A DNA stretch of 64,000 bases from an uncultured Candidatus Saccharibacteria bacterium (GTDB taxonomy: Bacteria; Patescibacteriota; Minisyncoccia; Phycocordibacterales; Zambryskibacteraceae): contig CAZOQP010000001.1 in the NCBI GenBank assembly GCA_964582295.1, positions 148,754 to 212,753 on the forward strand, in the 5' to 3' direction. The notes below the pieces were generated by a model. The model saw nothing but the letters and a program-made list of their open reading frames with translations. It did no database searches and was not told the DNA's origin. Each line of letters opens with the position of its first letter. Position 1 is the first letter of the stretch. The position numbers were made by a program, and so were the translations under genes. Shown here piece by piece: positions 1-64,000 of the stretch.

Positions 1-395
1 GCCGAACCAAGTTCGTTCTCATGTTTCTTGCGGTTTCTCTGTCTGGGGCGTGTGCTACCAGTGCAACGTTCCAGATCACGCCGCCCGGACAGGTCGTGGC
101 GGGGATTCTCGGGTCGAGCCAACTTTACGTGGTCAACAATGTAAAGGACGGCTCGGTAGCGTTTGTCGACATCGTCGATCAATGCCGGAAGATCCACGCG
201 CGTCTTACTATCGGCGCAGATGCATCGATAAGCCCCGGAAGCGTTCCGTGTGTGTATCCGCGCGCGGGAGGCCAGTTCATTTTCACGGCGAAGGGGTACA
301 CTGTGCGGGGGAGCGACACGGTCTACGTCGGCCTCAGTACCAGACACTTCTCCTCGGGCTACAGCGAGTCGTGGGAGATAAATAGTCTTCGTTAA
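1..395 (+). CDS. hypothetical protein, GC-rich, probably 5'-truncated by window edge
   Basis: Open frame runs from base 3 with no upstream stop in window; listed ORF 21..395; GC-rich codon usage unlike neighbours; followed by strong terminator. Confidence 0.3.
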   Translation, partial: RTKFVLMFLAVSLSGACATSATFQITPPGQVVAGILGSSQLYVVNNVKDGSVAFVDIVDQCRKIHARLTIGADASISPGSVPCVYPRAGGQFIFTAKGYTVRGSDTVYVGLSTRHFSSGYSESWEINSLR

Positions 396-405
396 CCCAC
401 AAGAA

Positions 406-454
406 GCAAAAAGTGCGCGAGTTCCTTCAGGAACTCGCGCACTTTTCTTTTTGC
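406..454 (+). terminator. rho-independent terminator-like palindrome
   Basis: gcaaaaagtgcgcgagttcc-ttcag-gaactcgcgcacttttctttttgc, ~20-bp stem followed by T-run. Confidence 0.6.
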
Positions 455-499
455 TGTTTTTTCCTGGCAGCTTGGAGCTTTTGGCTATAAGCTATTCTC

Positions 500-940
500 A
501 TGCCCGCCTTTCTCTCCCGCACCCCGGAAGATCTTCAGAAAATCGCCTCAATGCTCCTTGAGCGCGCTCTAAAGAATGACTCCTCGGAGGCAGCACTCCT
601 CGCTCTTTCCGGTAACTTGGGTGCAGGTAAAACTACTCTCACCCAAGCCCTTGCCCGTGAGCTTCAGATAAAAGATCCTGTGAAAAGCCCCACTTTTCTT
701 ATAATGGAATCGTACCCGGTGAATTACGGCCGTTTCCACCGCTTCATTCATATTGATGCTTACCGCCTGGAGCACCCAAGCGAGCTTGGGAATCTTGGCT
801 TTATGGATCTCCTGAAAGAGGGCGGCAATCTGATAGTTCTTGAGTGGCCGGAAAAAGTTTTGGAGCTGGTGCCGGAATCGGCGGTGCGCGTATCCCTCAC
901 TTTCATAGATGAAAAAACCCGCGAAATAATATGGCACTGA
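500..940 (+). CDS. tsaE: tRNA threonylcarbamoyladenosine biosynthesis ATPase TsaE (YjeE)
   Basis: P-loop GNLGAGKTTLTQALAREL followed by conserved TsaE-like region; stop overlaps polA start. Confidence 0.75.
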   Translation: MPAFLSRTPEDLQKIASMLLERALKNDSSEAALLALSGNLGAGKTTLTQALARELQIKDPVKSPTFLIMESYPVNYGRFHRFIHIDAYRLEHPSELGNLGFMDLLKEGGNLIVLEWPEKVLELVPESAVRVSLTFIDEKTREIIWH

Positions 941-3315
941 AAAAGAAAAGAATAGTTCTTCTGGATACGCATGCGATCATCCACCGCGCTTATCACGCTT
1001 TGCCTGAATTCGCCAATTCAAAAGGCGAACCGACAGGAGCACTTTACGGCCTTATCACAATGCTTATGAAGATCGCGGCCGATCTCAAACCCGATTATAT
1101 TTTGGCTGCGACCGATCTGCCGGACAAAACATATCGCCACGAAGCATACGAGGAATACAAAGCTAAGCGGCCGAAAACTGATGATGCTCTTGTTTCGCAG
1201 ATCGCCCGCGCAAAAGATGTTTTAGAAGCTTTGTGCATTCCCGTTTATTCCGAGCCGGGTTTTGAAGCCGACGACATTCTAGGCACCATGGTTGAAAAGT
1301 TGGAAGATGATAAGTCGCTTGAAATAATCATCGCCTCGGGCGACATGGACACTCTTCAGTTGGTGGAAGGGGAAAGAGTGCGGGTTTTCACTTTGAAAAA
1401 GGGCCTCAATGACACCGTGATGTATGACGAAGAAGGGGTTTTGAAACGCTTCGGATTTTTACCAAAACTCCTGCCTGATTACAAAGGGCTTCGGGGAGAC
1501 CCTTCAGACAACATCATAGGTATCGCCGGTATCGGTGAAAAAACCGCGACCACCCTTATCACCACTTTCGGTTCACTCGAATCTATTTATAAAGTGCTTG
1601 GAAAAGGAGAGGAGAAATTTAGGGCGGCAGGATTGTCTGAGCGCATAGTGAAGCTTTTGAAGGAAGGAAAAGAAGAAGCGGAATTCTCTAAATTGCTTGC
1701 AACTATAAGGAAAGATGCGCCGGTTGATATTCAAATTCCTGAAAAGACCTGGAGAGAGACGCTTAACGTGGGGGTGTTACTGGAATTTTTAAGAAAGATT
1801 GAATTCAGAAGTCTCATACCGCGCGTGGAAAAAGCTTTCGGCGTCTCGCCTCTTTTTGCTGAAGAAAATGAAGAGGAAAGCAAAACTATTGCTCCTCCAT
1901 CAAACATTTCTCCTCAGCTTCTCAAAGAAACGGCTCTGGCTTTATGGATAGTAGATTCAAACATCACCAATCCGAAACTTGAAGACATCCTGGCTTTTGC
2001 GAAAACCGGCTCTTTTGAAGTGGCGCGCGAAAAAATATTTCAGGATCTTAAAAAAATAAACGGAACATTTGTTTTTGAAGAAATGGAAAAGCCGCTCATT
2101 CCGATCGTTGACGAAATGCACACTCACGGCATCCTTATTGATAAAAAAGCTCTTGAAAAACTTTCAGCGGAATATGGGAAAGAAATAAAAGCTCTGGAAA
2201 AAAGAATAATCGCTCTTGCCGGAGAAACATTTAATGTAGCTTCACCCAAACAGCTCGGTATCATTCTTTTTGAAAAGCTCAAGCTGACGCTTCCCCGCAT
2301 CAAAAAAACAGCTACGGGGGCATACAATACCCGCGAGGAGGAGCTGGCGAAACTCGCCGATCAGCATGAAATAATCCCCCTCATACTTGAATACCGCGGG
2401 CTTCAGAAGCTTGTTTCCACATACATTGATGCTATACCGCCTCTTCTTGATAAAGACAATCGCCTGCATGCCACTTTTCTTCAGGCAGGCACCACCACTG
2501 GCCGCATGTCTTCCCAAAATCCTAATCTCCAGAATATTCCTATCAAAAGCGAGCAGGGCAGGCGTATCAGGGAGGCCTTTATTGCCGGAAAGGGGATGAA
2601 ATTACTTTCCTTTGATTACTCGCAAATAGAGCTTCGCATCGCGGCTTTCCTTTCAAAAGATGAGATATTAATGGATGCTTTCCGCCGGGGGGAAGATATT
2701 CATAAAGCCGTTGCGAGCGCGGTCTTTGAAGTGCCACCCGAAAAAGTGGACAAAGAAATGCGCCGCAAGGCCAAGGTCATAAACTTCGGCATTCTTTACG
2801 GCATGGGGGTAAACGCTTTGAAAGCTAATCTCGGCACTTCGCGCGCCGATGCAGAGAAATTTTACAACGAATATTTCGGTAAATTCACAGGTCTTGCGGA
2901 ATATATAGAAAATGCGAAGAAAGAAGCTGCACGCAAAGGTTACACGGAAACTTTGTATGGCAGAAGGCGCAATTTTGAAGGCTTGCGCTCTAAGCTCCCC
3001 TATATTCGTGCAGCTGCCGAACGTATGGCGGTGAATGCGCCTATCCAGGGAACACAATCAGACATTATGAAGCTCGCAATGGTCAGGGTGAACGAGTTTT
3101 TGAAAAAAGAAAAGCTGTCAGACAAAGTGCATTTAATGCTTCAAATACACGATGATCTTGTATTTGAAGCTGATGAAAAGGTGATAGCCGAAGTTGCGCC
3201 TAAAATACGTTCAATAATGGAAAACATAGTTCCTGAAGAAAAACGAGGGAGTGTCCCCATTCCTGTGAATGCATATGAAGGGAAGCATTGGGATGGGATG
3301 GAAGAAATCAAATGA
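931..3315 (+). CDS. polA: DNA polymerase I (5'-3' exonuclease + polymerase domains)
   Basis: N-terminal 5'-3' exo motifs (IVLLDTHAIIHRAYHALP; GIAGIGEKTA), C-terminal Pol A motifs (RRKAKVINFGILYGMG; QIHDDLVFE). Confidence 0.9.
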   Translation: MALKKKRIVLLDTHAIIHRAYHALPEFANSKGEPTGALYGLITMLMKIAADLKPDYILAATDLPDKTYRHEAYEEYKAKRPKTDDALVSQIARAKDVLEALCIPVYSEPGFEADDILGTMVEKLEDDKSLEIIIASGDMDTLQLVEGERVRVFTLKKGLNDTVMYDEEGVLKRFGFLPKLLPDYKGLRGDPSDNIIGIAGIGEKTATTLITTFGSLESIYKVLGKGEEKFRAAGLSERIVKLLKEGKEEAEFSKLLATIRKDAPVDIQIPEKTWRETLNVGVLLEFLRKIEFRSLIPRVEKAFGVSPLFAEENEEESKTIAPPSNISPQLLKETALALWIVDSNITNPKLEDILAFAKTGSFEVAREKIFQDLKKINGTFVFEEMEKPLIPIVDEMHTHGILIDKKALEKLSAEYGKEIKALEKRIIALAGETFNVASPKQLGIILFEKLKLTLPRIKKTATGAYNTREEELAKLADQHEIIPLILEYRGLQKLVSTYIDAIPPLLDKDNRLHATFLQAGTTTGRMSSQNPNLQNIPIKSEQGRRIREAFIAGKGMKLLSFDYSQIELRIAAFLSKDEILMDAFRRGEDIHKAVASAVFEVPPEKVDKEMRRKAKVINFGILYGMGVNALKANLGTSRADAEKFYNEYFGKFTGLAEYIENAKKEAARKGYTETLYGRRRNFEGLRSKLPYIRAAAERMAVNAPIQGTQSDIMKLAMVRVNEFLKKEKLSDKVHLMLQIHDDLVFEADEKVIAEVAPKIRSIMENIVPEEKRGSVPIPVNAYEGKHWDGMEEIK

Positions 3316-4007
3316 TAATCATTTCTTACGGACATACGCGGGGCGAAGTGAGGAAACTTCTGGAAGGAAAAAAACTTCTGAATGTTTCAAATGAAATAAG
3401 GAATATAGACGCCGCTTCATGGGCTCCGGAATCAGTTGATGAAGTAGTAGCTTCGCAAGGACTTTTTTCTTCAGGCGAGGTGTTTTTTGTTGAGCGCGTT
3501 CTTTCGGAGATAGAACCGGCAGAGATAAAAGAAAGAGTAAAAGAGCTTGAAGACTCTCCCAATGTAATAGTTTTCATAGAAGGTGCGCCTCTCAAATCTT
3601 ATGCATTTTTGGAAAAACATTCAGCGCATGTTTTCAAAGCGCCCAAGAAGACCGAGGAGAAAACTTTCAATATTTTTTCTCTTACCGACGCCTTGTTTGA
3701 AAAAGACAGAAAAAAATTGTGGATCTTGTATGAACGCGCGCTGGGGGATATGGCCGATCCTGAAGAAGAAGTGCACCGCATTCTTTTCTGGGGCGTGAAG
3801 ATGCTTGCTCTTGCGAGGGAATATCCGTCGGCAGAAAGTGCCGGCATGAGCCCCTTCGTATACGGAAAAGCTAAAAAAGGTGTCGCTAAATATAAAGAAG
3901 GGGAATTGGAAAAAGTGGCACAGGACCTTACGGAAATGGTCGTGCGTGCCCGCCAAGGAGGCGAAGAATGGGAAATCCTTCTGGAGCAGTTTATTTTGAA
4001 AATTTGA
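3312..4007 (+). CDS. holA: DNA polymerase III delta subunit-like (short HolA)
   Basis: ATG overlaps polA stop (ATGA); C-terminal region IFSLTDALFEKDRKKLWILYERAL resembles delta-subunit C-domain; listed ORF starts at upstream TTG 3288. Confidence 0.5.
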   Translation: MIIISYGHTRGEVRKLLEGKKLLNVSNEIRNIDAASWAPESVDEVVASQGLFSSGEVFFVERVLSEIEPAEIKERVKELEDSPNVIVFIEGAPLKSYAFLEKHSAHVFKAPKKTEEKTFNIFSLTDALFEKDRKKLWILYERALGDMADPEEEVHRILFWGVKMLALAREYPSAESAGMSPFVYGKAKKGVAKYKEGELEKVAQDLTEMVVRARQGGEEWEILLEQFILKI

Positions 4008-4014
4008 TAAGACG

Positions 4015-4038
4015 AAAGGCCGACAATTGTCGGCCTTT
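4015..4038. terminator. perfect palindrome aaaggccgacaattgtcggccttt between convergent genes
   Basis: 24-nt perfect inverted repeat flanked by A/T runs; likely bidirectional terminator. Confidence 0.55.
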
Positions 4039-4046
4039 GTGCGCCT

Positions 4047-4520
4047 TTAGCCCAAAGCGAGATGGATTTGCCCGTCGCGATCTGGAGCCAGTCCAACCGC
4101 CACCAGATCATTGAAGGCCGTAGGTTCAAGACGAATCCGCTTGATCGGTTCTTCGCACTGCAGAACCAAAGCAAGTATTCTTTGGCAGATCATGTTGAAG
4201 ATCCTCTCTTCTTCTCCTGGTATGGCGACCTCGTAGATTGTGAGTGGTCTTCCGTACAAATAGCCATTAATCGTTCTGTTGGTTGCGAAGAGCACATCTT
4301 CCAGGCTCCTCGGAATCTCTCCACGGGTCTGCCCGTTAGTAAAATTGAATTGGAACGAGAGTCCGGTCTTCTTGTCAGTCATCACTCCACTCCCTCGCCA
4401 CTGCCGATAGGTATGCGTGTAATCGTAGTAGTGGTCACTTGTTCCTGACACGTCCCATGAATGGATTGAACCTTCGAGGTACAACTCGTAATCCTCATTT
4501 TCTTGATGAAATGTCTGCAC
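4047..4520 (-). CDS. hypothetical protein (GTG start)
   Basis: 157-aa ORF, GTG start, no recognisable motifs; moderately GC-rich. Confidence 0.35.
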   Translation of the reverse strand: MQTFHQENEDYELYLEGSIHSWDVSGTSDHYYDYTHTYRQWRGSGVMTDKKTGLSFQFNFTNGQTRGEIPRSLEDVLFATNRTINGYLYGRPLTIYEVAIPGEEERIFNMICQRILALVLQCEEPIKRIRLEPTAFNDLVAVGLAPDRDGQIHLALG

Positions 4521-4676
4521 AGGACTGTCCTCCCTTTGGTTTTTAGAAATGAACTATCCCTGATGATTATATCAAAAATACCGTATAAATGTCTGTGCTC
4601 CCGAGAGGAGTAGGTCACAAGTTTAGTTTGTAGCATACTCAATTTATGAAAATTACAATAGTTTTACAAAAAACGA

Positions 4677-4711
4677 GAGCCCCTTGTAGAAGTGAATTCT
4701 ACAAGGGGCTC
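4677..4711 (-). terminator. terminator hairpin downstream of small membrane protein gene
   Basis: gagccccttgtagaa-gtgaa-ttctacaaggggctc with T-run on minus strand. Confidence 0.55.
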
Positions 4712-4729
4712 GTGGTGACGGATTGTCCG

Positions 4730-5002
4730 TCACATGAACAGTTGAACAACCCAGCCGACAGCGATGAATATCATTGGATTGAGGACTCCGGAAGCGAACA
4801 TTTCCTTTTTCTCGTCCTCGTCCCGAGGAATGTGCTGTAGTGTCAGTAAACCGACGGTGATCCCAATGCCAATAGCCTGTACCAGCGAGATTACTGGAAG
4901 GCCGAGCGTAGGGACCATGAACCACCCCCACAACAGCTTCAGTGCCACACCGTTAAGTAAGGCCGACACGATCATCAAGCCAAACAAGCCGAGAGCGACC
5001 AT
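4730..5002 (-). CDS. small hydrophobic membrane protein
   Basis: ATG at 5002 preceded by strong RBS GAGGAGGTG; two to three predicted TM helices; listed ORF extends to TTG at 5041. Confidence 0.5.
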   Translation of the reverse strand: MVALGLFGLMIVSALLNGVALKLLWGWFMVPTLGLPVISLVQAIGIGITVGLLTLQHIPRDEDEKKEMFASGVLNPMIFIAVGWVVQLFM

Positions 5003-5187
5003 CTTGCACCTCCTCAAGGTACTGTGTTTTCTACGGCACAATTACCGCAGAGATTATCGGTTTTTCAGGATTTCGATAATATAGCAAGTATAGCATATTA
5101 TGGTCTGGAAGTCAAGATAAACAAAAAATCAGCATTTCTGCTGTTTTTACCTCAAATCTGCAGTGTGCGCGCTTCGGGAGCGTTCAG

Positions 5188-5228
5188 ATAATATTCATCG
5201 GCAGAATAAATCTGCCGATGAATATTAT
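5188..5228 (-). terminator. terminator hairpin 3' of tRNA-Arg/tRNA-Lys cluster
   Basis: ataatattcatcggcaga-ataaa-tctgccgatgaatattat, 18-bp perfect stem. Confidence 0.5.
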
Positions 5229-5230
5229 AG

Positions 5231-5302
5231 TGCTCCCGAGAGGAATTGAACCTCTATTACAAGCTTCGGAAGCTTGCGTCCTATCCTTTGAACGACGGAA
5301 GC
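5231..5302 (-). tRNA. tRNA-Arg (anticodon CCG)
   Basis: Cloverleaf folded by hand: acceptor GCTTCCG/CGGGAGC, anticodon loop TTCCGAA, T-loop TTCAATT; no encoded CCA. Confidence 0.7.
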
Positions 5303-5312
5303 GGATTGAATG

Positions 5313-5383
5313 TGCCCCCACTAGGAATCGGACCTAGATCAATTGCTTAAAAGGCAACTGCTCTACCATTGAGCTATGAGGGC
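5313..5383 (-). tRNA. tRNA-Lys (anticodon TTT)
   Basis: GCCCTCATAGCTCAATGGTAGAGC...; anticodon loop CTTTTAA; T-arm CTAGG-TCCGATT-CCTAG. Confidence 0.7.
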
Positions 5384-5613
5384 AAAATCTTTTCAAGAAA
5401 CCTTCTCCCCGCTGCTGTTTTAAAGTATTTTTCTCTGTTGCGGGCAGTGTCAAAAGTATCATATTCCTCTTTATATACAACCTTCCACTCCCTCCCGTTT
5501 CTTGTAGAGCGGGTATGTCCACCCTGATGCTCTTTAAGTCTTCTTACGATGTTATTACTAACTCCTTTGTAAAGTTTTCCGTCGCGATTTTTGATTACAT
5601 ATACGGTGTACAT
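5374..5613 (-). CDS. GIY-YIG nuclease domain protein (UPF0213/YhbQ-like)
   Basis: MYTVYVIKNRDGKLYKGVSNN...RRLKEH is a classic GIY-YIG core; C-terminus overlaps tRNA-Lys 5' end by ~10 nt. Confidence 0.7.
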   Translation of the reverse strand: MYTVYVIKNRDGKLYKGVSNNIVRRLKEHQGGHTRSTRNGREWKVVYKEEYDTFDTARNREKYFKTAAGRRFLEKILPS

Positions 5614-5671
5614 TTAGAAGATCTACCATTGAGCCCCGCCTGAATGACTTCAGTCGGGCAGGTATGAGGGC
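5614..5671 (-). repeat. partial duplicate of tRNA-Lys 5' end (positions 1-22) interrupted by a 28-nt hairpin insert
   Basis: GCCCTCATA + [28 nt] + GCTCAATGGTAGA matches tRNA-Lys 5' half, then diverges into GIY-YIG start codon. Confidence 0.6.
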
Positions 5672-5714
5672 GTGCGCTCCAGCTTATAGCTTGAAGCGTA
5701 AAGCTTCAAGGTGT

Positions 5715-6119
5715 TTAAAGCGGCAGGTCAAAGGCCAGGAAGCCGGCACCTGTCAGGAGGAGGGAAATAAGAATGGCGATAATGAGGGTGTAAAAAGTGA
5801 TGTCCCGGGACACGAGCACATCTTCTTTGTATTCCACCAGCCACTCTTTTGCTGTAAGCAGAAGAAGACCTAAGGCGGCGTACTGTGTGAAAAGACCGAG
5901 GATTAAAAGAACGCCGCCGATTATTTCTGCCAGACCGAGCGCCATCGTCCATTCTCTGGCAGGAGCGAAACGGATAGCCCGCATGAATATCATCCATCTT
6001 TCGCGCTCTCGGGTGAGCTTCAAATATCCGGTATTCAGAAATATAAAACCTACCACCAGGCGGAGAAGCAGGGGTGTCAGAAGGCCAAAAGACAGCAGTT
6101 CGGGAAAAGGATTAAGCAT
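5715..6119 (-). CDS. DoxX family membrane protein
   Basis: Four TM helices, DoxX-like hydrophobic pattern. Confidence 0.6.
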   Translation of the reverse strand: MLNPFPELLSFGLLTPLLLRLVVGFIFLNTGYLKLTRERERWMIFMRAIRFAPAREWTMALGLAEIIGGVLLILGLFTQYAALGLLLLTAKEWLVEYKEDVLVSRDITFYTLIIAILISLLLTGAGFLAFDLPL

Positions 6120-6140
6120 TGGTGTATTCTAACATGCACT

Positions 6141-6638
6141 ATGAAACTGGCAGTAATTTTGCTCGATATCAGGAGCTCCGAGAATGCAGGAGCCATTTGC
6201 CGCACGGCTGAATGCGCCGGATTTGCCGAAATGTATTGTGTTGGCACCACGCCTGGTCCCAAAGATCGTTTCGGAAGGGAGAACAAAGCTTTTACAAAAG
6301 CATCTCTCGGTGCTGAGAAAAATATTTTGGTGGAGCACTTCAAAGATTTTTATCCGCTTCTAAAAAAACTCAAAAAACCTGCCCGCCCTGGCGGGCGTTC
6401 GGGCGGGGAGAAGTTCACTGTTGTTGCTCTTGAGCAAAGTAAGAAGGCAATTGATTACAGAAAATTAAAAGTTAAGGGGAATACGGCCGTGATACTCGGC
6501 AACGAAGTTTCAGGCATTCCCGCCGCAGTTCTTTCAAAGGCGGATTATATTGCCCAAATACCTTTGAAAGGTAAAAAGGAATCTCTTAATGTTTCAGTTG
6601 CATTCGGTATTGCCGCTTTTTCTTTGAACGACCGCTAG
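6141..6638 (+). CDS. SpoU-family tRNA/rRNA 2'-O-methyltransferase (TrmH/TrmL-like) carrying in-frame palindromic insert
   Basis: LDIRSSENAGAICRTAECAGF, AVILGNEVSGIP and SLNVSVAFGIA SPOUT motifs; residues KKPARPGGRSGGE encoded by repeat at 6370-6409. Confidence 0.75.
   Translation: MKLAVILLDIRSSENAGAICRTAECAGFAEMYCVGTTPGPKDRFGRENKAFTKASLGAEKNILVEHFKDFYPLLKKLKKPARPGGRSGGEKFTVVALEQSKKAIDYRKLKVKGNTAVILGNEVSGIPAAVLSKADYIAQIPLKGKKESLNVSVAFGIAAFSLNDR
6370..6409 (+). repeat. 40-nt GC-rich palindromic repeat, copy A (in frame within SpoU MTase)
   Basis: tcaaaaaacctgcccgccctggcgggcgttcgggcgggga; identical to reverse complement of 7606-7645. Confidence 0.9.
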
Positions 6639-7204
6639 TCCTTTTTATTATCTTCCGTGATATCTGAAAAACGGTCTCGGGCGAATCGCATACCCACGAT
6701 GTTCACCGCCACAAAAAGAAGAGCGAATACTATGAAGCCGATCTTTATATCTGCCACATGATTTTCAAGTATGGAGAGTGAGCCGACGCTTCGTGCAAGA
6801 AGGAACACAATGATCGCCCACAAGCATGAGCCGAGGAGACTGGCGGCTGCCGCTTTAGGCCAAGGCATTTTGAACATTCCTGCGGCGAGCTGGCTTACCA
6901 TGCCGGTGCCATGAATGAACTTGGACCAAAAAATTATCTTGAATTCGTGCCGTTTGATAGCCCGACCTATTTTATGTAAACGCTCAGGGTCTTTACTTAC
7001 AATCCATAGTTTCTCTACACGTTTTTCTCCCAAGAATCGGGCGGTGAAGAACCAGATAGCATCTGTAATAACGATACCCAGTGTTGATGCGGAAAATATC
7101 CACGGAAGTGATGCTTGTCCGTGGACGCCCAGGTACATTATCGGGATAAGCGCTCCGCTTCCCATAAAACAAATAGTTGCGATGATGATTAGGGGTGAGA
7201 GCAT
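6635..7204 (-). CDS. DedA/SNARE-associated family membrane protein
   Basis: Hydrophobic profile and conserved DedA-like motifs. Confidence 0.6.
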   Translation of the reverse strand: MLSPLIIIATICFMGSGALIPIMYLGVHGQASLPWIFSASTLGIVITDAIWFFTARFLGEKRVEKLWIVSKDPERLHKIGRAIKRHEFKIIFWSKFIHGTGMVSQLAAGMFKMPWPKAAAASLLGSCLWAIIVFLLARSVGSLSILENHVADIKIGFIVFALLFVAVNIVGMRFARDRFSDITEDNKKD

Positions 7205-7229
7205 ATGTTTATAAGCTCATTTTATCCCA

Positions 7230-8168
7230 CTAACTGTATTTTTTCTGGTGAGCGGGACAGAAGTGTCCGCTCCGTTGTCCGAAAAGGCCGCGGGTGATCG
7301 TACCGAAGCATAGACGCTTAGAGCACCGGCTTCCTGTCTTCTGATAAGCATTATGTTTTTCCTGGAATTTCCCGCGTTCGCCTTTTATATTCCTGTAATC
7401 GGACATTGAGTCTCCACCGAAATCTATCCCCGCACGCAGAACTTTTTTCATGGCAGCGTAGAGATTTTTAAGCGCGAGGAGGGGGATGCGGGAGGGGATG
7501 GAGCTTGGGTGAATAGAAGAGAGCCACAGCATCTCATCTGAATAAATATTTCCAACTCCTGCAATGAGTTCCTGGTCCATAAGTGCCTGCTTTATGGGAC
7601 GCGTTTCCCCGCCCGAACGCCCGCCAGGGCGGGCAGGTTTTTTGATTATTTCCGAGAATTTTTGGAAAGAAATCTCCAGCGCATCTGGCCCCAGGTGGGC
7701 AAGCTCCTTATCTTCTCCGAATTCTCCCGTATCAATAAGAGTTACTGTTGCGAATTTGCGCATATCCGAGAAAGCCAGGTGTTTTCCGCCAGATAGAATG
7801 AACACAAGATGAAGAAAGCGATTGAAAGGATCGGCGAGAGGCCCTTTTTCCATTGGCGCCCATGTATTTTCGGATCTTTTGAATTTGAATTTTCCGAAAA
7901 GCAGATGCCCTGTCATTTTCATATGTATGAGGATGGTTTTCTTGCCTGCCAATTCCACTAGAATGTTCTTGCCTCGGCGTCTGGCACGAAGAATTTTTTG
8001 GCCGGATATTTCTTTTTTGAATTTTTTGAAAAAGAGGGGATTTTTTACATTGTCTTTGCCTATATAAAACGGGCTGTTGTAATCTGTCCAGACATCCAAT
8101 ATCCGCCGACCCTTAACGGTTTCGTTTAGTCCATCCACGGTCGTCTGCACTTCAGGAAGTTCGGGCAT
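7230..8168 (-). CDS. fpg: formamidopyrimidine-DNA glycosylase (Fpg/MutM) carrying in-frame palindromic insert
   Basis: N-terminal MPELPEVQT, H2TH region, C-terminal zinc finger; residues KKPARPGGRSGGE encoded by repeat at 7606-7645. Confidence 0.8.
   Translation of the reverse strand: MPELPEVQTTVDGLNETVKGRRILDVWTDYNSPFYIGKDNVKNPLFFKKFKKEISGQKILRARRRGKNILVELAGKKTILIHMKMTGHLLFGKFKFKRSENTWAPMEKGPLADPFNRFLHLVFILSGGKHLAFSDMRKFATVTLIDTGEFGEDKELAHLGPDALEISFQKFSEIIKKPARPGGRSGGETRPIKQALMDQELIAGVGNIYSDEMLWLSSIHPSSIPSRIPLLALKNLYAAMKKVLRAGIDFGGDSMSDYRNIKGERGKFQEKHNAYQKTGSRCSKRLCFGTITRGLFGQRSGHFCPAHQKKYS
7606..7645 (-). repeat. 40-nt GC-rich palindromic repeat, copy B (in frame within Fpg)
   Basis: Reverse complement identical to 6370-6409. 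Confidence 0.9.
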
Positions 8169-8194
8169 TTTTGGGGTCTTTAAATTGGCCTACG

Positions 8195-9442
8195 TTAGCC
8201 ATTCTTGAGGATATTTTGCAATTCTTCACGCGCTACCTCTTCATCGCTCCAGGGGATCTTTTTGCCGTTCGCACCCATGATATAAGGATCGGTGCCCTTG
8301 CCTGTAATAAGAACAATCGTGTTCTTATTACAGGCAAGGGCATGTCGAAGGGCTTGCGCGATAGCTTCACGGCGATCCATTATTATTCGCGGCTCCTTTT
8401 TCATATCACTCGTCATGTCACGCAGGATTTTTTCCGGCTCTTCATCATATGGGTCTTCGTTGGTGAGAATTATCTCGTCGCAATATTCATCGGCGATCTT
8501 TCCCATGACCGGACGCTTCCATGTGTCGCGCCCTCCGCCTGTATTTCCGAGAACGCATATCAATTTCCTTTTAGAAATTGACTCCGACATATTCGGAGGA
8601 GTAAATGCTTTATAAAGCGCTTCAAGCGAACCGGGTGTATGAGCGTAGTCCACCACTACATCAAATTTCTGTTCATCCGATATTTTTACGAATTTCACTC
8701 GGCCAGGGATTGACGTAAGTGATGAAATACCTTTTGTGATAATTTCCCCGGAAATTCCCTGGCTTTTTGCGAATGCTTCAGCAAGCCCTGCATTTATTTT
8801 CATAAAATCTCCTGGTATCGGGGGATTTAGATGGGTATCGGCAAGGTGGAAGGCAATCTTATTTTCCGCCTCGTACTGAAGGAACTTTTCTCCGTGTTCG
8901 TTGTCACAATTTGAAATGATCGTTCGCGGCCTCTTGGATGAACGTGCTAAAAGCTTTGGCAACTCAAGCTTCGCTTCAAGGTATTTTTCAAATGAACCAT
9001 GGGATTCTATGTGCTCCGGCTCAAGCCCTGTGAATATAACGGCATTAAGCTCTAAAAAACGGTGACGTGATTGCTTGATACCTTCGGATGTCATCTCCAT
9101 TACCACCCAGTCGCATTTTGCTTCCACTGCATCTCCTAGGAACTTCTGGACGAAAAATCGGCCTGGCACGGACATTTTGAAAAGATTGGGTCGAGATTCG
9201 CTCCCTATTTTGAAACGGATGGTATTTAGGACTGCTGTTTTAAGACCTGCCGCTTCCAAAACAGCATTTACGAATTCGGTGGTTGAGCTTTTGCCTTTTG
9301 TGCCCGTTATGGCAAGCACTTTTATATTGCTAGAAGGAAAACCGAAGGCAATCGCAGAAAGAAAAGCCCAAAGGAAGTGATATAACGGTCGGAAAATATC
9401 CGCTATTTGCTTGGGAATGATTTTTTTCGCGAGTTGTAGCAT
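8195..9442 (-). CDS. murE: UDP-N-acetylmuramoyl-tripeptide synthetase (Mur ligase, MurE-like)
   Basis: Mur ligase P-loop ITGTKGKSSTT, DYAHTP, C-terminal Mur ligase domain. Confidence 0.75.
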   Translation of the reverse strand: MLQLAKKIIPKQIADIFRPLYHFLWAFLSAIAFGFPSSNIKVLAITGTKGKSSTTEFVNAVLEAAGLKTAVLNTIRFKIGSESRPNLFKMSVPGRFFVQKFLGDAVEAKCDWVVMEMTSEGIKQSRHRFLELNAVIFTGLEPEHIESHGSFEKYLEAKLELPKLLARSSKRPRTIISNCDNEHGEKFLQYEAENKIAFHLADTHLNPPIPGDFMKINAGLAEAFAKSQGISGEIITKGISSLTSIPGRVKFVKISDEQKFDVVVDYAHTPGSLEALYKAFTPPNMSESISKRKLICVLGNTGGGRDTWKRPVMGKIADEYCDEIILTNEDPYDEEPEKILRDMTSDMKKEPRIIMDRREAIAQALRHALACNKNTIVLITGKGTDPYIMGANGKKIPWSDEEVAREELQNILKNG

Positions 9443-9445
9443 TTC

Positions 9446-10015
9446 CTATTTCTTATTGAGATTCTTAAGAGCCGATTTTATTTTTTCGTTCGTTCCTGAA
9501 ATATTTTTGGGCAGATCGCGCACTGCTTCGCGGGCTTCTCTTTGTGAATACCCAAGAGAGACGAGAGCTTCCACTACATCCGTTTCCGCATCGGCGGAAG
9601 ATTCGTCGCGTGAAGAGGCGAGCATTTTACCCTTCAGTTCAAGCACTATTTTTTCCGAGATCTTTTTTCCCACACCAGCCACTTTGGTGAGGTAAGAGGC
9701 ATTTTGCTCGACCACCGCTTTTTCTATTTGGGTTGGTGAAGCAGTGTTCAGTACGGAAAGAGCGGTTTTAGGGCCAATGCCGGAAACTGTCAGAAGAAGC
9801 TCAAAGAGCCCGCGCTCGGAGGAATTGGTGAATCCATATAGATCCAGGGCGTTTTCCCTCACTGCCAGGTAGGTAAAAAGTCTGACCCCTTTTCCATCGT
9901 GTAGCGTTTCCAGAACAGAAAGGGGAATGGATACGCGATAGCCAACCCCGCCCACAAGAATAGTGGCCTGGCCGCCCCGTTTTTCTATCACCTTTCCTTC
10001 GAGAAAACCTATCAT
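9446..10015 (-). CDS. ruvA: Holliday junction branch-migration protein RuvA
   Basis: MIGFLEGKV...GVGYRV N-term, HhH motifs LLTVSGIGPKTAL. Confidence 0.85.
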   Translation of the reverse strand: MIGFLEGKVIEKRGGQATILVGGVGYRVSIPLSVLETLHDGKGVRLFTYLAVRENALDLYGFTNSSERGLFELLLTVSGIGPKTALSVLNTASPTQIEKAVVEQNASYLTKVAGVGKKISEKIVLELKGKMLASSRDESSADAETDVVEALVSLGYSQREAREAVRDLPKNISGTNEKIKSALKNLNKK

Positions 10016-10071
10016 GCGATTATGATAGCAGTCAGCTTGCTTTTTTGCCCGTTCAGGGTAAAGTGTCGCTT

Positions 10072-10338
10072 ATGCCAATAACTACATCAGCCAAAAAAGC
10101 CCTTCGCGTTTCGGCGCGTAAAAAGCTCGTGAACGACCGCCGAAGCGACGCTTTGAAGAATGCTGCCAAAAAATTGAAGAAGCTTGTGGCTGAAAAGAAA
10201 GCGAAAGAAGCAAAAGCTTTTTTCCCTACAGTCCAAAAAGCCATTGATAAGGCAGCTAAAAAGGGGATCATTAAGCCAAACGCCGCTTCCCGCACTAAAT
10301 CACGTCTTTCCGCTCTTGTTAAAAAAGCTGGAAGCTAA
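10072..10338 (+). CDS. rpsT: 30S ribosomal protein S20
   Basis: MPITTSAKKALRVSARKK...; lysine/alanine-rich S20 profile. Confidence 0.8.
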   Translation: MPITTSAKKALRVSARKKLVNDRRSDALKNAAKKLKKLVAEKKAKEAKAFFPTVQKAIDKAAKKGIIKPNAASRTKSRLSALVKKAGS

Positions 10339-10364
10339 AAGCGAAAAGCTGTAAGCTTGAGCCA

Positions 10365-10436
10365 CTCCTCGTCGTTCAATGGATAGGACATAAGATTGCG
10401 GATCTTAAAATTGAGGTTCGATTCCTCACGGGGGGA
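10365..10436 (+). tRNA. tRNA-Arg (anticodon GCG?), unusual C1-G72 acceptor with two G-U pairs
   Basis: D-arm TCGTCGTTCAATGGATAGGAC nearly identical to tRNA-Arg(CCG); anticodon stem-loop TAAGA-TTGCGGA-TCTTA; T-arm TGAGG-TTCGATT-CCTCA. Confidence 0.5.
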
Positions 10437-10446
10437 CAAGTAATTT

Positions 10447-10905
10447 CTAAAATCCTACGTGCTCCATCAGCTTTTCAAAAAAGGATTCCTCTATTTCCTC
10501 TTCAGGTAAAACCTCGGCCAAAGATTTCCTTATCGCATCTGGGTGGGCACTTTCTATGTGAATTACGAGAAGCGGCATGAAAAGTTTTTTGGTGCGTATG
10601 AAAAGCCGTCCTTCGTGCTCATTTACGAAAAATGAGCGAAGAGTTTCAAATGGATAAATAAGTGTATCCACCATAATGCCTTTTTCCAAAATACGAACGG
10701 TTATTTCCTTTGGGATCCGGGCGGCGTATAAAAGAAGGGAAGCACCGCCGACCACTATAAGCACTGCGAACATGTAATTGCCGAGTATTACGGCCGCCAC
10801 AGCTATTGCAAAAGAGACAATGGCAACGGATATAAACCAATCAGTACCCCTTTCTCGGAAGGGATATTCAAGCGTCTGCCACTCCAAAAAAGAGCCTTTC
10901 TTCAT
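10447..10905 (-). CDS. hypothetical membrane protein
   Basis: Two N-terminal TM helices, soluble C-domain; ATG at 10905 (listed ORF begins GTG 10908). Confidence 0.45.
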   Translation of the reverse strand: MKKGSFLEWQTLEYPFRERGTDWFISVAIVSFAIAVAAVILGNYMFAVLIVVGGASLLLYAARIPKEITVRILEKGIMVDTLIYPFETLRSFFVNEHEGRLFIRTKKLFMPLLVIHIESAHPDAIRKSLAEVLPEEEIEESFFEKLMEHVGF

Positions 10906-10948
10906 CACTTTTAGTGTAACACGCCCGAGTTTTTGCTAATATGCGGTT

Positions 10949-11182
10949 ATGATCACTACCGGCTCATTTGAAGCATTTATCGCCGCGCACCCGCTGGTGT
11001 TCGTAGCTATTCTGGTGTGGTCCCTTGCATGGAAGGCGCTTGCCTTATGGAAAGCGGCACGCATAGGCCACAAAACCTGGTTTACCGCTCTTCTTATTGT
11101 GAACCTTTTAGGTGTTCCTGAAATTATCTATCTTTTATTCGTGGCGCGTAAATTCAAAGTAGAAAGCAGCGAGGCATCATAA
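10949..11182 (+). CDS. small membrane protein (two TM helices)
   Basis: 77-aa ORF, WKALALWKAA motif, ATG start. Confidence 0.45.
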   Translation: MITTGSFEAFIAAHPLVFVAILVWSLAWKALALWKAARIGHKTWFTALLIVNLLGVPEIIYLLFVARKFKVESSEAS

Positions 11183-11225
11183 GTTATTTTGAGAAAAGTG
11201 TAAGAAGTGTTAGTTTGATTGTCAC

Positions 11226-11312
<87 letters not shown>

Positions 11313-11320
11313 CAAAAATT

Positions 11321-11355
11321 AACAGCCTAATCTAAATAAAAAAGATTAGGCTGTT
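11321..11355. terminator. bidirectional terminator hairpin
   Basis: aacagcctaatct-aaataaaaa-agattaggctgtt between tRNA-Ser (+) and convergent CDS (-). Confidence 0.55.
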
Positions 11356-11360
11356 ATTGA

Positions 11361-11921
11361 TTACATTGTCGCAAGGGCAGGCAGATGGCACACTTCTCGC
11401 AACCGATCTACCACGCGCGTGACGTCACCATTGTGATGAACCTCTCTGCAGAGACCCTTCACATAGATGATATCAGGGCGTCCTGGGACGTAAGGCATTG
11501 TGTCCAAGTAGGACACAACCCTGATCAAAACGGGAATGTTCTGTTGACTGAAGAAATTTTCCCATTGAATCAAGGTGTCGAGATCTTTGCTTACCACCAG
11601 AGCGCCTGTGGCTTCGCTCACCAAACGCACCAGAAGCCCATCAATGATTCCTGGTAAATCTCCGAGGACGACTTGATGAGGATCGTCGGCAAACTCTTTC
11701 AACCGAACATCGATGAGAGGATCTTTCCAGTTTCCGGCCGGGCGCTTTTTTCTTTCCGACCACGGCTTGACTCCCAGAATGCAGGGCAGTGTGTCGGAGA
11801 AAGTATCGATCTCATAAATACCGATCCTTTCTCCTGATGTCTCGAGCTGCCTGAATATTGAGGCAGCGAGGGTGGACTTACCACAGTTGGTAGTACCACC
11901 CACGACGATGCGGTGTGACAT
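11361..11921 (-). CDS. P-loop NTPase (kinase-like), function unknown
   Basis: Walker A GGTTNCGKSTLA at N-terminus; no further confident family assignment. Confidence 0.4.
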   Translation of the reverse strand: MSHRIVVGGTTNCGKSTLAASIFRQLETSGERIGIYEIDTFSDTLPCILGVKPWSERKKRPAGNWKDPLIDVRLKEFADDPHQVVLGDLPGIIDGLLVRLVSEATGALVVSKDLDTLIQWENFFSQQNIPVLIRVVSYLDTMPYVPGRPDIIYVKGLCREVHHNGDVTRVVDRLREVCHLPALATM

Positions 11922-12018
11922 TGTGTGTCTCCATGTAAAATTGCAGTCCTATGCATATTAAATCTCATATTATTTCGAAAGACCAGTGGATTAGTCTCTG
12001 TATGGTATAGTCTGGCCA

Positions 12019-12606
12019 ATGTCAATTAAAAAACACTTAAAAATCGGGCTGGATTTCGATGGTGTCATATCGGACTGCGGAAAATTAAAGTCCGATGCAG
12101 CAAGAAAACTTTATGGGTTAGATATTCCAGCGGATAAGTTCAAAAAAGAAATTGTAATCGGAGAGGGCCATTTGACCGCTGATGAATATCGCAGTCTCCA
12201 GAAAATAATATATGGTACACGGGAAGTCGGGTTTCTTATGGAACCTGTGGCGGGGGCGCTTCACTTCGTCTCTCAACTACTTGATTTGGGTCATGCTATT
12301 ACTATTGTTACCTCGCGGGAAGAAACTGAGCTTGAAATTGCAAAAGAATGGAGTGTTGCACAAGGTCTTTCCCTTAATTTTATCGGAGTAGGGTATGGGG
12401 TGAGTAAAGCTAATGCATGTACTGGTCTTGATATTTATATTGATGATGATCTAGATAAACTAGAACCGCTCATTGATATAGTGCCCCATCGGTTTCTATT
12501 TTCGTGGGGTTATAACAGTCACATAGATACAGGGACCGTTGCTAGACGTATAGGATCATGGGAAGAATTTTTTCGCACCGTTACATCGATAAAGAATATT
12601 CCCTAA
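12019..12606 (+). CDS. HAD-superfamily 5'(3')-deoxyribonucleotidase-like hydrolase
   Basis: DFDGV motif 1, T/S motif 2, IDDD motif 4. Confidence 0.55.
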   Translation: MSIKKHLKIGLDFDGVISDCGKLKSDAARKLYGLDIPADKFKKEIVIGEGHLTADEYRSLQKIIYGTREVGFLMEPVAGALHFVSQLLDLGHAITIVTSREETELEIAKEWSVAQGLSLNFIGVGYGVSKANACTGLDIYIDDDLDKLEPLIDIVPHRFLFSWGYNSHIDTGTVARRIGSWEEFFRTVTSIKNIP

Positions 12607-12622
12607 GATAGGGTTTTTAAAA

Positions 12623-12850
12623 GTGGAAACATTATTACGGTGTATAATTATTTGTATGCATGAAGGTTTTAGACAGCCGCAAGAGTCTCCTGATGAATCA
12701 AATATTGAAGATGCCGCTGAACGTGCTGCCCAATTTGTATACGATGAAAGAGAGGAGGATTACATTCCTCTTAATGAAGTTTTGAAAAAGGTCAAAGGTG
12801 AAGAAGATCCGCCGGCCGGAGGAGAAAAGGGTTTGGAGAAAGCTGCATAA
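12623..12850 (+). CDS. small acidic hypothetical protein
   Basis: 75-aa ORF between HAD gene and ruvX; no motifs. Confidence 0.25.
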   Translation: METLLRCIIICMHEGFRQPQESPDESNIEDAAERAAQFVYDEREEDYIPLNEVLKKVKGEEDPPAGGEKGLEKAA

Positions 12851-12854
12851 GAAT

Positions 12855-13298
12855 ATGAGGCTCCTTGGTATTGATTTCGGATTAAGGCGTATTGGCATCG
12901 CCATTTCGGATGAAGAAGGGCGCATAGCTTTTCCGCGTTCTGTAATCGCAAATACTACCAATGCCGGCCAGCAGATAGCTGACGTGGTTCGTGAGGAAGG
13001 GGTTGGAAAGGTAGTGTGCGGGCTTTCGACCGATTCAAGCGGGGAAGACAATCCTGTCATGGAAAAAGCCAGGATTTTTACAGAGGAATTGGCGAGAATG
13101 ATATCCGTGCCAATAGTTTTCCAAGGCGAATCTTTTTCCACCTCTCATGCCGCTCAAGAAAAGATGTCGGCTCTTTCTGAAGATGGCAGAGTTTTGTCGC
13201 CTGAAAAGAAAGCTCTCGCAGAAGAAGACATTGACGCTTCGGCTGCAGCGCTTATTCTTCAGAGATATATAGAGCAAAACAGCCATGGCAACAATTGA
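12855..13298 (+). CDS. ruvX: Holliday junction resolvase-like / pre-16S rRNA nuclease RuvX (YqgF)
   Basis: MRLLGIDFGLRRIGIAISD RNase H-like motif. Confidence 0.75.
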   Translation: MRLLGIDFGLRRIGIAISDEEGRIAFPRSVIANTTNAGQQIADVVREEGVGKVVCGLSTDSSGEDNPVMEKARIFTEELARMISVPIVFQGESFSTSHAAQEKMSALSEDGRVLSPEKKALAEEDIDASAAALILQRYIEQNSHGNN

Positions 13299-13611
13299 GG
13301 ACTTTTCAAAAATAGAGATGAAGATAGGAAAGATCCTCTCTGTTGAGGATATTGAAGGCAGCGAAAAACTTCTGAAACTTTCTGTTTCATTCGGCGAAGA
13401 AAATTCCCGGCAAGTTCTTTCAGGAATTAAAAAATACTTTCCTGATTCGCAAACTTTGGTAGGGAAAAAATGCGTTTTTGTCACAAATTTAGAGCCGCGG
13501 CAGATGATGGGGCTTGAAAGCCAAGCTATGTTACTTGCCGCAAGTACCGACGAGACAATCGCACTTTTTGAAGTAACAGAAAATATCCCTGAAGGAACCA
13601 AGATTCGTTAA
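13285..13611 (+). CDS. tRNA-binding domain protein (CsaA/Trbp111/MetRS C-terminal-like)
   Basis: IEDFSKIEMKIGKILSVE...GKKCVFVTNLEPRQMMG pattern of OB-fold tRNA-binding domain. Confidence 0.65.
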   Translation: MATIEDFSKIEMKIGKILSVEDIEGSEKLLKLSVSFGEENSRQVLSGIKKYFPDSQTLVGKKCVFVTNLEPRQMMGLESQAMLLAASTDETIALFEVTENIPEGTKIR

Positions 13612-13616
13612 TTTTT

Positions 13617-13691
13617 TGGTGCTCCCACCAGGAATCGAACCTAGAACTGCTCCTTAGAAGGGAGCCGTTATATCCATTTAACTATGGGAGC
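13617..13691 (-). tRNA. tRNA-Arg (anticodon TCT), CCA encoded
   Basis: GCTCCCATAGTTAAATGGATA...; anticodon loop CTTCTAA; T-arm CTAGG-TTCGATT-CCTGG. Confidence 0.75.
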
Positions 13692-13702
13692 ATTTTCAAA
13701 TA

Positions 13703-14017
13703 TTACCCCAGATTTGCAGTTTTACCCCAACCCTTCAGAGTTTTATAGGTTTTTCTTCTATGACAATTCGCACACCTTACATCGCACTTCGCTATCTCTC
13801 TTTTTACAGATTCCCATGAATAATGCCCAGACAGTAACCTAGAGACTGATTTGAATTTTATTTTTGGATTTTTGTGATCGAAGTCTAAAACAACAGGATC
13901 TTTTTCTCCACAATCAATACAAGATTTTTTTATCAAAAAACCTAACACGGCGGTGCGTACTTTTACGCGGTGCCTCTTTTGTGCTTCGTATAATTTTTCT
14001 CTTTCTTTATAGGGCAT
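13703..14017 (-). CDS. HNH endonuclease
   Basis: CIDCG...DHKNP...CANCH HNH zinc-finger signature. Confidence 0.7.
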   Translation of the reverse strand: MPYKEREKLYEAQKRHRVKVRTAVLGFLIKKSCIDCGEKDPVVLDFDHKNPKIKFKSVSRLLSGHYSWESVKREIAKCDVRCANCHRRKTYKTLKGWGKTANLG

Positions 14018-14069
14018 GTAGGGATTATATCACGCAGTTCTAACCCCATCTTTTCATATACAATTAATT

Positions 14070-14151
14070 GTGGGCATGGAGAGATTTGAACTCTCAACCC
14101 TTGCGGGATACGCTTCTGAGGCGTACGCGTATACCAATTCCGCCACATGCC
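14070..14151 (-). tRNA. tRNA-Leu (anticodon CAG)
   Basis: GGGCATGTGGCGGAATTGGTATACGC...; anticodon loop CTCAGAA; long variable arm; T-arm GAGAG-TTCAAAT-CTCTC. Confidence 0.7.
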
Positions 14152-14620
14152 CGGCACCCTACAAGAATACAACAATCTTACCTCGTTCAATTGTGCTGGG
14201 TATTATACTCCACTTGAACTTTTTGACACTATCACAAACAACTATGAAGTGATAGCTAGATGGAACGCTGAAATTAAGGATTTCTTAGCTAAAGAGCGTG
14301 TAAAACCAGCTTTTGAGGTTATTTTATAAGTGGTATAGTTAAGTTAAGAGATTATAGGGAGATTATAGGTTTATTAGCTTTAAGATAAGCAAATGAACCA
14401 AAAAGATAACCTGACAGATGTAGTAGAGGTGCTTCCTGCTTCTAGCTCCTCCGACACACCTATTGCTCCACAGGCATCAAAGCCGAACGACCAAGTTGTT
14501 GTAGATTCAGGAGGAAATCCAGTAACTTTGGGCAATAAACTAGGCGACAATAGGCGATTCTAGTAATAAGGGTAATTTAGTTGAACTTATTACTGGGTTA
14601 AGTGTCTAAACACTTGAACT

Positions 14621-14986
14621 ATGTCTGCATCTACAGGAAACACTTATGCCAAAGGAAATAAGGGTGGTGGAAGGAAGTCCGCCTACACAGAGAAGGCAGA
14701 TGCTCAATTCTGCTTGGATTTGTGGAATGGAAGAATCCGAAAACAGAAACTCCAAAAGAAGATAGCTTTAGGAAAACAGGGAGCTAAAGACCTATTTGCT
14801 TTAAAGATTTTGGACGGAAACGAGAGATTACTAAGTAAGCTCTTTGATAAGTTATACCCGACCATCTACTCTGATGATGAAAAAGAAGGTCTAGAGATTA
14901 AAGGAGCAAGAGAGTTAGCAGATATGTTGCAAAAAATTCTAGAGGAAGGAGATGGGATAGTAGAAGAAGTTAGTAAATTGCCTTAA
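14621..14986 (+). CDS. hypothetical protein (island cargo)
   Basis: 121-aa ORF with ATG start inside AT-rich island. Confidence 0.4.
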   Translation: MSASTGNTYAKGNKGGGRKSAYTEKADAQFCLDLWNGRIRKQKLQKKIALGKQGAKDLFALKILDGNERLLSKLFDKLYPTIYSDDEKEGLEIKGARELADMLQKILEEGDGIVEEVSKLP

Positions 14987-15936
14987 GAGGAACTAAAATT
15001 GGCTTCCGGAAACGCCTTGTGTCTTACAGCAAATCTAACAGGAAAACCCTTGTCTCTTTTGTCTATGGGAATTTCAAGAATCATTAGGTCGTCAGGTAGT
15101 TTAAGCCCAGCTAGAATAACTATTGTTTCTTCACAAAAACCAGTCATATTATGCCAGCAAACATTAAGAATTTCCTCAATCGTAAGCCCGTGAATTTTGG
15201 GGTAATTAACCCCGACCTTATTCCCAGCTATCGGAGAATAAACAATCTTAGGAAGTTTCCAGCCGTGATGAATTATTTGAACCCTTAACTCTCTAAACAC
15301 CCTATACCAATTTTTCTGATGACCCTCAATATATTTAAAGAATTGAGCTTTACGGGGGTCGCTATCAGGAATTGGAAATTCTGCCACAGCTTGTTTCCGC
15401 TTCTTTTCTTTATCGGAGAACAATCCAGATATAGGGTAGCCCATATAAGCGCAGTGCCTAAACAGGGCATCAGAAGCCATCACGCCTCTTATAAAGAAAT
15501 CTTTAAAGAAAAGATTTAGGTCGTCTGTGATGGGAGCATCAACAGTTATTTGACGGTTTGTAATGTAAGCACCCTTGCCATTTGCTACATCTTGGTTATG
15601 TTGCGATATTGCTTCTAAACAACGCTCTCTTGCGATTTTTGCCTCGTATAAATTTTCAAAGATGGTTGAATAGAAGTGGTCATAGGTTAATCTCTCCTCC
15701 CTTGGGGAGATACAATCCCTGATTTGACACATCTGAAAAATGAAACGACCAAAGAAATCATCCCCCTCCTTAATGTCATAGGATTTTGTTAGAACACCTC
15801 TTATGTTCCTATTTGCCTCATCTTTGGATAGACAACACTTTTTATATTTTCTATTACTACCGCAAGGGCATTTATGGTTTCTACCAACAGCATTCATTGT
15901 GCTGATAGTGTATGGTAGAACCCGACTATTTGGCAA
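14983..15936 (-). CDS. SEC-C motif domain protein (island cargo)
   Basis: N-terminal HKCPCGSNRKYKKCC SEC-C metal-binding motif; alternative ATG at 15897. Confidence 0.5.
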   Translation of the reverse strand: MPNSRVLPYTISTMNAVGRNHKCPCGSNRKYKKCCLSKDEANRNIRGVLTKSYDIKEGDDFFGRFIFQMCQIRDCISPREERLTYDHFYSTIFENLYEAKIARERCLEAISQHNQDVANGKGAYITNRQITVDAPITDDLNLFFKDFFIRGVMASDALFRHCAYMGYPISGLFSDKEKKRKQAVAEFPIPDSDPRKAQFFKYIEGHQKNWYRVFRELRVQIIHHGWKLPKIVYSPIAGNKVGVNYPKIHGLTIEEILNVCWHNMTGFCEETIVILAGLKLPDDLMILEIPIDKRDKGFPVRFAVRHKAFPEANFSSS

Positions 15937-15938
15937 TT

Positions 15939-16148
15939 TTACCTAAGCAACTCCCAAGCTTCTACCCCCAAAGCCCCTGCTATATCCTCTAGTTTTGAGA
16001 CAGTTATGTTTCTTTCTGCCCTTTCTAACATACCTATAAAATTACGGCTTAACTTAGCTCTTTCAGCTAGAGTTTCTTGGGACAGATTACGCCTTAGGCG
16101 TTCCTCCTTCAATCTATGACTAAACTTTTTAACTATTTTATGAGACAT
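15939..16148 (-). CDS. XRE-family helix-turn-helix transcriptional regulator
   Basis: LRRNLSQETLAERAKLSRNFIGMLERAERNITVSKLEDIA HTH_XRE pattern; listed ORF extends to TTG at 16178. Confidence 0.65.
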   Translation of the reverse strand: MSHKIVKKFSHRLKEERLRRNLSQETLAERAKLSRNFIGMLERAERNITVSKLEDIAGALGVEAWELLR

Positions 16149-16239
16149 ACCTACACTAATAGCGTAGGCGTTTGACAACTATAGTTCTACCCACTATAGT
16201 TGGTATGTTAAACACATCCTTTTTAACTAGTAAATCCCT

Positions 16240-16857
16240 ATGGCAGACCTATTTCTTGTTTTATTTTTTCTCTCCCTTTTGGGATTAGTTGTTGGAATGA
16301 TTAATCCCTCTGTTTTTACCCGCATTACCAAGAAAGAACTTACAAGGAAAAGAATTGGACTAACTTCTTTCGGGGCAATGTTCGTTTTCCTCGTTCTCGT
16401 AGGCATAACTCATAACACTAATACCCAAGCCCCAACGCCAGCACAAAGTGCATCTACTCCGGTAGCAACACAAGTGTTTGATATTCCTAACTTAATTGGA
16501 AAAAATCTGGAAGAAATTAGGGCTATTTTTGGCACACCAAGCTATGATGGCGAACCAACCGCAACTCGTGTTCAATTTAGCGACGATAGAACTTGGGACA
16601 AAACTTGGAGCAAAGAAGGATACTCATTAACAGCCACATACAACATAGACAATGGGAAAGTAACTGAGCTTTTTCTTGGGTCAGATAGTGATGCTTCTTT
16701 GGTTGTCTTTAGAAATAAGGAAAATATTCTGAAAGTAGGCAATCTTTCTGAAAATGACAACAAATACTCTCTGGAATTCGTAAAACTTAAAGCCATTTTA
16801 GGCAATCCAAACAAACCTCCTGAAGGTTATACAGGGGTTATTGTAAGAGCAAGATAG
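16240..16857 (+). CDS. membrane-anchored hypothetical protein (island cargo)
   Basis: Two N-terminal TM helices then Thr/Pro-rich linker and soluble domain. Confidence 0.45.
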   Translation: MADLFLVLFFLSLLGLVVGMINPSVFTRITKKELTRKRIGLTSFGAMFVFLVLVGITHNTNTQAPTPAQSASTPVATQVFDIPNLIGKNLEEIRAIFGTPSYDGEPTATRVQFSDDRTWDKTWSKEGYSLTATYNIDNGKVTELFLGSDSDASLVVFRNKENILKVGNLSENDNKYSLEFVKLKAILGNPNKPPEGYTGVIVRAR

Positions 16858-16911
16858 GGCTTCTAAATAAGCAGGGCTGATTTAGTGTAGAATCCAAGTT
16901 AAACTGGACTT

Positions 16912-18555
16912 ATGTCAGGTAGCATAAGAACAGCAGAAGACCTCCAAGAAGCCCTAAAATCGCTTTCAGAGAGCGTAGAGGACTACAATCCTCAAGAGTA
17001 TAGATATATTCTCTATGCCCGTAAATCTACAGACGAAGCCACTAAGCAAGTCCAATCCCTTCCAGACCAACTAAGAGAGTGCAAAGAATACGCCGAGAGA
17101 AATAACTTAAAGATAGGAAAGATATTTCAAGAAGCCGAATCTGCTAAAGAGGCGGGAATAAGACCAATATTTAGAGAAATGATAGGACTTCTTGAAGCAG
17201 GAAAGTATGATGCAATTTTGGCTTGGCATCCAGATAGATTAGCTAGGAATATGCGAGATGCAGGAGAAATTATTGATTTGGTTGATAAGAGAACTATCAA
17301 AGACCTTAAATTTGTTAGCTTTGATTTTAATAATTCCGCATCAGGGAAAATGCACTTGGGAATTACCTTTGTTTTGTCCAAGCATTATTCAGACCATTTG
17401 AGCGAGAGTGTCAGTAGAGGCAACCGCAATAGAGTTGCCGAAGGGAAATATATCAATAAGCCCAAACACGGTTACATAAAAGACCCGAACCAGTATTTGA
17501 TACCTGACATCCATAACGATAACTTCATACTCATTAAAAACGCTTTTAAATTGAGATTAGAAGGTAAAACTCTTGAAGAAATTGCTGACTATCTAAGTGA
17601 AAATAACTACAGCATTACGAGAAAAAATAAGATAAAAGGGCTAGTAAGAAGTGCTTACAGAATGACCAAGCAGAGAGTGAGTAATTTTATGAAAGACCCT
17701 GTTTATACAGGCATATTGCAGTATGGAAAAAGCGGAGTGGTCAATCTGATTGAGCTTTATGGATTCCAACCAATGTTAAACGTGGAGGAGTTTATGAAGA
17801 TAAATAAGTTGGTTCATAATAAGGAGCTAATTAAGCTGGCTAGGAGCTTCCGCAAGGGAGAAGGCGTCATAGCAAACCTGATGAGAGAAATGGTTATTTG
17901 TGCAGATTGTGGCGAGACAATGACCCCTAATATTCCAAGAAACAGATATAACGATAGATATTTTTACTTCCGTTGTGATAATAGCGATTGCATTAGGAAG
18001 GGTAAATCTATAAGGGCAAAGGTAATTACCAGTTATATTTATGATTATCTTAATACCCAACCTTTTTCCTCTCCTGCTTCTTACGCTCATTATAAAGACG
18101 AGATGCGAAGGGTGTCAGAACAACGCCTAATAGAAGCCAAAAGAAATTTACGCTCCCTACAAACCCAAAAACTAAAGCTGGAGGAGAAAGTTGAAACGAT
18201 AAAGAATATGCTCGCTGGGAATGAAAGGGATGATATTAAGAATCTTTACAGAGAAGATTTGAAGCCGACCCAAGCAGAATTGAGGCAGATTGAGGAGAAA
18301 GTAGACAAAGTAAAGACCTATATAGAGGCAGGAAAGGACAGTATCTTAACTTATGAGGAATTTATTGAACTTATGGAAAATATGCCTAAGGTTATGAAGA
18401 AAATGAGAAATATGAATGAGCTGGACTATATTATCAGAAAAATCTTCTTGAACTTTACTGTAGCTCCTAAAAAGGTAATGAAATCAACGCTAAATACACC
18501 TTTTGATGCCTTAGAAGTCCAAAAAGTATCACTTGGTGCGCGGGAGAGGACTTGA
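16912..18555 (+). CDS. large serine recombinase (resolvase/invertase N-domain + recombinase domain + zinc ribbon)
   Basis: YARKSTDEATKQVQSLPDQ (catalytic Ser region), LAWHPDRLARN, zinc ribbon CADCGETM...FYFRCDNSDC, coiled-coil C-terminus; stop lies inside tRNA-Leu(GAG). Confidence 0.8.
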   Translation: MSGSIRTAEDLQEALKSLSESVEDYNPQEYRYILYARKSTDEATKQVQSLPDQLRECKEYAERNNLKIGKIFQEAESAKEAGIRPIFREMIGLLEAGKYDAILAWHPDRLARNMRDAGEIIDLVDKRTIKDLKFVSFDFNNSASGKMHLGITFVLSKHYSDHLSESVSRGNRNRVAEGKYINKPKHGYIKDPNQYLIPDIHNDNFILIKNAFKLRLEGKTLEEIADYLSENNYSITRKNKIKGLVRSAYRMTKQRVSNFMKDPVYTGILQYGKSGVVNLIELYGFQPMLNVEEFMKINKLVHNKELIKLARSFRKGEGVIANLMREMVICADCGETMTPNIPRNRYNDRYFYFRCDNSDCIRKGKSIRAKVITSYIYDYLNTQPFSSPASYAHYKDEMRRVSEQRLIEAKRNLRSLQTQKLKLEEKVETIKNMLAGNERDDIKNLYREDLKPTQAELRQIEEKVDKVKTYIEAGKDSILTYEEFIELMENMPKVMKKMRNMNELDYIIRKIFLNFTVAPKKVMKSTLNTPFDALEVQKVSLGARERT

Positions 18556-18618
18556 ACCTCCACGCCTTGCGGCATAAGAACCTCAATCTTACGTGTATAC
18601 CAATTTCACCACCCGCGC
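18534..18618 (-). tRNA. tRNA-Leu (anticodon GAG), CCA encoded
   Basis: GCGCGGGTGGTGAAATTGGTATACACG...; anticodon loop TTGAGGT; long variable arm; T-arm GGAGG-TTCAAGT-CCTCT. Confidence 0.75.
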
Positions 18619-18663
18619 GTCGCGTCATTATGCTCAATTACCGGCTCTTTTTCAAACAGGAGA

Positions 18664-19083
18664 TTATTCTTTTGCTACAGCTGCTTCTTCCGCAACTTCA
18701 GGAGCTTCGGGCACCACCTCCTCTTTGATTATTCTCACATTTCTCATCTGACGGCGGACTTCCTTAGCTGCCTTTTCACGAATGTGATAAAGCTTGGCGC
18801 GGCGTACTTTTGCACGCTTCACTATCTCTATCTTGTCTATCATGGGCGAGTAAAGAGGAAATATTTTTTCCACTCCCACGCCGGAGGCCACCTTTCTCAC
18901 AGTGAAGGTTCCGCCCGGAGTACTTCCATGTTTTACAGCGAGGATAAGACCTTCAAATGCCTGAAGGCGGATCTTTCCCTTTTCTTTGATCTTCTGCCAC
19001 ACACGCACGCTGTCGCCGCCTCTTAATCCGAGGCTGATGCGCTCATCCATGGGCGCCGAAGAGACTACGTACGTTGTTTTCAT
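18664..19083 (-). CDS. rplS: 50S ribosomal protein L19
   Basis: L19 family pattern (…FEGLILAVKHGS…RKVASGVGVEKIFPLYSP…). Confidence 0.8.
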   Translation of the reverse strand: MKTTYVVSSAPMDERISLGLRGGDSVRVWQKIKEKGKIRLQAFEGLILAVKHGSTPGGTFTVRKVASGVGVEKIFPLYSPMIDKIEIVKRAKVRRAKLYHIREKAAKEVRRQMRNVRIIKEEVVPEAPEVAEEAAVAKE

Positions 19084-19091
19084 AATGGGCG

Positions 19092-19850
19092 CTACTCTAA
19101 CACATTTGGGAGACTTTCTGCAATGCTTTGCCTGAAAGAGGTAAGAGCTGTTTCAAAATCATCAGGGTATGGCGCGATGACGCTTTTTTCCTTGCCGTCT
19201 CGGCCCGGCCAGGTGAGCTTATAGGCATGAAGAGCGGGGCGGTTCAATCCGAAAAGGCAGGGTTTACCTGATGCATAAAGGGAGTCACATACTATCGGAT
19301 GATGAACAGCTTTCAGGTGCACGCGTATCTGGTGTGTGCGGCCGGTGATAGGGAAGACATGCAGGAATGAAGCGTCGCTCCCTTTTTCACGCACTACGAA
19401 TTGAGTGGTGGCCTCGCGAAGCTCGCCGCGCGCGCCGCGCTGGGCGGAGAACTGGCGGAAATCACTAGAACTTCTTCCGATAGGGCGTTTTATGACGCCG
19501 CGTTCGTCTTTTACTGGTCCGTATACCAAAGCGTGGTATTCCTTGTGTATCTTCCTGTTCTGAAAAGCTCTTTTGAAGTATGTGTGGGAGCCCTTTGTCT
19601 TGCATAAAAGAAGAACACCCGAAGTTTCTTTATCCAGGCGGTGAACGATGCCAGGACGGAATATGGCCGTGCCATTTTTAAGCACCTCTTCTTCGCCCAC
19701 ATCTTTCATTTGCGGATAATGCTTAAGCGCCCAATCGGCGAGTGTCTCTTCCTTATGAACACCATCCGCATGCACCAGGATTCCCGCCGGCTTGTTCACT
19801 ACTACCACGTCATCATCTTCATAAAGAACGGTTATTTTTTCTTTTTTCAT
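19092..19850 (-). CDS. RluA-family pseudouridine synthase
   Basis: HRLDKETSGVLLL catalytic Asp motif; ATGA overlap with uppS stop. Confidence 0.75.
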   Translation of the reverse strand: MKKEKITVLYEDDDVVVVNKPAGILVHADGVHKEETLADWALKHYPQMKDVGEEEVLKNGTAIFRPGIVHRLDKETSGVLLLCKTKGSHTYFKRAFQNRKIHKEYHALVYGPVKDERGVIKRPIGRSSSDFRQFSAQRGARGELREATTQFVVREKGSDASFLHVFPITGRTHQIRVHLKAVHHPIVCDSLYASGKPCLFGLNRPALHAYKLTWPGRDGKEKSVIAPYPDDFETALTSFRQSIAESLPNVLE

Positions 19851-20524
19851 TTTCCGTTCCGCTTTTCGCGCTTAGCGTAATTTTCTAGCATTAAAAAGAA
19901 TTCTTCTTTTGAGAAATCCGGCCATAGTGTATCGGAGAACATAAGCTCGCTGTATGATGATTGCCATAAAAGAAAATTGGAGAGACGCATTTCTCCTCCG
20001 GTTCGGATAACAAGCTCTGGATCGGGGATGGAGGCGGTATCAAGAAAAGATGAGAATTTTTCTTCTGTGAGAGTCGCTACATCTTTAGTGGGGATATTTT
20101 TAATAGCCCTTATTATTTCGTCCCGACCTCCGTATGAAAGTGCGATAGTAAGCTTTATTTTTTCTTCGTCCGGTGCGGTACTCTTAGTTTTTTCAATTAA
20201 TTTTTGGATGTCTTCCTGAAAATCTGAAGGGTTCCCAATGAAATGCACCGAAACACCTTTCTTTTTTATTTCGCCCACCCTTTCTGTAAGTGCCCAGGTG
20301 AAAATCTTCAAGAGGCCACCCACTTCCTCTTCGGTGCGCTTCCAATTCTCGGTGGAGAAAGCATAGGCGATTACATTTTTCACTCCCTTCTCAATAGCCC
20401 AATCCACCACCTCTTCAAGTTTTTTATATCCGGCTTCGTGTCCTGTAAAAGTAGTCAGTCCGTGCTTTTTAGCGAAACGGCGGTTGCCGTCCATGATGAT
20501 GCCTAGAGTTTGGGGAATTGACAT
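19847..20524 (-). CDS. uppS: undecaprenyl diphosphate synthase (cis-prenyltransferase)
   Basis: IIMDGNRRFAKK, AFSTENWKR, RTGGEMRLSNFLLWQ. Confidence 0.85.
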   Translation of the reverse strand: MSIPQTLGIIMDGNRRFAKKHGLTTFTGHEAGYKKLEEVVDWAIEKGVKNVIAYAFSTENWKRTEEEVGGLLKIFTWALTERVGEIKKKGVSVHFIGNPSDFQEDIQKLIEKTKSTAPDEEKIKLTIALSYGGRDEIIRAIKNIPTKDVATLTEEKFSSFLDTASIPDPELVIRTGGEMRLSNFLLWQSSYSELMFSDTLWPDFSKEEFFLMLENYAKREKRNGK

Positions 20525-20530
20525 ATTTAG

Positions 20531-20603
20531 TGCGCGCTGAGGGACTTGAACCCCCGACCTTCCCGGTGTAAACGGGTTGCTCTACCAACTGAGCTAAGCG
20601 CGC
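20531..20603 (-). tRNA. tRNA-Val (anticodon TAC)
   Basis: GCGCGCTTAGCTCAGTTGGTAGAGC...; anticodon loop TTTACAC; T-arm GGGGG-TTCAAGT-CCCTC. Confidence 0.75.
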
Positions 20604-20686
20604 GTACAGAGTATCGAAATATACGTTAGCAGAAAAGTGTGTCCTTGTCGCTTATTAACTTTGTACATATACCTCATTGAATTAGG

Positions 20687-21325
20687 ATGTTCACAGTAGT
20701 CCTTTTCAATGGAGGTTATGTGCGTAACGCGATCATATTGCCGGCAGCCCCTGCTGGTGCATCCGATCTCGCCGCTTTGCTTGTGGTAGTGGCGTACCGC
20801 TTCAGTTTTTATCTCGACGAGGAAGCTTGTAGAGATAGATCAGATTTTGAGATAGATTTCACAAGGCGGGTAGAGGATTTTCTATCCACCTTACAAGTGG
20901 CACCAAAAGATTCTACCCAGATGGAGTTCCATGGATTTTCGGAAGAAGGTGTTCGGAATCAGTATGGTGCCTTATGCCGGAATTGTCCGACATGGAGCCG
21001 TAGTGCAAAACCTCGGCCGAGACGCGACCGGGGAGAGGTGCTCTCATTTGACGACATCGATGAGCTGACGTACGCCTTCGCCTGCATCATTGCTCACACT
21101 GGATACCGTAATGCAATGCGGTATCAGGAAACCCTTTCAGTGCTTCGGCGGAATGTGGTCGTCTGGTATCTGACGAATCTCGGGTATCGTTTACCCATAG
21201 GTCCTTGGCCTCATGAAGATTGGACGGCCCACCGATGCTGGCCCTGGCTTGCAGGGTTTGATGGGGCCCGGAGCGACGAAGTGGGGGCTGTTCTTTCCCA
21301 TCGTGTTCGTCGCATGAGTGCGTGA
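20687..21325 (+). CDS. hypothetical protein, markedly GC-rich
   Basis: 212-aa ORF with ATG start, Arg/Trp-rich, GC content far above local background. Confidence 0.4.
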   Translation: MFTVVLFNGGYVRNAIILPAAPAGASDLAALLVVVAYRFSFYLDEEACRDRSDFEIDFTRRVEDFLSTLQVAPKDSTQMEFHGFSEEGVRNQYGALCRNCPTWSRSAKPRPRRDRGEVLSFDDIDELTYAFACIIAHTGYRNAMRYQETLSVLRRNVVVWYLTNLGYRLPIGPWPHEDWTAHRCWPWLAGFDGARSDEVGAVLSHRVRRMSA

Positions 21326-21347
21326 GGTTTGTGAAAAGTGTGCAGTG

Positions 21348-21914
21348 TTACTTGCGGTTCCGACGTTTCGTCGGAACCGCTTTCTTTTTTGCAGGTGTTG
21401 TAAGTACGAAGCGGTAAGGTTTTTTTGCCCACACAGGCCCCGCGTAATTTACTCCGATGCGGGGAGTGGCCGAGATGTTTCGTGGCGAAACATCTCGGCC
21501 CCGATCTTCAAACCACAATCCCGTTCTCTTGTTTGCAGGTGCACCGTTCAGGATTTTATCAATTGAAAATGCACGGGTGAGGCGCCCCGGCCCGCTCCAT
21601 TTTTCGGTGCCCCGTATCAAAACCGCGGCGGGGTAATCTTTCTCTCCCGTCACCACATTCAGCATCCAGTGCATGCCGTACACGAAATAAACATATAAAG
21701 TACCTCCTTCGCAAAACATTACTTCCGTACGCTTTGTCCTGCCTTTGGCGGCATGGCAGGCGAGGTCATGCGGCCCTACATAAGCTTCAGCTTCTGTGAT
21801 CTTGTCCGCGATAATTTCTCCGTTCACTTTTCTCACTAGGTGCATCCCGATGAGATCTTTCGCCACTTTCACAGCGGGGCGGTTGAAAAAATCGGGGCCT
21901 AAAACTTTTCTCAT
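21348..21914 (-). CDS. DNA-3-methyladenine glycosylase (Mpg/AAG family)
   Basis: FFNRPAVKVAKDLIGMHLVRK, AEAYVGPHDLACHA, ATPRIGVNYAG...PYRF; listed 295-aa ORF extends upstream through tRNA-His and is probably spurious beyond M108. Confidence 0.7.
   Translation of the reverse strand: MRKVLGPDFFNRPAVKVAKDLIGMHLVRKVNGEIIADKITEAEAYVGPHDLACHAAKGRTKRTEVMFCEGGTLYVYFVYGMHWMLNVVTGEKDYPAAVLIRGTEKWSGPGRLTRAFSIDKILNGAPANKRTGLWFEDRGRDVSPRNISATPRIGVNYAGPVWAKKPYRFVLTTPAKKKAVPTKRRNRK
21354..21390. terminator. terminator hairpin gcggttccgacg-ttt-cgtcggaaccgc plus T-run
   Basis: 12-bp perfect stem followed by tttcttttttg; lies over the 3' end of the minus-strand mpg ORF. Confidence 0.6.
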
Positions 21915-21962
21915 TTTGTTAGGATACCCGAAGAGTGGTATAAATGGGAACGAACGTCTTAT

Positions 21963-22035
21963 GGTGCCTATGGTGTAAAGGTTAACACTGAAGTTTGTGG
22001 AACTTCCAATCTGGGTTCGATTCCCAGTAGGCACC
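21963..22035 (+). tRNA. tRNA-His (anticodon GTG) with encoded G-1
   Basis: G-1 + GTGCCTA acceptor pairing with discriminator C; anticodon loop TTGTGGA; T-arm CTGGG-TTCGATT-CCCAG. Confidence 0.75.
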
Positions 22036-22139
22036 CAAAAATAAGGAAACGATCCGGCGACTATATTTTTGGAGTGTCCTGAGCTTGCCGAAGGGCACCC
22101 ATTAATAAAAGTTTTTTTAGTGTGCGGTATAATTAAGGT

Positions 22140-22877
22140 ATGAAAAACATCATTGCGGCGATTGCCGGAGTTTTGGTGGTTGGGGGTGCTGTCTGGTGGG
22201 GAGTGAGCCATAGGGAAACTTCTCCTGCCGCCCAAGTGCCTGTTTCTATGCCGGATATCTCTACACCCTCTATAGCAGTTGGTGAACCTTCGTCAACATC
22301 TCCAGATGCAAAGGTCATCGCAGAACTTCAGGGTGTCTGGAAAAAATACATTGCAGCAGTAAAGGCACACGACATAACCACTGTCAGAGCCATGTCTTTC
22401 AGACAATCAACTGTTTGTGGTAATCCTTCTCTTCAAAAAGAATGTTTTGAGCTTATGGATGCTCTGGCAGAGAACGTGAGTGATTTTAAAGCCGAAGATC
22501 TCACTTTGGTGTGGTACGACGAAAAACAGGCAGTTCTCCGCAGTCCTCTTCGCCACATCGTAAATACGGACAATGAAGGATATGCCCAGTCGCGTGTATT
22601 TTTTGCAAAATCTGAGAACAGCGACGAATACAAAGTGCTTGCAGTAATGCCAGATTGGGGAAGATTTACCGGCACGATGGGCGCTACCAAAGAAGCCGTT
22701 GCCGCCCTTTTGGAAAAAGGTATTTTGGATACAGATAAGGATGGCCTCACAGATATGGAAGAGCGATGCGAAACAGGAAATGGAGAGGTGGTAGAGACAG
22801 GATGTTCCACTACCGACCAGGAAAAACGCGACACAGATGGTGACGAATGGTGGGACGGGATTGAAATATATTTTTAA
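22140..22877 (+). CDS. membrane-anchored secreted hypothetical protein with C-terminal acidic Ca-binding-like repeats
   Basis: N-terminal TM/signal, DTDKDGLTD and DTDGDEWWDG repeats; -10-like TATAAT 8 nt upstream. Confidence 0.5.
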   Translation: MKNIIAAIAGVLVVGGAVWWGVSHRETSPAAQVPVSMPDISTPSIAVGEPSSTSPDAKVIAELQGVWKKYIAAVKAHDITTVRAMSFRQSTVCGNPSLQKECFELMDALAENVSDFKAEDLTLVWYDEKQAVLRSPLRHIVNTDNEGYAQSRVFFAKSENSDEYKVLAVMPDWGRFTGTMGATKEAVAALLEKGILDTDKDGLTDMEERCETGNGEVVETGCSTTDQEKRDTDGDEWWDGIEIYF

Positions 22878-22882
22878 AAACC

Positions 22883-23353
22883 ATGAATACTCACGAAACA
22901 AATCAGCACACACCGCCCCCTCTTTCCGAGGTCAAAAAAATGCGCCCGCCGGTGCATAACGCCATATTGAAATACAAAAAAGATTTCACTTCTGTGGAAA
23001 AATTTGCCGTATGGATAACGGAAGGTATCGGGAGTATGGGTTTTTTCTGTATCATCTTTATCTGGACGCTCATTTGGCTTTCGTGGAATCTTTTCGCTCC
23101 GTCCCAATTCCAATTCGATCCGTATCCCGCTTTCGTGTTATGGCTTTTCATTTCAAACGTGATACAGATGTTCTTTTTGCCTCTTATTATGGTCGGGCAG
23201 AACCTTCAGGGCCGATACGCAGAAGCACGCGCAGAGGAGGATTTCAAGATAAATACTAAAGCCGAAAGGGAAGTGGAGGTAATACTTATGCATCTGGAGA
23301 AGCAGGAGAAAGTTTTGAACCAGATAATTTCGCGTCTTGAGAGCCGAGGATAA
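22883..23353 (+). CDS. DUF1003-family membrane protein
   Basis: Two TM helices followed by coiled-coil, typical DUF1003 layout. Confidence 0.5.
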   Translation: MNTHETNQHTPPPLSEVKKMRPPVHNAILKYKKDFTSVEKFAVWITEGIGSMGFFCIIFIWTLIWLSWNLFAPSQFQFDPYPAFVLWLFISNVIQMFFLPLIMVGQNLQGRYAEARAEEDFKINTKAEREVEVILMHLEKQEKVLNQIISRLESRG

Positions 23354-23357
23354 AGGT

Positions 23358-23843
23358 ATGGGCGAACACGCCGTATTTGCCGCTGGGTGTTTCTGGGGAG
23401 TGGAGGATGCTTTCCGTCTTACGGACGGTGTTTTGGAAACAGAAGTCGGCTACACGGGAGGTGCGGTGGAAAATCCCACATACGAAAATGTGTGTAATGG
23501 TAAAACGGGGCATGCAGAAGCCGTGCGGTTAAAATTCGATCCGGCAAAAGTTTCATATGAAGACCTTGTGAGAAAATTTTTCTCCATTCACAATCCGACC
23601 ACTAAAAATATGCAGGGCCCGGATGTAGGAGAGCAATATCGTTCGGTCATTTTTTACGCGGATGAAAAGCAAAAAGATATTGCGGAAAAAGTGAAGGCGG
23701 AATTAGAACGGTCCGCCAGCTGGCGGAATACCTGGCCAGCTCCGATAGTAACGGAGATAATCCTCGAAAAAACCTTTTATCGGGCTGAAGAATATCATCA
23801 GAAATATTTCCTGAAGAATGGCGGAGGAGTGTGTCATTCCTAG
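23358..23843 (+). CDS. msrA: peptide methionine sulfoxide reductase MsrA
   Basis: AVFAAGCFWGVE catalytic Cys motif, GYTGG, HNPTT. Confidence 0.85.
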   Translation: MGEHAVFAAGCFWGVEDAFRLTDGVLETEVGYTGGAVENPTYENVCNGKTGHAEAVRLKFDPAKVSYEDLVRKFFSIHNPTTKNMQGPDVGEQYRSVIFYADEKQKDIAEKVKAELERSASWRNTWPAPIVTEIILEKTFYRAEEYHQKYFLKNGGGVCHS

Positions 23844-23875
23844 AAGAGGCGGACTTTAAGCTGTAAGCTATAAGC

Positions 23876-24748
23876 ATGCCCTGGTATATATATGCACTTC
23901 TCGCAGCCGTTTTCTTTTCTCTAACCTCGCTGGTAGAAAAGAAAGCTCTTAATAAAGTTCATTCTTTAAGTTTTTCTTCCACTTACGCAGTTATTACATT
24001 TCTTTTTTCCCTGCCGCTCCTATTTTTCGTAGATTTCAGTGTCTTGAACCAGCAGGTTATCATCCTCATGCTCGTTACAGCTGCTTTCGGCTCTATTGCT
24101 ATCCGCTTGGCCGCGAAAGGTATGAGACATTTGGATATTTCAACAGCTGCCCCTCTTATGGCACTCAATCCTGGTGCTGCCGCCATAACCGGCTTGGTAT
24201 TTTTGGGTGAGCATCTACAGCAAAAAGATATATTAGGAATATTTTTCATGATAGTTGGGTCTTATGTTCTTTCGGTAGCGCCGCATCTCAAAATATTGGA
24301 ATCCATAAAAAAATTCTTCGGCTCAAAATACGTTATCTTCATACTTATGTCCGTGGTTTTTTACGCTCTCGGCGTAGCGGTGGACAGAACGCTTATGTCC
24401 CGCCACGCGGTTGACGTATTTTCGTACATATTTTTCGTGAATCTTTTCATGGCAGTCATGTTCTTGTTCGTGAACTCCGGCTGGGGGAGAGGTGTGCGCG
24501 GAATATCCGAGGCATTGAAAACGGATGGCGGCACTATTGCACTCGCATCTATTTTCACGGTGGCCTTCAACTTCTTTGAACTGAAAGCTCTTCAGCTAGC
24601 TTTCGTGGGTCTTGTCTCCACCATTAAGCGCTCATCTTCTTTTTTCACTACGATCATAGGGGGTGAGATATTCCACGAGAGCCGGCTTCTTCGCAAATCC
24701 ATCTCATCACTCATCATTATTTTGGGGTGTGTCTTAGTCGTATTGTAG
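23876..24748 (+). CDS. EamA/DMT-family transporter
   Basis: Ten predicted TM helices with duplicated EamA pattern. Confidence 0.6.
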   Translation: MPWYIYALLAAVFFSLTSLVEKKALNKVHSLSFSSTYAVITFLFSLPLLFFVDFSVLNQQVIILMLVTAAFGSIAIRLAAKGMRHLDISTAAPLMALNPGAAAITGLVFLGEHLQQKDILGIFFMIVGSYVLSVAPHLKILESIKKFFGSKYVIFILMSVVFYALGVAVDRTLMSRHAVDVFSYIFFVNLFMAVMFLFVNSGWGRGVRGISEALKTDGGTIALASIFTVAFNFFELKALQLAFVGLVSTIKRSSSFFTTIIGGEIFHESRLLRKSISSLIIILGCVLVVL

Positions 24749-24777
24749 GGCTTGACCTCACTTGGAGAGAGTATAAG

Positions 24778-25308
24778 ATGGACAGCGGCTGTTCTTTGTT
24801 GTACGTTCCAGCAGTTCCTTTATCAATCCCAACGAAGGGAGATACCGCAATGACCCTACCCCACGCTGGCCGCCTTTCCGCCTTTCACTTTGAACGGGCG
24901 CGAGGAAACACTTCGGCAAGCAGTGGCAGTACTACCGAACGAGGAGCCAGGGTCACACCTGCACAAGAAGTCATCACGCCTCAGGAGGCAGAGGACAGGT
25001 GCAGGGCCTGGGCGGTGCGCGTCATGATGAGGGAGCGCATCCGCAACGAACCCTGGAATACAAGCTCGGGCGTCCAGCTCGTGTTCACGGGGAGAAAGAT
25101 GGAGCTCAAAAGCCATGGGAGACACGTCAAAGACGTGGATGTCCTAGCGTTGGCTCAGATCAGGTTTGGTGATGCCGAGATGCGCATCGCCAAATATTCC
25201 ACGGAAGAAGCTTCCGTGGCCGCCGTTGGTTTGCCGGTGCAAGTGCCGGCAGAGATGGCCGAGCTTCTCGCCAATATGGTGAATCAGGTGGGAAGAAGGG
25301 TGCACTAA
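24778..25308 (+). CDS. hypothetical protein, markedly GC-rich
   Basis: ATG at 24778 just after EamA stop; Arg/Ala-rich; GC well above local background. Confidence 0.35.
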   Translation: MDSGCSLLYVPAVPLSIPTKGDTAMTLPHAGRLSAFHFERARGNTSASSGSTTERGARVTPAQEVITPQEAEDRCRAWAVRVMMRERIRNEPWNTSSGVQLVFTGRKMELKSHGRHVKDVDVLALAQIRFGDAEMRIAKYSTEEASVAAVGLPVQVPAEMAELLANMVNQVGRRVH

Positions 25309-25356
25309 AGCGACGTACGAACAAAAAAATTGAAAGACCAGAACGGTAAAAGAACG

Positions 25357-25392
25357 GGGCTGCGCAAAATAGCGCAGCCCTTTATGTTTTTT
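25357..25392 (+). terminator. rho-independent terminator
   Basis: gggctgcgc-aaaata-gcgcagccc followed by tttatgttttttg. Confidence 0.65.
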
Positions 25393-25410
25393 GAGTTAAT
25401 ATGAAGACTT

Positions 25411-26298
25411 ATGGATTTTATTACTCGCAAGGAAAAAGGATATTCCCTAGTGGATTCGGGGGATCTGCAAAGATTGGAGCGTTTCGGAGAGACTTTTTTG
25501 GTGCGTCCTGAGCCCCAGGCGCTTTGGCCTAAAAGTAATCCTTCTGCATGGCTCAAGTCTGACGGCATTTTAGGTAAGAACGGATGGTCGTTCTCAAAAA
25601 ATAGCTCGCAATCTTTTGAATGTGTAATTTCAGATATTTCAGCGAAAGTGGAAATAGGAAAAGGTAGAAATATAGGTATTTTTCCTGAACATGCGAAGCA
25701 GTGGAAAGCCCTGGAGAATTTGTGCGTATCAAGAACCGCTCGCCGAAGTAAAGTAAAAGTTATGAATCTTTTTGCACACACTGGTTTAGCATCCATCGCT
25801 TGCGCTAAAGGTGGAGCGGAGGTGACGCATGTAGATAGTTCGCGTATGGCAAGCAGTGCGGCCAAAGAGGCGGCGGCAGAGAACGGTGTTTCCGATTCCA
25901 TCCGCTTCATCACGGACGACGCACTTTCATTCCTTAAGCGCGAAGCGCGTCGCGGCAATCAATACGACCTCATCATTCTTGACCCTCCTGTTTTCGGACG
26001 GGGAAGCCAGGGGCAGGTTTTCAAAATTGAAGAAAAGATAGAGGTGCTTTTGCAGGGGGCAACTGCTCTACTCTCCCAAAAACCCCTTGGCATTCTCTTG
26101 AATGGCTATGCTTCGGAGTATTCCCATATCTCGTATGCAAATCTCCTTTCGGCCGCCACGGGTATGGAAACCCTTTCGGGAATACTTGGAATTGAAGAGG
26201 AAAATGGACGTTTTGTATTGCCTTTGGGCATATGGGCTTTCGCTGCTTTCTCTTCTGAAGCAAAAGAGGTTATAATGCGTCGGCAAAAAGTGAAATAG
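25411..26298 (+). CDS. class I SAM-dependent methyltransferase (RlmI/RlmK-like rRNA methyltransferase)
   Basis: Rossmann fold FAHTGLASIACA, DLIILDPP motif. Confidence 0.6.
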   Translation: MDFITRKEKGYSLVDSGDLQRLERFGETFLVRPEPQALWPKSNPSAWLKSDGILGKNGWSFSKNSSQSFECVISDISAKVEIGKGRNIGIFPEHAKQWKALENLCVSRTARRSKVKVMNLFAHTGLASIACAKGGAEVTHVDSSRMASSAAKEAAAENGVSDSIRFITDDALSFLKREARRGNQYDLIILDPPVFGRGSQGQVFKIEEKIEVLLQGATALLSQKPLGILLNGYASEYSHISYANLLSAATGMETLSGILGIEEENGRFVLPLGIWAFAAFSSEAKEVIMRRQKVK

Positions 26299-26341
26299 GG
26301 ATAAAACATTATTATCTTATAAATAAACGACATACACATTT

Positions 26342-27118
26342 ATGGAAAACAATCCGACATGGAGCAAAGCTCACACTTGGAGATTTTGGGTGATATTGGC
26401 AGTAGTTGTATTTCTGGTGGTGTCTTGCGTAGGTGGACGTGACGGAGTGGCTGCAAACAGAAAAGTCATTACTGTTCAGGGAACCGGTGAAGTGAGCACC
26501 GTTCAGGATACTATGCGTATTTCCTTCACCGTTACCCGCACAGCAGGGGATGTAACATCCGCGCAGAACGAAATGAACAAGTCTGTCACGAATATCATAA
26601 ATGCCGTGAAGGAGCTAGGTATTTCGGAGAAAGATATAAAAACTACCAGCTACAGTGTGTATCCCCACTACACTCAAGTGCCTGTTCCTTGCTCGGGTCT
26701 TTATTGCCCGCTCTCATATGAAAGCCGTCCGGACGGATTTGATGCTACCCAGACCGTTGAGATCCGCACAAAAGATCTTTCAAAGTCAGGTGATCTTGTA
26801 ACGGCTATTGGAAGGAATAATCCTACAAACGTTTCCGGTCTTGAATTCATCGTTGAGAACGACGAAGAAGTGAAAAGGCAGGCAAGGCAAATGGCGATTG
26901 AAGATGCCAGAAAGAAAGCCAAGGAACTCGCAAAGGATTTGGGAGTTCGCATAAAAGGCGTAGTTTCCTTTGATGAGTCCTCTGGCGGCGGATACCCCTA
27001 TTTTCTCAAAGCTGAAGTGGCAGATGGCCGCGGAGGCACAGGACAGGTACCACCCTCTCTCCCTACAGGCGAGCAGAAGATCACATCAAATGTGACGGTT
27101 GTTTACGAGATCAGATAA
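26342..27118 (+). CDS. SIMPL-domain (DUF541) secreted protein
   Basis: Signal anchor, ITVQGTGEV start of SIMPL domain, overall SIMPL pattern. Confidence 0.6.
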   Translation: MENNPTWSKAHTWRFWVILAVVVFLVVSCVGGRDGVAANRKVITVQGTGEVSTVQDTMRISFTVTRTAGDVTSAQNEMNKSVTNIINAVKELGISEKDIKTTSYSVYPHYTQVPVPCSGLYCPLSYESRPDGFDATQTVEIRTKDLSKSGDLVTAIGRNNPTNVSGLEFIVENDEEVKRQARQMAIEDARKKAKELAKDLGVRIKGVVSFDESSGGGYPYFLKAEVADGRGGTGQVPPSLPTGEQKITSNVTVVYEIR

Positions 27119-27124
27119 AGATGT

Positions 27125-27264
27125 CGCTCGGGGTATTCTCTGAAAATTGGAAGCACGCACTCAGACACAAAAAGAGACCACTCCGGGGCGTGCCCCGGGT
27201 CTTAGTCTCTTTTCGTGTCTGAGTGCTTTACTCAAAAAACATTTTCAGAGAATACCCCTCGCTC
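27125..27264. repeat. long nested palindromic repeat, copy 1 (TIR-A plus conserved core B)
   Basis: ~140-nt near-perfect palindrome centred on ccggggcgtgccccgg; contains core aaaaagagaccactccggggcg...gtcttagtctctttt. Confidence 0.8.
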
Positions 27265-27354
27265 TTTAAATATTTGACCTTTTGGGGGGTAGTGATAGAA
27301 TAGGGGGGTGTTAGAGCCCTCGGGGCTTTTTTTATTAACCCACATTTCTTATAT

Positions 27355-27534
27355 ATGAAAATCGGAGAATACATAAAGGAAACCAGAAGCGAGCTTTCTC
27401 ATGTAAGCTGGCCCACCCGCAAACAGGCTATTAGCTACTCTGCGATCGTTATCGGTCTTTCACTTGCCATCGCTATTTACCTCGGTGCAGCGGATTTCAT
27501 ATTGTCCCGACTGTTGTCTCTCATCATCTCCTAA
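27355..27534 (+). CDS. secE: preprotein translocase subunit SecE (59 aa)
   Basis: MKIGEYIKETRSELSHVSWPTRKQAISYSAIVIGLSLAIAIYLGAADFIL; directly upstream of nusG; too short for the ORF track. Confidence 0.75.
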   Translation: MKIGEYIKETRSELSHVSWPTRKQAISYSAIVIGLSLAIAIYLGAADFILSRLLSLIIS

Positions 27535-27570
27535 AGTTACTGTTTATCAGCCATTAGTTATTTTTATTCC

Positions 27571-28116
27571 ATGTCCAAACAAAAAATAGAAGTCGGGAGA
27601 AATTGGTACGTCATCCACACATACGCTGGATATGAAAACGCTGTTATGCGCAATTTGAAACAGCGTATTGAATCTCTCGGTATGGAAGACAGGATATTCC
27701 AGGTCATCGTTCCAACGGAAAAAAAGATAAAGATAAAAGGCGGAAAGCGTGTGGAAGAAGAGGAGAAGATATACCCCGGCTATATCTTGGTGGATATGAT
27801 AGTTACCGACGATTCATGGTACGTGGTTAGAAATACTCCTAGAGTGACGGGCTTCGTGGGTTCCGGCGTGTACCCCGTGCCTCTGGATAAAAAAGAAGTT
27901 GATTCTCTCTTTGCTCGCATGAGTGCAGACAAGGTGATGCACAATGTTGACCTCTCTGTTGAAGATTCCGTTCTTATTGTTGACGGGCCTTTCAAGGACC
28001 TTGAAGGTAAGGTTAAAGAAGTTGACGAGGAAAGAGGTAAGGTGCGGGTGCTGGTTTCCATGTTCGGTCGCGCTACCCCTGTGGAATTGGATTTCTTGCA
28101 GATAAAGAAGATCTAA
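27571..28116 (+). CDS. nusG: transcription termination/antitermination factor NusG
   Basis: NGN domain [14 protein letters not shown] and C-terminal KOW motif. Confidence 0.85.
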
Positions 28117-28138
28117 GGTAGTCTGTCGCAACATTATT

Positions 28139-28561
28139 ATGGCAAAAGCAATAGCTAAAAAACTCAAAGTAGTGCTCCCAGGTGGAAAGGCCACTCCGGC
28201 GCCGCCTGTGGGTCCTATTCTTGGCCAGGCTGGCATCAATATTGGCGAGTTCATAAAGCAGTTCAATGACGCCACCCGCGACAAAATGGGGGACACTATT
28301 CCTGCGGAAATAACCGTTTATGACGACAGAACTTTCACTTTCATATTAAAAACCCCGCCCGCCTCGGCTCTTATTTTAAAAGCACTCGGACAGGAAAAAG
28401 GTTCAGGTCACGCTCCTGCCACCAAAATAGGAACTCTGAATGATAAACAATTGACAGATATCGCGGAAATGAAAATGCCGGATCTTAATGCCGGAGATAT
28501 TGATGCTGCAAAGAAAATCATTGCTGGCACGGCACGTTCAATGGGGGTTGACGTTAAGTAG
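28139..28561 (+). CDS. rplK: 50S ribosomal protein L11
   Basis: [31 protein letters not shown]... Confidence 0.9.
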
Positions 28562-28605
28562 AAAAGCTTATATTCTTCGGGCAGAACCCATTTCGGAGGA
28601 GCGTT

Positions 28606-28989
28606 ATGAAAATCGTTCTTTCCGATCTGTCGGAAAGTTCACCTAAGGAAAAGAGAGCGCTCGTTCAGAAGATCTACGAGTATCTCAAATCCAAGCCGGG
28701 CAACCGAGCGGCGCTGGCCAAAAATTTCCTCAAAGTAGAGGGATTGCTGGCCAGCTCCGATGTCGCCATCCTTTTTCCGGAATTTCCGTCTGACACGGCA
28801 AAGGAAATCCGATGGCTAGTCCGCACATCCGCTCACCCCATTCTTTTGATACATATCGGGGGTGGTGAGGAAAATGTGTACATGCAAATGTCGCTATCAG
28901 TGCAGAGTGCCAGCATGGAGGTGAAGGGTGAGGGGGATTTTCACAAGATTGACAAAGCCCTCCGACAGATCAAGAAAAATGCCTCGTGA
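28606..28989 (+). CDS. hypothetical protein (occupies position normally held by rplA)
   Basis: 127-aa ORF with strong RBS GGAGGA; no L1 similarity. Confidence 0.45.
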   Translation: MKIVLSDLSESSPKEKRALVQKIYEYLKSKPGNRAALAKNFLKVEGLLASSDVAILFPEFPSDTAKEIRWLVRTSAHPILLIHIGGGEENVYMQMSLSVQSASMEVKGEGDFHKIDKALRQIKKNAS

Positions 28990-29108
28990 GCCGTATGCAC
29001 TTCCGCATACCCCACGAGGCATTTTTGTTTTTTTGACAACTAAGAGTAAACAGGTAATCTTTGAGGTGGACCGTTCTTCAAAGTTACCTATGCCAAAGGG
29101 GTGTTCTC

Positions 29109-29741
29109 ATGACCATTGTCACGACTGTTCCACAAGAACCTCTTACGCCCATGCTAAGGGTGGGGAAGGTTCTTGAGCCAAAGATGAACTTTCGACACCG
29201 TTTCATTCCGAATTATGGGGAATTGAAAGAGGTGGTGGCCGCATTGCGTTCTATGGGTAAGCGCATTGTCCTGACCAAAGGGGTCTATGACCTCATCCAT
29301 GTCGGGCATGCCCGTTACATTTCCCAAGCGAAAGCAGAGGGAGATATTCTCATCGTATCGATCGATACCGATGCTCTTACTCGGAAACGAAAAGGGCCCA
29401 CTCGTCCTATCGTCTCCGAAGATGAGCGTGTTGAGATGATCCTTCATCTTCGGTATGTCGATATCGTCACGATACGCGACACACACCACGGTGAGGAAGA
29501 TGACATTGAGGTGATCCGTCCTGATGTTCTCATCACCTCGGAGACGACTGCTGATTACACGGAGGAGAAAAAAGTATTCCTCCGTGATAAGTATGGTCTG
29601 ACAGTTCATACTCTCAAGCCTCAGGCGGAGACATCCACGACGGCAACTATTCGAAATCTCATGATCGATGGACGAGCGGAACTTATCGCAAAACTTCAAG
29701 CTGTTCTGGATGAGTTCAATTCACACCTGCAGGGCCTATGA
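29109..29741 (+). CDS. cytidylyltransferase-like nucleotidyltransferase (RfaE domain II / TagD family)
   Basis: IVLTKGVYDLIHVGHARYI (H-x-G-H motif), LIVSIDTDA..RKRKGPTRPI; alternative TTG start 29061. Confidence 0.6.
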   Translation: MTIVTTVPQEPLTPMLRVGKVLEPKMNFRHRFIPNYGELKEVVAALRSMGKRIVLTKGVYDLIHVGHARYISQAKAEGDILIVSIDTDALTRKRKGPTRPIVSEDERVEMILHLRYVDIVTIRDTHHGEEDDIEVIRPDVLITSETTADYTEEKKVFLRDKYGLTVHTLKPQAETSTTATIRNLMIDGRAELIAKLQAVLDEFNSHLQGL

Positions 29742-30595
29742 GAAACTTCGCCATCGTGGCCTATGTCCCTGTACTTCACTCGGGATATCTGGGATTTTTG
29801 AAACGCCATCCGGGTGATATCCATCTCCTAGATCCAAAAGAATTTCCTATGCTCGATTATCTCGCAAGAGATATGAGAGCATTGCCGCCAGCTTTGATGG
29901 TAAATATCATCAAAGCTGCGCTGTCTAAGGAAAAGGATGAAAGAGAGGTGGGGGTGGCAAATGAAGATACGCTTCGTATTTTAGGTCAGGATGGAACATC
30001 AATTATTCTTCCTGATGAAGATGTATCTCGTGCCGCAGCGGAGAAGTTTCTCGGGGAAGCGAATGCATCCTTCGATCCGATAGTGTTGCGATGGGATTGG
30101 GGGAATGTCCAAAAGGCCGTTGCTGTAGAATCTGATCGCGAAATATCCACCGATGCTCTTCTTGTTGAATTGATGGGGCGTGCGTATGCAGAAGCATCTC
30201 GCAGTCCTGATTGGTGGAGGCAAGTCGGAGCTTTGCTCGTACGGGATGGGAAAGTGATCACTAGTGGATTCAATGTCCATATGCCGACCGAACATTCATG
30301 CTCGGTCATGGGCGATCCGCGCTCTCCTTTCAAACCTGGACAGCAAATTGAACTTTCATCGGCTCATCATGCTGAGAAAGAGATAATCTGCTGGGCAGCA
30401 CGAAAGGGGGTATCGACCGAAGGCGCAAGTCTCATGGTAACTACCTTCCCATGCCCTGTATGTGCAATGGATATTGTTCGTTCGGGGATTTGCAAGGTGT
30501 ATTACTCCGAAGGGTATTCCCTTGTAGCAGCACAAGATATTCTTCGTTCAGGTAACGTCGAGATCGTAAAGGTCTCAAAGCCTCCTCTATCGTGA
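29738..30595 (+). CDS. deoxycytidylate (dCMP) deaminase-like protein with ~170-aa N-terminal extension
   Basis: C-terminal CDA zinc motifs HAEKEII...PCPVCAMDI; N-terminal domain of unknown function. Confidence 0.6.
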   Translation: MRNFAIVAYVPVLHSGYLGFLKRHPGDIHLLDPKEFPMLDYLARDMRALPPALMVNIIKAALSKEKDEREVGVANEDTLRILGQDGTSIILPDEDVSRAAAEKFLGEANASFDPIVLRWDWGNVQKAVAVESDREISTDALLVELMGRAYAEASRSPDWWRQVGALLVRDGKVITSGFNVHMPTEHSCSVMGDPRSPFKPGQQIELSSAHHAEKEIICWAARKGVSTEGASLMVTTFPCPVCAMDIVRSGICKVYYSEGYSLVAAQDILRSGNVEIVKVSKPPLS

Positions 30596-30608
30596 GGGGG
30601 CTTTCGTT

Positions 30609-31070
30609 TTATATTTTGTAGCCGAGTTGAACCATAAGAGGATCAGTTTTTTTTGTTTTCCTCTTGCCTCCTTGTATCACATGGGCGTGAAGGTGGGTAA
30701 CGGAGGCCCCGGTAATATCCCCGTCTCCAAAGCGAATAAAAAAACTCCCGCCGTTTTTAACTGAAGGGAAAGTAGTTTTTTTAATTAATAATAAAAGTTC
30801 CTGCCACTCATCTGGTTTAATTTTAGAAAGGTGTTCAATGTGGCGTTTATGAACGAAAAGAAAGTGGTGGGATGTTCCTTGGTATGGCCAGGCATTTTCT
30901 GTAACGATCCAGTATTTCCCCTTCTTAAGGATGGGGTTTTTATGATATTTTGTAAAATATTTCCAGCAAAAAGGACAAACTCCGTCTTTAATGATCTTTT
31001 TATGAATCGCACGTTGGTCATCTGTACGGGAGTGGTGCATCACCACATGCTTTTTCCTCATCAAAATCAT
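30609..31070 (-). CDS. HIT-family (histidine triad) nucleotide hydrolase/transferase
   Basis: GASVTHLHAHVI histidine triad; ATG at 31070 (listed ORF starts TTG 31097). Confidence 0.6.
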   Translation of the reverse strand: MILMRKKHVVMHHSRTDDQRAIHKKIIKDGVCPFCWKYFTKYHKNPILKKGKYWIVTENAWPYQGTSHHFLFVHKRHIEHLSKIKPDEWQELLLLIKKTTFPSVKNGGSFFIRFGDGDITGASVTHLHAHVIQGGKRKTKKTDPLMVQLGYKI

Positions 31071-31104
31071 CCTAGCCGCTTTTCTTTCTGAATACAAGAA
31101 CCGC

Positions 31105-31629
31105 CTACGCTTGTCGCGTAGGCGGTGGACTGATCCTGTGATACCACAGAAACTCGGATGTCGGTTGACCTTCAGGGGGCGGTGGGTCAGGTGTTCCTAA
31201 TACCAGCCACCATTCTTTCGGATCACATCCAAGCACTTCATGAAAGAACGTATCACCCAGCGGCTCACAATGCACAAGGGTAATAAGGAGACGGTCCGCA
31301 TATTGCAAACCTTGTTTGTATACACGTTCGCCTCCTATCAAGAACACCCCCTTTTCATTACCAGCACGATTGAGGGCTTCCTCAAGATTTTGAACTGTTT
31401 CAGCCCCCTCAGCTCGGTAGGAGTGATTACTGGTGATGACAATATTCCTCCGGCCAGGCAACGGTCTCCATTTTGGTGGCAAGGATTCCCACGTAGATCG
31501 TCCCATGATACCCACTCCTCCTAAAGTGAGTCTCTTGAAACGTTCCATATCGTGGGGAAGGCGCCAGGGAACTTTCCCTCCGTTCCCAATAACACCGTTC
31601 TTGGCTACCGCCGCGATAATTGTGGCCAT
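31105..31629 (-). CDS. folA: dihydrofolate reductase
   Basis: IIAAVAKNGVIGNGGKVPWRLPHDMERFKRLT...IMGRSTWESL. Confidence 0.8.
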   Translation of the reverse strand: MATIIAAVAKNGVIGNGGKVPWRLPHDMERFKRLTLGGVGIMGRSTWESLPPKWRPLPGRRNIVITSNHSYRAEGAETVQNLEEALNRAGNEKGVFLIGGERVYKQGLQYADRLLITLVHCEPLGDTFFHEVLGCDPKEWWLVLGTPDPPPPEGQPTSEFLWYHRISPPPTRQA

Positions 31630-31638
31630 TCGCTTTCC

Positions 31639-32508
31639 TCAGGTTGCGACCGGAATTCTCATTCCGGGATGCGGATTGTAGTCCTCAAGCTCAAACCAAC
31701 TCGAATCGACCTTGAAGATGTCCGTAACGGGCCGAATAAGTCTTACAGTTGGAAATGTTCTCGGTTCCCGTTTGATGAGGATGTTCACATTTTCGACCTG
31801 ATTCTCGTAAATGTGAGCATCAGAGAATGAGTGGACATACTGCCAGGGCTTGAGCCCGAGTTGACTTGCAAATGCCTGAGTAAACGCGGCGTATTGGATG
31901 ATGTTTGATGGAACACCAACTGGAAAATCGCATGATCGCTGGAACATATGAATTACCAGCTTGCCGTTGACATTCCGGGCATGTATCCATCCGTGGCACG
32001 GTGCAACAACTGCTTGTTGATTTTCTCCACGCACGAGCCAGAAAGGTATCCATGGCGTGATGAAATGAGTTCGCGCTTCAGGAAATTTTTCCATCTGCTT
32101 AACGAGATTCTGGAACTGATTGAACGTGCTCCCGTCAGGCATGGGGAAATCGTGGAAGGCGCCACCATAAGAGGCCTTGCCGAGCGTGTCGCCAAGTTGC
32201 ATTCCTTCCGCATTTTCTCGCCACTGATCCCACCAACCGCATCCGGCTTCCCTTAAGCCATCGAAAGTTATCTCTCCTCGAACGAACGAAAAGAGTTCAT
32301 CGATGGCTTTTCTCCAGAAGCTTGCGGCATTTCTTTCCGTAATGATCGGAAATCCATTGTCGAGGTCGTACCAGATCTTGGGAGCCGTGAAATCCGTTAT
32401 TGCTCCCACACCTTGCGGAGTAGTTTTGATAACCTCTCCGTTTTTCAAGATGTACTCAAGGCATGAGAGATACTGCCGGTCTGGGGTTCGTTCTTCAGGT
32501 CGTCGCAT
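31639..32508 (-). CDS. thyA: thymidylate synthase (ThyA family, somewhat divergent)
   Basis: YLSCLEYIL, APCHGWIHA (catalytic Cys), FQRSCDFPVGVPSNI; canonical RTGTGT folate-binding motif not conserved. Confidence 0.75.
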   Translation of the reverse strand: MRRPEERTPDRQYLSCLEYILKNGEVIKTTPQGVGAITDFTAPKIWYDLDNGFPIITERNAASFWRKAIDELFSFVRGEITFDGLREAGCGWWDQWRENAEGMQLGDTLGKASYGGAFHDFPMPDGSTFNQFQNLVKQMEKFPEARTHFITPWIPFWLVRGENQQAVVAPCHGWIHARNVNGKLVIHMFQRSCDFPVGVPSNIIQYAAFTQAFASQLGLKPWQYVHSFSDAHIYENQVENVNILIKREPRTFPTVRLIRPVTDIFKVDSSWFELEDYNPHPGMRIPVAT

Positions 32509-32584
32509 TGGTTCCTCAAAGGGCTAGGGTCTTTTGACATCCTAGTGTTTTTTGAAGCAATGTCAAAAGTGATATAGTTTCTTC

Positions 32585-33010
32585 ATGTTGACCTTGAAAG
32601 TTAAGAAACTTCACCCCGATGCAAAGTTGCCTGTGTATGCCAAAACAGGTGATGCGGGATGTGACCTTTTTTCGCTTGAAAATACGGAAATAAAATCCGG
32701 AGAGAGGGTGCAGGTGAGGACTGGCATTGCTGTGGAATTCCCGGAAGGGTATTTCGGAGCGATCTGGGACAAAAGCGGTCTTTCACACAAACACGGACTG
32801 AAAACCATGGGGGGTGTTGTAGACTCGGGATACAGAGGAGAGATAATGGTGGGGGTCATTAATCTTTCTCAGGAAACATATAAACTGGAAGCAGGACACA
32901 AGGTGGCCCAGATGATAATTCAGAAAATAGAAAATGTTCATATAGAGGAGTCTCACGAACTTTCTTCTACTGAAAGAGGAGAAGGAGGATTTGGAAGTAC
33001 TGGAAAATAA
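32585..33010 (+). CDS. dut: dUTP diphosphatase
   Basis: GDAGCDL, RSGL-like, GVVDSGYRGEI, ERGEGGFGSTG motifs. Confidence 0.85.
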   Translation: MLTLKVKKLHPDAKLPVYAKTGDAGCDLFSLENTEIKSGERVQVRTGIAVEFPEGYFGAIWDKSGLSHKHGLKTMGGVVDSGYRGEIMVGVINLSQETYKLEAGHKVAQMIIQKIENVHIEESHELSSTERGEGGFGSTGK

Positions 33011-34653
33011 TGAAAAATACGATACTCCAAAAAGTTGAAAGCTGGCTCAAAGAAGTTCTTCCTGAAGCGGGGAGTGTTTCGTTTGTGGAAAATATTTCTT
33101 TCGGAGATATCACGACGAATGCTGCACTTGCAATTGCTGCTAGGGAAAAAAGGAAACCCTTGGATGTGGCGAAAGAAATTGCGCAAAAATTGAGAGTTGA
33201 AAAACCTGATTTTATTTCAGACATAAGTGTTGCGGGGCCCGGGTTCATCAACTTCACTCTAAGCGATCCATTCCTCCTCTCTCAAATAAAACATACCAAC
33301 ATACTTGAGAATGTTGGTATGTTGTCGGGGAAAAAGGTGATAGTTGAATACACGGATCCCAATCCTTTCAAGGAATTTCATATAGGGCATCTGATGTCTA
33401 ACGCCGTAGGTGAAGCTATTTCCCGCCTCGTGGCTTCCCAAGGGGCTGAAGTTAAAAGAGCATGCTACCAAGGAGATGTGGGGCTTCATGTGGCAAAAGC
33501 TGTCTGGGGGAAAATCCAAGATCAAGCCCTTTCATGGGGTGAGGCATATGTTTTCGGTGAAAGGGAGTATGAGAACAATAAAGAAGCTATCCAGATAATA
33601 AACAAGGCAATATACGAAAGGAGCGATGAAAAGGTGAATACGCTTTATGATGCCGGCAGGAAAACATCTCTTGAATATTTTGACGATATGTATGAAAAGC
33701 TCGGCACGAAATTCAATTATTTATTTTTTGAGAGCGAGACGGCGCCCATTGGCACCGCATTGGTAAAAGAATTTTTGGGAAAAGTTTTTGAAGAGAGCGA
33801 TGGAGCGATTGTTTTTCATGGAGAGAAATATGACCCGGCGCTTCACACACGTGTTTTCATCAGTTCCCAGGGTTTGCCCACATACGAAGCAAAAGAATTA
33901 GGCCTTGCGAAACTGAAGTGGGATAAAAATCCTTACGACGCTTCCATTGTGGTGACGGGAAATGAAGTGAATGATTATTTCAAGGTGGTTCTCAAAGCAT
34001 CCGAACTTGTGATGCCAGAGCTTGCAGGAAAAACGGTTCACATTTCACACGGAATGCTTCGTTTGCCGAGCGGGAAAATGTCTTCGCGTACCGGAGATGT
34101 GATATCTGCCGAGTCTCTAATTAAAGAGGTGAAAGAAAAAGCTCTTGAGGTAATGAAAGCTTCCGGCCGCGCAGGGGAAGACGAGGCATTGGCGGAAAAA
34201 GTGGCTGTGGGGGCTATCAAATTTTCAATTCTCAAACAGTCTCCGGGAAAAGATGTGATATTTGATATGAACAGGTCAGTTTCTTTTGAAGGTGATTCGG
34301 GCCCGTATTTGATGTACACCCACGCGCGACTTTGTTCAGTAATTGAAAAAGCTCGCGCAGAAGGAATTGAACCAGCGGCAGACATAGTGCCGGCACAAGG
34401 AAGAGATGTGGCGCGTATTATTGCAAGATTTCCTGATGTTGTAGCGCGAGCTGCAGAGGAATTCGCCCCGAATCATATCGTTGAATATTTGCTCGTACTT
34501 GCATCTACTGTGAACTCTTATTATGCAAAAGAGCAGATAGTGGTGGCGGGTGATGCAGGTTCACCAGCCCGTCTAGGGCTCATTTTTGCTGCTCGGGAAA
34601 CTCTCTCTAAAGGCCTCTCTCTTCTTGCTATGGCTGCGCCGGAGAAAATGTAA
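33010..34653 (+). CDS. argS: arginine--tRNA ligase
   Basis: HIGH-class motif PNPFKEFHIGHLMS, KMSSR, C-terminal DALR anticodon-binding domain; ATGA overlap with dut. Confidence 0.85.
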   Translation: MKNTILQKVESWLKEVLPEAGSVSFVENISFGDITTNAALAIAAREKRKPLDVAKEIAQKLRVEKPDFISDISVAGPGFINFTLSDPFLLSQIKHTNILENVGMLSGKKVIVEYTDPNPFKEFHIGHLMSNAVGEAISRLVASQGAEVKRACYQGDVGLHVAKAVWGKIQDQALSWGEAYVFGEREYENNKEAIQIINKAIYERSDEKVNTLYDAGRKTSLEYFDDMYEKLGTKFNYLFFESETAPIGTALVKEFLGKVFEESDGAIVFHGEKYDPALHTRVFISSQGLPTYEAKELGLAKLKWDKNPYDASIVVTGNEVNDYFKVVLKASELVMPELAGKTVHISHGMLRLPSGKMSSRTGDVISAESLIKEVKEKALEVMKASGRAGEDEALAEKVAVGAIKFSILKQSPGKDVIFDMNRSVSFEGDSGPYLMYTHARLCSVIEKARAEGIEPAADIVPAQGRDVARIIARFPDVVARAAEEFAPNHIVEYLLVLASTVNSYYAKEQIVVAGDAGSPARLGLIFAARETLSKGLSLLAMAAPEKM

Positions 34654-34778
34654 TGCCCCAAGCCATAATATGGCTATTCGGTTTTTTTGTTTTTAAATAT
34701 TCATACTTGCGGTAATTTTCTCATAGTGATTATATGGGGTGAGAAGCACACACCCCACATCCTTTCCGAGGGCTTGCC

Positions 34779-35423
34779 ATGAGATCTAGTGCAGCGGTGC
34801 AGGTGGCAGGAGGGACACTAAACGTCCCGAAGTCTTCCCAATCTCGCTACGAGGGCATCACTGACGAGAAATTGGTAGAGATGTTCCTCTCAGGAGAGGA
34901 AAGTGCCATGGGGGAGATATACAGACGTTACTCCAGGCGCCTAAGGTTTTTCGTGTTCAAGAGCGTGGATGATTGGGAGCGGTCGGAAGATCTCGTGCAG
35001 GAGACTTTCGCACGAGTTAGCAAACATCTGGAGAGGTTCGATAATGGCCGTAAGTTCTCAACATGGATACACACCATCGCGGCGAACCTGGCCAAAAACG
35101 AACTAAGGAACCGACGCCGTAGACCAATAGTTCTGTTCCAGGAACTTGAAAGAGATGGAGGCGAAGATTCGCGTGCGGTGGAGTTTGAGGACAAGAGGCA
35201 AGATCTGGACCGCCTACTTGAACAGAGGCGTCTGCGGAAACTCGTCAGAGAGTGTATGGATAAACTGCCAACACACCACCGCGTGATTTTCTTTATGAGA
35301 GAGATGGAAGGGCGGACATACGCGGAGATGGCAAAGATCCTTCGGTGCCATGAGGGCACTGTAAAATCACGCCTCAATCGGGCCAGACAGTCATTCAGTC
35401 TGTTGATAGCCCCGCATCGCTGA
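34779..35423 (+). CDS. ECF-type sigma-70 family RNA polymerase sigma factor, GC-rich
   Basis: Region 2 (LVQETFARV...WIHTIAANLAKNELR) and region 4 HTH (RTYAEMAKILRCHEGTVKSRLNRARQ). Confidence 0.7.
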   Translation: MRSSAAVQVAGGTLNVPKSSQSRYEGITDEKLVEMFLSGEESAMGEIYRRYSRRLRFFVFKSVDDWERSEDLVQETFARVSKHLERFDNGRKFSTWIHTIAANLAKNELRNRRRRPIVLFQELERDGGEDSRAVEFEDKRQDLDRLLEQRRLRKLVRECMDKLPTHHRVIFFMREMEGRTYAEMAKILRCHEGTVKSRLNRARQSFSLLIAPHR

Positions 35424-35506
35424 GGACAGACAATAAGCATCAAACGGCCCCGAGATTTGAATAACTCCGGGCCGTTTTTCTATTTCAGATAAGTTATAAT
35501 AGGAGC

Positions 35507-38500
35507 ATGAGCGAAAAGGCGGGAGAAGATAAATCTCTCCTTTCGAAGCCGCTTCCGAGCGGACTCCTGAAGGAAAGCTTGCCCACCGCCGAAGAGGCGG
35601 TTCTTTCATTTTGGAAAGAAAATGGGATTTTTGAGAAGTCTCTTGCGAAAAATGCCGGTAAACGTCGCGGCCTCTTCGGCGGTAAAAAAGAATTCGTATT
35701 TTACGAAGGTCCGCCTACAGCGAACGCCCGCCCTGGCATTCACCACCTCATATCTCGGGCTTTCAAGGATGTGATCCTGCGCTACAAAACCATGCAGGGT
35801 TTTCATGTTCCTCGCCGGGGCGGCTGGGATACGCACGGCTTGCCGGTAGAGCTTGAAGTGGAAAAAAAGCTTGGTTTTTCATCCAAAAAAGATATAGAAA
35901 ATTACGGCATCGCACGTTTCAATGAAGAATGCAGAAAAAATGTCGGCACCTATATAGATGAGTGGCGGAAATTCACGGACAGGATCGGATATTGGCTTGA
36001 TCAGGATAATGCTTACTTCACTTACACTCCTCAATACATTGAGTCTGTCTGGAACATAATTTCGCAAGCCCATAAAAAAGATCTTTTGTATAAAGACTAT
36101 AAGGTGGTGCCGTGGTGCCCTCGCTGTGGCACCGGTCTTTCTTCGCACGAATTGGCACAGGGTTATAAAGATGTAAAAGACTTGTCTGTATACGTTAAGT
36201 TTCCGGTTGTCGGGGAACCGAATACTTTTTTCCTGGCGTGGACGACGACACCCTGGACTCTTGTCGGTCACTTGGCTCTTGCGGTGGGAGAAAATATTGA
36301 TTATGTGAAAGTAAAGTCGGGAGAAGATTTTTTCATCCTGGCCGAAGCGCGTCTTTCAGTTCTCGGGGACGGTTATGAAATTATTAAAAAAAGTATAAAA
36401 GGAAAAGAACTTATAGGCACTAAATATCTGCCACCGTATACATATTTGGAAACAGAGATTCCGAGAGCAGAAAGTGGGAAATTAGAAAAAGCTTTCAAAG
36501 TTTATTCTGCCGATTTCGTGAATACGGAAGACGGTACGGGAATTGTTCACACAGCCGTTATGTATGGCCAGGATGATTTTGAGCTAGGCACAAAAATAGG
36601 CCTGCCAAAACATCATATGGTGGATGAAACGGGCCACTTCGTGAAAGGCACCGGGTTTTTGGAGGGAAGGTTCGTAAAAGATGAAGAAACTGATGTGGAG
36701 ATAATAAAAGATCTTGCCCACAGAAATCTCCTTTTCAAAAAAGAGAAGTACGAACATTCATATCCTCACTGCTGGCGCTGTGGCACACCTCTCATTTATT
36801 ACGCGCGTGATTCATGGTATGTCAGGATGAGCAAGCTTCGCGACGCACTCGTTTCTGAAAATAAAAAAATACACTGGGAGCCGGAACATATCCGCGACGG
36901 CCGCTTCGGAGAATGGCTGGCAGATGTAAAAGACTGGGCTATTTCCCGTGAGCGCTACTGGGGTACACCTCTTCCTGTGTGGGAATCAGCAGATGGCGAC
37001 AGAATAGTGGTGGATTCAATAGAAACTCTTAAAAAATATTCAAAAAAATCCGGCAATCGCTACATGGTGATGCGTCATGGTGGAACGGAAGGCAATGCTC
37101 ATGAAAAAGTTAGTTTTGCGGGGCAGGAGAAAGACCATCTGACGGACGTTGGCCAGAAGCAGGCAGAAAAAGCCGCTCGCGACCTTAAAGGAAAAAACGT
37201 GGAACTCATTTTCGTATCACCTTTCGCCCGCACCAAGGAGACAGCGGAGATAGTGAGGAAAGGGCTCGGCCTTGCGGAGGAGAACGTTATTGAGGATGCG
37301 CGGCTTATTGAAATAAATCCCGGTATTTTTGACGGAAAGAATTGGAACGAATATCACAATTTCGTGTACAGGCAGGGCGATGGCTGGTTCACCGAGCCCA
37401 TCCCGCAAGGTGAATCTTTTGTGGAAGTGCGAAAGCGTGTAGGCGAATTTCTTTACGAGCTTGAAAGGAAATACAAAGATAAGAACATACTCATAGTTAC
37501 TCACGGTGCGCCCGCATGGCTTTGCTTTGTGAACGCAGGGCTTTTTACTCCGACAGGCAAGGAATATCAGCCGGCTGATACCCGGGCGTTCATTAAAGAA
37601 TTCAAACGTTTTGATAATGCAGAGGTGAGGGAATTGCCTTTCGTACCTCTTCCGCATGACGAAAATTTTTCCTTAGATCTTCATAAGCCGTATATAGATG
37701 AAATAGTTTTGGAAAAAGACAATAAAGAATACAGGAGAGTGAAGGAGGTGATGGATGTGTGGTTGGACGCCGGTTCCATGCCTTTTGCACAAGTGCATTT
37801 TCCATTTGATACAAAAAATATCGCATACCCGGCGGATTATATATGCGAAGGTGTGGATCAAACACGAGGATGGTTTTATACATTGCATGCGGTGGGAATG
37901 CTTATGGACCGGGGCCGTGCCTACAAAAATGTAATATGCCTCGGGCACATTCTGGATAAGGAAGGAAAAAAGATGTCCAAATCCATCGGTAACACCATTG
38001 ATCCATGGGAAGCTGCCAAAGATTTCGGGGTGGACGCCTTGCGCTTCTGGATGTTCGCGGTAAAAGAACCGGGAGAACCCAAGAATTTTGATCCTGAATC
38101 CGTGCGTGATATGTCGCGTAAAGTTTTTGGCTTGGCGACCAACGTACTCTCTTTTTATGAGATGTACAAAGTGAATGATGAAGCCGAGTGTGATTCAGAG
38201 AATGTTTTGGACAGGTGGATAATGGTGCGCCTTGCTGAATTAAGCGAAACAGCTCAAAAAAATATGGATGAGTACCGCATTTTGGAGGCGGCGCGCGCGG
38301 TGAGGGATTTCATAGGGGATCTCTCCCAGTGGTATGTCCGTCGTTCAAGGGAGCGTTTCAAAGGAGAAGGAGATGACGCGCGCGCCGCCTCCCGAACTAC
38401 CCGCTACGTGCTCCACGCACTTGCCCGCATTATGGCTCCCATGACACCTTTCTATGCCGAGGCACTTTGGGCGAGTGTGAAGGGTGCCGCAGATCCTGAA

Positions 38501-39016
38501 AGCGTCCATCTGGCGGACTGGCCGGCGGTTCCTAAAGCAGATATGCGCCTTATCCAGCAAATGAGAGAATTGCGGGAGATAGTTTCCCACGCACTTCTAC
38601 TCCGTTCGCGTGCAGGCATAAAGATACGCCAGCCGCTAAAAGAACTTCGTATAAAAGATAAAACTATCGGCTCAAACAAAGAACTCGTCCTGCTTATAAA
38701 AGATGAACTGAACGTAAAAAATATTGCCGTTGATGAAACACTTACGGAAAAAACTTTTCTGGTACTGGAAATAACCCCGGAGCTTAAAGCTGAAGGGGAA
38801 ATGAGGGAACTTTTGAGAAATATTCAGGAAAAAAGAAAAGAGGCGGGGTTTTCTCCGAAAGATGAAGCGAAAGTGGTCGTATCCGCATCTTCATCCGCAA
38901 AAAATATTCTCATGCCATTTGAGGAGCTGATAAAAAAACAGGGGAATATAAAAGAACTTGTGTGGGAAGATTCGCAAAATGATGAAGCGCAGGTGGTGAG
39001 CGTAGAAAAATCATAA
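35507..39016 (+). CDS. ileS: isoleucine--tRNA ligase (type 2) with inserted histidine-phosphatase (PGAM-like) domain
   Basis: PPTANARPGIHH (HIGH), CP1 editing domain, KMSKSIGN; ~200-aa segment 37055-37665 has RHG...N and LIVTHG histidine-phosphatase motifs. Confidence 0.85.
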   Translation: MSEKAGEDKSLLSKPLPSGLLKESLPTAEEAVLSFWKENGIFEKSLAKNAGKRRGLFGGKKEFVFYEGPPTANARPGIHHLISRAFKDVILRYKTMQGFHVPRRGGWDTHGLPVELEVEKKLGFSSKKDIENYGIARFNEECRKNVGTYIDEWRKFTDRIGYWLDQDNAYFTYTPQYIESVWNIISQAHKKDLLYKDYKVVPWCPRCGTGLSSHELAQGYKDVKDLSVYVKFPVVGEPNTFFLAWTTTPWTLVGHLALAVGENIDYVKVKSGEDFFILAEARLSVLGDGYEIIKKSIKGKELIGTKYLPPYTYLETEIPRAESGKLEKAFKVYSADFVNTEDGTGIVHTAVMYGQDDFELGTKIGLPKHHMVDETGHFVKGTGFLEGRFVKDEETDVEIIKDLAHRNLLFKKEKYEHSYPHCWRCGTPLIYYARDSWYVRMSKLRDALVSENKKIHWEPEHIRDGRFGEWLADVKDWAISRERYWGTPLPVWESADGDRIVVDSIETLKKYSKKSGNRYMVMRHGGTEGNAHEKVSFAGQEKDHLTDVGQKQAEKAARDLKGKNVELIFVSPFARTKETAEIVRKGLGLAEENVIEDARLIEINPGIFDGKNWNEYHNFVYRQGDGWFTEPIPQGESFVEVRKRVGEFLYELERKYKDKNILIVTHGAPAWLCFVNAGLFTPTGKEYQPADTRAFIKEFKRFDNAEVRELPFVPLPHDENFSLDLHKPYIDEIVLEKDNKEYRRVKEVMDVWLDAGSMPFAQVHFPFDTKNIAYPADYICEGVDQTRGWFYTLHAVGMLMDRGRAYKNVICLGHILDKEGKKMSKSIGNTIDPWEAAKDFGVDALRFWMFAVKEPGEPKNFDPESVRDMSRKVFGLATNVLSFYEMYKVNDEAECDSENVLDRWIMVRLAELSETAQKNMDEYRILEAARAVRDFIGDLSQWYVRRSRERFKGEGDDARAASRTTRYVLHALARIMAPMTPFYAEALWASVKGAADPESVHLADWPAVPKADMRLIQQMRELREIVSHALLLRSRAGIKIRQPLKELRIKDKTIGSNKELVLLIKDELNVKNIAVDETLTEKTFLVLEITPELKAEGEMRELLRNIQEKRKEAGFSPKDEAKVVVSASSSAKNILMPFEELIKKQGNIKELVWEDSQNDEAQVVSVEKS

Positions 39017-39020
39017 GAAT

Positions 39021-39611
39021 ATGCATAGAATCTACTCATCGCCTGCTGTAGTACTTTCCTGCCGAGGAGCGGGGGAGGGAAACATGCTTGTTACTTTTCT
39101 TTCTCGAGATTTGGGCCTTATACGTGCCAAAGCTATTTCATCTCGTAAAGCGGAGGCCAAACTCAAGGGCCACATCGTCCCTTACACCCTTGGAACTTAC
39201 GGCTTCGTGCGTGGCAAGAACGGCTGGCGGCTGGTGCACGCGGATGCCTCGGAGAACATCTTCTTTTCTTTGGGCGAAATTCCATTGTCTCTAGCACGTC
39301 GCACTCTTATGGGCCGTGTACTTTCACTTGTGGGAAGGGTTTCAGAAGAACAGAAGAACCATGAACTTTTTGAATGTATCACTTCAGGGCTTAAATTTTT
39401 GAAAGTTGCGGACGAGGAGAATCTCAAGGCCTATGAAATAATTTTTGTAGGTAGGGTGATGGCTCTTTTGGGATACGTTTCCTTTGATGACATGCCGGAG
39501 CCGTTCAAAGAATGGAAAACTTTCAGTCGCGGTCTCATAGAAAGCTCTCTTCCTCACACTAAAATGATACTTTCGCGCATAAATGAGGGGCTCAAGGAAA
39601 GTCATCTTTAA
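39021..39611 (+). CDS. recO: DNA repair protein RecO (short form)
   Basis: N-terminal OB-fold pattern AVVLSCRGAGEGNMLVTFLSRDLGLIRAKA. Confidence 0.6.
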   Translation: MHRIYSSPAVVLSCRGAGEGNMLVTFLSRDLGLIRAKAISSRKAEAKLKGHIVPYTLGTYGFVRGKNGWRLVHADASENIFFSLGEIPLSLARRTLMGRVLSLVGRVSEEQKNHELFECITSGLKFLKVADEENLKAYEIIFVGRVMALLGYVSFDDMPEPFKEWKTFSRGLIESSLPHTKMILSRINEGLKESHL

Positions 39612-39624
39612 CATCATACGCTCC

Positions 39625-39693
39625 GCAACCTGGCTAAAAAGAGACCACTCCGGGGCGTTTGCCCAAGTCTTAGTCTCTTTTTAGCCAGGTTGC
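39625..39693. repeat. nested palindromic repeat, copy 2 (core B with different outer arms)
   Basis: gcaacctggctaaaaagagaccactccggggcgtttgcccaagtcttagtctctttttagccaggttgc. Confidence 0.8.
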
Positions 39694-39729
39694 TTCCGCT
39701 ATAATTTTTTACTACAGGGTATAATAATA

Positions 39730-41637
39730 ATGAATATGGATCAGAAAAAAGACGGCCGCCTGGATAGATTGGAGGAAGCTCTGTATTCCCGTGATGAGAA
39801 CCGTTTACCAAAGACAGAACGTTCCCAAATCCCGCTTTCAGAGGCGGTGGACGTGCCGGAGGAGAATGCTTTTTCTGACACCCCTCTTTCCGAGCTTGTT
39901 TCAGCTGACAAGGAGCATCCTCACAGAAAAATTTTTGAGAAAATTTTTCTGGTTTCTCTCGGATTTGCAGCGATTGCCCTGCTCTTTGCCGGCTATCGCT
40001 TTTTCCTTGGCGGTCCTTCTGTCTCGGAAAAAAATATAGATATCATCATCGCCGGGCCATCCATTGTTCCTGCTGCAACGCCGCTTTCGCTTGATGTGCG
40101 GGTGGAGAACAGAAATGCCCGTGCCATAGAAGATGCGGTCCTGAAAATAACATATCCGCGGGATGCGCGGGCGGTAGAAAGCCGTGAGCGGGTTCTTGAA
40201 TCTGAAGAATTGGAAATCGGCTCTCTTGGCTCTGGAAAATCGGCAGGCAAGCAGGTTTCAATGGTGCTTTACGGGGAAAAGGATGACGTTGCTGTTTTTT
40301 CTACACGTCTTGAATATCACATTCCCGGCTCGCAGGCCACTTTTGTGAAAGAATCGTCTTTTTCTCTTGCCATCGGCTCTGCCCCGGTCATTCTCCATGT
40401 TTCTATGCCAACGAGGGTTGTTGCCAAGCAGCCGTTTGATATGAGCATCTCTGTTGAATCAAATTCTGCGGATACTATCGGCAATGTAACACTCACCGCA
40501 GAATATCCTTTCGGATTTATCCTAGATTCATCAACACCAAAACCTTTCACAGATGACAATGTGTGGCGTCTGGGTGATATGCCGACCGGAAACAAGAAAA
40601 CTATACGTATGCGCGGAACACTTGAAGCGGAAAACGATGAAGAGAGGACTTTCAGATTTTCTGTAGCTGTAGCGGGGGCGGACAGAAGCGCAACAACCCA
40701 AAGCGAGATCGCCTCGGCCCTTTCCACTGTTTCCGTATCACGGCCATTCCTTTCTTTGAGCGTGGGAGTGCCCGGAGGAAGCACTAGTGCGGCACCTGGC
40801 GATCGTATTCCCGTTGAAATAAACTGGACCAACAATCTTTCCGTTCCTGTTACAAACGCGGTCGTGGAGGCATCACTTTCGGGCGTTTATGACGAGACCA
40901 GTCTCGCCCCCCAGCAAGGAGGATTTTATAATTCACAGAACAGAACCATTTCCTGGAGCCAGTCCGGAAATGGAGATCTCGCCTCCATTTCGCCAGGTGA
41001 GAGGGGGCGTGTGCGATTTACTCTTGCGATCCCTAGAACTTTGCCTGCGGGTGTACAAAATCAAGGAGCTTCCGTTCACGTGATAATGAGAGGTGTTACT
41101 GTTGACCAAAATGTGGCGGGGAATGTTTCAAGTAGTGCAGATCTTTCTTTCAAATTCAGAGCAAGCCCGACAGGAGGCGGCTTTGCTACACGTTCATCAG
41201 CAGTATTTTCACAGAAAGGCCCTATTCCTCCGCAAGCAAATGTTGAAACCACTTACTCTGTGGTGCTTTCCGCGGCCAGTTCTTTTGCGGATGTCAGAGA
41301 CGCTTCAATGACCGCTACTCTTCCCCAGAATGTTTCCTGGAATAACCTGATCTCGCCCGGAAGCGAAAGAATGACATTTGATGATAGAACGCGAGTGCTC
41401 ACATGGAATATCGGCAATCTCGCGGCTGGCGCAGGGCAGCGCAATGCGACCATTGGAGTATTCATAATCCCAAGTGTTTCGCAAATAGGAGCCGCTCCAG
41501 CCCTTCTTTCAAACCTGACGCTTCAGGGAACAGATAGTATTACGGGGGAAAATATTTCAGCCAATCTTTCAGATGTTACGACCGACATACCAAATGATGC
41601 GGGGGCAGTGCAGAATGCGGGAGTGGTAGGAGAGTAA
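39730..41637 (+). CDS. membrane-anchored large extracellular protein (repeated beta-sandwich-like domains)
   Basis: Single TM after acidic N-terminus, then ~550 aa Ser/Thr/Asn/Val-rich extracellular region. Confidence 0.5.
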   Translation: MNMDQKKDGRLDRLEEALYSRDENRLPKTERSQIPLSEAVDVPEENAFSDTPLSELVSADKEHPHRKIFEKIFLVSLGFAAIALLFAGYRFFLGGPSVSEKNIDIIIAGPSIVPAATPLSLDVRVENRNARAIEDAVLKITYPRDARAVESRERVLESEELEIGSLGSGKSAGKQVSMVLYGEKDDVAVFSTRLEYHIPGSQATFVKESSFSLAIGSAPVILHVSMPTRVVAKQPFDMSISVESNSADTIGNVTLTAEYPFGFILDSSTPKPFTDDNVWRLGDMPTGNKKTIRMRGTLEAENDEERTFRFSVAVAGADRSATTQSEIASALSTVSVSRPFLSLSVGVPGGSTSAAPGDRIPVEINWTNNLSVPVTNAVVEASLSGVYDETSLAPQQGGFYNSQNRTISWSQSGNGDLASISPGERGRVRFTLAIPRTLPAGVQNQGASVHVIMRGVTVDQNVAGNVSSSADLSFKFRASPTGGGFATRSSAVFSQKGPIPPQANVETTYSVVLSAASSFADVRDASMTATLPQNVSWNNLISPGSERMTFDDRTRVLTWNIGNLAAGAGQRNATIGVFIIPSVSQIGAAPALLSNLTLQGTDSITGENISANLSDVTTDIPNDAGAVQNAGVVGE

Positions 41638-41642
41638 ACTTC

Positions 41643-41745
41643 GCTCGGGGTATTCCCTGAAAATGCACGAAAATTTTCTGCTGAAAATTTTCTCCGTCCG
41701 TCGCCGACCGCTCCTCCCAAGGCATTTTCAGGAAACACCCCGAGC
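41643..41745. repeat. palindromic repeat, copy 4 (TIR-A arms with different interior)
   Basis: gctcggggtattccctgaaaatg ... cattttcaggaaacaccccgagc; interior has gaaaattttc direct repeat. Confidence 0.7.
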
Positions 41746-41807
41746 TTCGCAGGGAAAATAGGAATAAACAGTATGCTAGGATTACTTTTATGAAAGAGGA
41801 GGGGAAG

Positions 41808-43001
41808 ATGGAAAAACTGGTCTCTTTGGCGAAGCGTCGCGGTTTTATATATCCGGGTTCTGAGATCTATGGCGGCCTTGCCGGCTCATGGGATTACGGT
41901 CCTTTGGGCGCTATTTTGAAAGAGAAAATCGCCTGCTTGTGGAAGCAGATGTTCATTTTTGATAGGGAGGATATGTATCCTTTAGACAGTTCCATCATCA
42001 TGAATCCGAAGGTCTGGGAGGCGAGTGGCCATGTGGCTGGGTTTGCGGATCCTCTTGAGAACGGAGGAATGTTCAACACCATGTTCAAGACACAGGTGGG
42101 GGCGGGCGAGGAAGCTGTCACTAGTTATTTGCGCCCCGAAACTGCTCAGGGAATTTTTGCTAATTTCAAGAATGTTATTGATTCATTCCATCCGAAACTT
42201 CCTTTCGGCATCGCCCAAATAGGTAAGGCATTCAGGAATGAGATAGCGCCGCGGGATTTTCTTTTCCGCAAGCGCGAATTTGAGCAGATGGAAGTGGAAT
42301 ATTTCGTGAATGAAAAAGATTGGGAGAAATATTTTGAGGAGTGGAGAAAAATAATGCATTCTTTCGCCGGAGCAGTGGGTATAAAAGAGGTACACGAGCT
42401 TGAAGTGCCGGATAAAGATCGTGCGCACTATTCAAAACGCACTATTGATTTTGAATTTGAATATCCTTTCGGCCGAAAAGAATTATGGGGCCTTGCTTAT
42501 CGCACAGATTTTGACCTTAAGAGCCACCAGGTATCTTCCGGCGCGAAGCTTGAATATTTTGATGAGGATACAAAAAATTCCTTTACTCCGCATGTAATAG
42601 AGCCGTCTCTTGGTTTAGACAGAACAGTCCTCGCAGTGCTCCTTTCTGCATACGCAGAAGATGCACTCGGAGAAGAGAAGCGTATATATCTGAAACTTCC
42701 AAAAAATATTGCACCTGTGCCACTTGCAGTTTTTCCTCTTCTTAAAAATAAGCCGGAACTTGTTTCAAAAGCCCGCGAAGTTTATATGATGCTTCGTAAA
42801 ATTTTCCCCGGAGCTCTATTTGATGACAACGGAAACATAGGCAAGCGCTATCGTAGACAAGATGAAATAGGGACACCATTCTGTATCACTGTTGATTTTG
42901 ACACTCTTGAAGACAGCACAGTGACAGTACGCGACCGCGACACGGGGGAGCAGAAAAGAGTGAAAATAGAAGAACTACAGGAGTCCCTAATGGCGGCTTA
43001 A
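41808..43001 (+). CDS. glyQS: glycine--tRNA ligase (alpha2 homodimeric type)
   Basis: LAKRRGFIYPGSEIYGGLAGSWDYGPLG; class II motifs; RBS GAGGAGGGG before ATG 41808 (listed ORF from 41790). Confidence 0.8.
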   Translation: MEKLVSLAKRRGFIYPGSEIYGGLAGSWDYGPLGAILKEKIACLWKQMFIFDREDMYPLDSSIIMNPKVWEASGHVAGFADPLENGGMFNTMFKTQVGAGEEAVTSYLRPETAQGIFANFKNVIDSFHPKLPFGIAQIGKAFRNEIAPRDFLFRKREFEQMEVEYFVNEKDWEKYFEEWRKIMHSFAGAVGIKEVHELEVPDKDRAHYSKRTIDFEFEYPFGRKELWGLAYRTDFDLKSHQVSSGAKLEYFDEDTKNSFTPHVIEPSLGLDRTVLAVLLSAYAEDALGEEKRIYLKLPKNIAPVPLAVFPLLKNKPELVSKAREVYMMLRKIFPGALFDDNGNIGKRYRRQDEIGTPFCITVDFDTLEDSTVTVRDRDTGEQKRVKIEELQESLMAA

Positions 43002-43068
43002 AGATACAGAGGGCTGCCTTATCCGTATCAATTTGCCCAGGATTGGGTGAAAGTGTAATATTCCTCAA

Positions 43069-44355
43069 ATGCTAAAACCTCAAAAACACGTTTTCCCGAG
43101 CGGCCTCACCCTTATTACCGTGCCTATGAAAAATTCTCCTACGGTTACGGCGGAGGTGATGGTTGAAACCGGTTCTAAATATGAGAAGAAAGAGCAGGGT
43201 GGCCTTTCCCATTTTTTGGAGCATATGTGCTTCAAGGGCACTCCTACACGCCCCACCTCAGAAATTCTTGCCAGGGAACTTGATGAACTTGGCGCGCAAT
43301 ACAACGCCTATACGTCAACGGAGATGACGGCCTACTTTGCCAAAGGCAGACCCGAGCATGTAAATAAACTTTTGGACGTTGTTTCGGATATGTATATCAA
43401 TTCTGTTTTTAATCCGATGGATCTCAAAAAAGAAAAGGGTGTGATACTCCAGGAAATAAATCTTTCTGAAGACAAGCCGGAACGGATAGCCAACCGACTT
43501 TTTGATAAAACTGCACATGGTGATCAGCCGGCCGGCCGTTCTGTTCTGGGTACAAAAAACACCACTCAATCTTTCACTTCGGAAGATTTCAGGAAGTACA
43601 GGGACTCTCATTACAAGACAAAAGCCACTACTGTCATCGTGGCGGGGGATGTGAACCCCAAAGACATACAAAAATCTGTGGCAAAATTTTTTGCTGCCAT
43701 GCCGCGCGGCTCTAAACCCGGAAAAGAAAAAGTCATGATAAAAAGGACCGGGCCGCGCATAGGCGTTCACCCGAAAGAAACAGATCAGGTGCATTTCCTT
43801 TTCGGCACCCGCACTTTCCCTTACGGAAACAAGAATAATGCCGCTCTCTCTGCCATGACCTCTGTATTATCTTCCGGCTTCAGCTCGCGTCTTCTTATAA
43901 AAATGCGCGAAGAGCTAGGCATCTGCTATTACGTAACAGCTCACAATGATCCCTCTACCGATCACGGCGAATTCGCTGTTTCTACAGGAGTAGACCCGAA
44001 GCGTTTGGACATTGCCATAGAAGCGGTGGCAGAAGAATTCAAAAGATTGGCCAATGAAAAGGTGCCTGTTAAAGAACTTTCAAAATCTATAGAGAAGCGT
44101 GTATCCAATATGTATATGAGTTTGGAATCTTCAGACGATGTGGCAGATTATTTCGGCCACCGATGGCTTTTCAACCGGGACATAAAAACCCCAAAAGAGG
44201 TAGAAAAAGAAATACGCTCCGTTACACCTGAAAGCATACAGCGGGTGGCACGGACAATTTTCACCCCGGAGAACGTCATCTTTTCCGTGGTCGGCAGGGG
44301 GCTTACCAAAGAAGGCATCTCTAAACTGGTGAACAAACACGTCAAGAATTGGTGA
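43069..44355 (+). CDS. M16-family zinc metallopeptidase (pitrilysin-like)
   Basis: Inverted zinc-binding motif HFLEHM...E. Confidence 0.7.
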   Translation: MLKPQKHVFPSGLTLITVPMKNSPTVTAEVMVETGSKYEKKEQGGLSHFLEHMCFKGTPTRPTSEILARELDELGAQYNAYTSTEMTAYFAKGRPEHVNKLLDVVSDMYINSVFNPMDLKKEKGVILQEINLSEDKPERIANRLFDKTAHGDQPAGRSVLGTKNTTQSFTSEDFRKYRDSHYKTKATTVIVAGDVNPKDIQKSVAKFFAAMPRGSKPGKEKVMIKRTGPRIGVHPKETDQVHFLFGTRTFPYGNKNNAALSAMTSVLSSGFSSRLLIKMREELGICYYVTAHNDPSTDHGEFAVSTGVDPKRLDIAIEAVAEEFKRLANEKVPVKELSKSIEKRVSNMYMSLESSDDVADYFGHRWLFNRDIKTPKEVEKEIRSVTPESIQRVARTIFTPENVIFSVVGRGLTKEGISKLVNKHVKNW

Positions 44356-44374
44356 TAGTATATATATCAATATC

Positions 44375-45430
44375 ATGAATAACGGCCATACGCGCCTATC
44401 CATAGACAGTCGCTCTGTCATAAAAGTGATAGCCATCCTCGCAGTAGCTTTCATGGTTTTCCTGGTGCGGGATATCCTGCTCGTCATTCTTACTGCCATC
44501 GTCATCGCATCTGCCATAGAGCCGGGTGCGCGTTTATCCAAGAAACTTCACCTGCCGCGCACCCTTGTGGTTCTGGGTATTTACGTTCTCACCGCCTTAC
44601 TTTTTCTTGGCACACTTTATTTCCTTCTGGTGCCGCTTCTTTCGGAATCAGCTTCTTTCCTTTCAAGTATTCCTGAATACACCGAATCCTTTGCTGCCGC
44701 GACCACCACCCCTGCCTTCTTCGGGTCGCAATTCATCCAAGGCATCACCTCTACTGTTTCTCTGCCAAACCTCATAGAACAGATAAACGGCGCCATCGTG
44801 CACATTTCAAGCGGTGTCTTTGGCACCATTGATGTCATCTTCGGTGGCGTCCTCTCCTTTGTTCTCATAATCGTACTTTCCTTTTATCTTGCGGTGCAGG
44901 AAGACGGTATCACCAAATTTTTGCGCATCATAACCCCGGCAAGTAAAGAGAAACACATTATTTCTATATGGCGCCGCTCTCAGGAAAAGATCGGCCTTTG
45001 GATGCAGGGTCAGCTCTTGCTTGCCGTTATCGTGGGTGTGCTTACATTCTTAGGCCTCACGCTTCTCGGTGTGCCAAATGCTCTCCTTCTGGCTTTCATT
45101 ACGGGAATGCTTGAGATCATCCCTCTTTTCGGTCCCATTCTTGCCGCCGTGCCGGCTGTCATCATTTCGTTTGCGTCCGGAGGATTCGGCCTTGCCGCAT
45201 TGGTAACAGCTCTCTTCGTTATCATTCAGCAATTTGAAAGCCATCTTATATATCCGCTGGTGGTGCGCAAAGTGGTTGGGGTGCCTCCTATCATTTCCAT
45301 CATCGCTCTCGTTATCGGCGCCAAACTCGCCGGCTTCTTAGGCATTCTCCTTGCTGTTCCCTTGGCGACTGTCATCATGGTCCTTCTTGAGGACATGGAA
45401 AAGGCCAAGCACGCTCCTGCTGTCGAATAA
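44375..45430 (+). CDS. AI-2E family transporter (PerM/UPF0118)
   Basis: Eight TM helices, conserved AI-2E pattern. Confidence 0.6.
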   Translation: MNNGHTRLSIDSRSVIKVIAILAVAFMVFLVRDILLVILTAIVIASAIEPGARLSKKLHLPRTLVVLGIYVLTALLFLGTLYFLLVPLLSESASFLSSIPEYTESFAAATTTPAFFGSQFIQGITSTVSLPNLIEQINGAIVHISSGVFGTIDVIFGGVLSFVLIIVLSFYLAVQEDGITKFLRIITPASKEKHIISIWRRSQEKIGLWMQGQLLLAVIVGVLTFLGLTLLGVPNALLLAFITGMLEIIPLFGPILAAVPAVIISFASGGFGLAALVTALFVIIQQFESHLIYPLVVRKVVGVPPIISIIALVIGAKLAGFLGILLAVPLATVIMVLLEDMEKAKHAPAVE

Positions 45431-45445
45431 TCTGCCGCCCGAATA

Positions 45446-46891
45446 ATGGCGAAAAAACCTGTTTACATCACCACCACTCTGCCCTATGTGAATGCGGAGC
45501 CCCATGTGGGGCACGCCATGGAATTCGTGCGGGCGGATGTTATTGCCCGCTTCAGGAAAATGGAGGGAGATGAAGTTTTTTTCAACACCGGCACAGATGA
45601 GCACGGCATAAAAATATATAAAGCTGCCCAGGATGCCGGGCGCGACGTGAAGGATTTTGTAGATGAATATGCGGCGCGCTTTCGCGAGATATTGAAACTT
45701 TTGAACGTGAGCGAGGACATTCATTTTGTGCGTACAACGGATGAAAAGCATGTGCGCGCGGCAGAAAGCTTTTGGAAAAAGTGCGAAGAAAACGGGTTTA
45801 TATACAAAGGCCAGTACACCGTGAAATATTGCACCGGCTGTGAACTGGAAAAAACAGATTCGGAACTTGAAGACGGCCGCTGCCCGCTTCACTCCACACT
45901 TGAGATAGAGCTCATAGACGAAGAAAATTATTTTTTCAAATTCTCGGCTTTTGCAGAAAAATTATCTAATCTTTATGAAACCGAGGAAAATTTTGTGGTG
46001 CCAGAAGTACGATTGAATGAGATACGCTCTTTCGTAAAGCAGGGGCTTCAGGATTTCAGCATCTCGCGCTTGGCTTCAAAAATGCCGTGGGGTGTGCCAG
46101 TTCCTGGTGCGCCGGAGCACGTGATGTATGTGTGGTTTGACGCCTTAGTTTCATACATTTCCACTTTGGGTTGGCCCGACTCGGCCGAAACAGGAGATTT
46201 TAATAAGTTCTGGGCGGAGGGGGAAACCATTCAATATGCAGGGAAAGACAATCTGCGTCAGCAGTCGGCAATGTGGCAGGCCATGCTTATGGCGGCGGGC
46301 CTTCCTAATACGAATCATGTAGTGATAAACGGATTCATCACAGGGGAGGGAGGAGTGAAAATGTCTAAAACTTTGGGCAATACTATTGACCCGAAGGAAA
46401 TCGTGGAAACATTCGGCGCGGATGCTTTCAGATATTTCGTGTGCCGCGAACTCTCAACATTTGAAGATTCTCCCTTCACAACGGATGCTTTCAAAAATGC
46501 TTACAATGCCAACCTCGCGAATGGCCTCGGCAATTTAGTGTCGCGGGTGATGGCTTTAGCTTCCAAATACTGCAATCCGATTTCTGAGACTCCGGAATTG
46601 CCGGGAGAATTCGTATCATTTTTAAATGAATTCAAAATACATGCAGCGGCTAATATGGTGTGGAGGCACATAGGGGAGGCAGATAAAATGATGCAGGAAA
46701 AGGAGCCGTTCAAGGTGGTGAAGACCGATCCTGAAGCTGGAAAAATGGTCCTTATGGAGCTTGTGAAGCGACTCTCTGTTATAGCCGAAATGCTTGTGCC
46801 GCTTATGCCTGAAACGGCGGAAAAAATAAAACTTCTCATAAAAGAGAATACCTCGCCCGTCTCGCCTCTTTTCCCGCGCTTTGAAAGCTAG
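45446..46891 (+). CDS. metG: methionine--tRNA ligase
   Basis: LPYVNAEPHVGHA (HIGH), zinc knuckle CTGCELE...CPLH, KMSKTLGN. Confidence 0.85.
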   Translation: MAKKPVYITTTLPYVNAEPHVGHAMEFVRADVIARFRKMEGDEVFFNTGTDEHGIKIYKAAQDAGRDVKDFVDEYAARFREILKLLNVSEDIHFVRTTDEKHVRAAESFWKKCEENGFIYKGQYTVKYCTGCELEKTDSELEDGRCPLHSTLEIELIDEENYFFKFSAFAEKLSNLYETEENFVVPEVRLNEIRSFVKQGLQDFSISRLASKMPWGVPVPGAPEHVMYVWFDALVSYISTLGWPDSAETGDFNKFWAEGETIQYAGKDNLRQQSAMWQAMLMAAGLPNTNHVVINGFITGEGGVKMSKTLGNTIDPKEIVETFGADAFRYFVCRELSTFEDSPFTTDAFKNAYNANLANGLGNLVSRVMALASKYCNPISETPELPGEFVSFLNEFKIHAAANMVWRHIGEADKMMQEKEPFKVVKTDPEAGKMVLMELVKRLSVIAEMLVPLMPETAEKIKLLIKENTSPVSPLFPRFES

Positions 46892-46918
46892 AATGAGAAA
46901 ATTGGGAAGAAATCATTT

Positions 46919-47707
46919 ATGGAAAATAAGGAATATAAATACATAGATGCACACTGCCATCTGCAGTTTGAGGATTACGATCGAGATAGGGAAGAGGAAA
47001 TAAGAAAAACGGCGGCGGAAGAAACGGCAGCCATTGTGGTGGGGGTTGATAGTGCAAGTTCTGCTGAAGCGGTGGCTCTTGCGAAAAACCACGAGCATAT
47101 TTTCGCCTGTGTCGGCATTCACCCCACATACGACGACCCTCATGCAAAAGAAATAGAGAAATTAGTATCTAGTCCGAAAGTGGTGGGAGTGGGTGAATGT
47201 GGCCTGGATTTTTTTAGGAATTCGCGTGATGAAAATGAGAAGCGCCAAAGAGATATTTTTGAATGGCAGATAGAGATTGCTTTGAAAAATAATAAGCCGC
47301 TCATGATACATGCACGAGATTCATACAAAGAGGTGGCGGATATTTTGACATCTAAAAAGAAGGAAGCGGGGGAGAAGCTTCGCGGCAATATGCATTTTTT
47401 CGCAGGAGATATGGATGACGCGAAAGTTTTTATTGATCTCGGCTTCACACTTTCTTTCACTGGCGTTATAACTTTTGCGAGAGATTATGACGATGTCATA
47501 CGCTTTGCGCCCATATCAAATCTTCTTTCGGAAACCGATGCACCTTACGTAACACCTGTTCCTTTCAGAGGCAAAAGAAATAATCCGCGTTTCGTGAGTG
47601 AAGTGATAAGGGCTTTGGCCAAGATCCGCGAGGAAAATGAAGAAGAAGTGAGAGCTGCCGTTTTTGAGAATGCCTGTAGGGTTTTTGGGTTGCCGTTGCA
47701 GAGCTAA
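46919..47707 (+). CDS. tatD: TatD-family metal-dependent hydrolase
   Basis: IDAHCHL, GECGLD, MIHARD, TDAPY motifs. Confidence 0.8.
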   Translation: MENKEYKYIDAHCHLQFEDYDRDREEEIRKTAAEETAAIVVGVDSASSAEAVALAKNHEHIFACVGIHPTYDDPHAKEIEKLVSSPKVVGVGECGLDFFRNSRDENEKRQRDIFEWQIEIALKNNKPLMIHARDSYKEVADILTSKKKEAGEKLRGNMHFFAGDMDDAKVFIDLGFTLSFTGVITFARDYDDVIRFAPISNLLSETDAPYVTPVPFRGKRNNPRFVSEVIRALAKIREENEEEVRAAVFENACRVFGLPLQS

Positions 47708-47799
47708 AAACTTCATGATAAAGTGCTCGGGTTCTTACAAATTATCGGAGTGTTAAGCCCCTCGCCTTTGGCTTCGGGGCGCAATGTGCCACACCACAT

Positions 47800-48261
47800 A
47801 TGAAAGAAGAAAATAAAGAGGGAAGCCGCATCTATGAAGCGAGCTTCCTCATCTCCCCAACCTTATCTCTCGGAGATGCCGCCTCAAAAGCGGAAGCTAT
47901 CCGTGCATCAATAGAGAAATCGGGGGGTTCTATCCTTGAAGGAGAAGAGCCCCGCCTTAGGAAAATTGCCTATCCTATATATAAAGTTATAGGAGGAAAC
48001 AAGATTGCGGCTACCACCGCTTATTTCGGCTGGAGCAAGTTTGAAGGAATTGCAGACCCTGCGCCCATCGCGGCAGAACTTCAGTCAATGGAGGAGGTTT
48101 TGAGGCACCTTATAATTGAAACGGTAAGAGAAAGGACATATATTCCCCGGGAACCAGAGCCCGTAGAAGAGGATGTTGTGGGGGGCGAGGATACAGCTAC
48201 CCTAGAAGAAGTGGTAGTACCGGCTGAAGGAGAGGTTGAAGCCGAGAAACCGAAGGAATAG
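47800..48261 (+). CDS. rpsF: 30S ribosomal protein S6
   Basis: RIYEASFLISPTLS...LRKIAYPIYK S6 pattern with acidic C-terminal tail. Confidence 0.75.
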   Translation: MKEENKEGSRIYEASFLISPTLSLGDAASKAEAIRASIEKSGGSILEGEEPRLRKIAYPIYKVIGGNKIAATTAYFGWSKFEGIADPAPIAAELQSMEEVLRHLIIETVRERTYIPREPEPVEEDVVGGEDTATLEEVVVPAEGEVEAEKPKE

Positions 48262-48308
48262 AATAAGGGGTGTTAAGAATAGTAGGTAACAGACGATAAT
48301 AAAACACG

Positions 48309-48767
48309 ATGTACATAAACAAAGCATTTCTCTTCGGAAACCTTACTCGCGATCCTGAAGTGCGTTCTCTGCCATCAGGTATTGCCGTAACTTCCTTCTC
48401 CATTGCCACTAATCGCACCTGGAAAGATAAAGAAGGTCGCAAGCAGGAATCCACGGATTACCACAACATAGTGGCTTTCGGAAAGCCGGGAGAGGTAGTG
48501 GCGCAGTATGCGCGCAAGGGCTCTTCGCTTTTCGTGGAAGGCAGGATACAGACGCGAAGCTGGGAAGCTGCGGATGGACAGAAAAAATATCGCACGGAAA
48601 TAGTGCTAGATAACTTCCAGTTCGGCCCCAGAAAAGAGGGGCAGGGCGGGGGCTCTTATGAAAAAGCCGCTGCATCTGCATCGGCACCAGCTGCAGCAGC
48701 GGCAGCGCAGGAAGAGGCGATAGAATACCCGACCGAAGAAACCTCTACTGAAGATATTCCGTTCTAA
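48309..48767 (+). CDS. ssb: single-stranded DNA-binding protein
   Basis: OB-fold [13 protein letters not shown]..., Gly-rich linker, C-terminal acidic tip EDIPF. Confidence 0.85.
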
Positions 48768-48789
48768 AAATTTAAGTTTTGCTAAAAAT

Positions 48790-48999
48790 ATGAAACCCAA
48801 CCAACAGGAAAACGAGAGGCAGGACATGCCCAAACACATTGATTACAAAGATACGGAGCTTTTGAAAAAGTTCCTGAATCCTCATGCGCGAATAATGTCG
48901 CGCCGCCGCACAGGGCTTGCTGCCGGTGAGCAGAGGAATTTGGCTATGGCAATAAAGCGCGCGCGCTTTATGGCGTTATTGCCGTTTGTTTCTAGGTAA
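48790..48999 (+). CDS. rpsR: 30S ribosomal protein S18
   Basis: [50 protein letters not shown]. Confidence 0.85.
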
Positions 49000-49002
49000 A
49001 AC

Positions 49003-49082
49003 GTCGCTCGGGAATTCTGTAAAAAGAGATCACTCCGGGGCGTTTGCCCAAGTCTTAGTCTCTTTTTACAGAATTCCCTCGC
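49003..49082. repeat. nested palindromic repeat, copy 3 (TIR-A variant plus core B)
   Basis: gtcgctcgggaattctgtaaaaagagatcactccggggcgtttgcccaagtcttagtctctttttacagaattccctcgc. Confidence 0.8.
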
Positions 49083-49113
49083 TTGTAAATAGGAATAAGA
49101 AAGTGCGCAAAAA

Positions 49114-49425
49114 ATGCCTCGGGTGAGTCATTTTTTGCGCTATACTTTTGCAATGTCCGTTCCTTTCTCCATAAGACTGGCTTTTTTTACTGTTGCTTTG
49201 CTTGTGCTCTCTTTTATTTTGAAAGCATTCTGCCCTATTGAAGAGGGATGCCTTACCGATCCCTTTGTGTCATTCTTTTTAGAGCCACTCTTTTTTCTGG
49301 AGAACAGCGGCCGGGCTTTTTTGGATGTTCAATATGAAGTTCTCTTCCTTCTCTGCTTCTGGTTTTTGGTCGGGGCTTTGCTCGGGTCAATCCTTGATCT
49401 CGCTCAACCCAAAAAAGTTTCTTAA
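49114..49425 (+). CDS. small hydrophobic hypothetical protein
   Basis: 103-aa ORF, three predicted TM helices; occupies position where rplI would be expected. Confidence 0.4.
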   Translation: MPRVSHFLRYTFAMSVPFSIRLAFFTVALLVLSFILKAFCPIEEGCLTDPFVSFFLEPLFFLENSGRAFLDVQYEVLFLLCFWFLVGALLGSILDLAQPKKVS

Positions 49426-49426
49426 C

Positions 49427-49996
49427 TTACGATACTCGGTCTGTATATTGGCCGGTTTCAGTATTGACACGCACGATGTCACCTTCGTTCACAAAAAGAG
49501 GAGCGTTTATGGTGGCGCCGGTTTCAAGAGTAATGACTTTGTTGCCGCCCTTAGCGGTGTCGCCCCTTACAGCAGGCGGCGCTTCCGTGACTTTGAGATC
49601 AACTTTGATAGGCAATTTCACGCCGATTATTTTTTCGTCAAAAAGAACGGCCCCCACTGTCGTATTATCCTTCAGGAAGCGCCCCGCTTCGCCTATTATG
49701 TCTTCCTCTATTTTGAAGCGTTTTGAAGGGTCTTTAGGATCTGCAAACCACCACTCGCCGCGGTTGTTATAAAGATACTTTACGTCTTTGCTCTCTATTT
49801 CCGCTTCTTCCACTTTGTCTGATACATGAAAAGAATGCTCCGTTACCTTTCCGGTGAGAAAATTCTTAAGTTTGGTGGCGTTCACCGGCTTCCTCTGTTG
49901 CTTGCGAAAGACATGGCTTGTTAGCACCTCGTAGGGAGTTCCATCAAGGATTATCACCTTGTGTTCCGTTATTTCGCTATATGAAAGTATGGCCAT
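49427..49996 (-). CDS. efp: elongation factor P
   Basis: Three-domain EF-P pattern incl. KPGKGxA-like loop region and C-terminal OB domains. Confidence 0.8.
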   Translation of the reverse strand: MAILSYSEITEHKVIILDGTPYEVLTSHVFRKQQRKPVNATKLKNFLTGKVTEHSFHVSDKVEEAEIESKDVKYLYNNRGEWWFADPKDPSKRFKIEEDIIGEAGRFLKDNTTVGAVLFDEKIIGVKLPIKVDLKVTEAPPAVRGDTAKGGNKVITLETGATINAPLFVNEGDIVRVNTETGQYTDRVS

Positions 49997-50035
49997 AAGA
50001 GGCCAGCCTATCAGAAAAACCCTCTTTAGCCAATC

Positions 50036-51085
50036 TTATAATTCTTTGAGACGTGAGCGGATCTCTTTAAGTAAAGTTTTTGAAATTTGGGGATTATCAC
50101 GGAGGAATTGGCGAGTAGCATCGTAGCCGCGGCCGAGTTTTGTTTCCGCATATTCATACACGGAGCCACTACTCTTCTTTACCAGGCCCAGTTTTTCTCC
50201 GAGCGCTATCAATTCTCCCTCTCTGGAAATTCCTTCGTTGTACATAAGGTCAAATTCTGTTTGTTTGAATGGCGCAGCCACTTTGTTTTTCACCACTTTC
50301 ACGCGCACGCGCCCGCCCATGACCTCTTCTCCTTTTTTAATTTGTGCGATACGGCGAATATCCAGGCGTACTGATGTATAAAATTTGAGTGCCTTGCCGC
50401 CCGGAGTGGTTTCCGGATTTCCGAACATCACTCCTATCTGCATGCGGATCTGATTGATAAAGATAACGATGGTTTTTGATTTTGCGACGATAGCCGTCAG
50501 TTTGCGAAGGGCTTGGGACATAAGGCGCGCCTGCTTGCCCACGTGATGTGCTCCCATGTCTCCCTCTATTTCGTCTCTTGGGGTGAGGGCGGCCACGGAG
50601 TCAATAACGATAACGTCCATTTTTCCGGAGCGCACCAGCGATTCCACTATTTCAAGCGCCTGTTCGCCGGTGTCCGGCTGAGAAATTAAAAGTTCGTCCA
50701 GTTTCACTCCCAAACGCTTTGTGTATTCTGGGTCAAGCGCATGCTCTGCATCTATGAATGCACACACTCCGCCAAGTTTTTGAGCTTCGGCGATGACATG
50801 CAAAGTGAGTGTGGTTTTTCCGGATGATTCCGGCCCGAATATTTCCACTATTCTTCCTCGCGGAAGCCCCCCTACACCTAGCGCTGCATCAAGACCGATA
50901 GAACCGGTAGGGACGGCGTTCACATCCACGCGTGGAGCGTCCCCGAGCATCATTATGGAATCGTCCCCGAATTTTGTTTTGATAGCTTGTATGGCTTCCT
51001 CAATATTCCTGTGTGAAGAAGCTTTCTCTGCGGGAGCTTCTTTAGCTGCCGGTTTGGCGGATTTCTTTTTTGATATCGGGCTCAT
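50036..51085 (-). CDS. recA: recombinase RecA
   Basis: Walker [20 protein letters not shown]2 loop, RecA-specific C-terminal region. Confidence 0.9.
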
Positions 51086-51489
51086 ATTTGTGTAGTGGTG
51101 GCCGTTGATGTGGCGGATGTGTTTTTTATAATATCGCTTTTTTCGGGCAAAGAAAAGAATTGTCTTTCCACTTGGGATTCTCTCCCGAAACGGTCTTTGC
51201 CTTTAAGGGTCAGTATAGCGAGGCCGACGGGCGAGAGCAATGTTTCGCTGAAATTCCCCTCGTCGTTCACAAATATCTGGCGGTCGTTGAGAGTAATAAA
51301 GGAGACATTTCGTGCTGTCCCCGTGACTTTTATGGTGTTGCCGGTGAGGGATTCTCCATTTCCCGGGCTTTGGATGGTGAGACGGGGGCCCAGGATGAAG
51401 TTACGCGCCTGAAAGGGGATATATATCGCAAGGATGATGAGAAAGGCGGAAAGAAAAACTTTTTTGGGGGTCCAGAAGCGTATGGTCAT
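51082..51489 (-). CDS. membrane-anchored hypothetical protein
   Basis: N-terminal TM; overlaps recA start and ftsK stop by 4 nt each (operon-like). Confidence 0.45.
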
Positions 51490-53741
51490 GAAGGGTAATT
51501 TTCTTTTGGCTCTTCTTCAGGAATTTCCTCTGCGATATCTGTATCGGTTTCTTCGGTCGGAAAATCTGCCACATCGCCGCCCGCCGGAATGAGAACTTCT
51601 CGGGGTTTAGCACCTGACCCTGCTCCAACCACCCCTCTTTCCTCAAGCATGTCCATGAGGCGGGCGGCACGTGCATAGCCCACTCCAAGTTTTCTTTGGA
51701 GGAACGACGTGGATGCTTTACCGGCCTGAATAACAGTCTCGCGAGCTTCTTCATACATATCATCCTCGTCCCCATCTGCCGTGAGATCAGTTGAGAAAAT
51801 ATTTCCTTCATTTTTCACTTCAGTGAAATTGATATCGGAAAGAGTGGGCTCGTAATTATCTGCCAGATATTTAGTAACCTTTTTCACTTCGTCTTCCGTA
51901 ATGTATGCAGACTGGATGCGTACGGGTTTCCCCATATCGCCAGACATATAAAGCATGTCGCCCGCACCCAAAAGCTTTTCCGCGCCTGCGGCATCCAAAA
52001 TCGTGCGTGAGTCTATTTGCGACGCCACCTGAAGGGCCACTCGCGCCGGAACATTTGCTTTGATGAGGCCGGTTATCACATTTACGGACGGTCTTTGGGT
52101 GGAAAGCATCAGGTGAATGCCCACCGCGCGGCTCATTTGTGCCAGGCGCACAATAGCCGATTCAAGTTCCCGAGGGTAGCTAGACATGATGTCTGCAAGC
52201 TCGTCTATGATAATGACGATGTAAGGCATTGGGTCGGGGCCCACAGCATCTTCGTCACTCTTTCCTTTGCGAGCTTTTTCTATGGCAGGTTCCAGAACAT
52301 TTTTATGATAGGAAGTGATGTCGCGAACCTGATGCTTTTGCAGAACGTCGTAGCGCCTTTCCATTTCTTTGGCTGCCCACTTAAGAGCAAGTATGGCTTT
52401 CTTGGCTTCAGTTATTACGGGGGTCAGAAGGTGGGGGATGGAATTGTATAAGGTAAGCTCCACCCGTTTCGGGTCTATCATTATGAATTTGAGGTTCTCC
52501 GGAGGGTTTCTGTAAAGAAGGGAAGTGATGAGTGCATGGATGGTCACAGATTTTCCAGAGCCGGTGGCGCCTGCAATAAGAAGGTGGGGCATTTTTGAGA
52601 CGTTCGCAAAGTGCGACGAGCCGGAAATATCCCGACCGAGGGATACCAGAAGGGGAGCAGATGATGCCCCATAAGCACTTTCTGAAAGAAGGGAGCCGAG
52701 GCCGATGGTCGTCTTCGCAGTGTTAGGCACCTCAATTCCAACCAGGGATTTTCCGGGGATAGGAGCTTCTATGCGCACCGGGTGGGCGGCGAGGGCAAGC
52801 TCCAGATTATTCTGAAGGCCCAGGATGCGGGAGAGCTTCACACCTTCCGCCGGTTTTAATGCGTAGCGCGTAACAGAAGGCCCTATAGAAACTTCATCCA
52901 TTTCAACAGCGATGCCGAAATTTTCAAGCGTCCTCTTTATAATATTTGCATTAGCTTTCACGTCTCCCACTCCCGGCTTTCCGCGGTCTCTTTCAAGAAG
53001 AGAGAGTGGCGGAGGCACGAATTCCTTTGCAGAAAGGAGCCGAGGCATAGAAGTAATGAATTCGGCTGGAGTGCCCCCCGCAGTTCTCTTTTTTTCTTTA
53101 GGAGCTTCTTCTTGCTCGCCATCCTCTTCATCTCCGTCAGCGGGCAGTTCTTCTTCCGTATCACCTGATCTTATTTTCACAATGACGTCCGCTTCGTCCT
53201 CGCTCTTTTTATTGCGATTGAATAAAGAAAACAGAAAACCCATGCGAAGGGTGGTGTCAAAAACAATTGAAAATGAGATAGCGGCAAGCGCCACCAGAAT
53301 GATAACTGTTACGTAAGTATCAAAGATGCGAAGCAGGGGATTTGCTATGAAGCCGCCCACAAGGCCAGCTTCGTTCAATGCCCCGATGTGTATGAGACCA
53401 AGCGCTGAAAAAAAGAAAACAAAAGCCCCTGCTGTTTGGGGTAGTGCAATGCGTTTTGATTCGCCGCGGAAAGCGCTCACTCCGAACGCGATAAGGAGAG
53501 CCGGGATTATGAAATAGCCGATGCCGAAGAGGTATGAAAAAAGCTTATAAAGATATTCACCAGCAACACCCCCTTTGTGAAGGGCTGCCATAATGAGTAT
53601 TAAGGTGAAAAGAAAATAAATAGTGCCCTTCACGGAGTGGCGTGTTTCATCCTTGAGATCTCCCCAGAAGCTTATCTTTTCAAAAATACCTTCCTCATCT
53701 GCATCATCTTTCCGCGGTCTTCCTCTTTTACGGCTTGCCAT
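51486..53741 (-). CDS. ftsK: DNA translocase FtsK/SpoIIIE
   Basis: N-terminal 4 TM helices, acidic linker, motor domain HLLIAGATGSGKS, C-terminal gamma (winged helix) domain. Confidence 0.85.
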   Translation of the reverse strand: MASRKRGRPRKDDADEEGIFEKISFWGDLKDETRHSVKGTIYFLFTLILIMAALHKGGVAGEYLYKLFSYLFGIGYFIIPALLIAFGVSAFRGESKRIALPQTAGAFVFFFSALGLIHIGALNEAGLVGGFIANPLLRIFDTYVTVIILVALAAISFSIVFDTTLRMGFLFSLFNRNKKSEDEADVIVKIRSGDTEEELPADGDEEDGEQEEAPKEKKRTAGGTPAEFITSMPRLLSAKEFVPPPLSLLERDRGKPGVGDVKANANIIKRTLENFGIAVEMDEVSIGPSVTRYALKPAEGVKLSRILGLQNNLELALAAHPVRIEAPIPGKSLVGIEVPNTAKTTIGLGSLLSESAYGASSAPLLVSLGRDISGSSHFANVSKMPHLLIAGATGSGKSVTIHALITSLLYRNPPENLKFIMIDPKRVELTLYNSIPHLLTPVITEAKKAILALKWAAKEMERRYDVLQKHQVRDITSYHKNVLEPAIEKARKGKSDEDAVGPDPMPYIVIIIDELADIMSSYPRELESAIVRLAQMSRAVGIHLMLSTQRPSVNVITGLIKANVPARVALQVASQIDSRTILDAAGAEKLLGAGDMLYMSGDMGKPVRIQSAYITEDEVKKVTKYLADNYEPTLSDINFTEVKNEGNIFSTDLTADGDEDDMYEEARETVIQAGKASTSFLQRKLGVGYARAARLMDMLEERGVVGAGSGAKPREVLIPAGGDVADFPTEETDTDIAEEIPEEEPKENYPS

Positions 53742-53787
53742 ACGGAGATTTTATCACGACGAAGCATGACTATATAGCTTGAATAGT

Positions 53788-53976
53788 AAACCCAGAAACC
53801 ACCTTTTTAAAGCGGGCTCAAAAGCCTCCGTCGGTCGAAAATAATAGTCACCTCGTTTAACGGAAAAGAGGCAACTCGTCCCGCCTTGGCGGGACTCAGA
53901 CACTCCTCTTTTCCTACTCGGCTCGTTATTTTCAGATCGACTTCGCTGATGCTTTAAAAAGGTGGTTTCTGGGTTT
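53788..53976. repeat. ~190-nt imperfect palindrome centred on gtcccgccttggcgggac, between divergent genes
   Basis: aaacccagaaaccacctttttaaagc ... gctttaaaaaggtggtttctgggttt outer arms; nested inner inverted repeats. Confidence 0.7.
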
Positions 53977-54053
53977 TGCAGGGCCGATAGGTAAATTAAA
54001 GGACAGGGCTTGCTTTTTATTTTTGTCCGTTATATAATATAAGACAAATTAAA

Positions 54054-54869
54054 ATGGACGATAGGAATATAAAGGACAATCCATCAAATAACGCCCAGAA
54101 ACAAGGGGATTTTGGGAATGGAGAAACATCGGTGCACCGCTCTGGCTATACCAAAAAGGCGGAAAAAATAGCGGCGGCTCTATTCTTGGTTTCAAATTTT
54201 CTATCGGATAACGAGCCCTTAAAATGGGATATCCGCCGTGCGGCATCTGGCATGGTAGGCCTCATATCTAGGGCTGATAAAGCCGATACTTCACGTAAAG
54301 ACGGTTTTACGGCAGACATCCGAGCTCTTCTGACCGAACTCTCGTCACTCATGGAAGTGGCGGCTCTTTCAGGCCTTATTTCAGGTATGAATAGCGAGAT
54401 ACTCATGAAGGAACTGGCTTCTCTTTTCTCGGCCCTGGAAAGAAGGGGAGAGAAGAACCATCGAATGGATTATGTGAAGATACCTAAGGACTTTTTCATT
54501 AAGGAAGAGCAAATACTTTTGAGCGAACCCAGTGTCCCGGCTAGGGAAAATTCCCATTCAAATATAAAGGACAAAAAAGGAATGTCTTATATAACTCAAT
54601 CCATTGAAGCAGATGAGCTTACTATACAAAAGGACAAAAAGAAGGAATATGGCTCTGTAGCTATGAAGAGAAATAGGCGCCAGACCTTCATAATCCAGAT
54701 CCTCAAGAAAAAGAAAGAGCTTACTATAAAAGACATATCCACTATTTTTCACGATTGCAGTGAAAAAACCATTCAGCGTGAGCTTATAGCCCTTATAAAG
54801 GAAGGAGTAGTGACACGCGACGGTGCCCGCAGGTGGACAAAGTACAGCTTGTCTCTTTTGGCTCAATAG
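54054..54869 (+). CDS. hypothetical protein with C-terminal winged-helix DNA-binding-like domain
   Basis: C-terminal TIKDISTIFHDCSEKTIQRELIALIKEGVV resembles wHTH; TATAAT-like box upstream. Confidence 0.45.
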   Translation: MDDRNIKDNPSNNAQKQGDFGNGETSVHRSGYTKKAEKIAAALFLVSNFLSDNEPLKWDIRRAASGMVGLISRADKADTSRKDGFTADIRALLTELSSLMEVAALSGLISGMNSEILMKELASLFSALERRGEKNHRMDYVKIPKDFFIKEEQILLSEPSVPARENSHSNIKDKKGMSYITQSIEADELTIQKDKKKEYGSVAMKRNRRQTFIIQILKKKKELTIKDISTIFHDCSEKTIQRELIALIKEGVVTRDGARRWTKYSLSLLAQ

Positions 54870-55348
54870 AGCCGTTATTTGTAGTATGTGTAACTTATTT
54901 CCCCCTATCTCATCCTTTACTTTTAACAACGGTTTTGCTATATTGATAGGGCTCACCAAAGGCGGTTGAGGGTGGTTTATCCACACAAAGCTGTCTTTTT
55001 GGGAATGAGCTTCAGATATAATTTGACTTAAGCAATTCATCTCTCCTTTAAGAGGGGAGATGAGAGCTTCAGTGAAGAAAGTTCTGAGGGATCATTGACA
55101 ACAAAATAGGCAATTACATTCAGAAACGGCTGCTTTGGCTATTCGTCTTTTATAGATGTGCTTTCGGGCACATATATAAGAGACATACCGGTTGCAAATG
55201 AAAGACATTCCATTCCCTTCTTGAAACTCTCCTCTTGTCCCTTAACGGGATAGGAGAGTTTAAAAATTATCAAGTTCGCTACTTAACCATCCCGTGCGCA
55301 CCATTAGTATCACAAGCCGCACGGGGTGCTACCAACAATTAATTACAA

Positions 55349-57322
55349 ATGAAAAAAATAGTTTTAGGTTTTGCAGGTTTTGCTATCGCCTTTGCCCTGG
55401 TTGCCACACCGGTACACGGACAGACGATTGCTGAACTTCAGGCCTTGATCGCTCAATTGACAGCGCAGCTTGCTGCGCTCTCTGGAGGTTCTGCCTCAAC
55501 AGGCGTTTCCTTCACACGAGATCTTACTGTGGGTTCAACGGGGGCTGACGTCACCGCACTCCAGCAGTCTCTCGTTGCTAAAGGTTTCCTTAACATTCCG
55601 GCAGGCGTTGCATACGGCTACTTCGGCAATTTGACGAGGTCAGCAGTTGCAGCTTGGCAGGCATCAGCAGGTGTTTCACCTGCAGTTGGCTACTTTGGTC
55701 CTATCTCCCGCGCAGCCTTTGGTGGCAGCGTAGGAACAGGCACTGGAGTTGGAACGGGAACTGGTACCACCGGCTCAACCGGCACTGGCATCACGACCAT
55801 TGGAAAGGAAGGAACTTTGACAGTTGAACTGAATCCTACACCGGGAACAGGTCTCACCCTTCGTGAGGGCGACACCCGCCAGGCATTCATCGGCGTTAAA
55901 GTTAGAGCTCAGCTTTCAGACCTCGCGGTCCAGAGAGTTAAGCTTCAGCTCGGTGCATCAGGCGACACAAATGGAGAGACTTCAGATTTCTACAACAAAG
56001 TCTTCCCTGTGGTGTACTTGATGGATGGCTCGACCGTTCTTGCATCGTCGGCTTTGAACAGCTCGACTGTTGTGAAGGAGGGCTCAAGCTACTTCATCAC
56101 CCTTTCAGGATTCAACTTCTTGGTCATGAAGGACACTACTCGCGTATTGACGGTCGCATTTGACCTCAACTCGTCAGTGGACTCAACCTTTGAAAGCAAC
56201 ACCTTCTCGGTTTCTGTTCCGGCTAACGGCGTTCGCGCTGTTGACGGTGCAGGCATCAACCAGGAGGGTCCTTCAACTGCTTTCTCACGATCGCAGACAG
56301 TTGACGCAACTTCTGAATCAGAAGACGCTTCTCTTCAGCTCTCTTTGAACACAGCTTCTCCGAAATCTTCGGAAGTTGTTGCTTCAATGGGTTCGGCTGA
56401 GAACGAAATTGACGGAGTTCACATTGGATCCTTCAATATTCGCGCAGAGGATGATTCTATCCTTCTCACCGATCTTCACATCGCAGTTGGAAAGACTGGT
56501 TCAGGAGCAGCAGATGCATCAACCGTATGGTTGTATGACGCGGCTAATCCTTCAACCGCTTTGGGCTCAGCATCCGTTGCAGGCAGTGCATACGGTGGAG
56601 CTAACTTCAGCGACATAGATGTGAACATTGCTAAGGACACTACCAAGACTTTCTTGGTAAAGGTTGACTTCCGCTCTGCCAACGGCACTGCAGAGGTCTT
56701 CACCTTCACTGCTTCCTCGACAGGTATCACTGCCGAGAACTCGGAAGGTTCCACACTCGCGGCGGGAGACAAGACTGGTTCCGCAACAGGCGAAACCTTT
56801 ACTGTCCGCAACGTAGGTCCGATCTTCACTCTTCTCTCAAAGAGCATTGTGAAGAGCGCAACACCTGTGCAGAACAACACATCAACTTCAACAGCTGAGG
56901 CCACCTTCACATTGAGGATCAAGGCAGTTGGAGGCGACATCTTGTTCGGTGCCAACGCTTCGACAACCTACGCAATGGTTTCGAACGCTGGTGGAGACGG
57001 TACGGACGCTCCTTCCTTCATCGTCTATCGTGGCGGTGCGGCGGTAGCAACAGCCGGCGCTTCAACAACTTCGTTTGACACACCGTCATCCGGAGTCGTT
57101 GCTTCAAGCGACAGCTTTACTCTTCAGGAGAACAACGAGATCACTCTTCCGGTATCCTTCCTTATTGAAGGTAGGGCAACCACGGGAGCTCTTGTAATCA
57201 CTGGTTCATACGCAATTGGTCTTGAAAAGATCAACTGGGTTGCTCCGGGCGGTGCTCTTGAAGCTTCAACCTTCATGTCTGGAAACACAGACTGGAGAAC
57301 TTCAACAGTTTCACTTCCGTAA
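55349..57322 (+). CDS. secreted surface protein: signal peptide, N-terminal peptidoglycan-binding domain, Gly/Thr/Ser-rich repeat region
   Basis: PG_binding_1-like LTVGSTGADVTALQQSLVAKGFL...GYFGNLTRSAVAAWQ; GTGTGVGTGTGTTGSTGTG linker. Confidence 0.6.
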   Translation: MKKIVLGFAGFAIAFALVATPVHGQTIAELQALIAQLTAQLAALSGGSASTGVSFTRDLTVGSTGADVTALQQSLVAKGFLNIPAGVAYGYFGNLTRSAVAAWQASAGVSPAVGYFGPISRAAFGGSVGTGTGVGTGTGTTGSTGTGITTIGKEGTLTVELNPTPGTGLTLREGDTRQAFIGVKVRAQLSDLAVQRVKLQLGASGDTNGETSDFYNKVFPVVYLMDGSTVLASSALNSSTVVKEGSSYFITLSGFNFLVMKDTTRVLTVAFDLNSSVDSTFESNTFSVSVPANGVRAVDGAGINQEGPSTAFSRSQTVDATSESEDASLQLSLNTASPKSSEVVASMGSAENEIDGVHIGSFNIRAEDDSILLTDLHIAVGKTGSGAADASTVWLYDAANPSTALGSASVAGSAYGGANFSDIDVNIAKDTTKTFLVKVDFRSANGTAEVFTFTASSTGITAENSEGSTLAAGDKTGSATGETFTVRNVGPIFTLLSKSIVKSATPVQNNTSTSTAEATFTLRIKAVGGDILFGANASTTYAMVSNAGGDGTDAPSFIVYRGGAAVATAGASTTSFDTPSSGVVASSDSFTLQENNEITLPVSFLIEGRATTGALVITGSYAIGLEKINWVAPGGALEASTFMSGNTDWRTSTVSLP

Positions 57323-57365
57323 GGAATTGCCACTGGCCTAGCCGAAACTTCGGTTAGTGAAGAAC

Positions 57366-57398
57366 AAAAAACCACTCGCTTCGGCGGGTGGTTTTTTG
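57366..57398 (+). terminator. rho-independent terminator
   Basis: aaaaaaccactcgc-ttcg-gcgggtggttttttgtttt. Confidence 0.7.
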
Positions 57399-57594
57399 TT
57401 TTGTCCCACCTTTAATAACGTCTATCAATGTTCTGAACATTCATACACCTTATAAAAATATTTTTGTGTTCTTTTATGGATGAGCTTCATTTGAGTGGGA
57501 TGCCTGTAAGCGTTCAATTTATAAGGCGTCTTTAGAAGAGTAAAGATCGGAGGAAAAACCGCCGATCCATTAATAAAAATTAATCGGTTAAAAC

Positions 57595-59871
57595 ATGAAA
57601 ATAAATTTACAGGCAATAAGAAAAGTGACAGCACTCGGATGCGCGTGCGCACTTTTCTTTTCCACCATACTGGTGGCACAGGCGGCGGCATTGACTACGC
57701 TCACCCTGACATCTCCAGCGGGCGGTGAGATGTGGAGCGGAACGCAAAGTGTTACCTGGACCAGTGACGGGGATGGCACATCTGGCGACATGGTAGAAAT
57801 AATGTATTCAGCAGACGGGGGCGCTTTTTTCAGCACTCTAACAACTGTTGAGGACGAAGGATCTTCCGGAAGTTCTTTCTCGGTTGATACAACTACGGTT
57901 TCAGACGGCACCGAATATCAAGTGAAAATAATTTCCGGACTACAGGAAAGTGTTTCGGCAAATTTCACTATTGATAACACAGTACCTGTCATTACTCTCA
58001 CCGGAAGTTCAACTGTGGACCTGACAGTTGGAGATTCCTACACGGATGAAGGAGCAACGGCAAACGACAACATTGACGGAGACATCACCGCGGACATCGT
58101 GGTAGGCGGCGATACTGTGGACACTTCGGCCGAAGGTACTTACATTGTTACTTACAATGTTTCCGACGGTTCCGGAAATGCGGCGGTTGAAGTGACAAGG
58201 ATGGTGAATGTAGCGACTGGTTCTTCTGGCAGTGTGTCCGTAAATCTTCTTGCGAACAGCACGGCAGACGAGCTCACGATTTCAGAGGGCACGGAATTTA
58301 CCCTTACTTGGGACTCTGAAAATGCCACTTCGTGTACCGGAGATATGAACGGCACATCAATGGGCGGGGTAGATACAGACGGCTCATCTGGCCCGTTTGG
58401 AAGTGGCCACTCTCTTTACCCGACAGCAACTACAAGCTCTACGTTCACTATCACCTGTACCGACGGCTCTGAAGAAGCTTCTGATTCAGTAGAAGTATCT
58501 CTTTCTTCGGCGGCTACAGGCACTGCTTCAACGACCATTTTTGCTAACGGTACATCCGAAGATATATCTATTTCAGATGGTACCGGGCTTACCATAAGCT
58601 GGGCATCCGAAGATGTAACTAGCTGTGAACTAGACGTAAACAATGGAGAAAATGTAAGCGGGGTGGCTACGACCGGAGAAGCAGGTCCTTTCACCACCGG
58701 CCATCCGTTCTATCCGACAGCTGAACAGGAATCCACATTCCTTATTACCTGTACGGACGGTTCAACAGTTGTCTCGGATTCTCTTAGTGTATTCCTCTCT
58801 ACCGGCGGTGGTGGAGGCGGAGGTGACGAAGCAACCAGCACGCTTACCTCTCTTACTCTCACGGCCCCCACGGGAGGAGAAGTGTGGAGCGGCAATCAGA
58901 ACATTACCTGGACAAGTAATGGCACCGGAACATCAAGTGATATGGTGAACATTTCTTACTCTTCTGACGGCGGTTCTTTCACAACTATCGGCACTGTGAC
59001 TGATGAAGGCACCGGAGGAAGCTCATTCAGTGTAGACACCACGACTGTTCCCAACGGAACGCAGTATGTGGTGAAGATATCTCTTGAAGGAGATGATTCA
59101 GTGAGTGACACTTCCGGAGTATTCACTATCAGCAATGCTTCAGGAGGGGACGGAGATGACGATGGCGATGATGGAGACGGCAGTGGCACAAGCACCACAA
59201 CCCTCACGGCACTAGACAGCGTTCTCATTGAGACCACAGTGAACACAGCAGTGACGTTCACTCTCAACACCTCTACTACATCAACGACCTCGCTCACGTA
59301 CATCATTGTTACCTTGCCAGCGCACGGAACATTGAGCGCGACGACCTCAACTACGACGAATGAGATCACCTACACACCGGGGCTAAATTACACCGGCCCA
59401 GATTCATTCACATTCAAGGTGAATGACGGCACAGGTGACACAAATGTGGCTACAGTGTCTCTGCAGGTTAATCCTGTAAATCCGGCACCGTCATCCTCAT
59501 CGGGCGGAGGTGGGGGCAGTCGGATATTGTCCACAACGCCTTTGTTCTTCTCTAACCAGTTCCAGTTCCCGTTCATTCCGAATACCGGACTGGCTCTTGG
59601 AACAGGCACAGGTATGGGTACGGGTTCGGCAGGCGGCCAGGTCCTTGGGACGTTCAGCTTCAGGTTCTTGAGCAATCTCGGCTTTGGAAACAGGAGCGAG
59701 TTTGTACTTGAGCTTCAGAAGAAGCTTGCGGCGCTCGGGTTCTTCCAGGTTCAGCCGACCGGATTCTTCGGCCCCATCACCCGTGCTGCGGTGAGGGCAT
59801 TCCAGGAATCCCGAGGTGTTATCTCTACAGGATTCGTGGGACCTTTGACTCGCGCAGAGCTCAACAGGTAG
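57595..59871 (+). CDS. secreted surface protein with duplicated Ig-like/DUF5011-type modules, Gly-rich linkers and C-terminal peptidoglycan-binding domain
   Basis: Two copies of LTLTSPAGGE(M/V)WSG...SFSVDTTTV module; C-terminal SNLGFGNRSEFVLELQKKLAALGFF...GFFGPITRAAVRAFQ. Confidence 0.6.
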   Translation: MKINLQAIRKVTALGCACALFFSTILVAQAAALTTLTLTSPAGGEMWSGTQSVTWTSDGDGTSGDMVEIMYSADGGAFFSTLTTVEDEGSSGSSFSVDTTTVSDGTEYQVKIISGLQESVSANFTIDNTVPVITLTGSSTVDLTVGDSYTDEGATANDNIDGDITADIVVGGDTVDTSAEGTYIVTYNVSDGSGNAAVEVTRMVNVATGSSGSVSVNLLANSTADELTISEGTEFTLTWDSENATSCTGDMNGTSMGGVDTDGSSGPFGSGHSLYPTATTSSTFTITCTDGSEEASDSVEVSLSSAATGTASTTIFANGTSEDISISDGTGLTISWASEDVTSCELDVNNGENVSGVATTGEAGPFTTGHPFYPTAEQESTFLITCTDGSTVVSDSLSVFLSTGGGGGGGDEATSTLTSLTLTAPTGGEVWSGNQNITWTSNGTGTSSDMVNISYSSDGGSFTTIGTVTDEGTGGSSFSVDTTTVPNGTQYVVKISLEGDDSVSDTSGVFTISNASGGDGDDDGDDGDGSGTSTTTLTALDSVLIETTVNTAVTFTLNTSTTSTTSLTYIIVTLPAHGTLSATTSTTTNEITYTPGLNYTGPDSFTFKVNDGTGDTNVATVSLQVNPVNPAPSSSSGGGGGSRILSTTPLFFSNQFQFPFIPNTGLALGTGTGMGTGSAGGQVLGTFSFRFLSNLGFGNRSEFVLELQKKLAALGFFQVQPTGFFGPITRAAVRAFQESRGVISTGFVGPLTRAELNR

Positions 59872-59895
59872 TTTCCTAGAAGAAAACACTTAAAA

Positions 59896-59931
59896 CCAAA
59901 AACCCCGCTGTTGATTGAGCGGGGTTTTTGG
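59896..59931 (+). terminator. rho-independent terminator
   Basis: ccaaaaaccccgc-tgttgattga-gcggggtttttgg. Confidence 0.7.
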
Positions 59932-59946
59932 TTTACTGTGAGTAAG

Positions 59947-60843
59947 ATGTTTTCCTGGATAAGGCGTCATTTTGTTCCTCATACAGTAAATGACAATCGT
60001 CCGCATTTTCTTCGCGGCAACGCTCTTCACCTGACACTTCTCGTTGCACTTCTTCTTGAATTTGCCGTGTTTGCAACACCTCTCGCCACAATGCTCGGGG
60101 GCTCCCGCTTCACAGCAGCTGTTTTGCCCGCGGTTTTATCCGATCTCACGAACCAAAAGCGTTCTCTTTCAAGTCTTCAGCCGCTAAAAGTAAATCCTAT
60201 TTTGCAGAGGGCTGCCCAATTAAAGGCGGATGATATGGCTAAAAAAGGGTATTTTGCCCACACCAGTCCTGAAGGGAAAACTCCGTGGAGCTTTCTCAAG
60301 CAAGTGGGCTACGAATACGAATATGCGGGGGAAAACCTGGCCGTAAATTTTTATGATTCACAGGATGTTACGAATGCCTGGATGAATTCGCCATCTCACC
60401 GTGCGAATATTGAAAGGGGTGTGTATCGGGAAGTGGGGAGTGCGGTGGCGGTAGGCAATTTCAGGGGTCAGCCGGCTATTTTCGCAGTGCAGATGTATGC
60501 GAGTCCTGCGGTATATGTGCCCATTTATCCCGCCTCTAATGTATCTGCCAATAGTAATTCCGCAGCCGCTTATAATTCCGTAGCACCGAAGTTTTTTGAA
60601 AGAATTCTTTCTTCTCCCCATCGCACCACGAATATTATTTTACTTTCTGTTGCCGCTCTCATTCTTCTGGCTATACTCCTGAAGCTTCTGGTGAAAACAA
60701 ACGTGAAGCATCCGCATCTTATTACGAACGGCCTGGTGGCCCTCGTTATCATATTCGGCATTTATATAGCAACCGACACCGTGGTAAGGGCAGGGGGCAA
60801 TATACAAACCTCGCACTTTGAAAGCTTCGAATCCAGCCGGTAG
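59947..60843 (+). CDS. CAP-domain (SCP/PR-1-like, YkwD-type) protein flanked by TM segments
   Basis: GENLA...TNAWMNSPSHRANI...G CAP motifs; ATG at 59947 (listed ORF starts at TTG 59911 inside the upstream terminator). Confidence 0.6.
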   Translation: MFSWIRRHFVPHTVNDNRPHFLRGNALHLTLLVALLLEFAVFATPLATMLGGSRFTAAVLPAVLSDLTNQKRSLSSLQPLKVNPILQRAAQLKADDMAKKGYFAHTSPEGKTPWSFLKQVGYEYEYAGENLAVNFYDSQDVTNAWMNSPSHRANIERGVYREVGSAVAVGNFRGQPAIFAVQMYASPAVYVPIYPASNVSANSNSAAAYNSVAPKFFERILSSPHRTTNIILLSVAALILLAILLKLLVKTNVKHPHLITNGLVALVIIFGIYIATDTVVRAGGNIQTSHFESFESSR

Positions 60844-60847
60844 TATT

Positions 60848-60879
60848 GCCGCACACCTGCCTTAAGGCAGGTGTGCGGC
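60848..60879 (+). terminator. rho-independent terminator
   Basis: gccgcacacctgcc-ttaa-ggcaggtgtgcggc then T-rich. Confidence 0.7.
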
Positions 60880-61066
60880 TTGATGTATTTTCTGTAGTTC
60901 TTATAATAAATGTATGGAGAAATACTTTGATAAAGATTTTTTTAAGGCACTCGCTGGTTTTCTATTTCTCCTTCTTATATCGGGGGCAATAGCTATTTCC
61001 GTAAGATTGTACGAAAAGCAGAACATCGCCTCTGCCCCGTGCGCAGATGATTCCTTGTGTTAATTT

Positions 61067-61444
61067 ATGGAAAATCCGGATGGTAACAAAATAGGGTGGT
61101 ACAAGAAAAAGAGATATATCATCCCGATCGGACTTCTAAGTCTATTTTTTCTTTCTAGCGATGATAGTTTGCCGGTCTCTAAAGTAGTTGAATCAACACA
61201 ATTTCAATCTGAAATTAATCTTCCTGTTTCAGCATCTATTACAGAAAACAGGACAATCCAAAGCTCCACGCAAACTTTAAAAAATTGCCACCCTAATTAT
61301 TCAGGATGTTTAAATCCGAATGCTAGTGATTACGATTGCGCAGGTGGATCGGGAAACGGTCCTTACTATACAGGGGCCGTTCGTGTTATTGGTTACGACG
61401 TATTTGACTTAGATAGAGATGGGGACGGATGGGGATGCGAGTAA
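61067..61444 (+). CDS. Excalibur calcium-binding domain protein (secreted)
   Basis: C-terminal DYDCAGGSGNGPYY...DLDRDGDGWGCE Excalibur signature; AT-rich gene. Confidence 0.65.
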   Translation: MENPDGNKIGWYKKKRYIIPIGLLSLFFLSSDDSLPVSKVVESTQFQSEINLPVSASITENRTIQSSTQTLKNCHPNYSGCLNPNASDYDCAGGSGNGPYYTGAVRVIGYDVFDLDRDGDGWGCE

Positions 61445-61602
61445 TCGTTCTTCAAATTTAATGCAGTAGGTGAATAAAGTAGCAAAACAAGGATCCTATC
61501 TGCTCTCTAATCCCTAGATCTGGCACCTGGTTCTTGATGTGAGCACTCAATTCTGTAGCACGAGTGGTGAAAAAGGTTTAAGAGTTTTATACTAGATTTA
61601 TA

Positions 61603-62934
61603 ATGAAGAAATTGGCCTTAATAGGGTTTCTGATCCCATCCCTCACCTTTGCAGCTTGGTGGAATCCATCCTCTTGGATATGGGTACAAAGAATATTCTA
61701 TCCAGTTTCTGATCAACAGATCCAAATTATAGACGAATTAAGTCAAAAAGTTTCAGATCTTGAAAAAAAATTAGAGGAAGATTCAAAAGGGGAAGATAAG
61801 AAAGTGACTAATCCAGCAGTAAGTAAATCTGCTGTTACAGAACCTAAAATTGTAAATGGGGGTAGTTCGGGAGTATCTTTAACTGCTTCAGAAATTTTTC
61901 AATTAGTTAGTTATGGTATTGTTTATATTGAGGTGGGGAATGGACACGGTTCCGGTTTTGTTATTTCTAATGACGGATTGATTTTGACCAATGCTCATGT
62001 TGTGGGGAAATATAAAATTGTAACTTTATATTTTGGAAATAAATCAGTGCAGGCCGACGTAATAGGAAGGGATGATTTTACTGACGTGGCCCTTTTAAAA
62101 GCCGTCGCTTTGCCATCTTCGGCGAAGGTATTAAATTTAGGGGACACTTCTAACCTTATGCAAGGAGATAGAGTGTATACTCTGGGTTTTCCGCAAAATA
62201 CTAATAAAGAAGTAAGTATAAAAGAGGGGATTTTTTCTAGAAAATCATCGATAGGATCTAATCCAACTCTCGAGGTTACCGCAGGAATATTTTTTGGCAA
62301 TAGCGGAGGCCCACTTGTAGACACAAAGGGTAATGCGGTGGGAATAAATTCTTGGGGAGAGGCATCTAAAGATAATAGAGGAGATACAGTTGGTGAATTA
62401 GGACATGCTCTGGATATAAATAAGGTCAAACAACTATTGCCAGAGTTAAAGAAAGGTTTAGTTTTAGAAAGAAATAAGATTTCCAGTGAGTCTGAATTTC
62501 TGATAAAAGGTATTTTACAAAAATTACAGACGAAAATTGGAAATAAAGAAATTACAGAATATTTATTAACTGATATAGGCGATGATATGTATTTCAGTAG
62601 ATATTTGAGTGGTTCCTTAAATGTGCTGAATTCTTTAAGACAAACAATATTGTCAATAGATGAGGATATTTCCACCAAATTCTTAGAGACAGATACAACC
62701 TTATCTAATTATCAGAGAGGTAAAATATCAGAATTTCACTTTTTTATAAGAAATAAGATTGGAGAGTATGATAGAAAATTGGTATACATAACTGAACTTT
62801 CTACAAATTTGAATTCTAATAAGGCAACAAATCAAGATCTTAATATGAAAACATCAATAACTGAACTAAAAAAATATATACAGACAGAAGTGAATACTAT
62901 TAATGAAAAACTTTGGATAGCCTCTATTTTTTAG
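61603..62934 (+). CDS. secreted trypsin-like serine protease (S1C/HtrA-like) with C-terminal domain of unknown function
   Basis: His TNAHVV, Asp DVALL, Ser GNSGGPL catalytic triad motifs; ~180-aa C-terminal extension without PDZ signature. Confidence 0.65.
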   Translation: MKKLALIGFLIPSLTFAAWWNPSSWIWVQRIFYPVSDQQIQIIDELSQKVSDLEKKLEEDSKGEDKKVTNPAVSKSAVTEPKIVNGGSSGVSLTASEIFQLVSYGIVYIEVGNGHGSGFVISNDGLILTNAHVVGKYKIVTLYFGNKSVQADVIGRDDFTDVALLKAVALPSSAKVLNLGDTSNLMQGDRVYTLGFPQNTNKEVSIKEGIFSRKSSIGSNPTLEVTAGIFFGNSGGPLVDTKGNAVGINSWGEASKDNRGDTVGELGHALDINKVKQLLPELKKGLVLERNKISSESEFLIKGILQKLQTKIGNKEITEYLLTDIGDDMYFSRYLSGSLNVLNSLRQTILSIDEDISTKFLETDTTLSNYQRGKISEFHFFIRNKIGEYDRKLVYITELSTNLNSNKATNQDLNMKTSITELKKYIQTEVNTINEKLWIASIF

Positions 62935-62968
62935 AAACTTAAAAAATATAAAAATCTTACAAAACACA

Positions 62969-63015
62969 AAACCCTAGTAATAATGCGTAGTAAACGCATT
63001 ATTACTAGGGTTTTT
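62969..63015. terminator. bidirectional terminator
   Basis: aaaccctagtaataatgcg-tagtaaa-cgcattattactagggttttt, 19-bp perfect stem between convergent genes. Confidence 0.7.
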
Positions 63016-63025
63016 GGCGGATTGC

Positions 63026-63325
63026 TTACGCCTTACGAAGCACCACCACATCTTCCGCTTGTATCCCTTTCTGCCCTTGTACCAGACCGAATTCTACCAG
63101 GTCTCCTTCTTTGAGGGATTTGAATCCGGTATCCCGGATTGCGGAGAAGTGGACGAAGACGTCCGGCCCGCCTTCCCGGGCGATGAAGCCGAAGCCCTTG
63201 GCATCATTGAACCACTTCACGGTGCCGGTCAGACGTCCCGGAGTGCTCACAGGAGTGGGATTTTGGCTCTCCCGATCTCTTGCACGGTCGTCATCCCCGT
63301 TGGCGGGTTTTCTCGTCTTGCCCAT
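63026..63325 (-). CDS. cspA: cold-shock protein (CspA family) with 33-aa N-terminal low-complexity extension, GC-rich
   Basis: [15 protein letters not shown] (RNP1), VFVHF (RNP2). Confidence 0.75.
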
Positions 63326-63444
63326 CTGGCTCTCCCTTGGTGGTGGTAAACCTACTACCCATTTAGGCAGTAGGGACGATCTTCTTCTTATTAAATCACT
63401 AACTGCATTTTTGTCAACAGTATACGCAACAGCTTTTTTAATTC

Positions 63445-63480
63445 ACCCATTCTGGTGTTCGTACGAACACCAGAATGGGT
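63445..63480. promoter_or_regulatory. perfect 17-bp-arm palindrome in divergent intergenic region (candidate operator or cold-shock 5'UTR element)
   Basis: acccattctggtgttcg-ta-cgaacaccagaatgggt between csp (-) and pyrD-like (+) starts. Confidence 0.35.
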
Positions 63481-63564
63481 TTCCTTGCTTTGGATTGTTT
63501 TATGTTTATCCTGTAGCGCAGAAGCTCTTAATAAAACTCAAGATACAGGAGATTCACTGTGCTA

Positions 63565-64000
63565 ATGAAAATCGTGGATTTCGGACGAGTGTGGGGAGCG
63601 AGCGGAGTGCAGGGATTTTTCGGTGAAGGATACTGGTTCCACCATTGGCTGAAACCAGTGGGTTTGGACTTCAGTTCGGCCACATTCGTGGCAAAAACAA
63701 CCACCCTTGGACCGCGGCTTGATCCGTCACAAGGTCTGGGGAATATGCCTCTGAAAGAGGATTGGACACCTTCCGAGATATTTCCGAAATGCATTGTGGT
63801 GAGGCCTCTTCAGGGGCTTGCGCTGAATGCGGTCGGGCTTAGCGGACCGGGAGCGAAAGCTCTTTTTGAGACTGGAAGATGGCAAAGTCTCAGAAAGCCA
63901 TTCTTCCTTTCTTTCATGTCCGTGGCCTCCACTCCACAGCACAGGATTGAAGAGTTACGAGAATTTGTGACTATGCTCAAATTCTTCATGTCGCACTTCA
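63565..64000 (+). CDS. dihydroorotate dehydrogenase-family (PyrD-like) flavoprotein, 5' fragment running off window
   Basis: MKIVDFGRVWGASGVQGFFG, VAKTTTLGPR...GN, LNAVGLSGPG match DHOD N-terminal motifs; no stop before window end. Confidence 0.5.
   Translation, partial: MKIVDFGRVWGASGVQGFFGEGYWFHHWLKPVGLDFSSATFVAKTTTLGPRLDPSQGLGNMPLKEDWTPSEIFPKCIVVRPLQGLALNAVGLSGPGAKALFETGRWQSLRKPFFLSFMSVASTPQHRIEELREFVTMLKFFMSHF

Follow-up and report, generated by a model that had tools for sequence, protein, structure and literature searches.

Few enzymes are as conserved as the aminoacyl-tRNA synthetases, and to our knowledge the editing domains are the only catalytic domains whose nesting within them is generally recognised in bacteria. 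The CP1 editing domain is a hydrolase carried in a Rossmann-fold loop of the isoleucyl-, valyl- and leucyl-tRNA synthetases (IleRS, ValRS and LeuRS). The domain described here is likewise a hydrolase module nested in a Rossmann-fold loop of IleRS, but whereas CP1 is universal and hydrolyzes aminoacyl esters, this second module has an unrelated fold, is restricted to certain lineages, and belongs to the histidine phosphatases, which act on phosphate esters.

Bacterial type-2 IleRS, as represented by the structures 8C8V/8C8W and 1ILE, is arranged as a Rossmann fold, CP core, CP1, CP2, CP3, an anticodon-binding domain and a C-terminal domain. Our protein follows the same order, with target-normalised Foldseek TM-scores of 0.81-0.89, and shares the GXHH form of the class I signature, a natural variant in these enzymes that gives D. 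radiodurans IleRS2 millimolar mupirocin resistance. It differs in CP3, which contains a 206-aa enzyme domain and is without zinc cysteines; no solved IleRS structure with such a phosphatase module was found. The CP3 element has been defined previously, and its topology differs between IleRSs, with zinc being bound in the CP3 of T. thermophilus IleRS but not in that of the C. albicans or S. aureus enzymes (PMC7191050). The residues of the CP3 stem adjoin the synthetic active site (PMC12077802).

An IleRS with an extra enzyme domain has a curated precedent in the NCBIfam family NF040702 (ileS_w_GNAT), although our protein scores only 319.9 bits against its cutoff of 1999, carries a phosphatase rather than an acetyltransferase, and has no GNAT domain in its Pfam scan. 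The RNase H/acid phosphatase family (NF005567, PRK07238) represents the fusion of a similar phosphatase with a nucleic-acid enzyme, and its phosphatase half gives the best NCBIfam match to the insert (96 bits). However, this is an end-to-end fusion with a different partner enzyme, and the score falls well short of the cutoff of 326. A phosphatase-bearing IleRS is not modelled in NCBIfam 20.0, and the IleRS-phosphatase combination belongs to none of the curated families tested. Searches of the full-text literature gave no paper in which either IleRS or ValRS is described with a histidine phosphatase, and the recent specialist literature on IleRS evolution and architecture (including PMC10485003) mentions neither a phosphatase module nor the Patescibacteria. 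The initial annotation considered the architecture to be undescribed, which agrees with the literature but not with the sequence databases, where phosphatase-bearing synthetases are abundant and some are automatically annotated as fusions, for example by JGI as 'valyl-tRNA synthetase/broad specificity phosphatase PhoE'. The NCBI label for the IleRS form is often just 'class I tRNA ligase family protein', and a dedicated family model would therefore improve annotation.

The gene, from a Patescibacteria bacterium of the Paceibacteria/Parcubacteria type, lies within the window, the whole 64,000-nucleotide stretch of DNA that was analysed, in which no further IleRS or His_Phos gene was found. Its features are given below, with residue numbers referring to the encoded protein and conservation to an alignment of its 120 closest homologues.

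35507..39016, + strand: ileS, type-2 isoleucyl-tRNA synthetase with nested phosphatase, 1169 aa, ATG start
35735..35746, + strand: class I signature motif, non-canonical, G77-I-H-H80 (GXHH, not HXGH), read from the sequence
36176..36766, + strand: CP1 editing domain, about aa 224-420, with motifs WTTTPWTL, GTGIVH and D357 intact
36977..37042, + strand: CP3 N-terminal arm, aa 491-512, first CxxC replaced by ESADGD (WECEGCQ in 8C8W, WESADGD here)
37043..37660, + strand: nested histidine phosphatase (branch 1), aa 513-718
37073..37078, + strand: R523-H524 of the RHG motif, predicted phospho-accepting histidine, invariant
37229..37231, + strand: R575, phosphate-pocket arginine, invariant
37310..37312, + strand: E602, predicted general acid/base, 99% conserved, E or D in embedded representatives
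37502..37504, + strand: H666 (THG), second catalytic histidine, invariant
37547..37660, + strand: return arm of the module, aa 681-718, with conserved residues, seen only in IleRS-embedded copies among the matches examined
37661..38209, + strand: CP3 C-terminal arm (DLHKPYIDE...) and second Rossmann half including KMSKS, second CxxC replaced by LEKDNKEY
37970-37984, + strand: KMSKS, aa 822-826, with K822, M823, S824 and K825 invariant
38210..38986, + strand: anticodon-binding domain PF08264 (aa 902-1045) and type-2 C-terminal domain DUF5915 (aa 1047-1160), from Pfam

The host protein is a type-2 IleRS, as had been supposed, and on this the IleRS equivalog model, the alignment with P. megaterium IleRS2 (PmIleRS2) and the presence of DUF5915 all agree. 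The NCBIfam equivalog, TIGR00392, matches with 864.7 bits against a cutoff of 621.4 in two stretches that lie either side of the insert, and the Pfam content of the 1169-aa reading frame comprises tRNA-synt_1, Anticodon_1, DUF5915 and His_Phos_1. Type 2 is favoured by phmmer, with an E-value of 4e-230 for PmIleRS2 against 6e-98 for PmIleRS1 and 9e-101 for SaIleRS1, and the MupA and MupB models (NF000257 and NF000258) give 739 and 755 bits, below their cutoff of 1900. A full-length AF2 model has a mean pLDDT of 88.7 and a pTM of 0.82, with the blocks of the insert at 92-97. Its top Foldseek ranks are filled by IleRS2 and eukaryotic IleRS, the best PDB matches being PmIleRS2 (8c8v/8c8w), the yeast IleRS-tRNA complex (8wnd) and TtIleRS (1ile), and the isolated editing-domain structures from T. 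thermophilus (1wk8 and 1ue0) align with aa 219-421. The editing motifs WTTTPW, GTGIVH and D357 are invariant among the 120 homologues, and H79 and H80 are at least 90% conserved within a family consensus of PGIHH; GXHH is a natural variant of the signature motif that is accepted in IleRS2 (PMC10485003). With KMSKS, signature and editing motifs all conserved, the host synthetase appears to be fully functional.

The point of insertion is defined by alignment with 8C8W, in which residues 22-512 of our protein correspond to 7-478 and residues 719-1142 to 482-918. Some 206 aa (513-718, nt 37043-37660) thus stand in for about 3 CP3 residues of the P. megaterium enzyme. This agrees with the placement of the domain, in the initial annotation, between the RYWGTPLPVW and DLHKPYIDE blocks, although the domain begins 4 codons upstream of the 37055 given there and its bounds are slightly wider. 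The estimate that the protein is some 150-250 aa longer than typical was too high, as it exceeds PmIleRS2 (1032 aa) by only about 137 aa. Both CxxC pairs that make up the CP3 zinc knuckle in P. megaterium and T. thermophilus are replaced, so that the reported absence of zinc-binding cysteine pairs is correct for this knuckle, but it does not extend to the CP core, whose zinc cysteines C204, C207, C422 and C425 are kept and are conserved in the homologues.

The insert itself gives a strong match to His_Phos_1 (PF00300), both within the full protein, at aa 521-672 (E-value 2.9e-33, 115.6 bits against a Pfam cutoff of 21.7), and when excised (1.6e-34, 119.7 bits, same cutoff). Translation of 37055-37665 reproduces the motifs that had been quoted for it, MRHGGTEGN, VSPFARTKETAEIV, EINPGIFDG, GESFVEVRKRV and ILIVTHGAPAWL. 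It is thus a significant and complete branch-1 histidine phosphatase, as first proposed, with the RHG motif, second arginine, glutamate donor and second histidine. The α/β fold of the superfamily is present, and a model of the domain alone has a pLDDT of 94.8 and a pTM of 0.92. The nearest structures to the module are metabolite phosphatases, and protein phosphatases are clearly poorer matches (SixA 16.8, PGAM5 14.7, Sts-2 13.9). The earlier description 'phosphoglycerate-mutase-like' suits the fold but not the enzyme class; a true phosphoglycerate mutase is excluded, as the dPGM equivalog and subfamily models score far below their cutoffs. The insert also falls below the CobC and PspA equivalogs (TIGR03162, 92.8 against a cutoff of 162.9; NF045917, 75.0 against 350). 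The insert is assigned as a phosphatase-type member of the superfamily within PF00300, resembling PhoE, PspA, GpgP and CobC and belonging to no characterised subfamily.

Within the 120-sequence alignment, residues R523, H524, N530, G549, R575, G606, R644, H666 and G667 of the insert are invariant and gaps are nearly absent. The insert has a mean column identity of 0.67; in the anticodon-binding domain it is 0.66 and in the C-terminal domain 0.46. Free-standing relatives, which are about 190-210 aa in length, match insert positions 1-161, whereas IleRS-embedded copies match positions 1-206. The difference corresponds to the return arm, in which F695, F699, F702, N704, E706, R708, L710, F712, P714, P716 and H717 are conserved. 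A tail-bearing match without synthetase flanks (P0133) was looked up and sits on a 636-bp contig fragment.

All 120 of the closest homologues carry PF00300. They are 56-68% identical to our protein and 1104-1345 aa in length, come from NCBI, JGI, ENA and Logan assemblies, and bear the names Nomurabacteria, Zambryskibacteria, Paceibacteria, Parcubacteria and Minisyncoccia. When the insert alone was searched against 1.84 billion cluster representatives (50% identity) and the best 150 were considered, class Ia synthetases were the hosts in 88 and the host was IleRS-like in 86. The site of the module is nearly constant in these 86, with the N-terminal part ending around 494-512 and the C-terminal part resuming at 719-723. 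A survey of genome contigs with a single-sequence query returned 11 loci, with an unbroken match over both junctions in 10 related GTDB species genomes and 1 divergent locus. The survey of relatives thus finds the same insertion across independent Patescibacteria/Paceibacteria assemblies.

These data also bear on whether the arrangement could be an artefact, whether from chimeric assembly, from fusion through a frameshift, or from an element that, like an intein, is cut out of the translated protein, and we regard this as extremely improbable. Assembly chimerism, raised at the outset as a possible explanation, does not apply because independent assemblies yield more than 200 sequence clusters with this architecture. 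The conserved in-frame architecture, together with GC content and skew that run through the insert without a compositional break and the absence of any repeats found flanking it, rules out both a chimera and a frameshift. Inteins need C, S or T after the C-terminal junction; here the junction is P-H-(N/D)-E and the residue in that place is E/N. The Pfam scan reported only synthetase domains and His_Phos_1 families, with no intein/HINT domain, and with the wrong junction residues this rules out an intein or mobile in-frame element. The nested fusion is old, common to this lineage of Patescibacteria, and under purifying selection.

The same type of module is also found in ValRS. In the Magasanikbacteria-type Patescibacteria, the family of P0271, which is a full-length ValRS of 1140 aa that includes the C-terminal arm of ValRS, has His_Phos_1 (aa 577-752 in P0271) nested within the catalytic domain and with its catalytic residues in place. 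It differs from the IleRS module in occupying another loop of the Rossmann fold, which follows STLGWP and lies between WFSSG and YDILFFW, in its variable presence, and in its cap, as the aromatic residues W613, Y616, H617 and F628 are conserved in IleRS copies and are not shared by ValRS copies. The module is present in 32 of the 120 closest ValRS, with catalytic residues retained. Module-free enzymes (about 866-900 aa) interleave with the module-bearing ones, with flanking sequence about 83% identical, and the module widens the spacing from WFSSG to DILFFW from 35 aa to about 215 aa. Such pairs of ValRS, with and without the module, of which P0281 and P0285 are an example, represent a natural comparison. 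IleRS-embedded, ValRS-embedded and free-standing modules are mutually about 38-46% identical, with fragments contaminating the free-standing class. No informative neighbours were found for the closest free-standing phosphatases, as P0133 is the 636-bp fragment and P0139 and P0150 are on contigs of 1-3 kb. The same module type probably entered ValRS independently of IleRS.

The number of modules in a synthetase also varies, with some enzymes having two to four in tandem. In P0160, an IleRS, one module lies in CP3 past the second CxxC, another past the HYPFAN loop, and a third starts just before the contig end, while P0136, a ValRS fragment, contains four, with RHG in every one. The presence of His_Phos in several surface loops of IleRS and ValRS may be explained by the fold, which probably tolerates insertion into loops. 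CP3 and the loop that follows WF(D/S)SG would then be insertion-tolerant sites, useful for engineering.

The branch-1 histidine phosphatases have an established phospho-histidine chemistry. By analogy, H524 would attack the phosphate of the substrate to give a phospho-histidine intermediate, with R523, R575, H666 and N530 holding the phosphoryl group, and E602 would protonate the leaving group and then activate water. The R-H...R...E/D...H arrangement is retained, with few exceptions, in the roughly 90 embedded representatives, which are only 35-58% identical to our protein. We infer that the module is an active phosphomonoesterase that operates by this canonical mechanism, which would make the protein bifunctional. 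A second, unrelated hydrolase with its active-site residues intact lies within the sole IleRS found in the window, in an arrangement that extends over a large clade of Patescibacteria.

With respect to function, we favour, at a probability of around one half, a role in which the phosphatase would act on a small phosphorylated metabolite or nucleotide while the synthetase serves mainly as a constitutively expressed scaffold, to which the phosphatase is tethered rather than channelled. Such a role would rest on tethering, and on the two activities being expressed in fixed stoichiometry from a reduced genome, and would need no exact channel to either the aminoacylation or the editing site. It is favoured because insertion sites and copy number vary, because close relatives within ValRS can do without the module, because the cap residues differ between hosts, and because the nearest structures are metabolite phosphatases. 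If the phosphatase is autonomous in this way, ultra-small genomes would be packing metabolic enzymes into essential scaffolds. Against this, neutral hitch-hiking does not predict the enrichment in class Ia synthetases among the 150 nearest representatives, the residues of the CP3 stem border the synthetic active site (PMC12077802), and loss of the module is never seen among the 120 homologues of the IleRS clade, a retention that suggests that the module matters to IleRS. The strong and repeated association with both IleRS and ValRS, strict retention in the IleRS clade, and the position of CP3 beside the active site speak for a phosphatase whose substrate is one of the synthetase's own ligands, providing a third catalytic site beside synthesis and editing. 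The co-occurrence of HD and GNAT modules, and precedents for the fusion of this phosphatase type to an enzyme of nucleic acids, namely the RNase H/acid phosphatase model, MutT1 and tau55, point in the same direction. Candidate ligands would be a 3'(2')-phosphorylated or pyrophosphorylated CCA end of tRNA, relevant to end-healing or toxin reversal, as well as AMP or another nucleotide. The module is not basic, with a mean net charge of -3.1 and a pI of 6.4, and the CCA-binding editing domain is likewise acidic. The four observations that favour a scaffold all count against such coupling, which we consider the main alternative but less probable than the scaffold; its more specific form, a third catalytic site of class Ia synthetases in Patescibacteria coupled to tRNA charging through removal of CCA-end (pyro)phosphate or hydrolysis of a nucleotide product or inhibitor, is rather doubtful. 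Coupling to aminoacylation, if true, would represent a new synthetase activity, and IleRS and ValRS of minimal-genome bacteria could themselves carry out tRNA-end repair or anti-toxin chemistry, supplemented by HD and GNAT modules in certain members.

Two further roles receive less weight than the favoured scaffold. The module could be regulatory, either sensing a phosphorylated metabolite or dephosphorylating a protein, such as IleRS or a partner, and tuning IleRS through CP3. This is improbable, as protein phosphatases are structurally poorer matches than metabolite phosphatases, and both the tandem arrays of two to four active-looking copies and the dispensability of the module in ValRS relatives are ill-suited to an allosteric switch. 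It could also be a structural filler, in which the fold simply substitutes for the lost zinc knuckle of CP3 and catalysis has gone, and here the loss of the CP3 zinc cysteines exactly at the domain site and the topological variability of CP3 (PMC7191050) are in agreement. However, the catalytic residues are kept in the 120 homologues (about 58% identity) and in about 90 embedded representatives, and a non-catalytic filler would not need them to be invariant. Moreover, one IleRS (P0200) has the module together with an intact zinc knuckle, and a purely structural role is highly unlikely.

Further domains are added in some of these synthetases. A C-terminal HD domain is found in P0023 and in P0119/P0272 (Nomurabacteria, UniRef A0A1F6XKS5). 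In P0200, His_Phos_1 lies inside CP3 and the next loop contains a GNAT domain. The editing domain of P0200 also contains an in-frame segment similar to a REP-associated tyrosine transposase.

The isoleucyl-tRNA synthetase (IleRS) with the nested branch-1 histidine phosphatase domain (His_Phos_1, PF00300) is found within a group of four synthetase genes that lie inside ~14 kb of the window (33010-46891). The features discussed here are as follows.

16912-18555, + strand: large serine recombinase (547 aa) with Resolvase, Recombinase and Zn_ribbon_recom domains
18534-18618, - strand: tRNA-Leu(gag)
33010-34653: ArgRS
35507-39016, + strand: IleRS
35735-35746: class I signature motif (aa 77-80 of IleRS), non-canonical G-I-H-H (GXHH) rather than HXGH
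41790-43001: GlyRS
45446-46891: compact MetRS (481 aa)

Among these four synthetases, the phosphatase module is matched in IleRS only, with no match in ArgRS, GlyRS or MetRS. The end of the serine recombinase gene overlaps the tRNA-Leu(gag) gene, and an integrated element may have one of its boundaries here.

At the signature motif, PGIHH is the family consensus. Because the natural GXHH swap in IleRS2 increases the Ki for mupirocin by up to ~1000-fold (PMC10485003), the phosphatase-bearing clade may be hyper-resistant to this inhibitor throughout. In the table of the query's homologues, the NCBI name of the phosphatase-bearing enzymes is often just "class I tRNA ligase family protein". The query itself exceeds the TIGR00392 cutoff, and automatic naming seems to be defeated by the nested domain.

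A divergent IleRS of 1198 aa (locus L011; contig CAZPYM010000003.1, 4507-8103) carries His_Phos_1 (aa 537-707) at the same site as the query within CP3, a variable subdomain of the enzyme. The metagenome-assembled genome from which this locus derives is labeled "uncultured Gammaproteobacteria", and several TPA_asm loci are labeled "Saccharibacteria". Either the fusion of IleRS with the phosphatase reaches beyond Paceibacteria, or such labels cannot be trusted.

Further enzyme modules accompany the phosphatase in some of these proteins. An HD phosphohydrolase domain is found at the C-terminus (aa ~1140-1258) of some phosphatase-bearing IleRS from Candidatus Nomurabacteria (P0023, P0119 and P0272; UniRef A0A1F6XKS5), which gives these synthetases two phosphohydrolase modules each. 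Three additions are present within a single 1066-aa IleRS from JGI, P0200. Inside its editing domain is an in-frame segment that resembles a REP-associated tyrosine transposase (NF047646, 81.3 bits; cutoff 80). Its CP3 retains the zinc knuckle and also contains a His_Phos_1 domain, and the loop that follows HFPFEN holds a GNAT domain. This architecture could be genuine or the product of a chimeric assembly.

Nested phosphatases also occur in ValRS. In Magasanikbacteria-type Patescibacteria, His_Phos_1 follows STLGWP in the database protein P0271 and in ~31 more among P0278-P0396. Near relatives without the domain have flanks that are ~83% identical, so the gain or loss of the ValRS module is recent. 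P0271 also contains an additional segment of ~97 aa (aa 442-538).

Some synthetases harbor several phosphatase modules, in tandem or multiple copies spread over several different loops. The ValRS fragment P0136 (1161 aa) has four nested modules and the IleRS P0160 (1087 aa) has two together with the start of a third, and the RHG motif is retained in every one of them.
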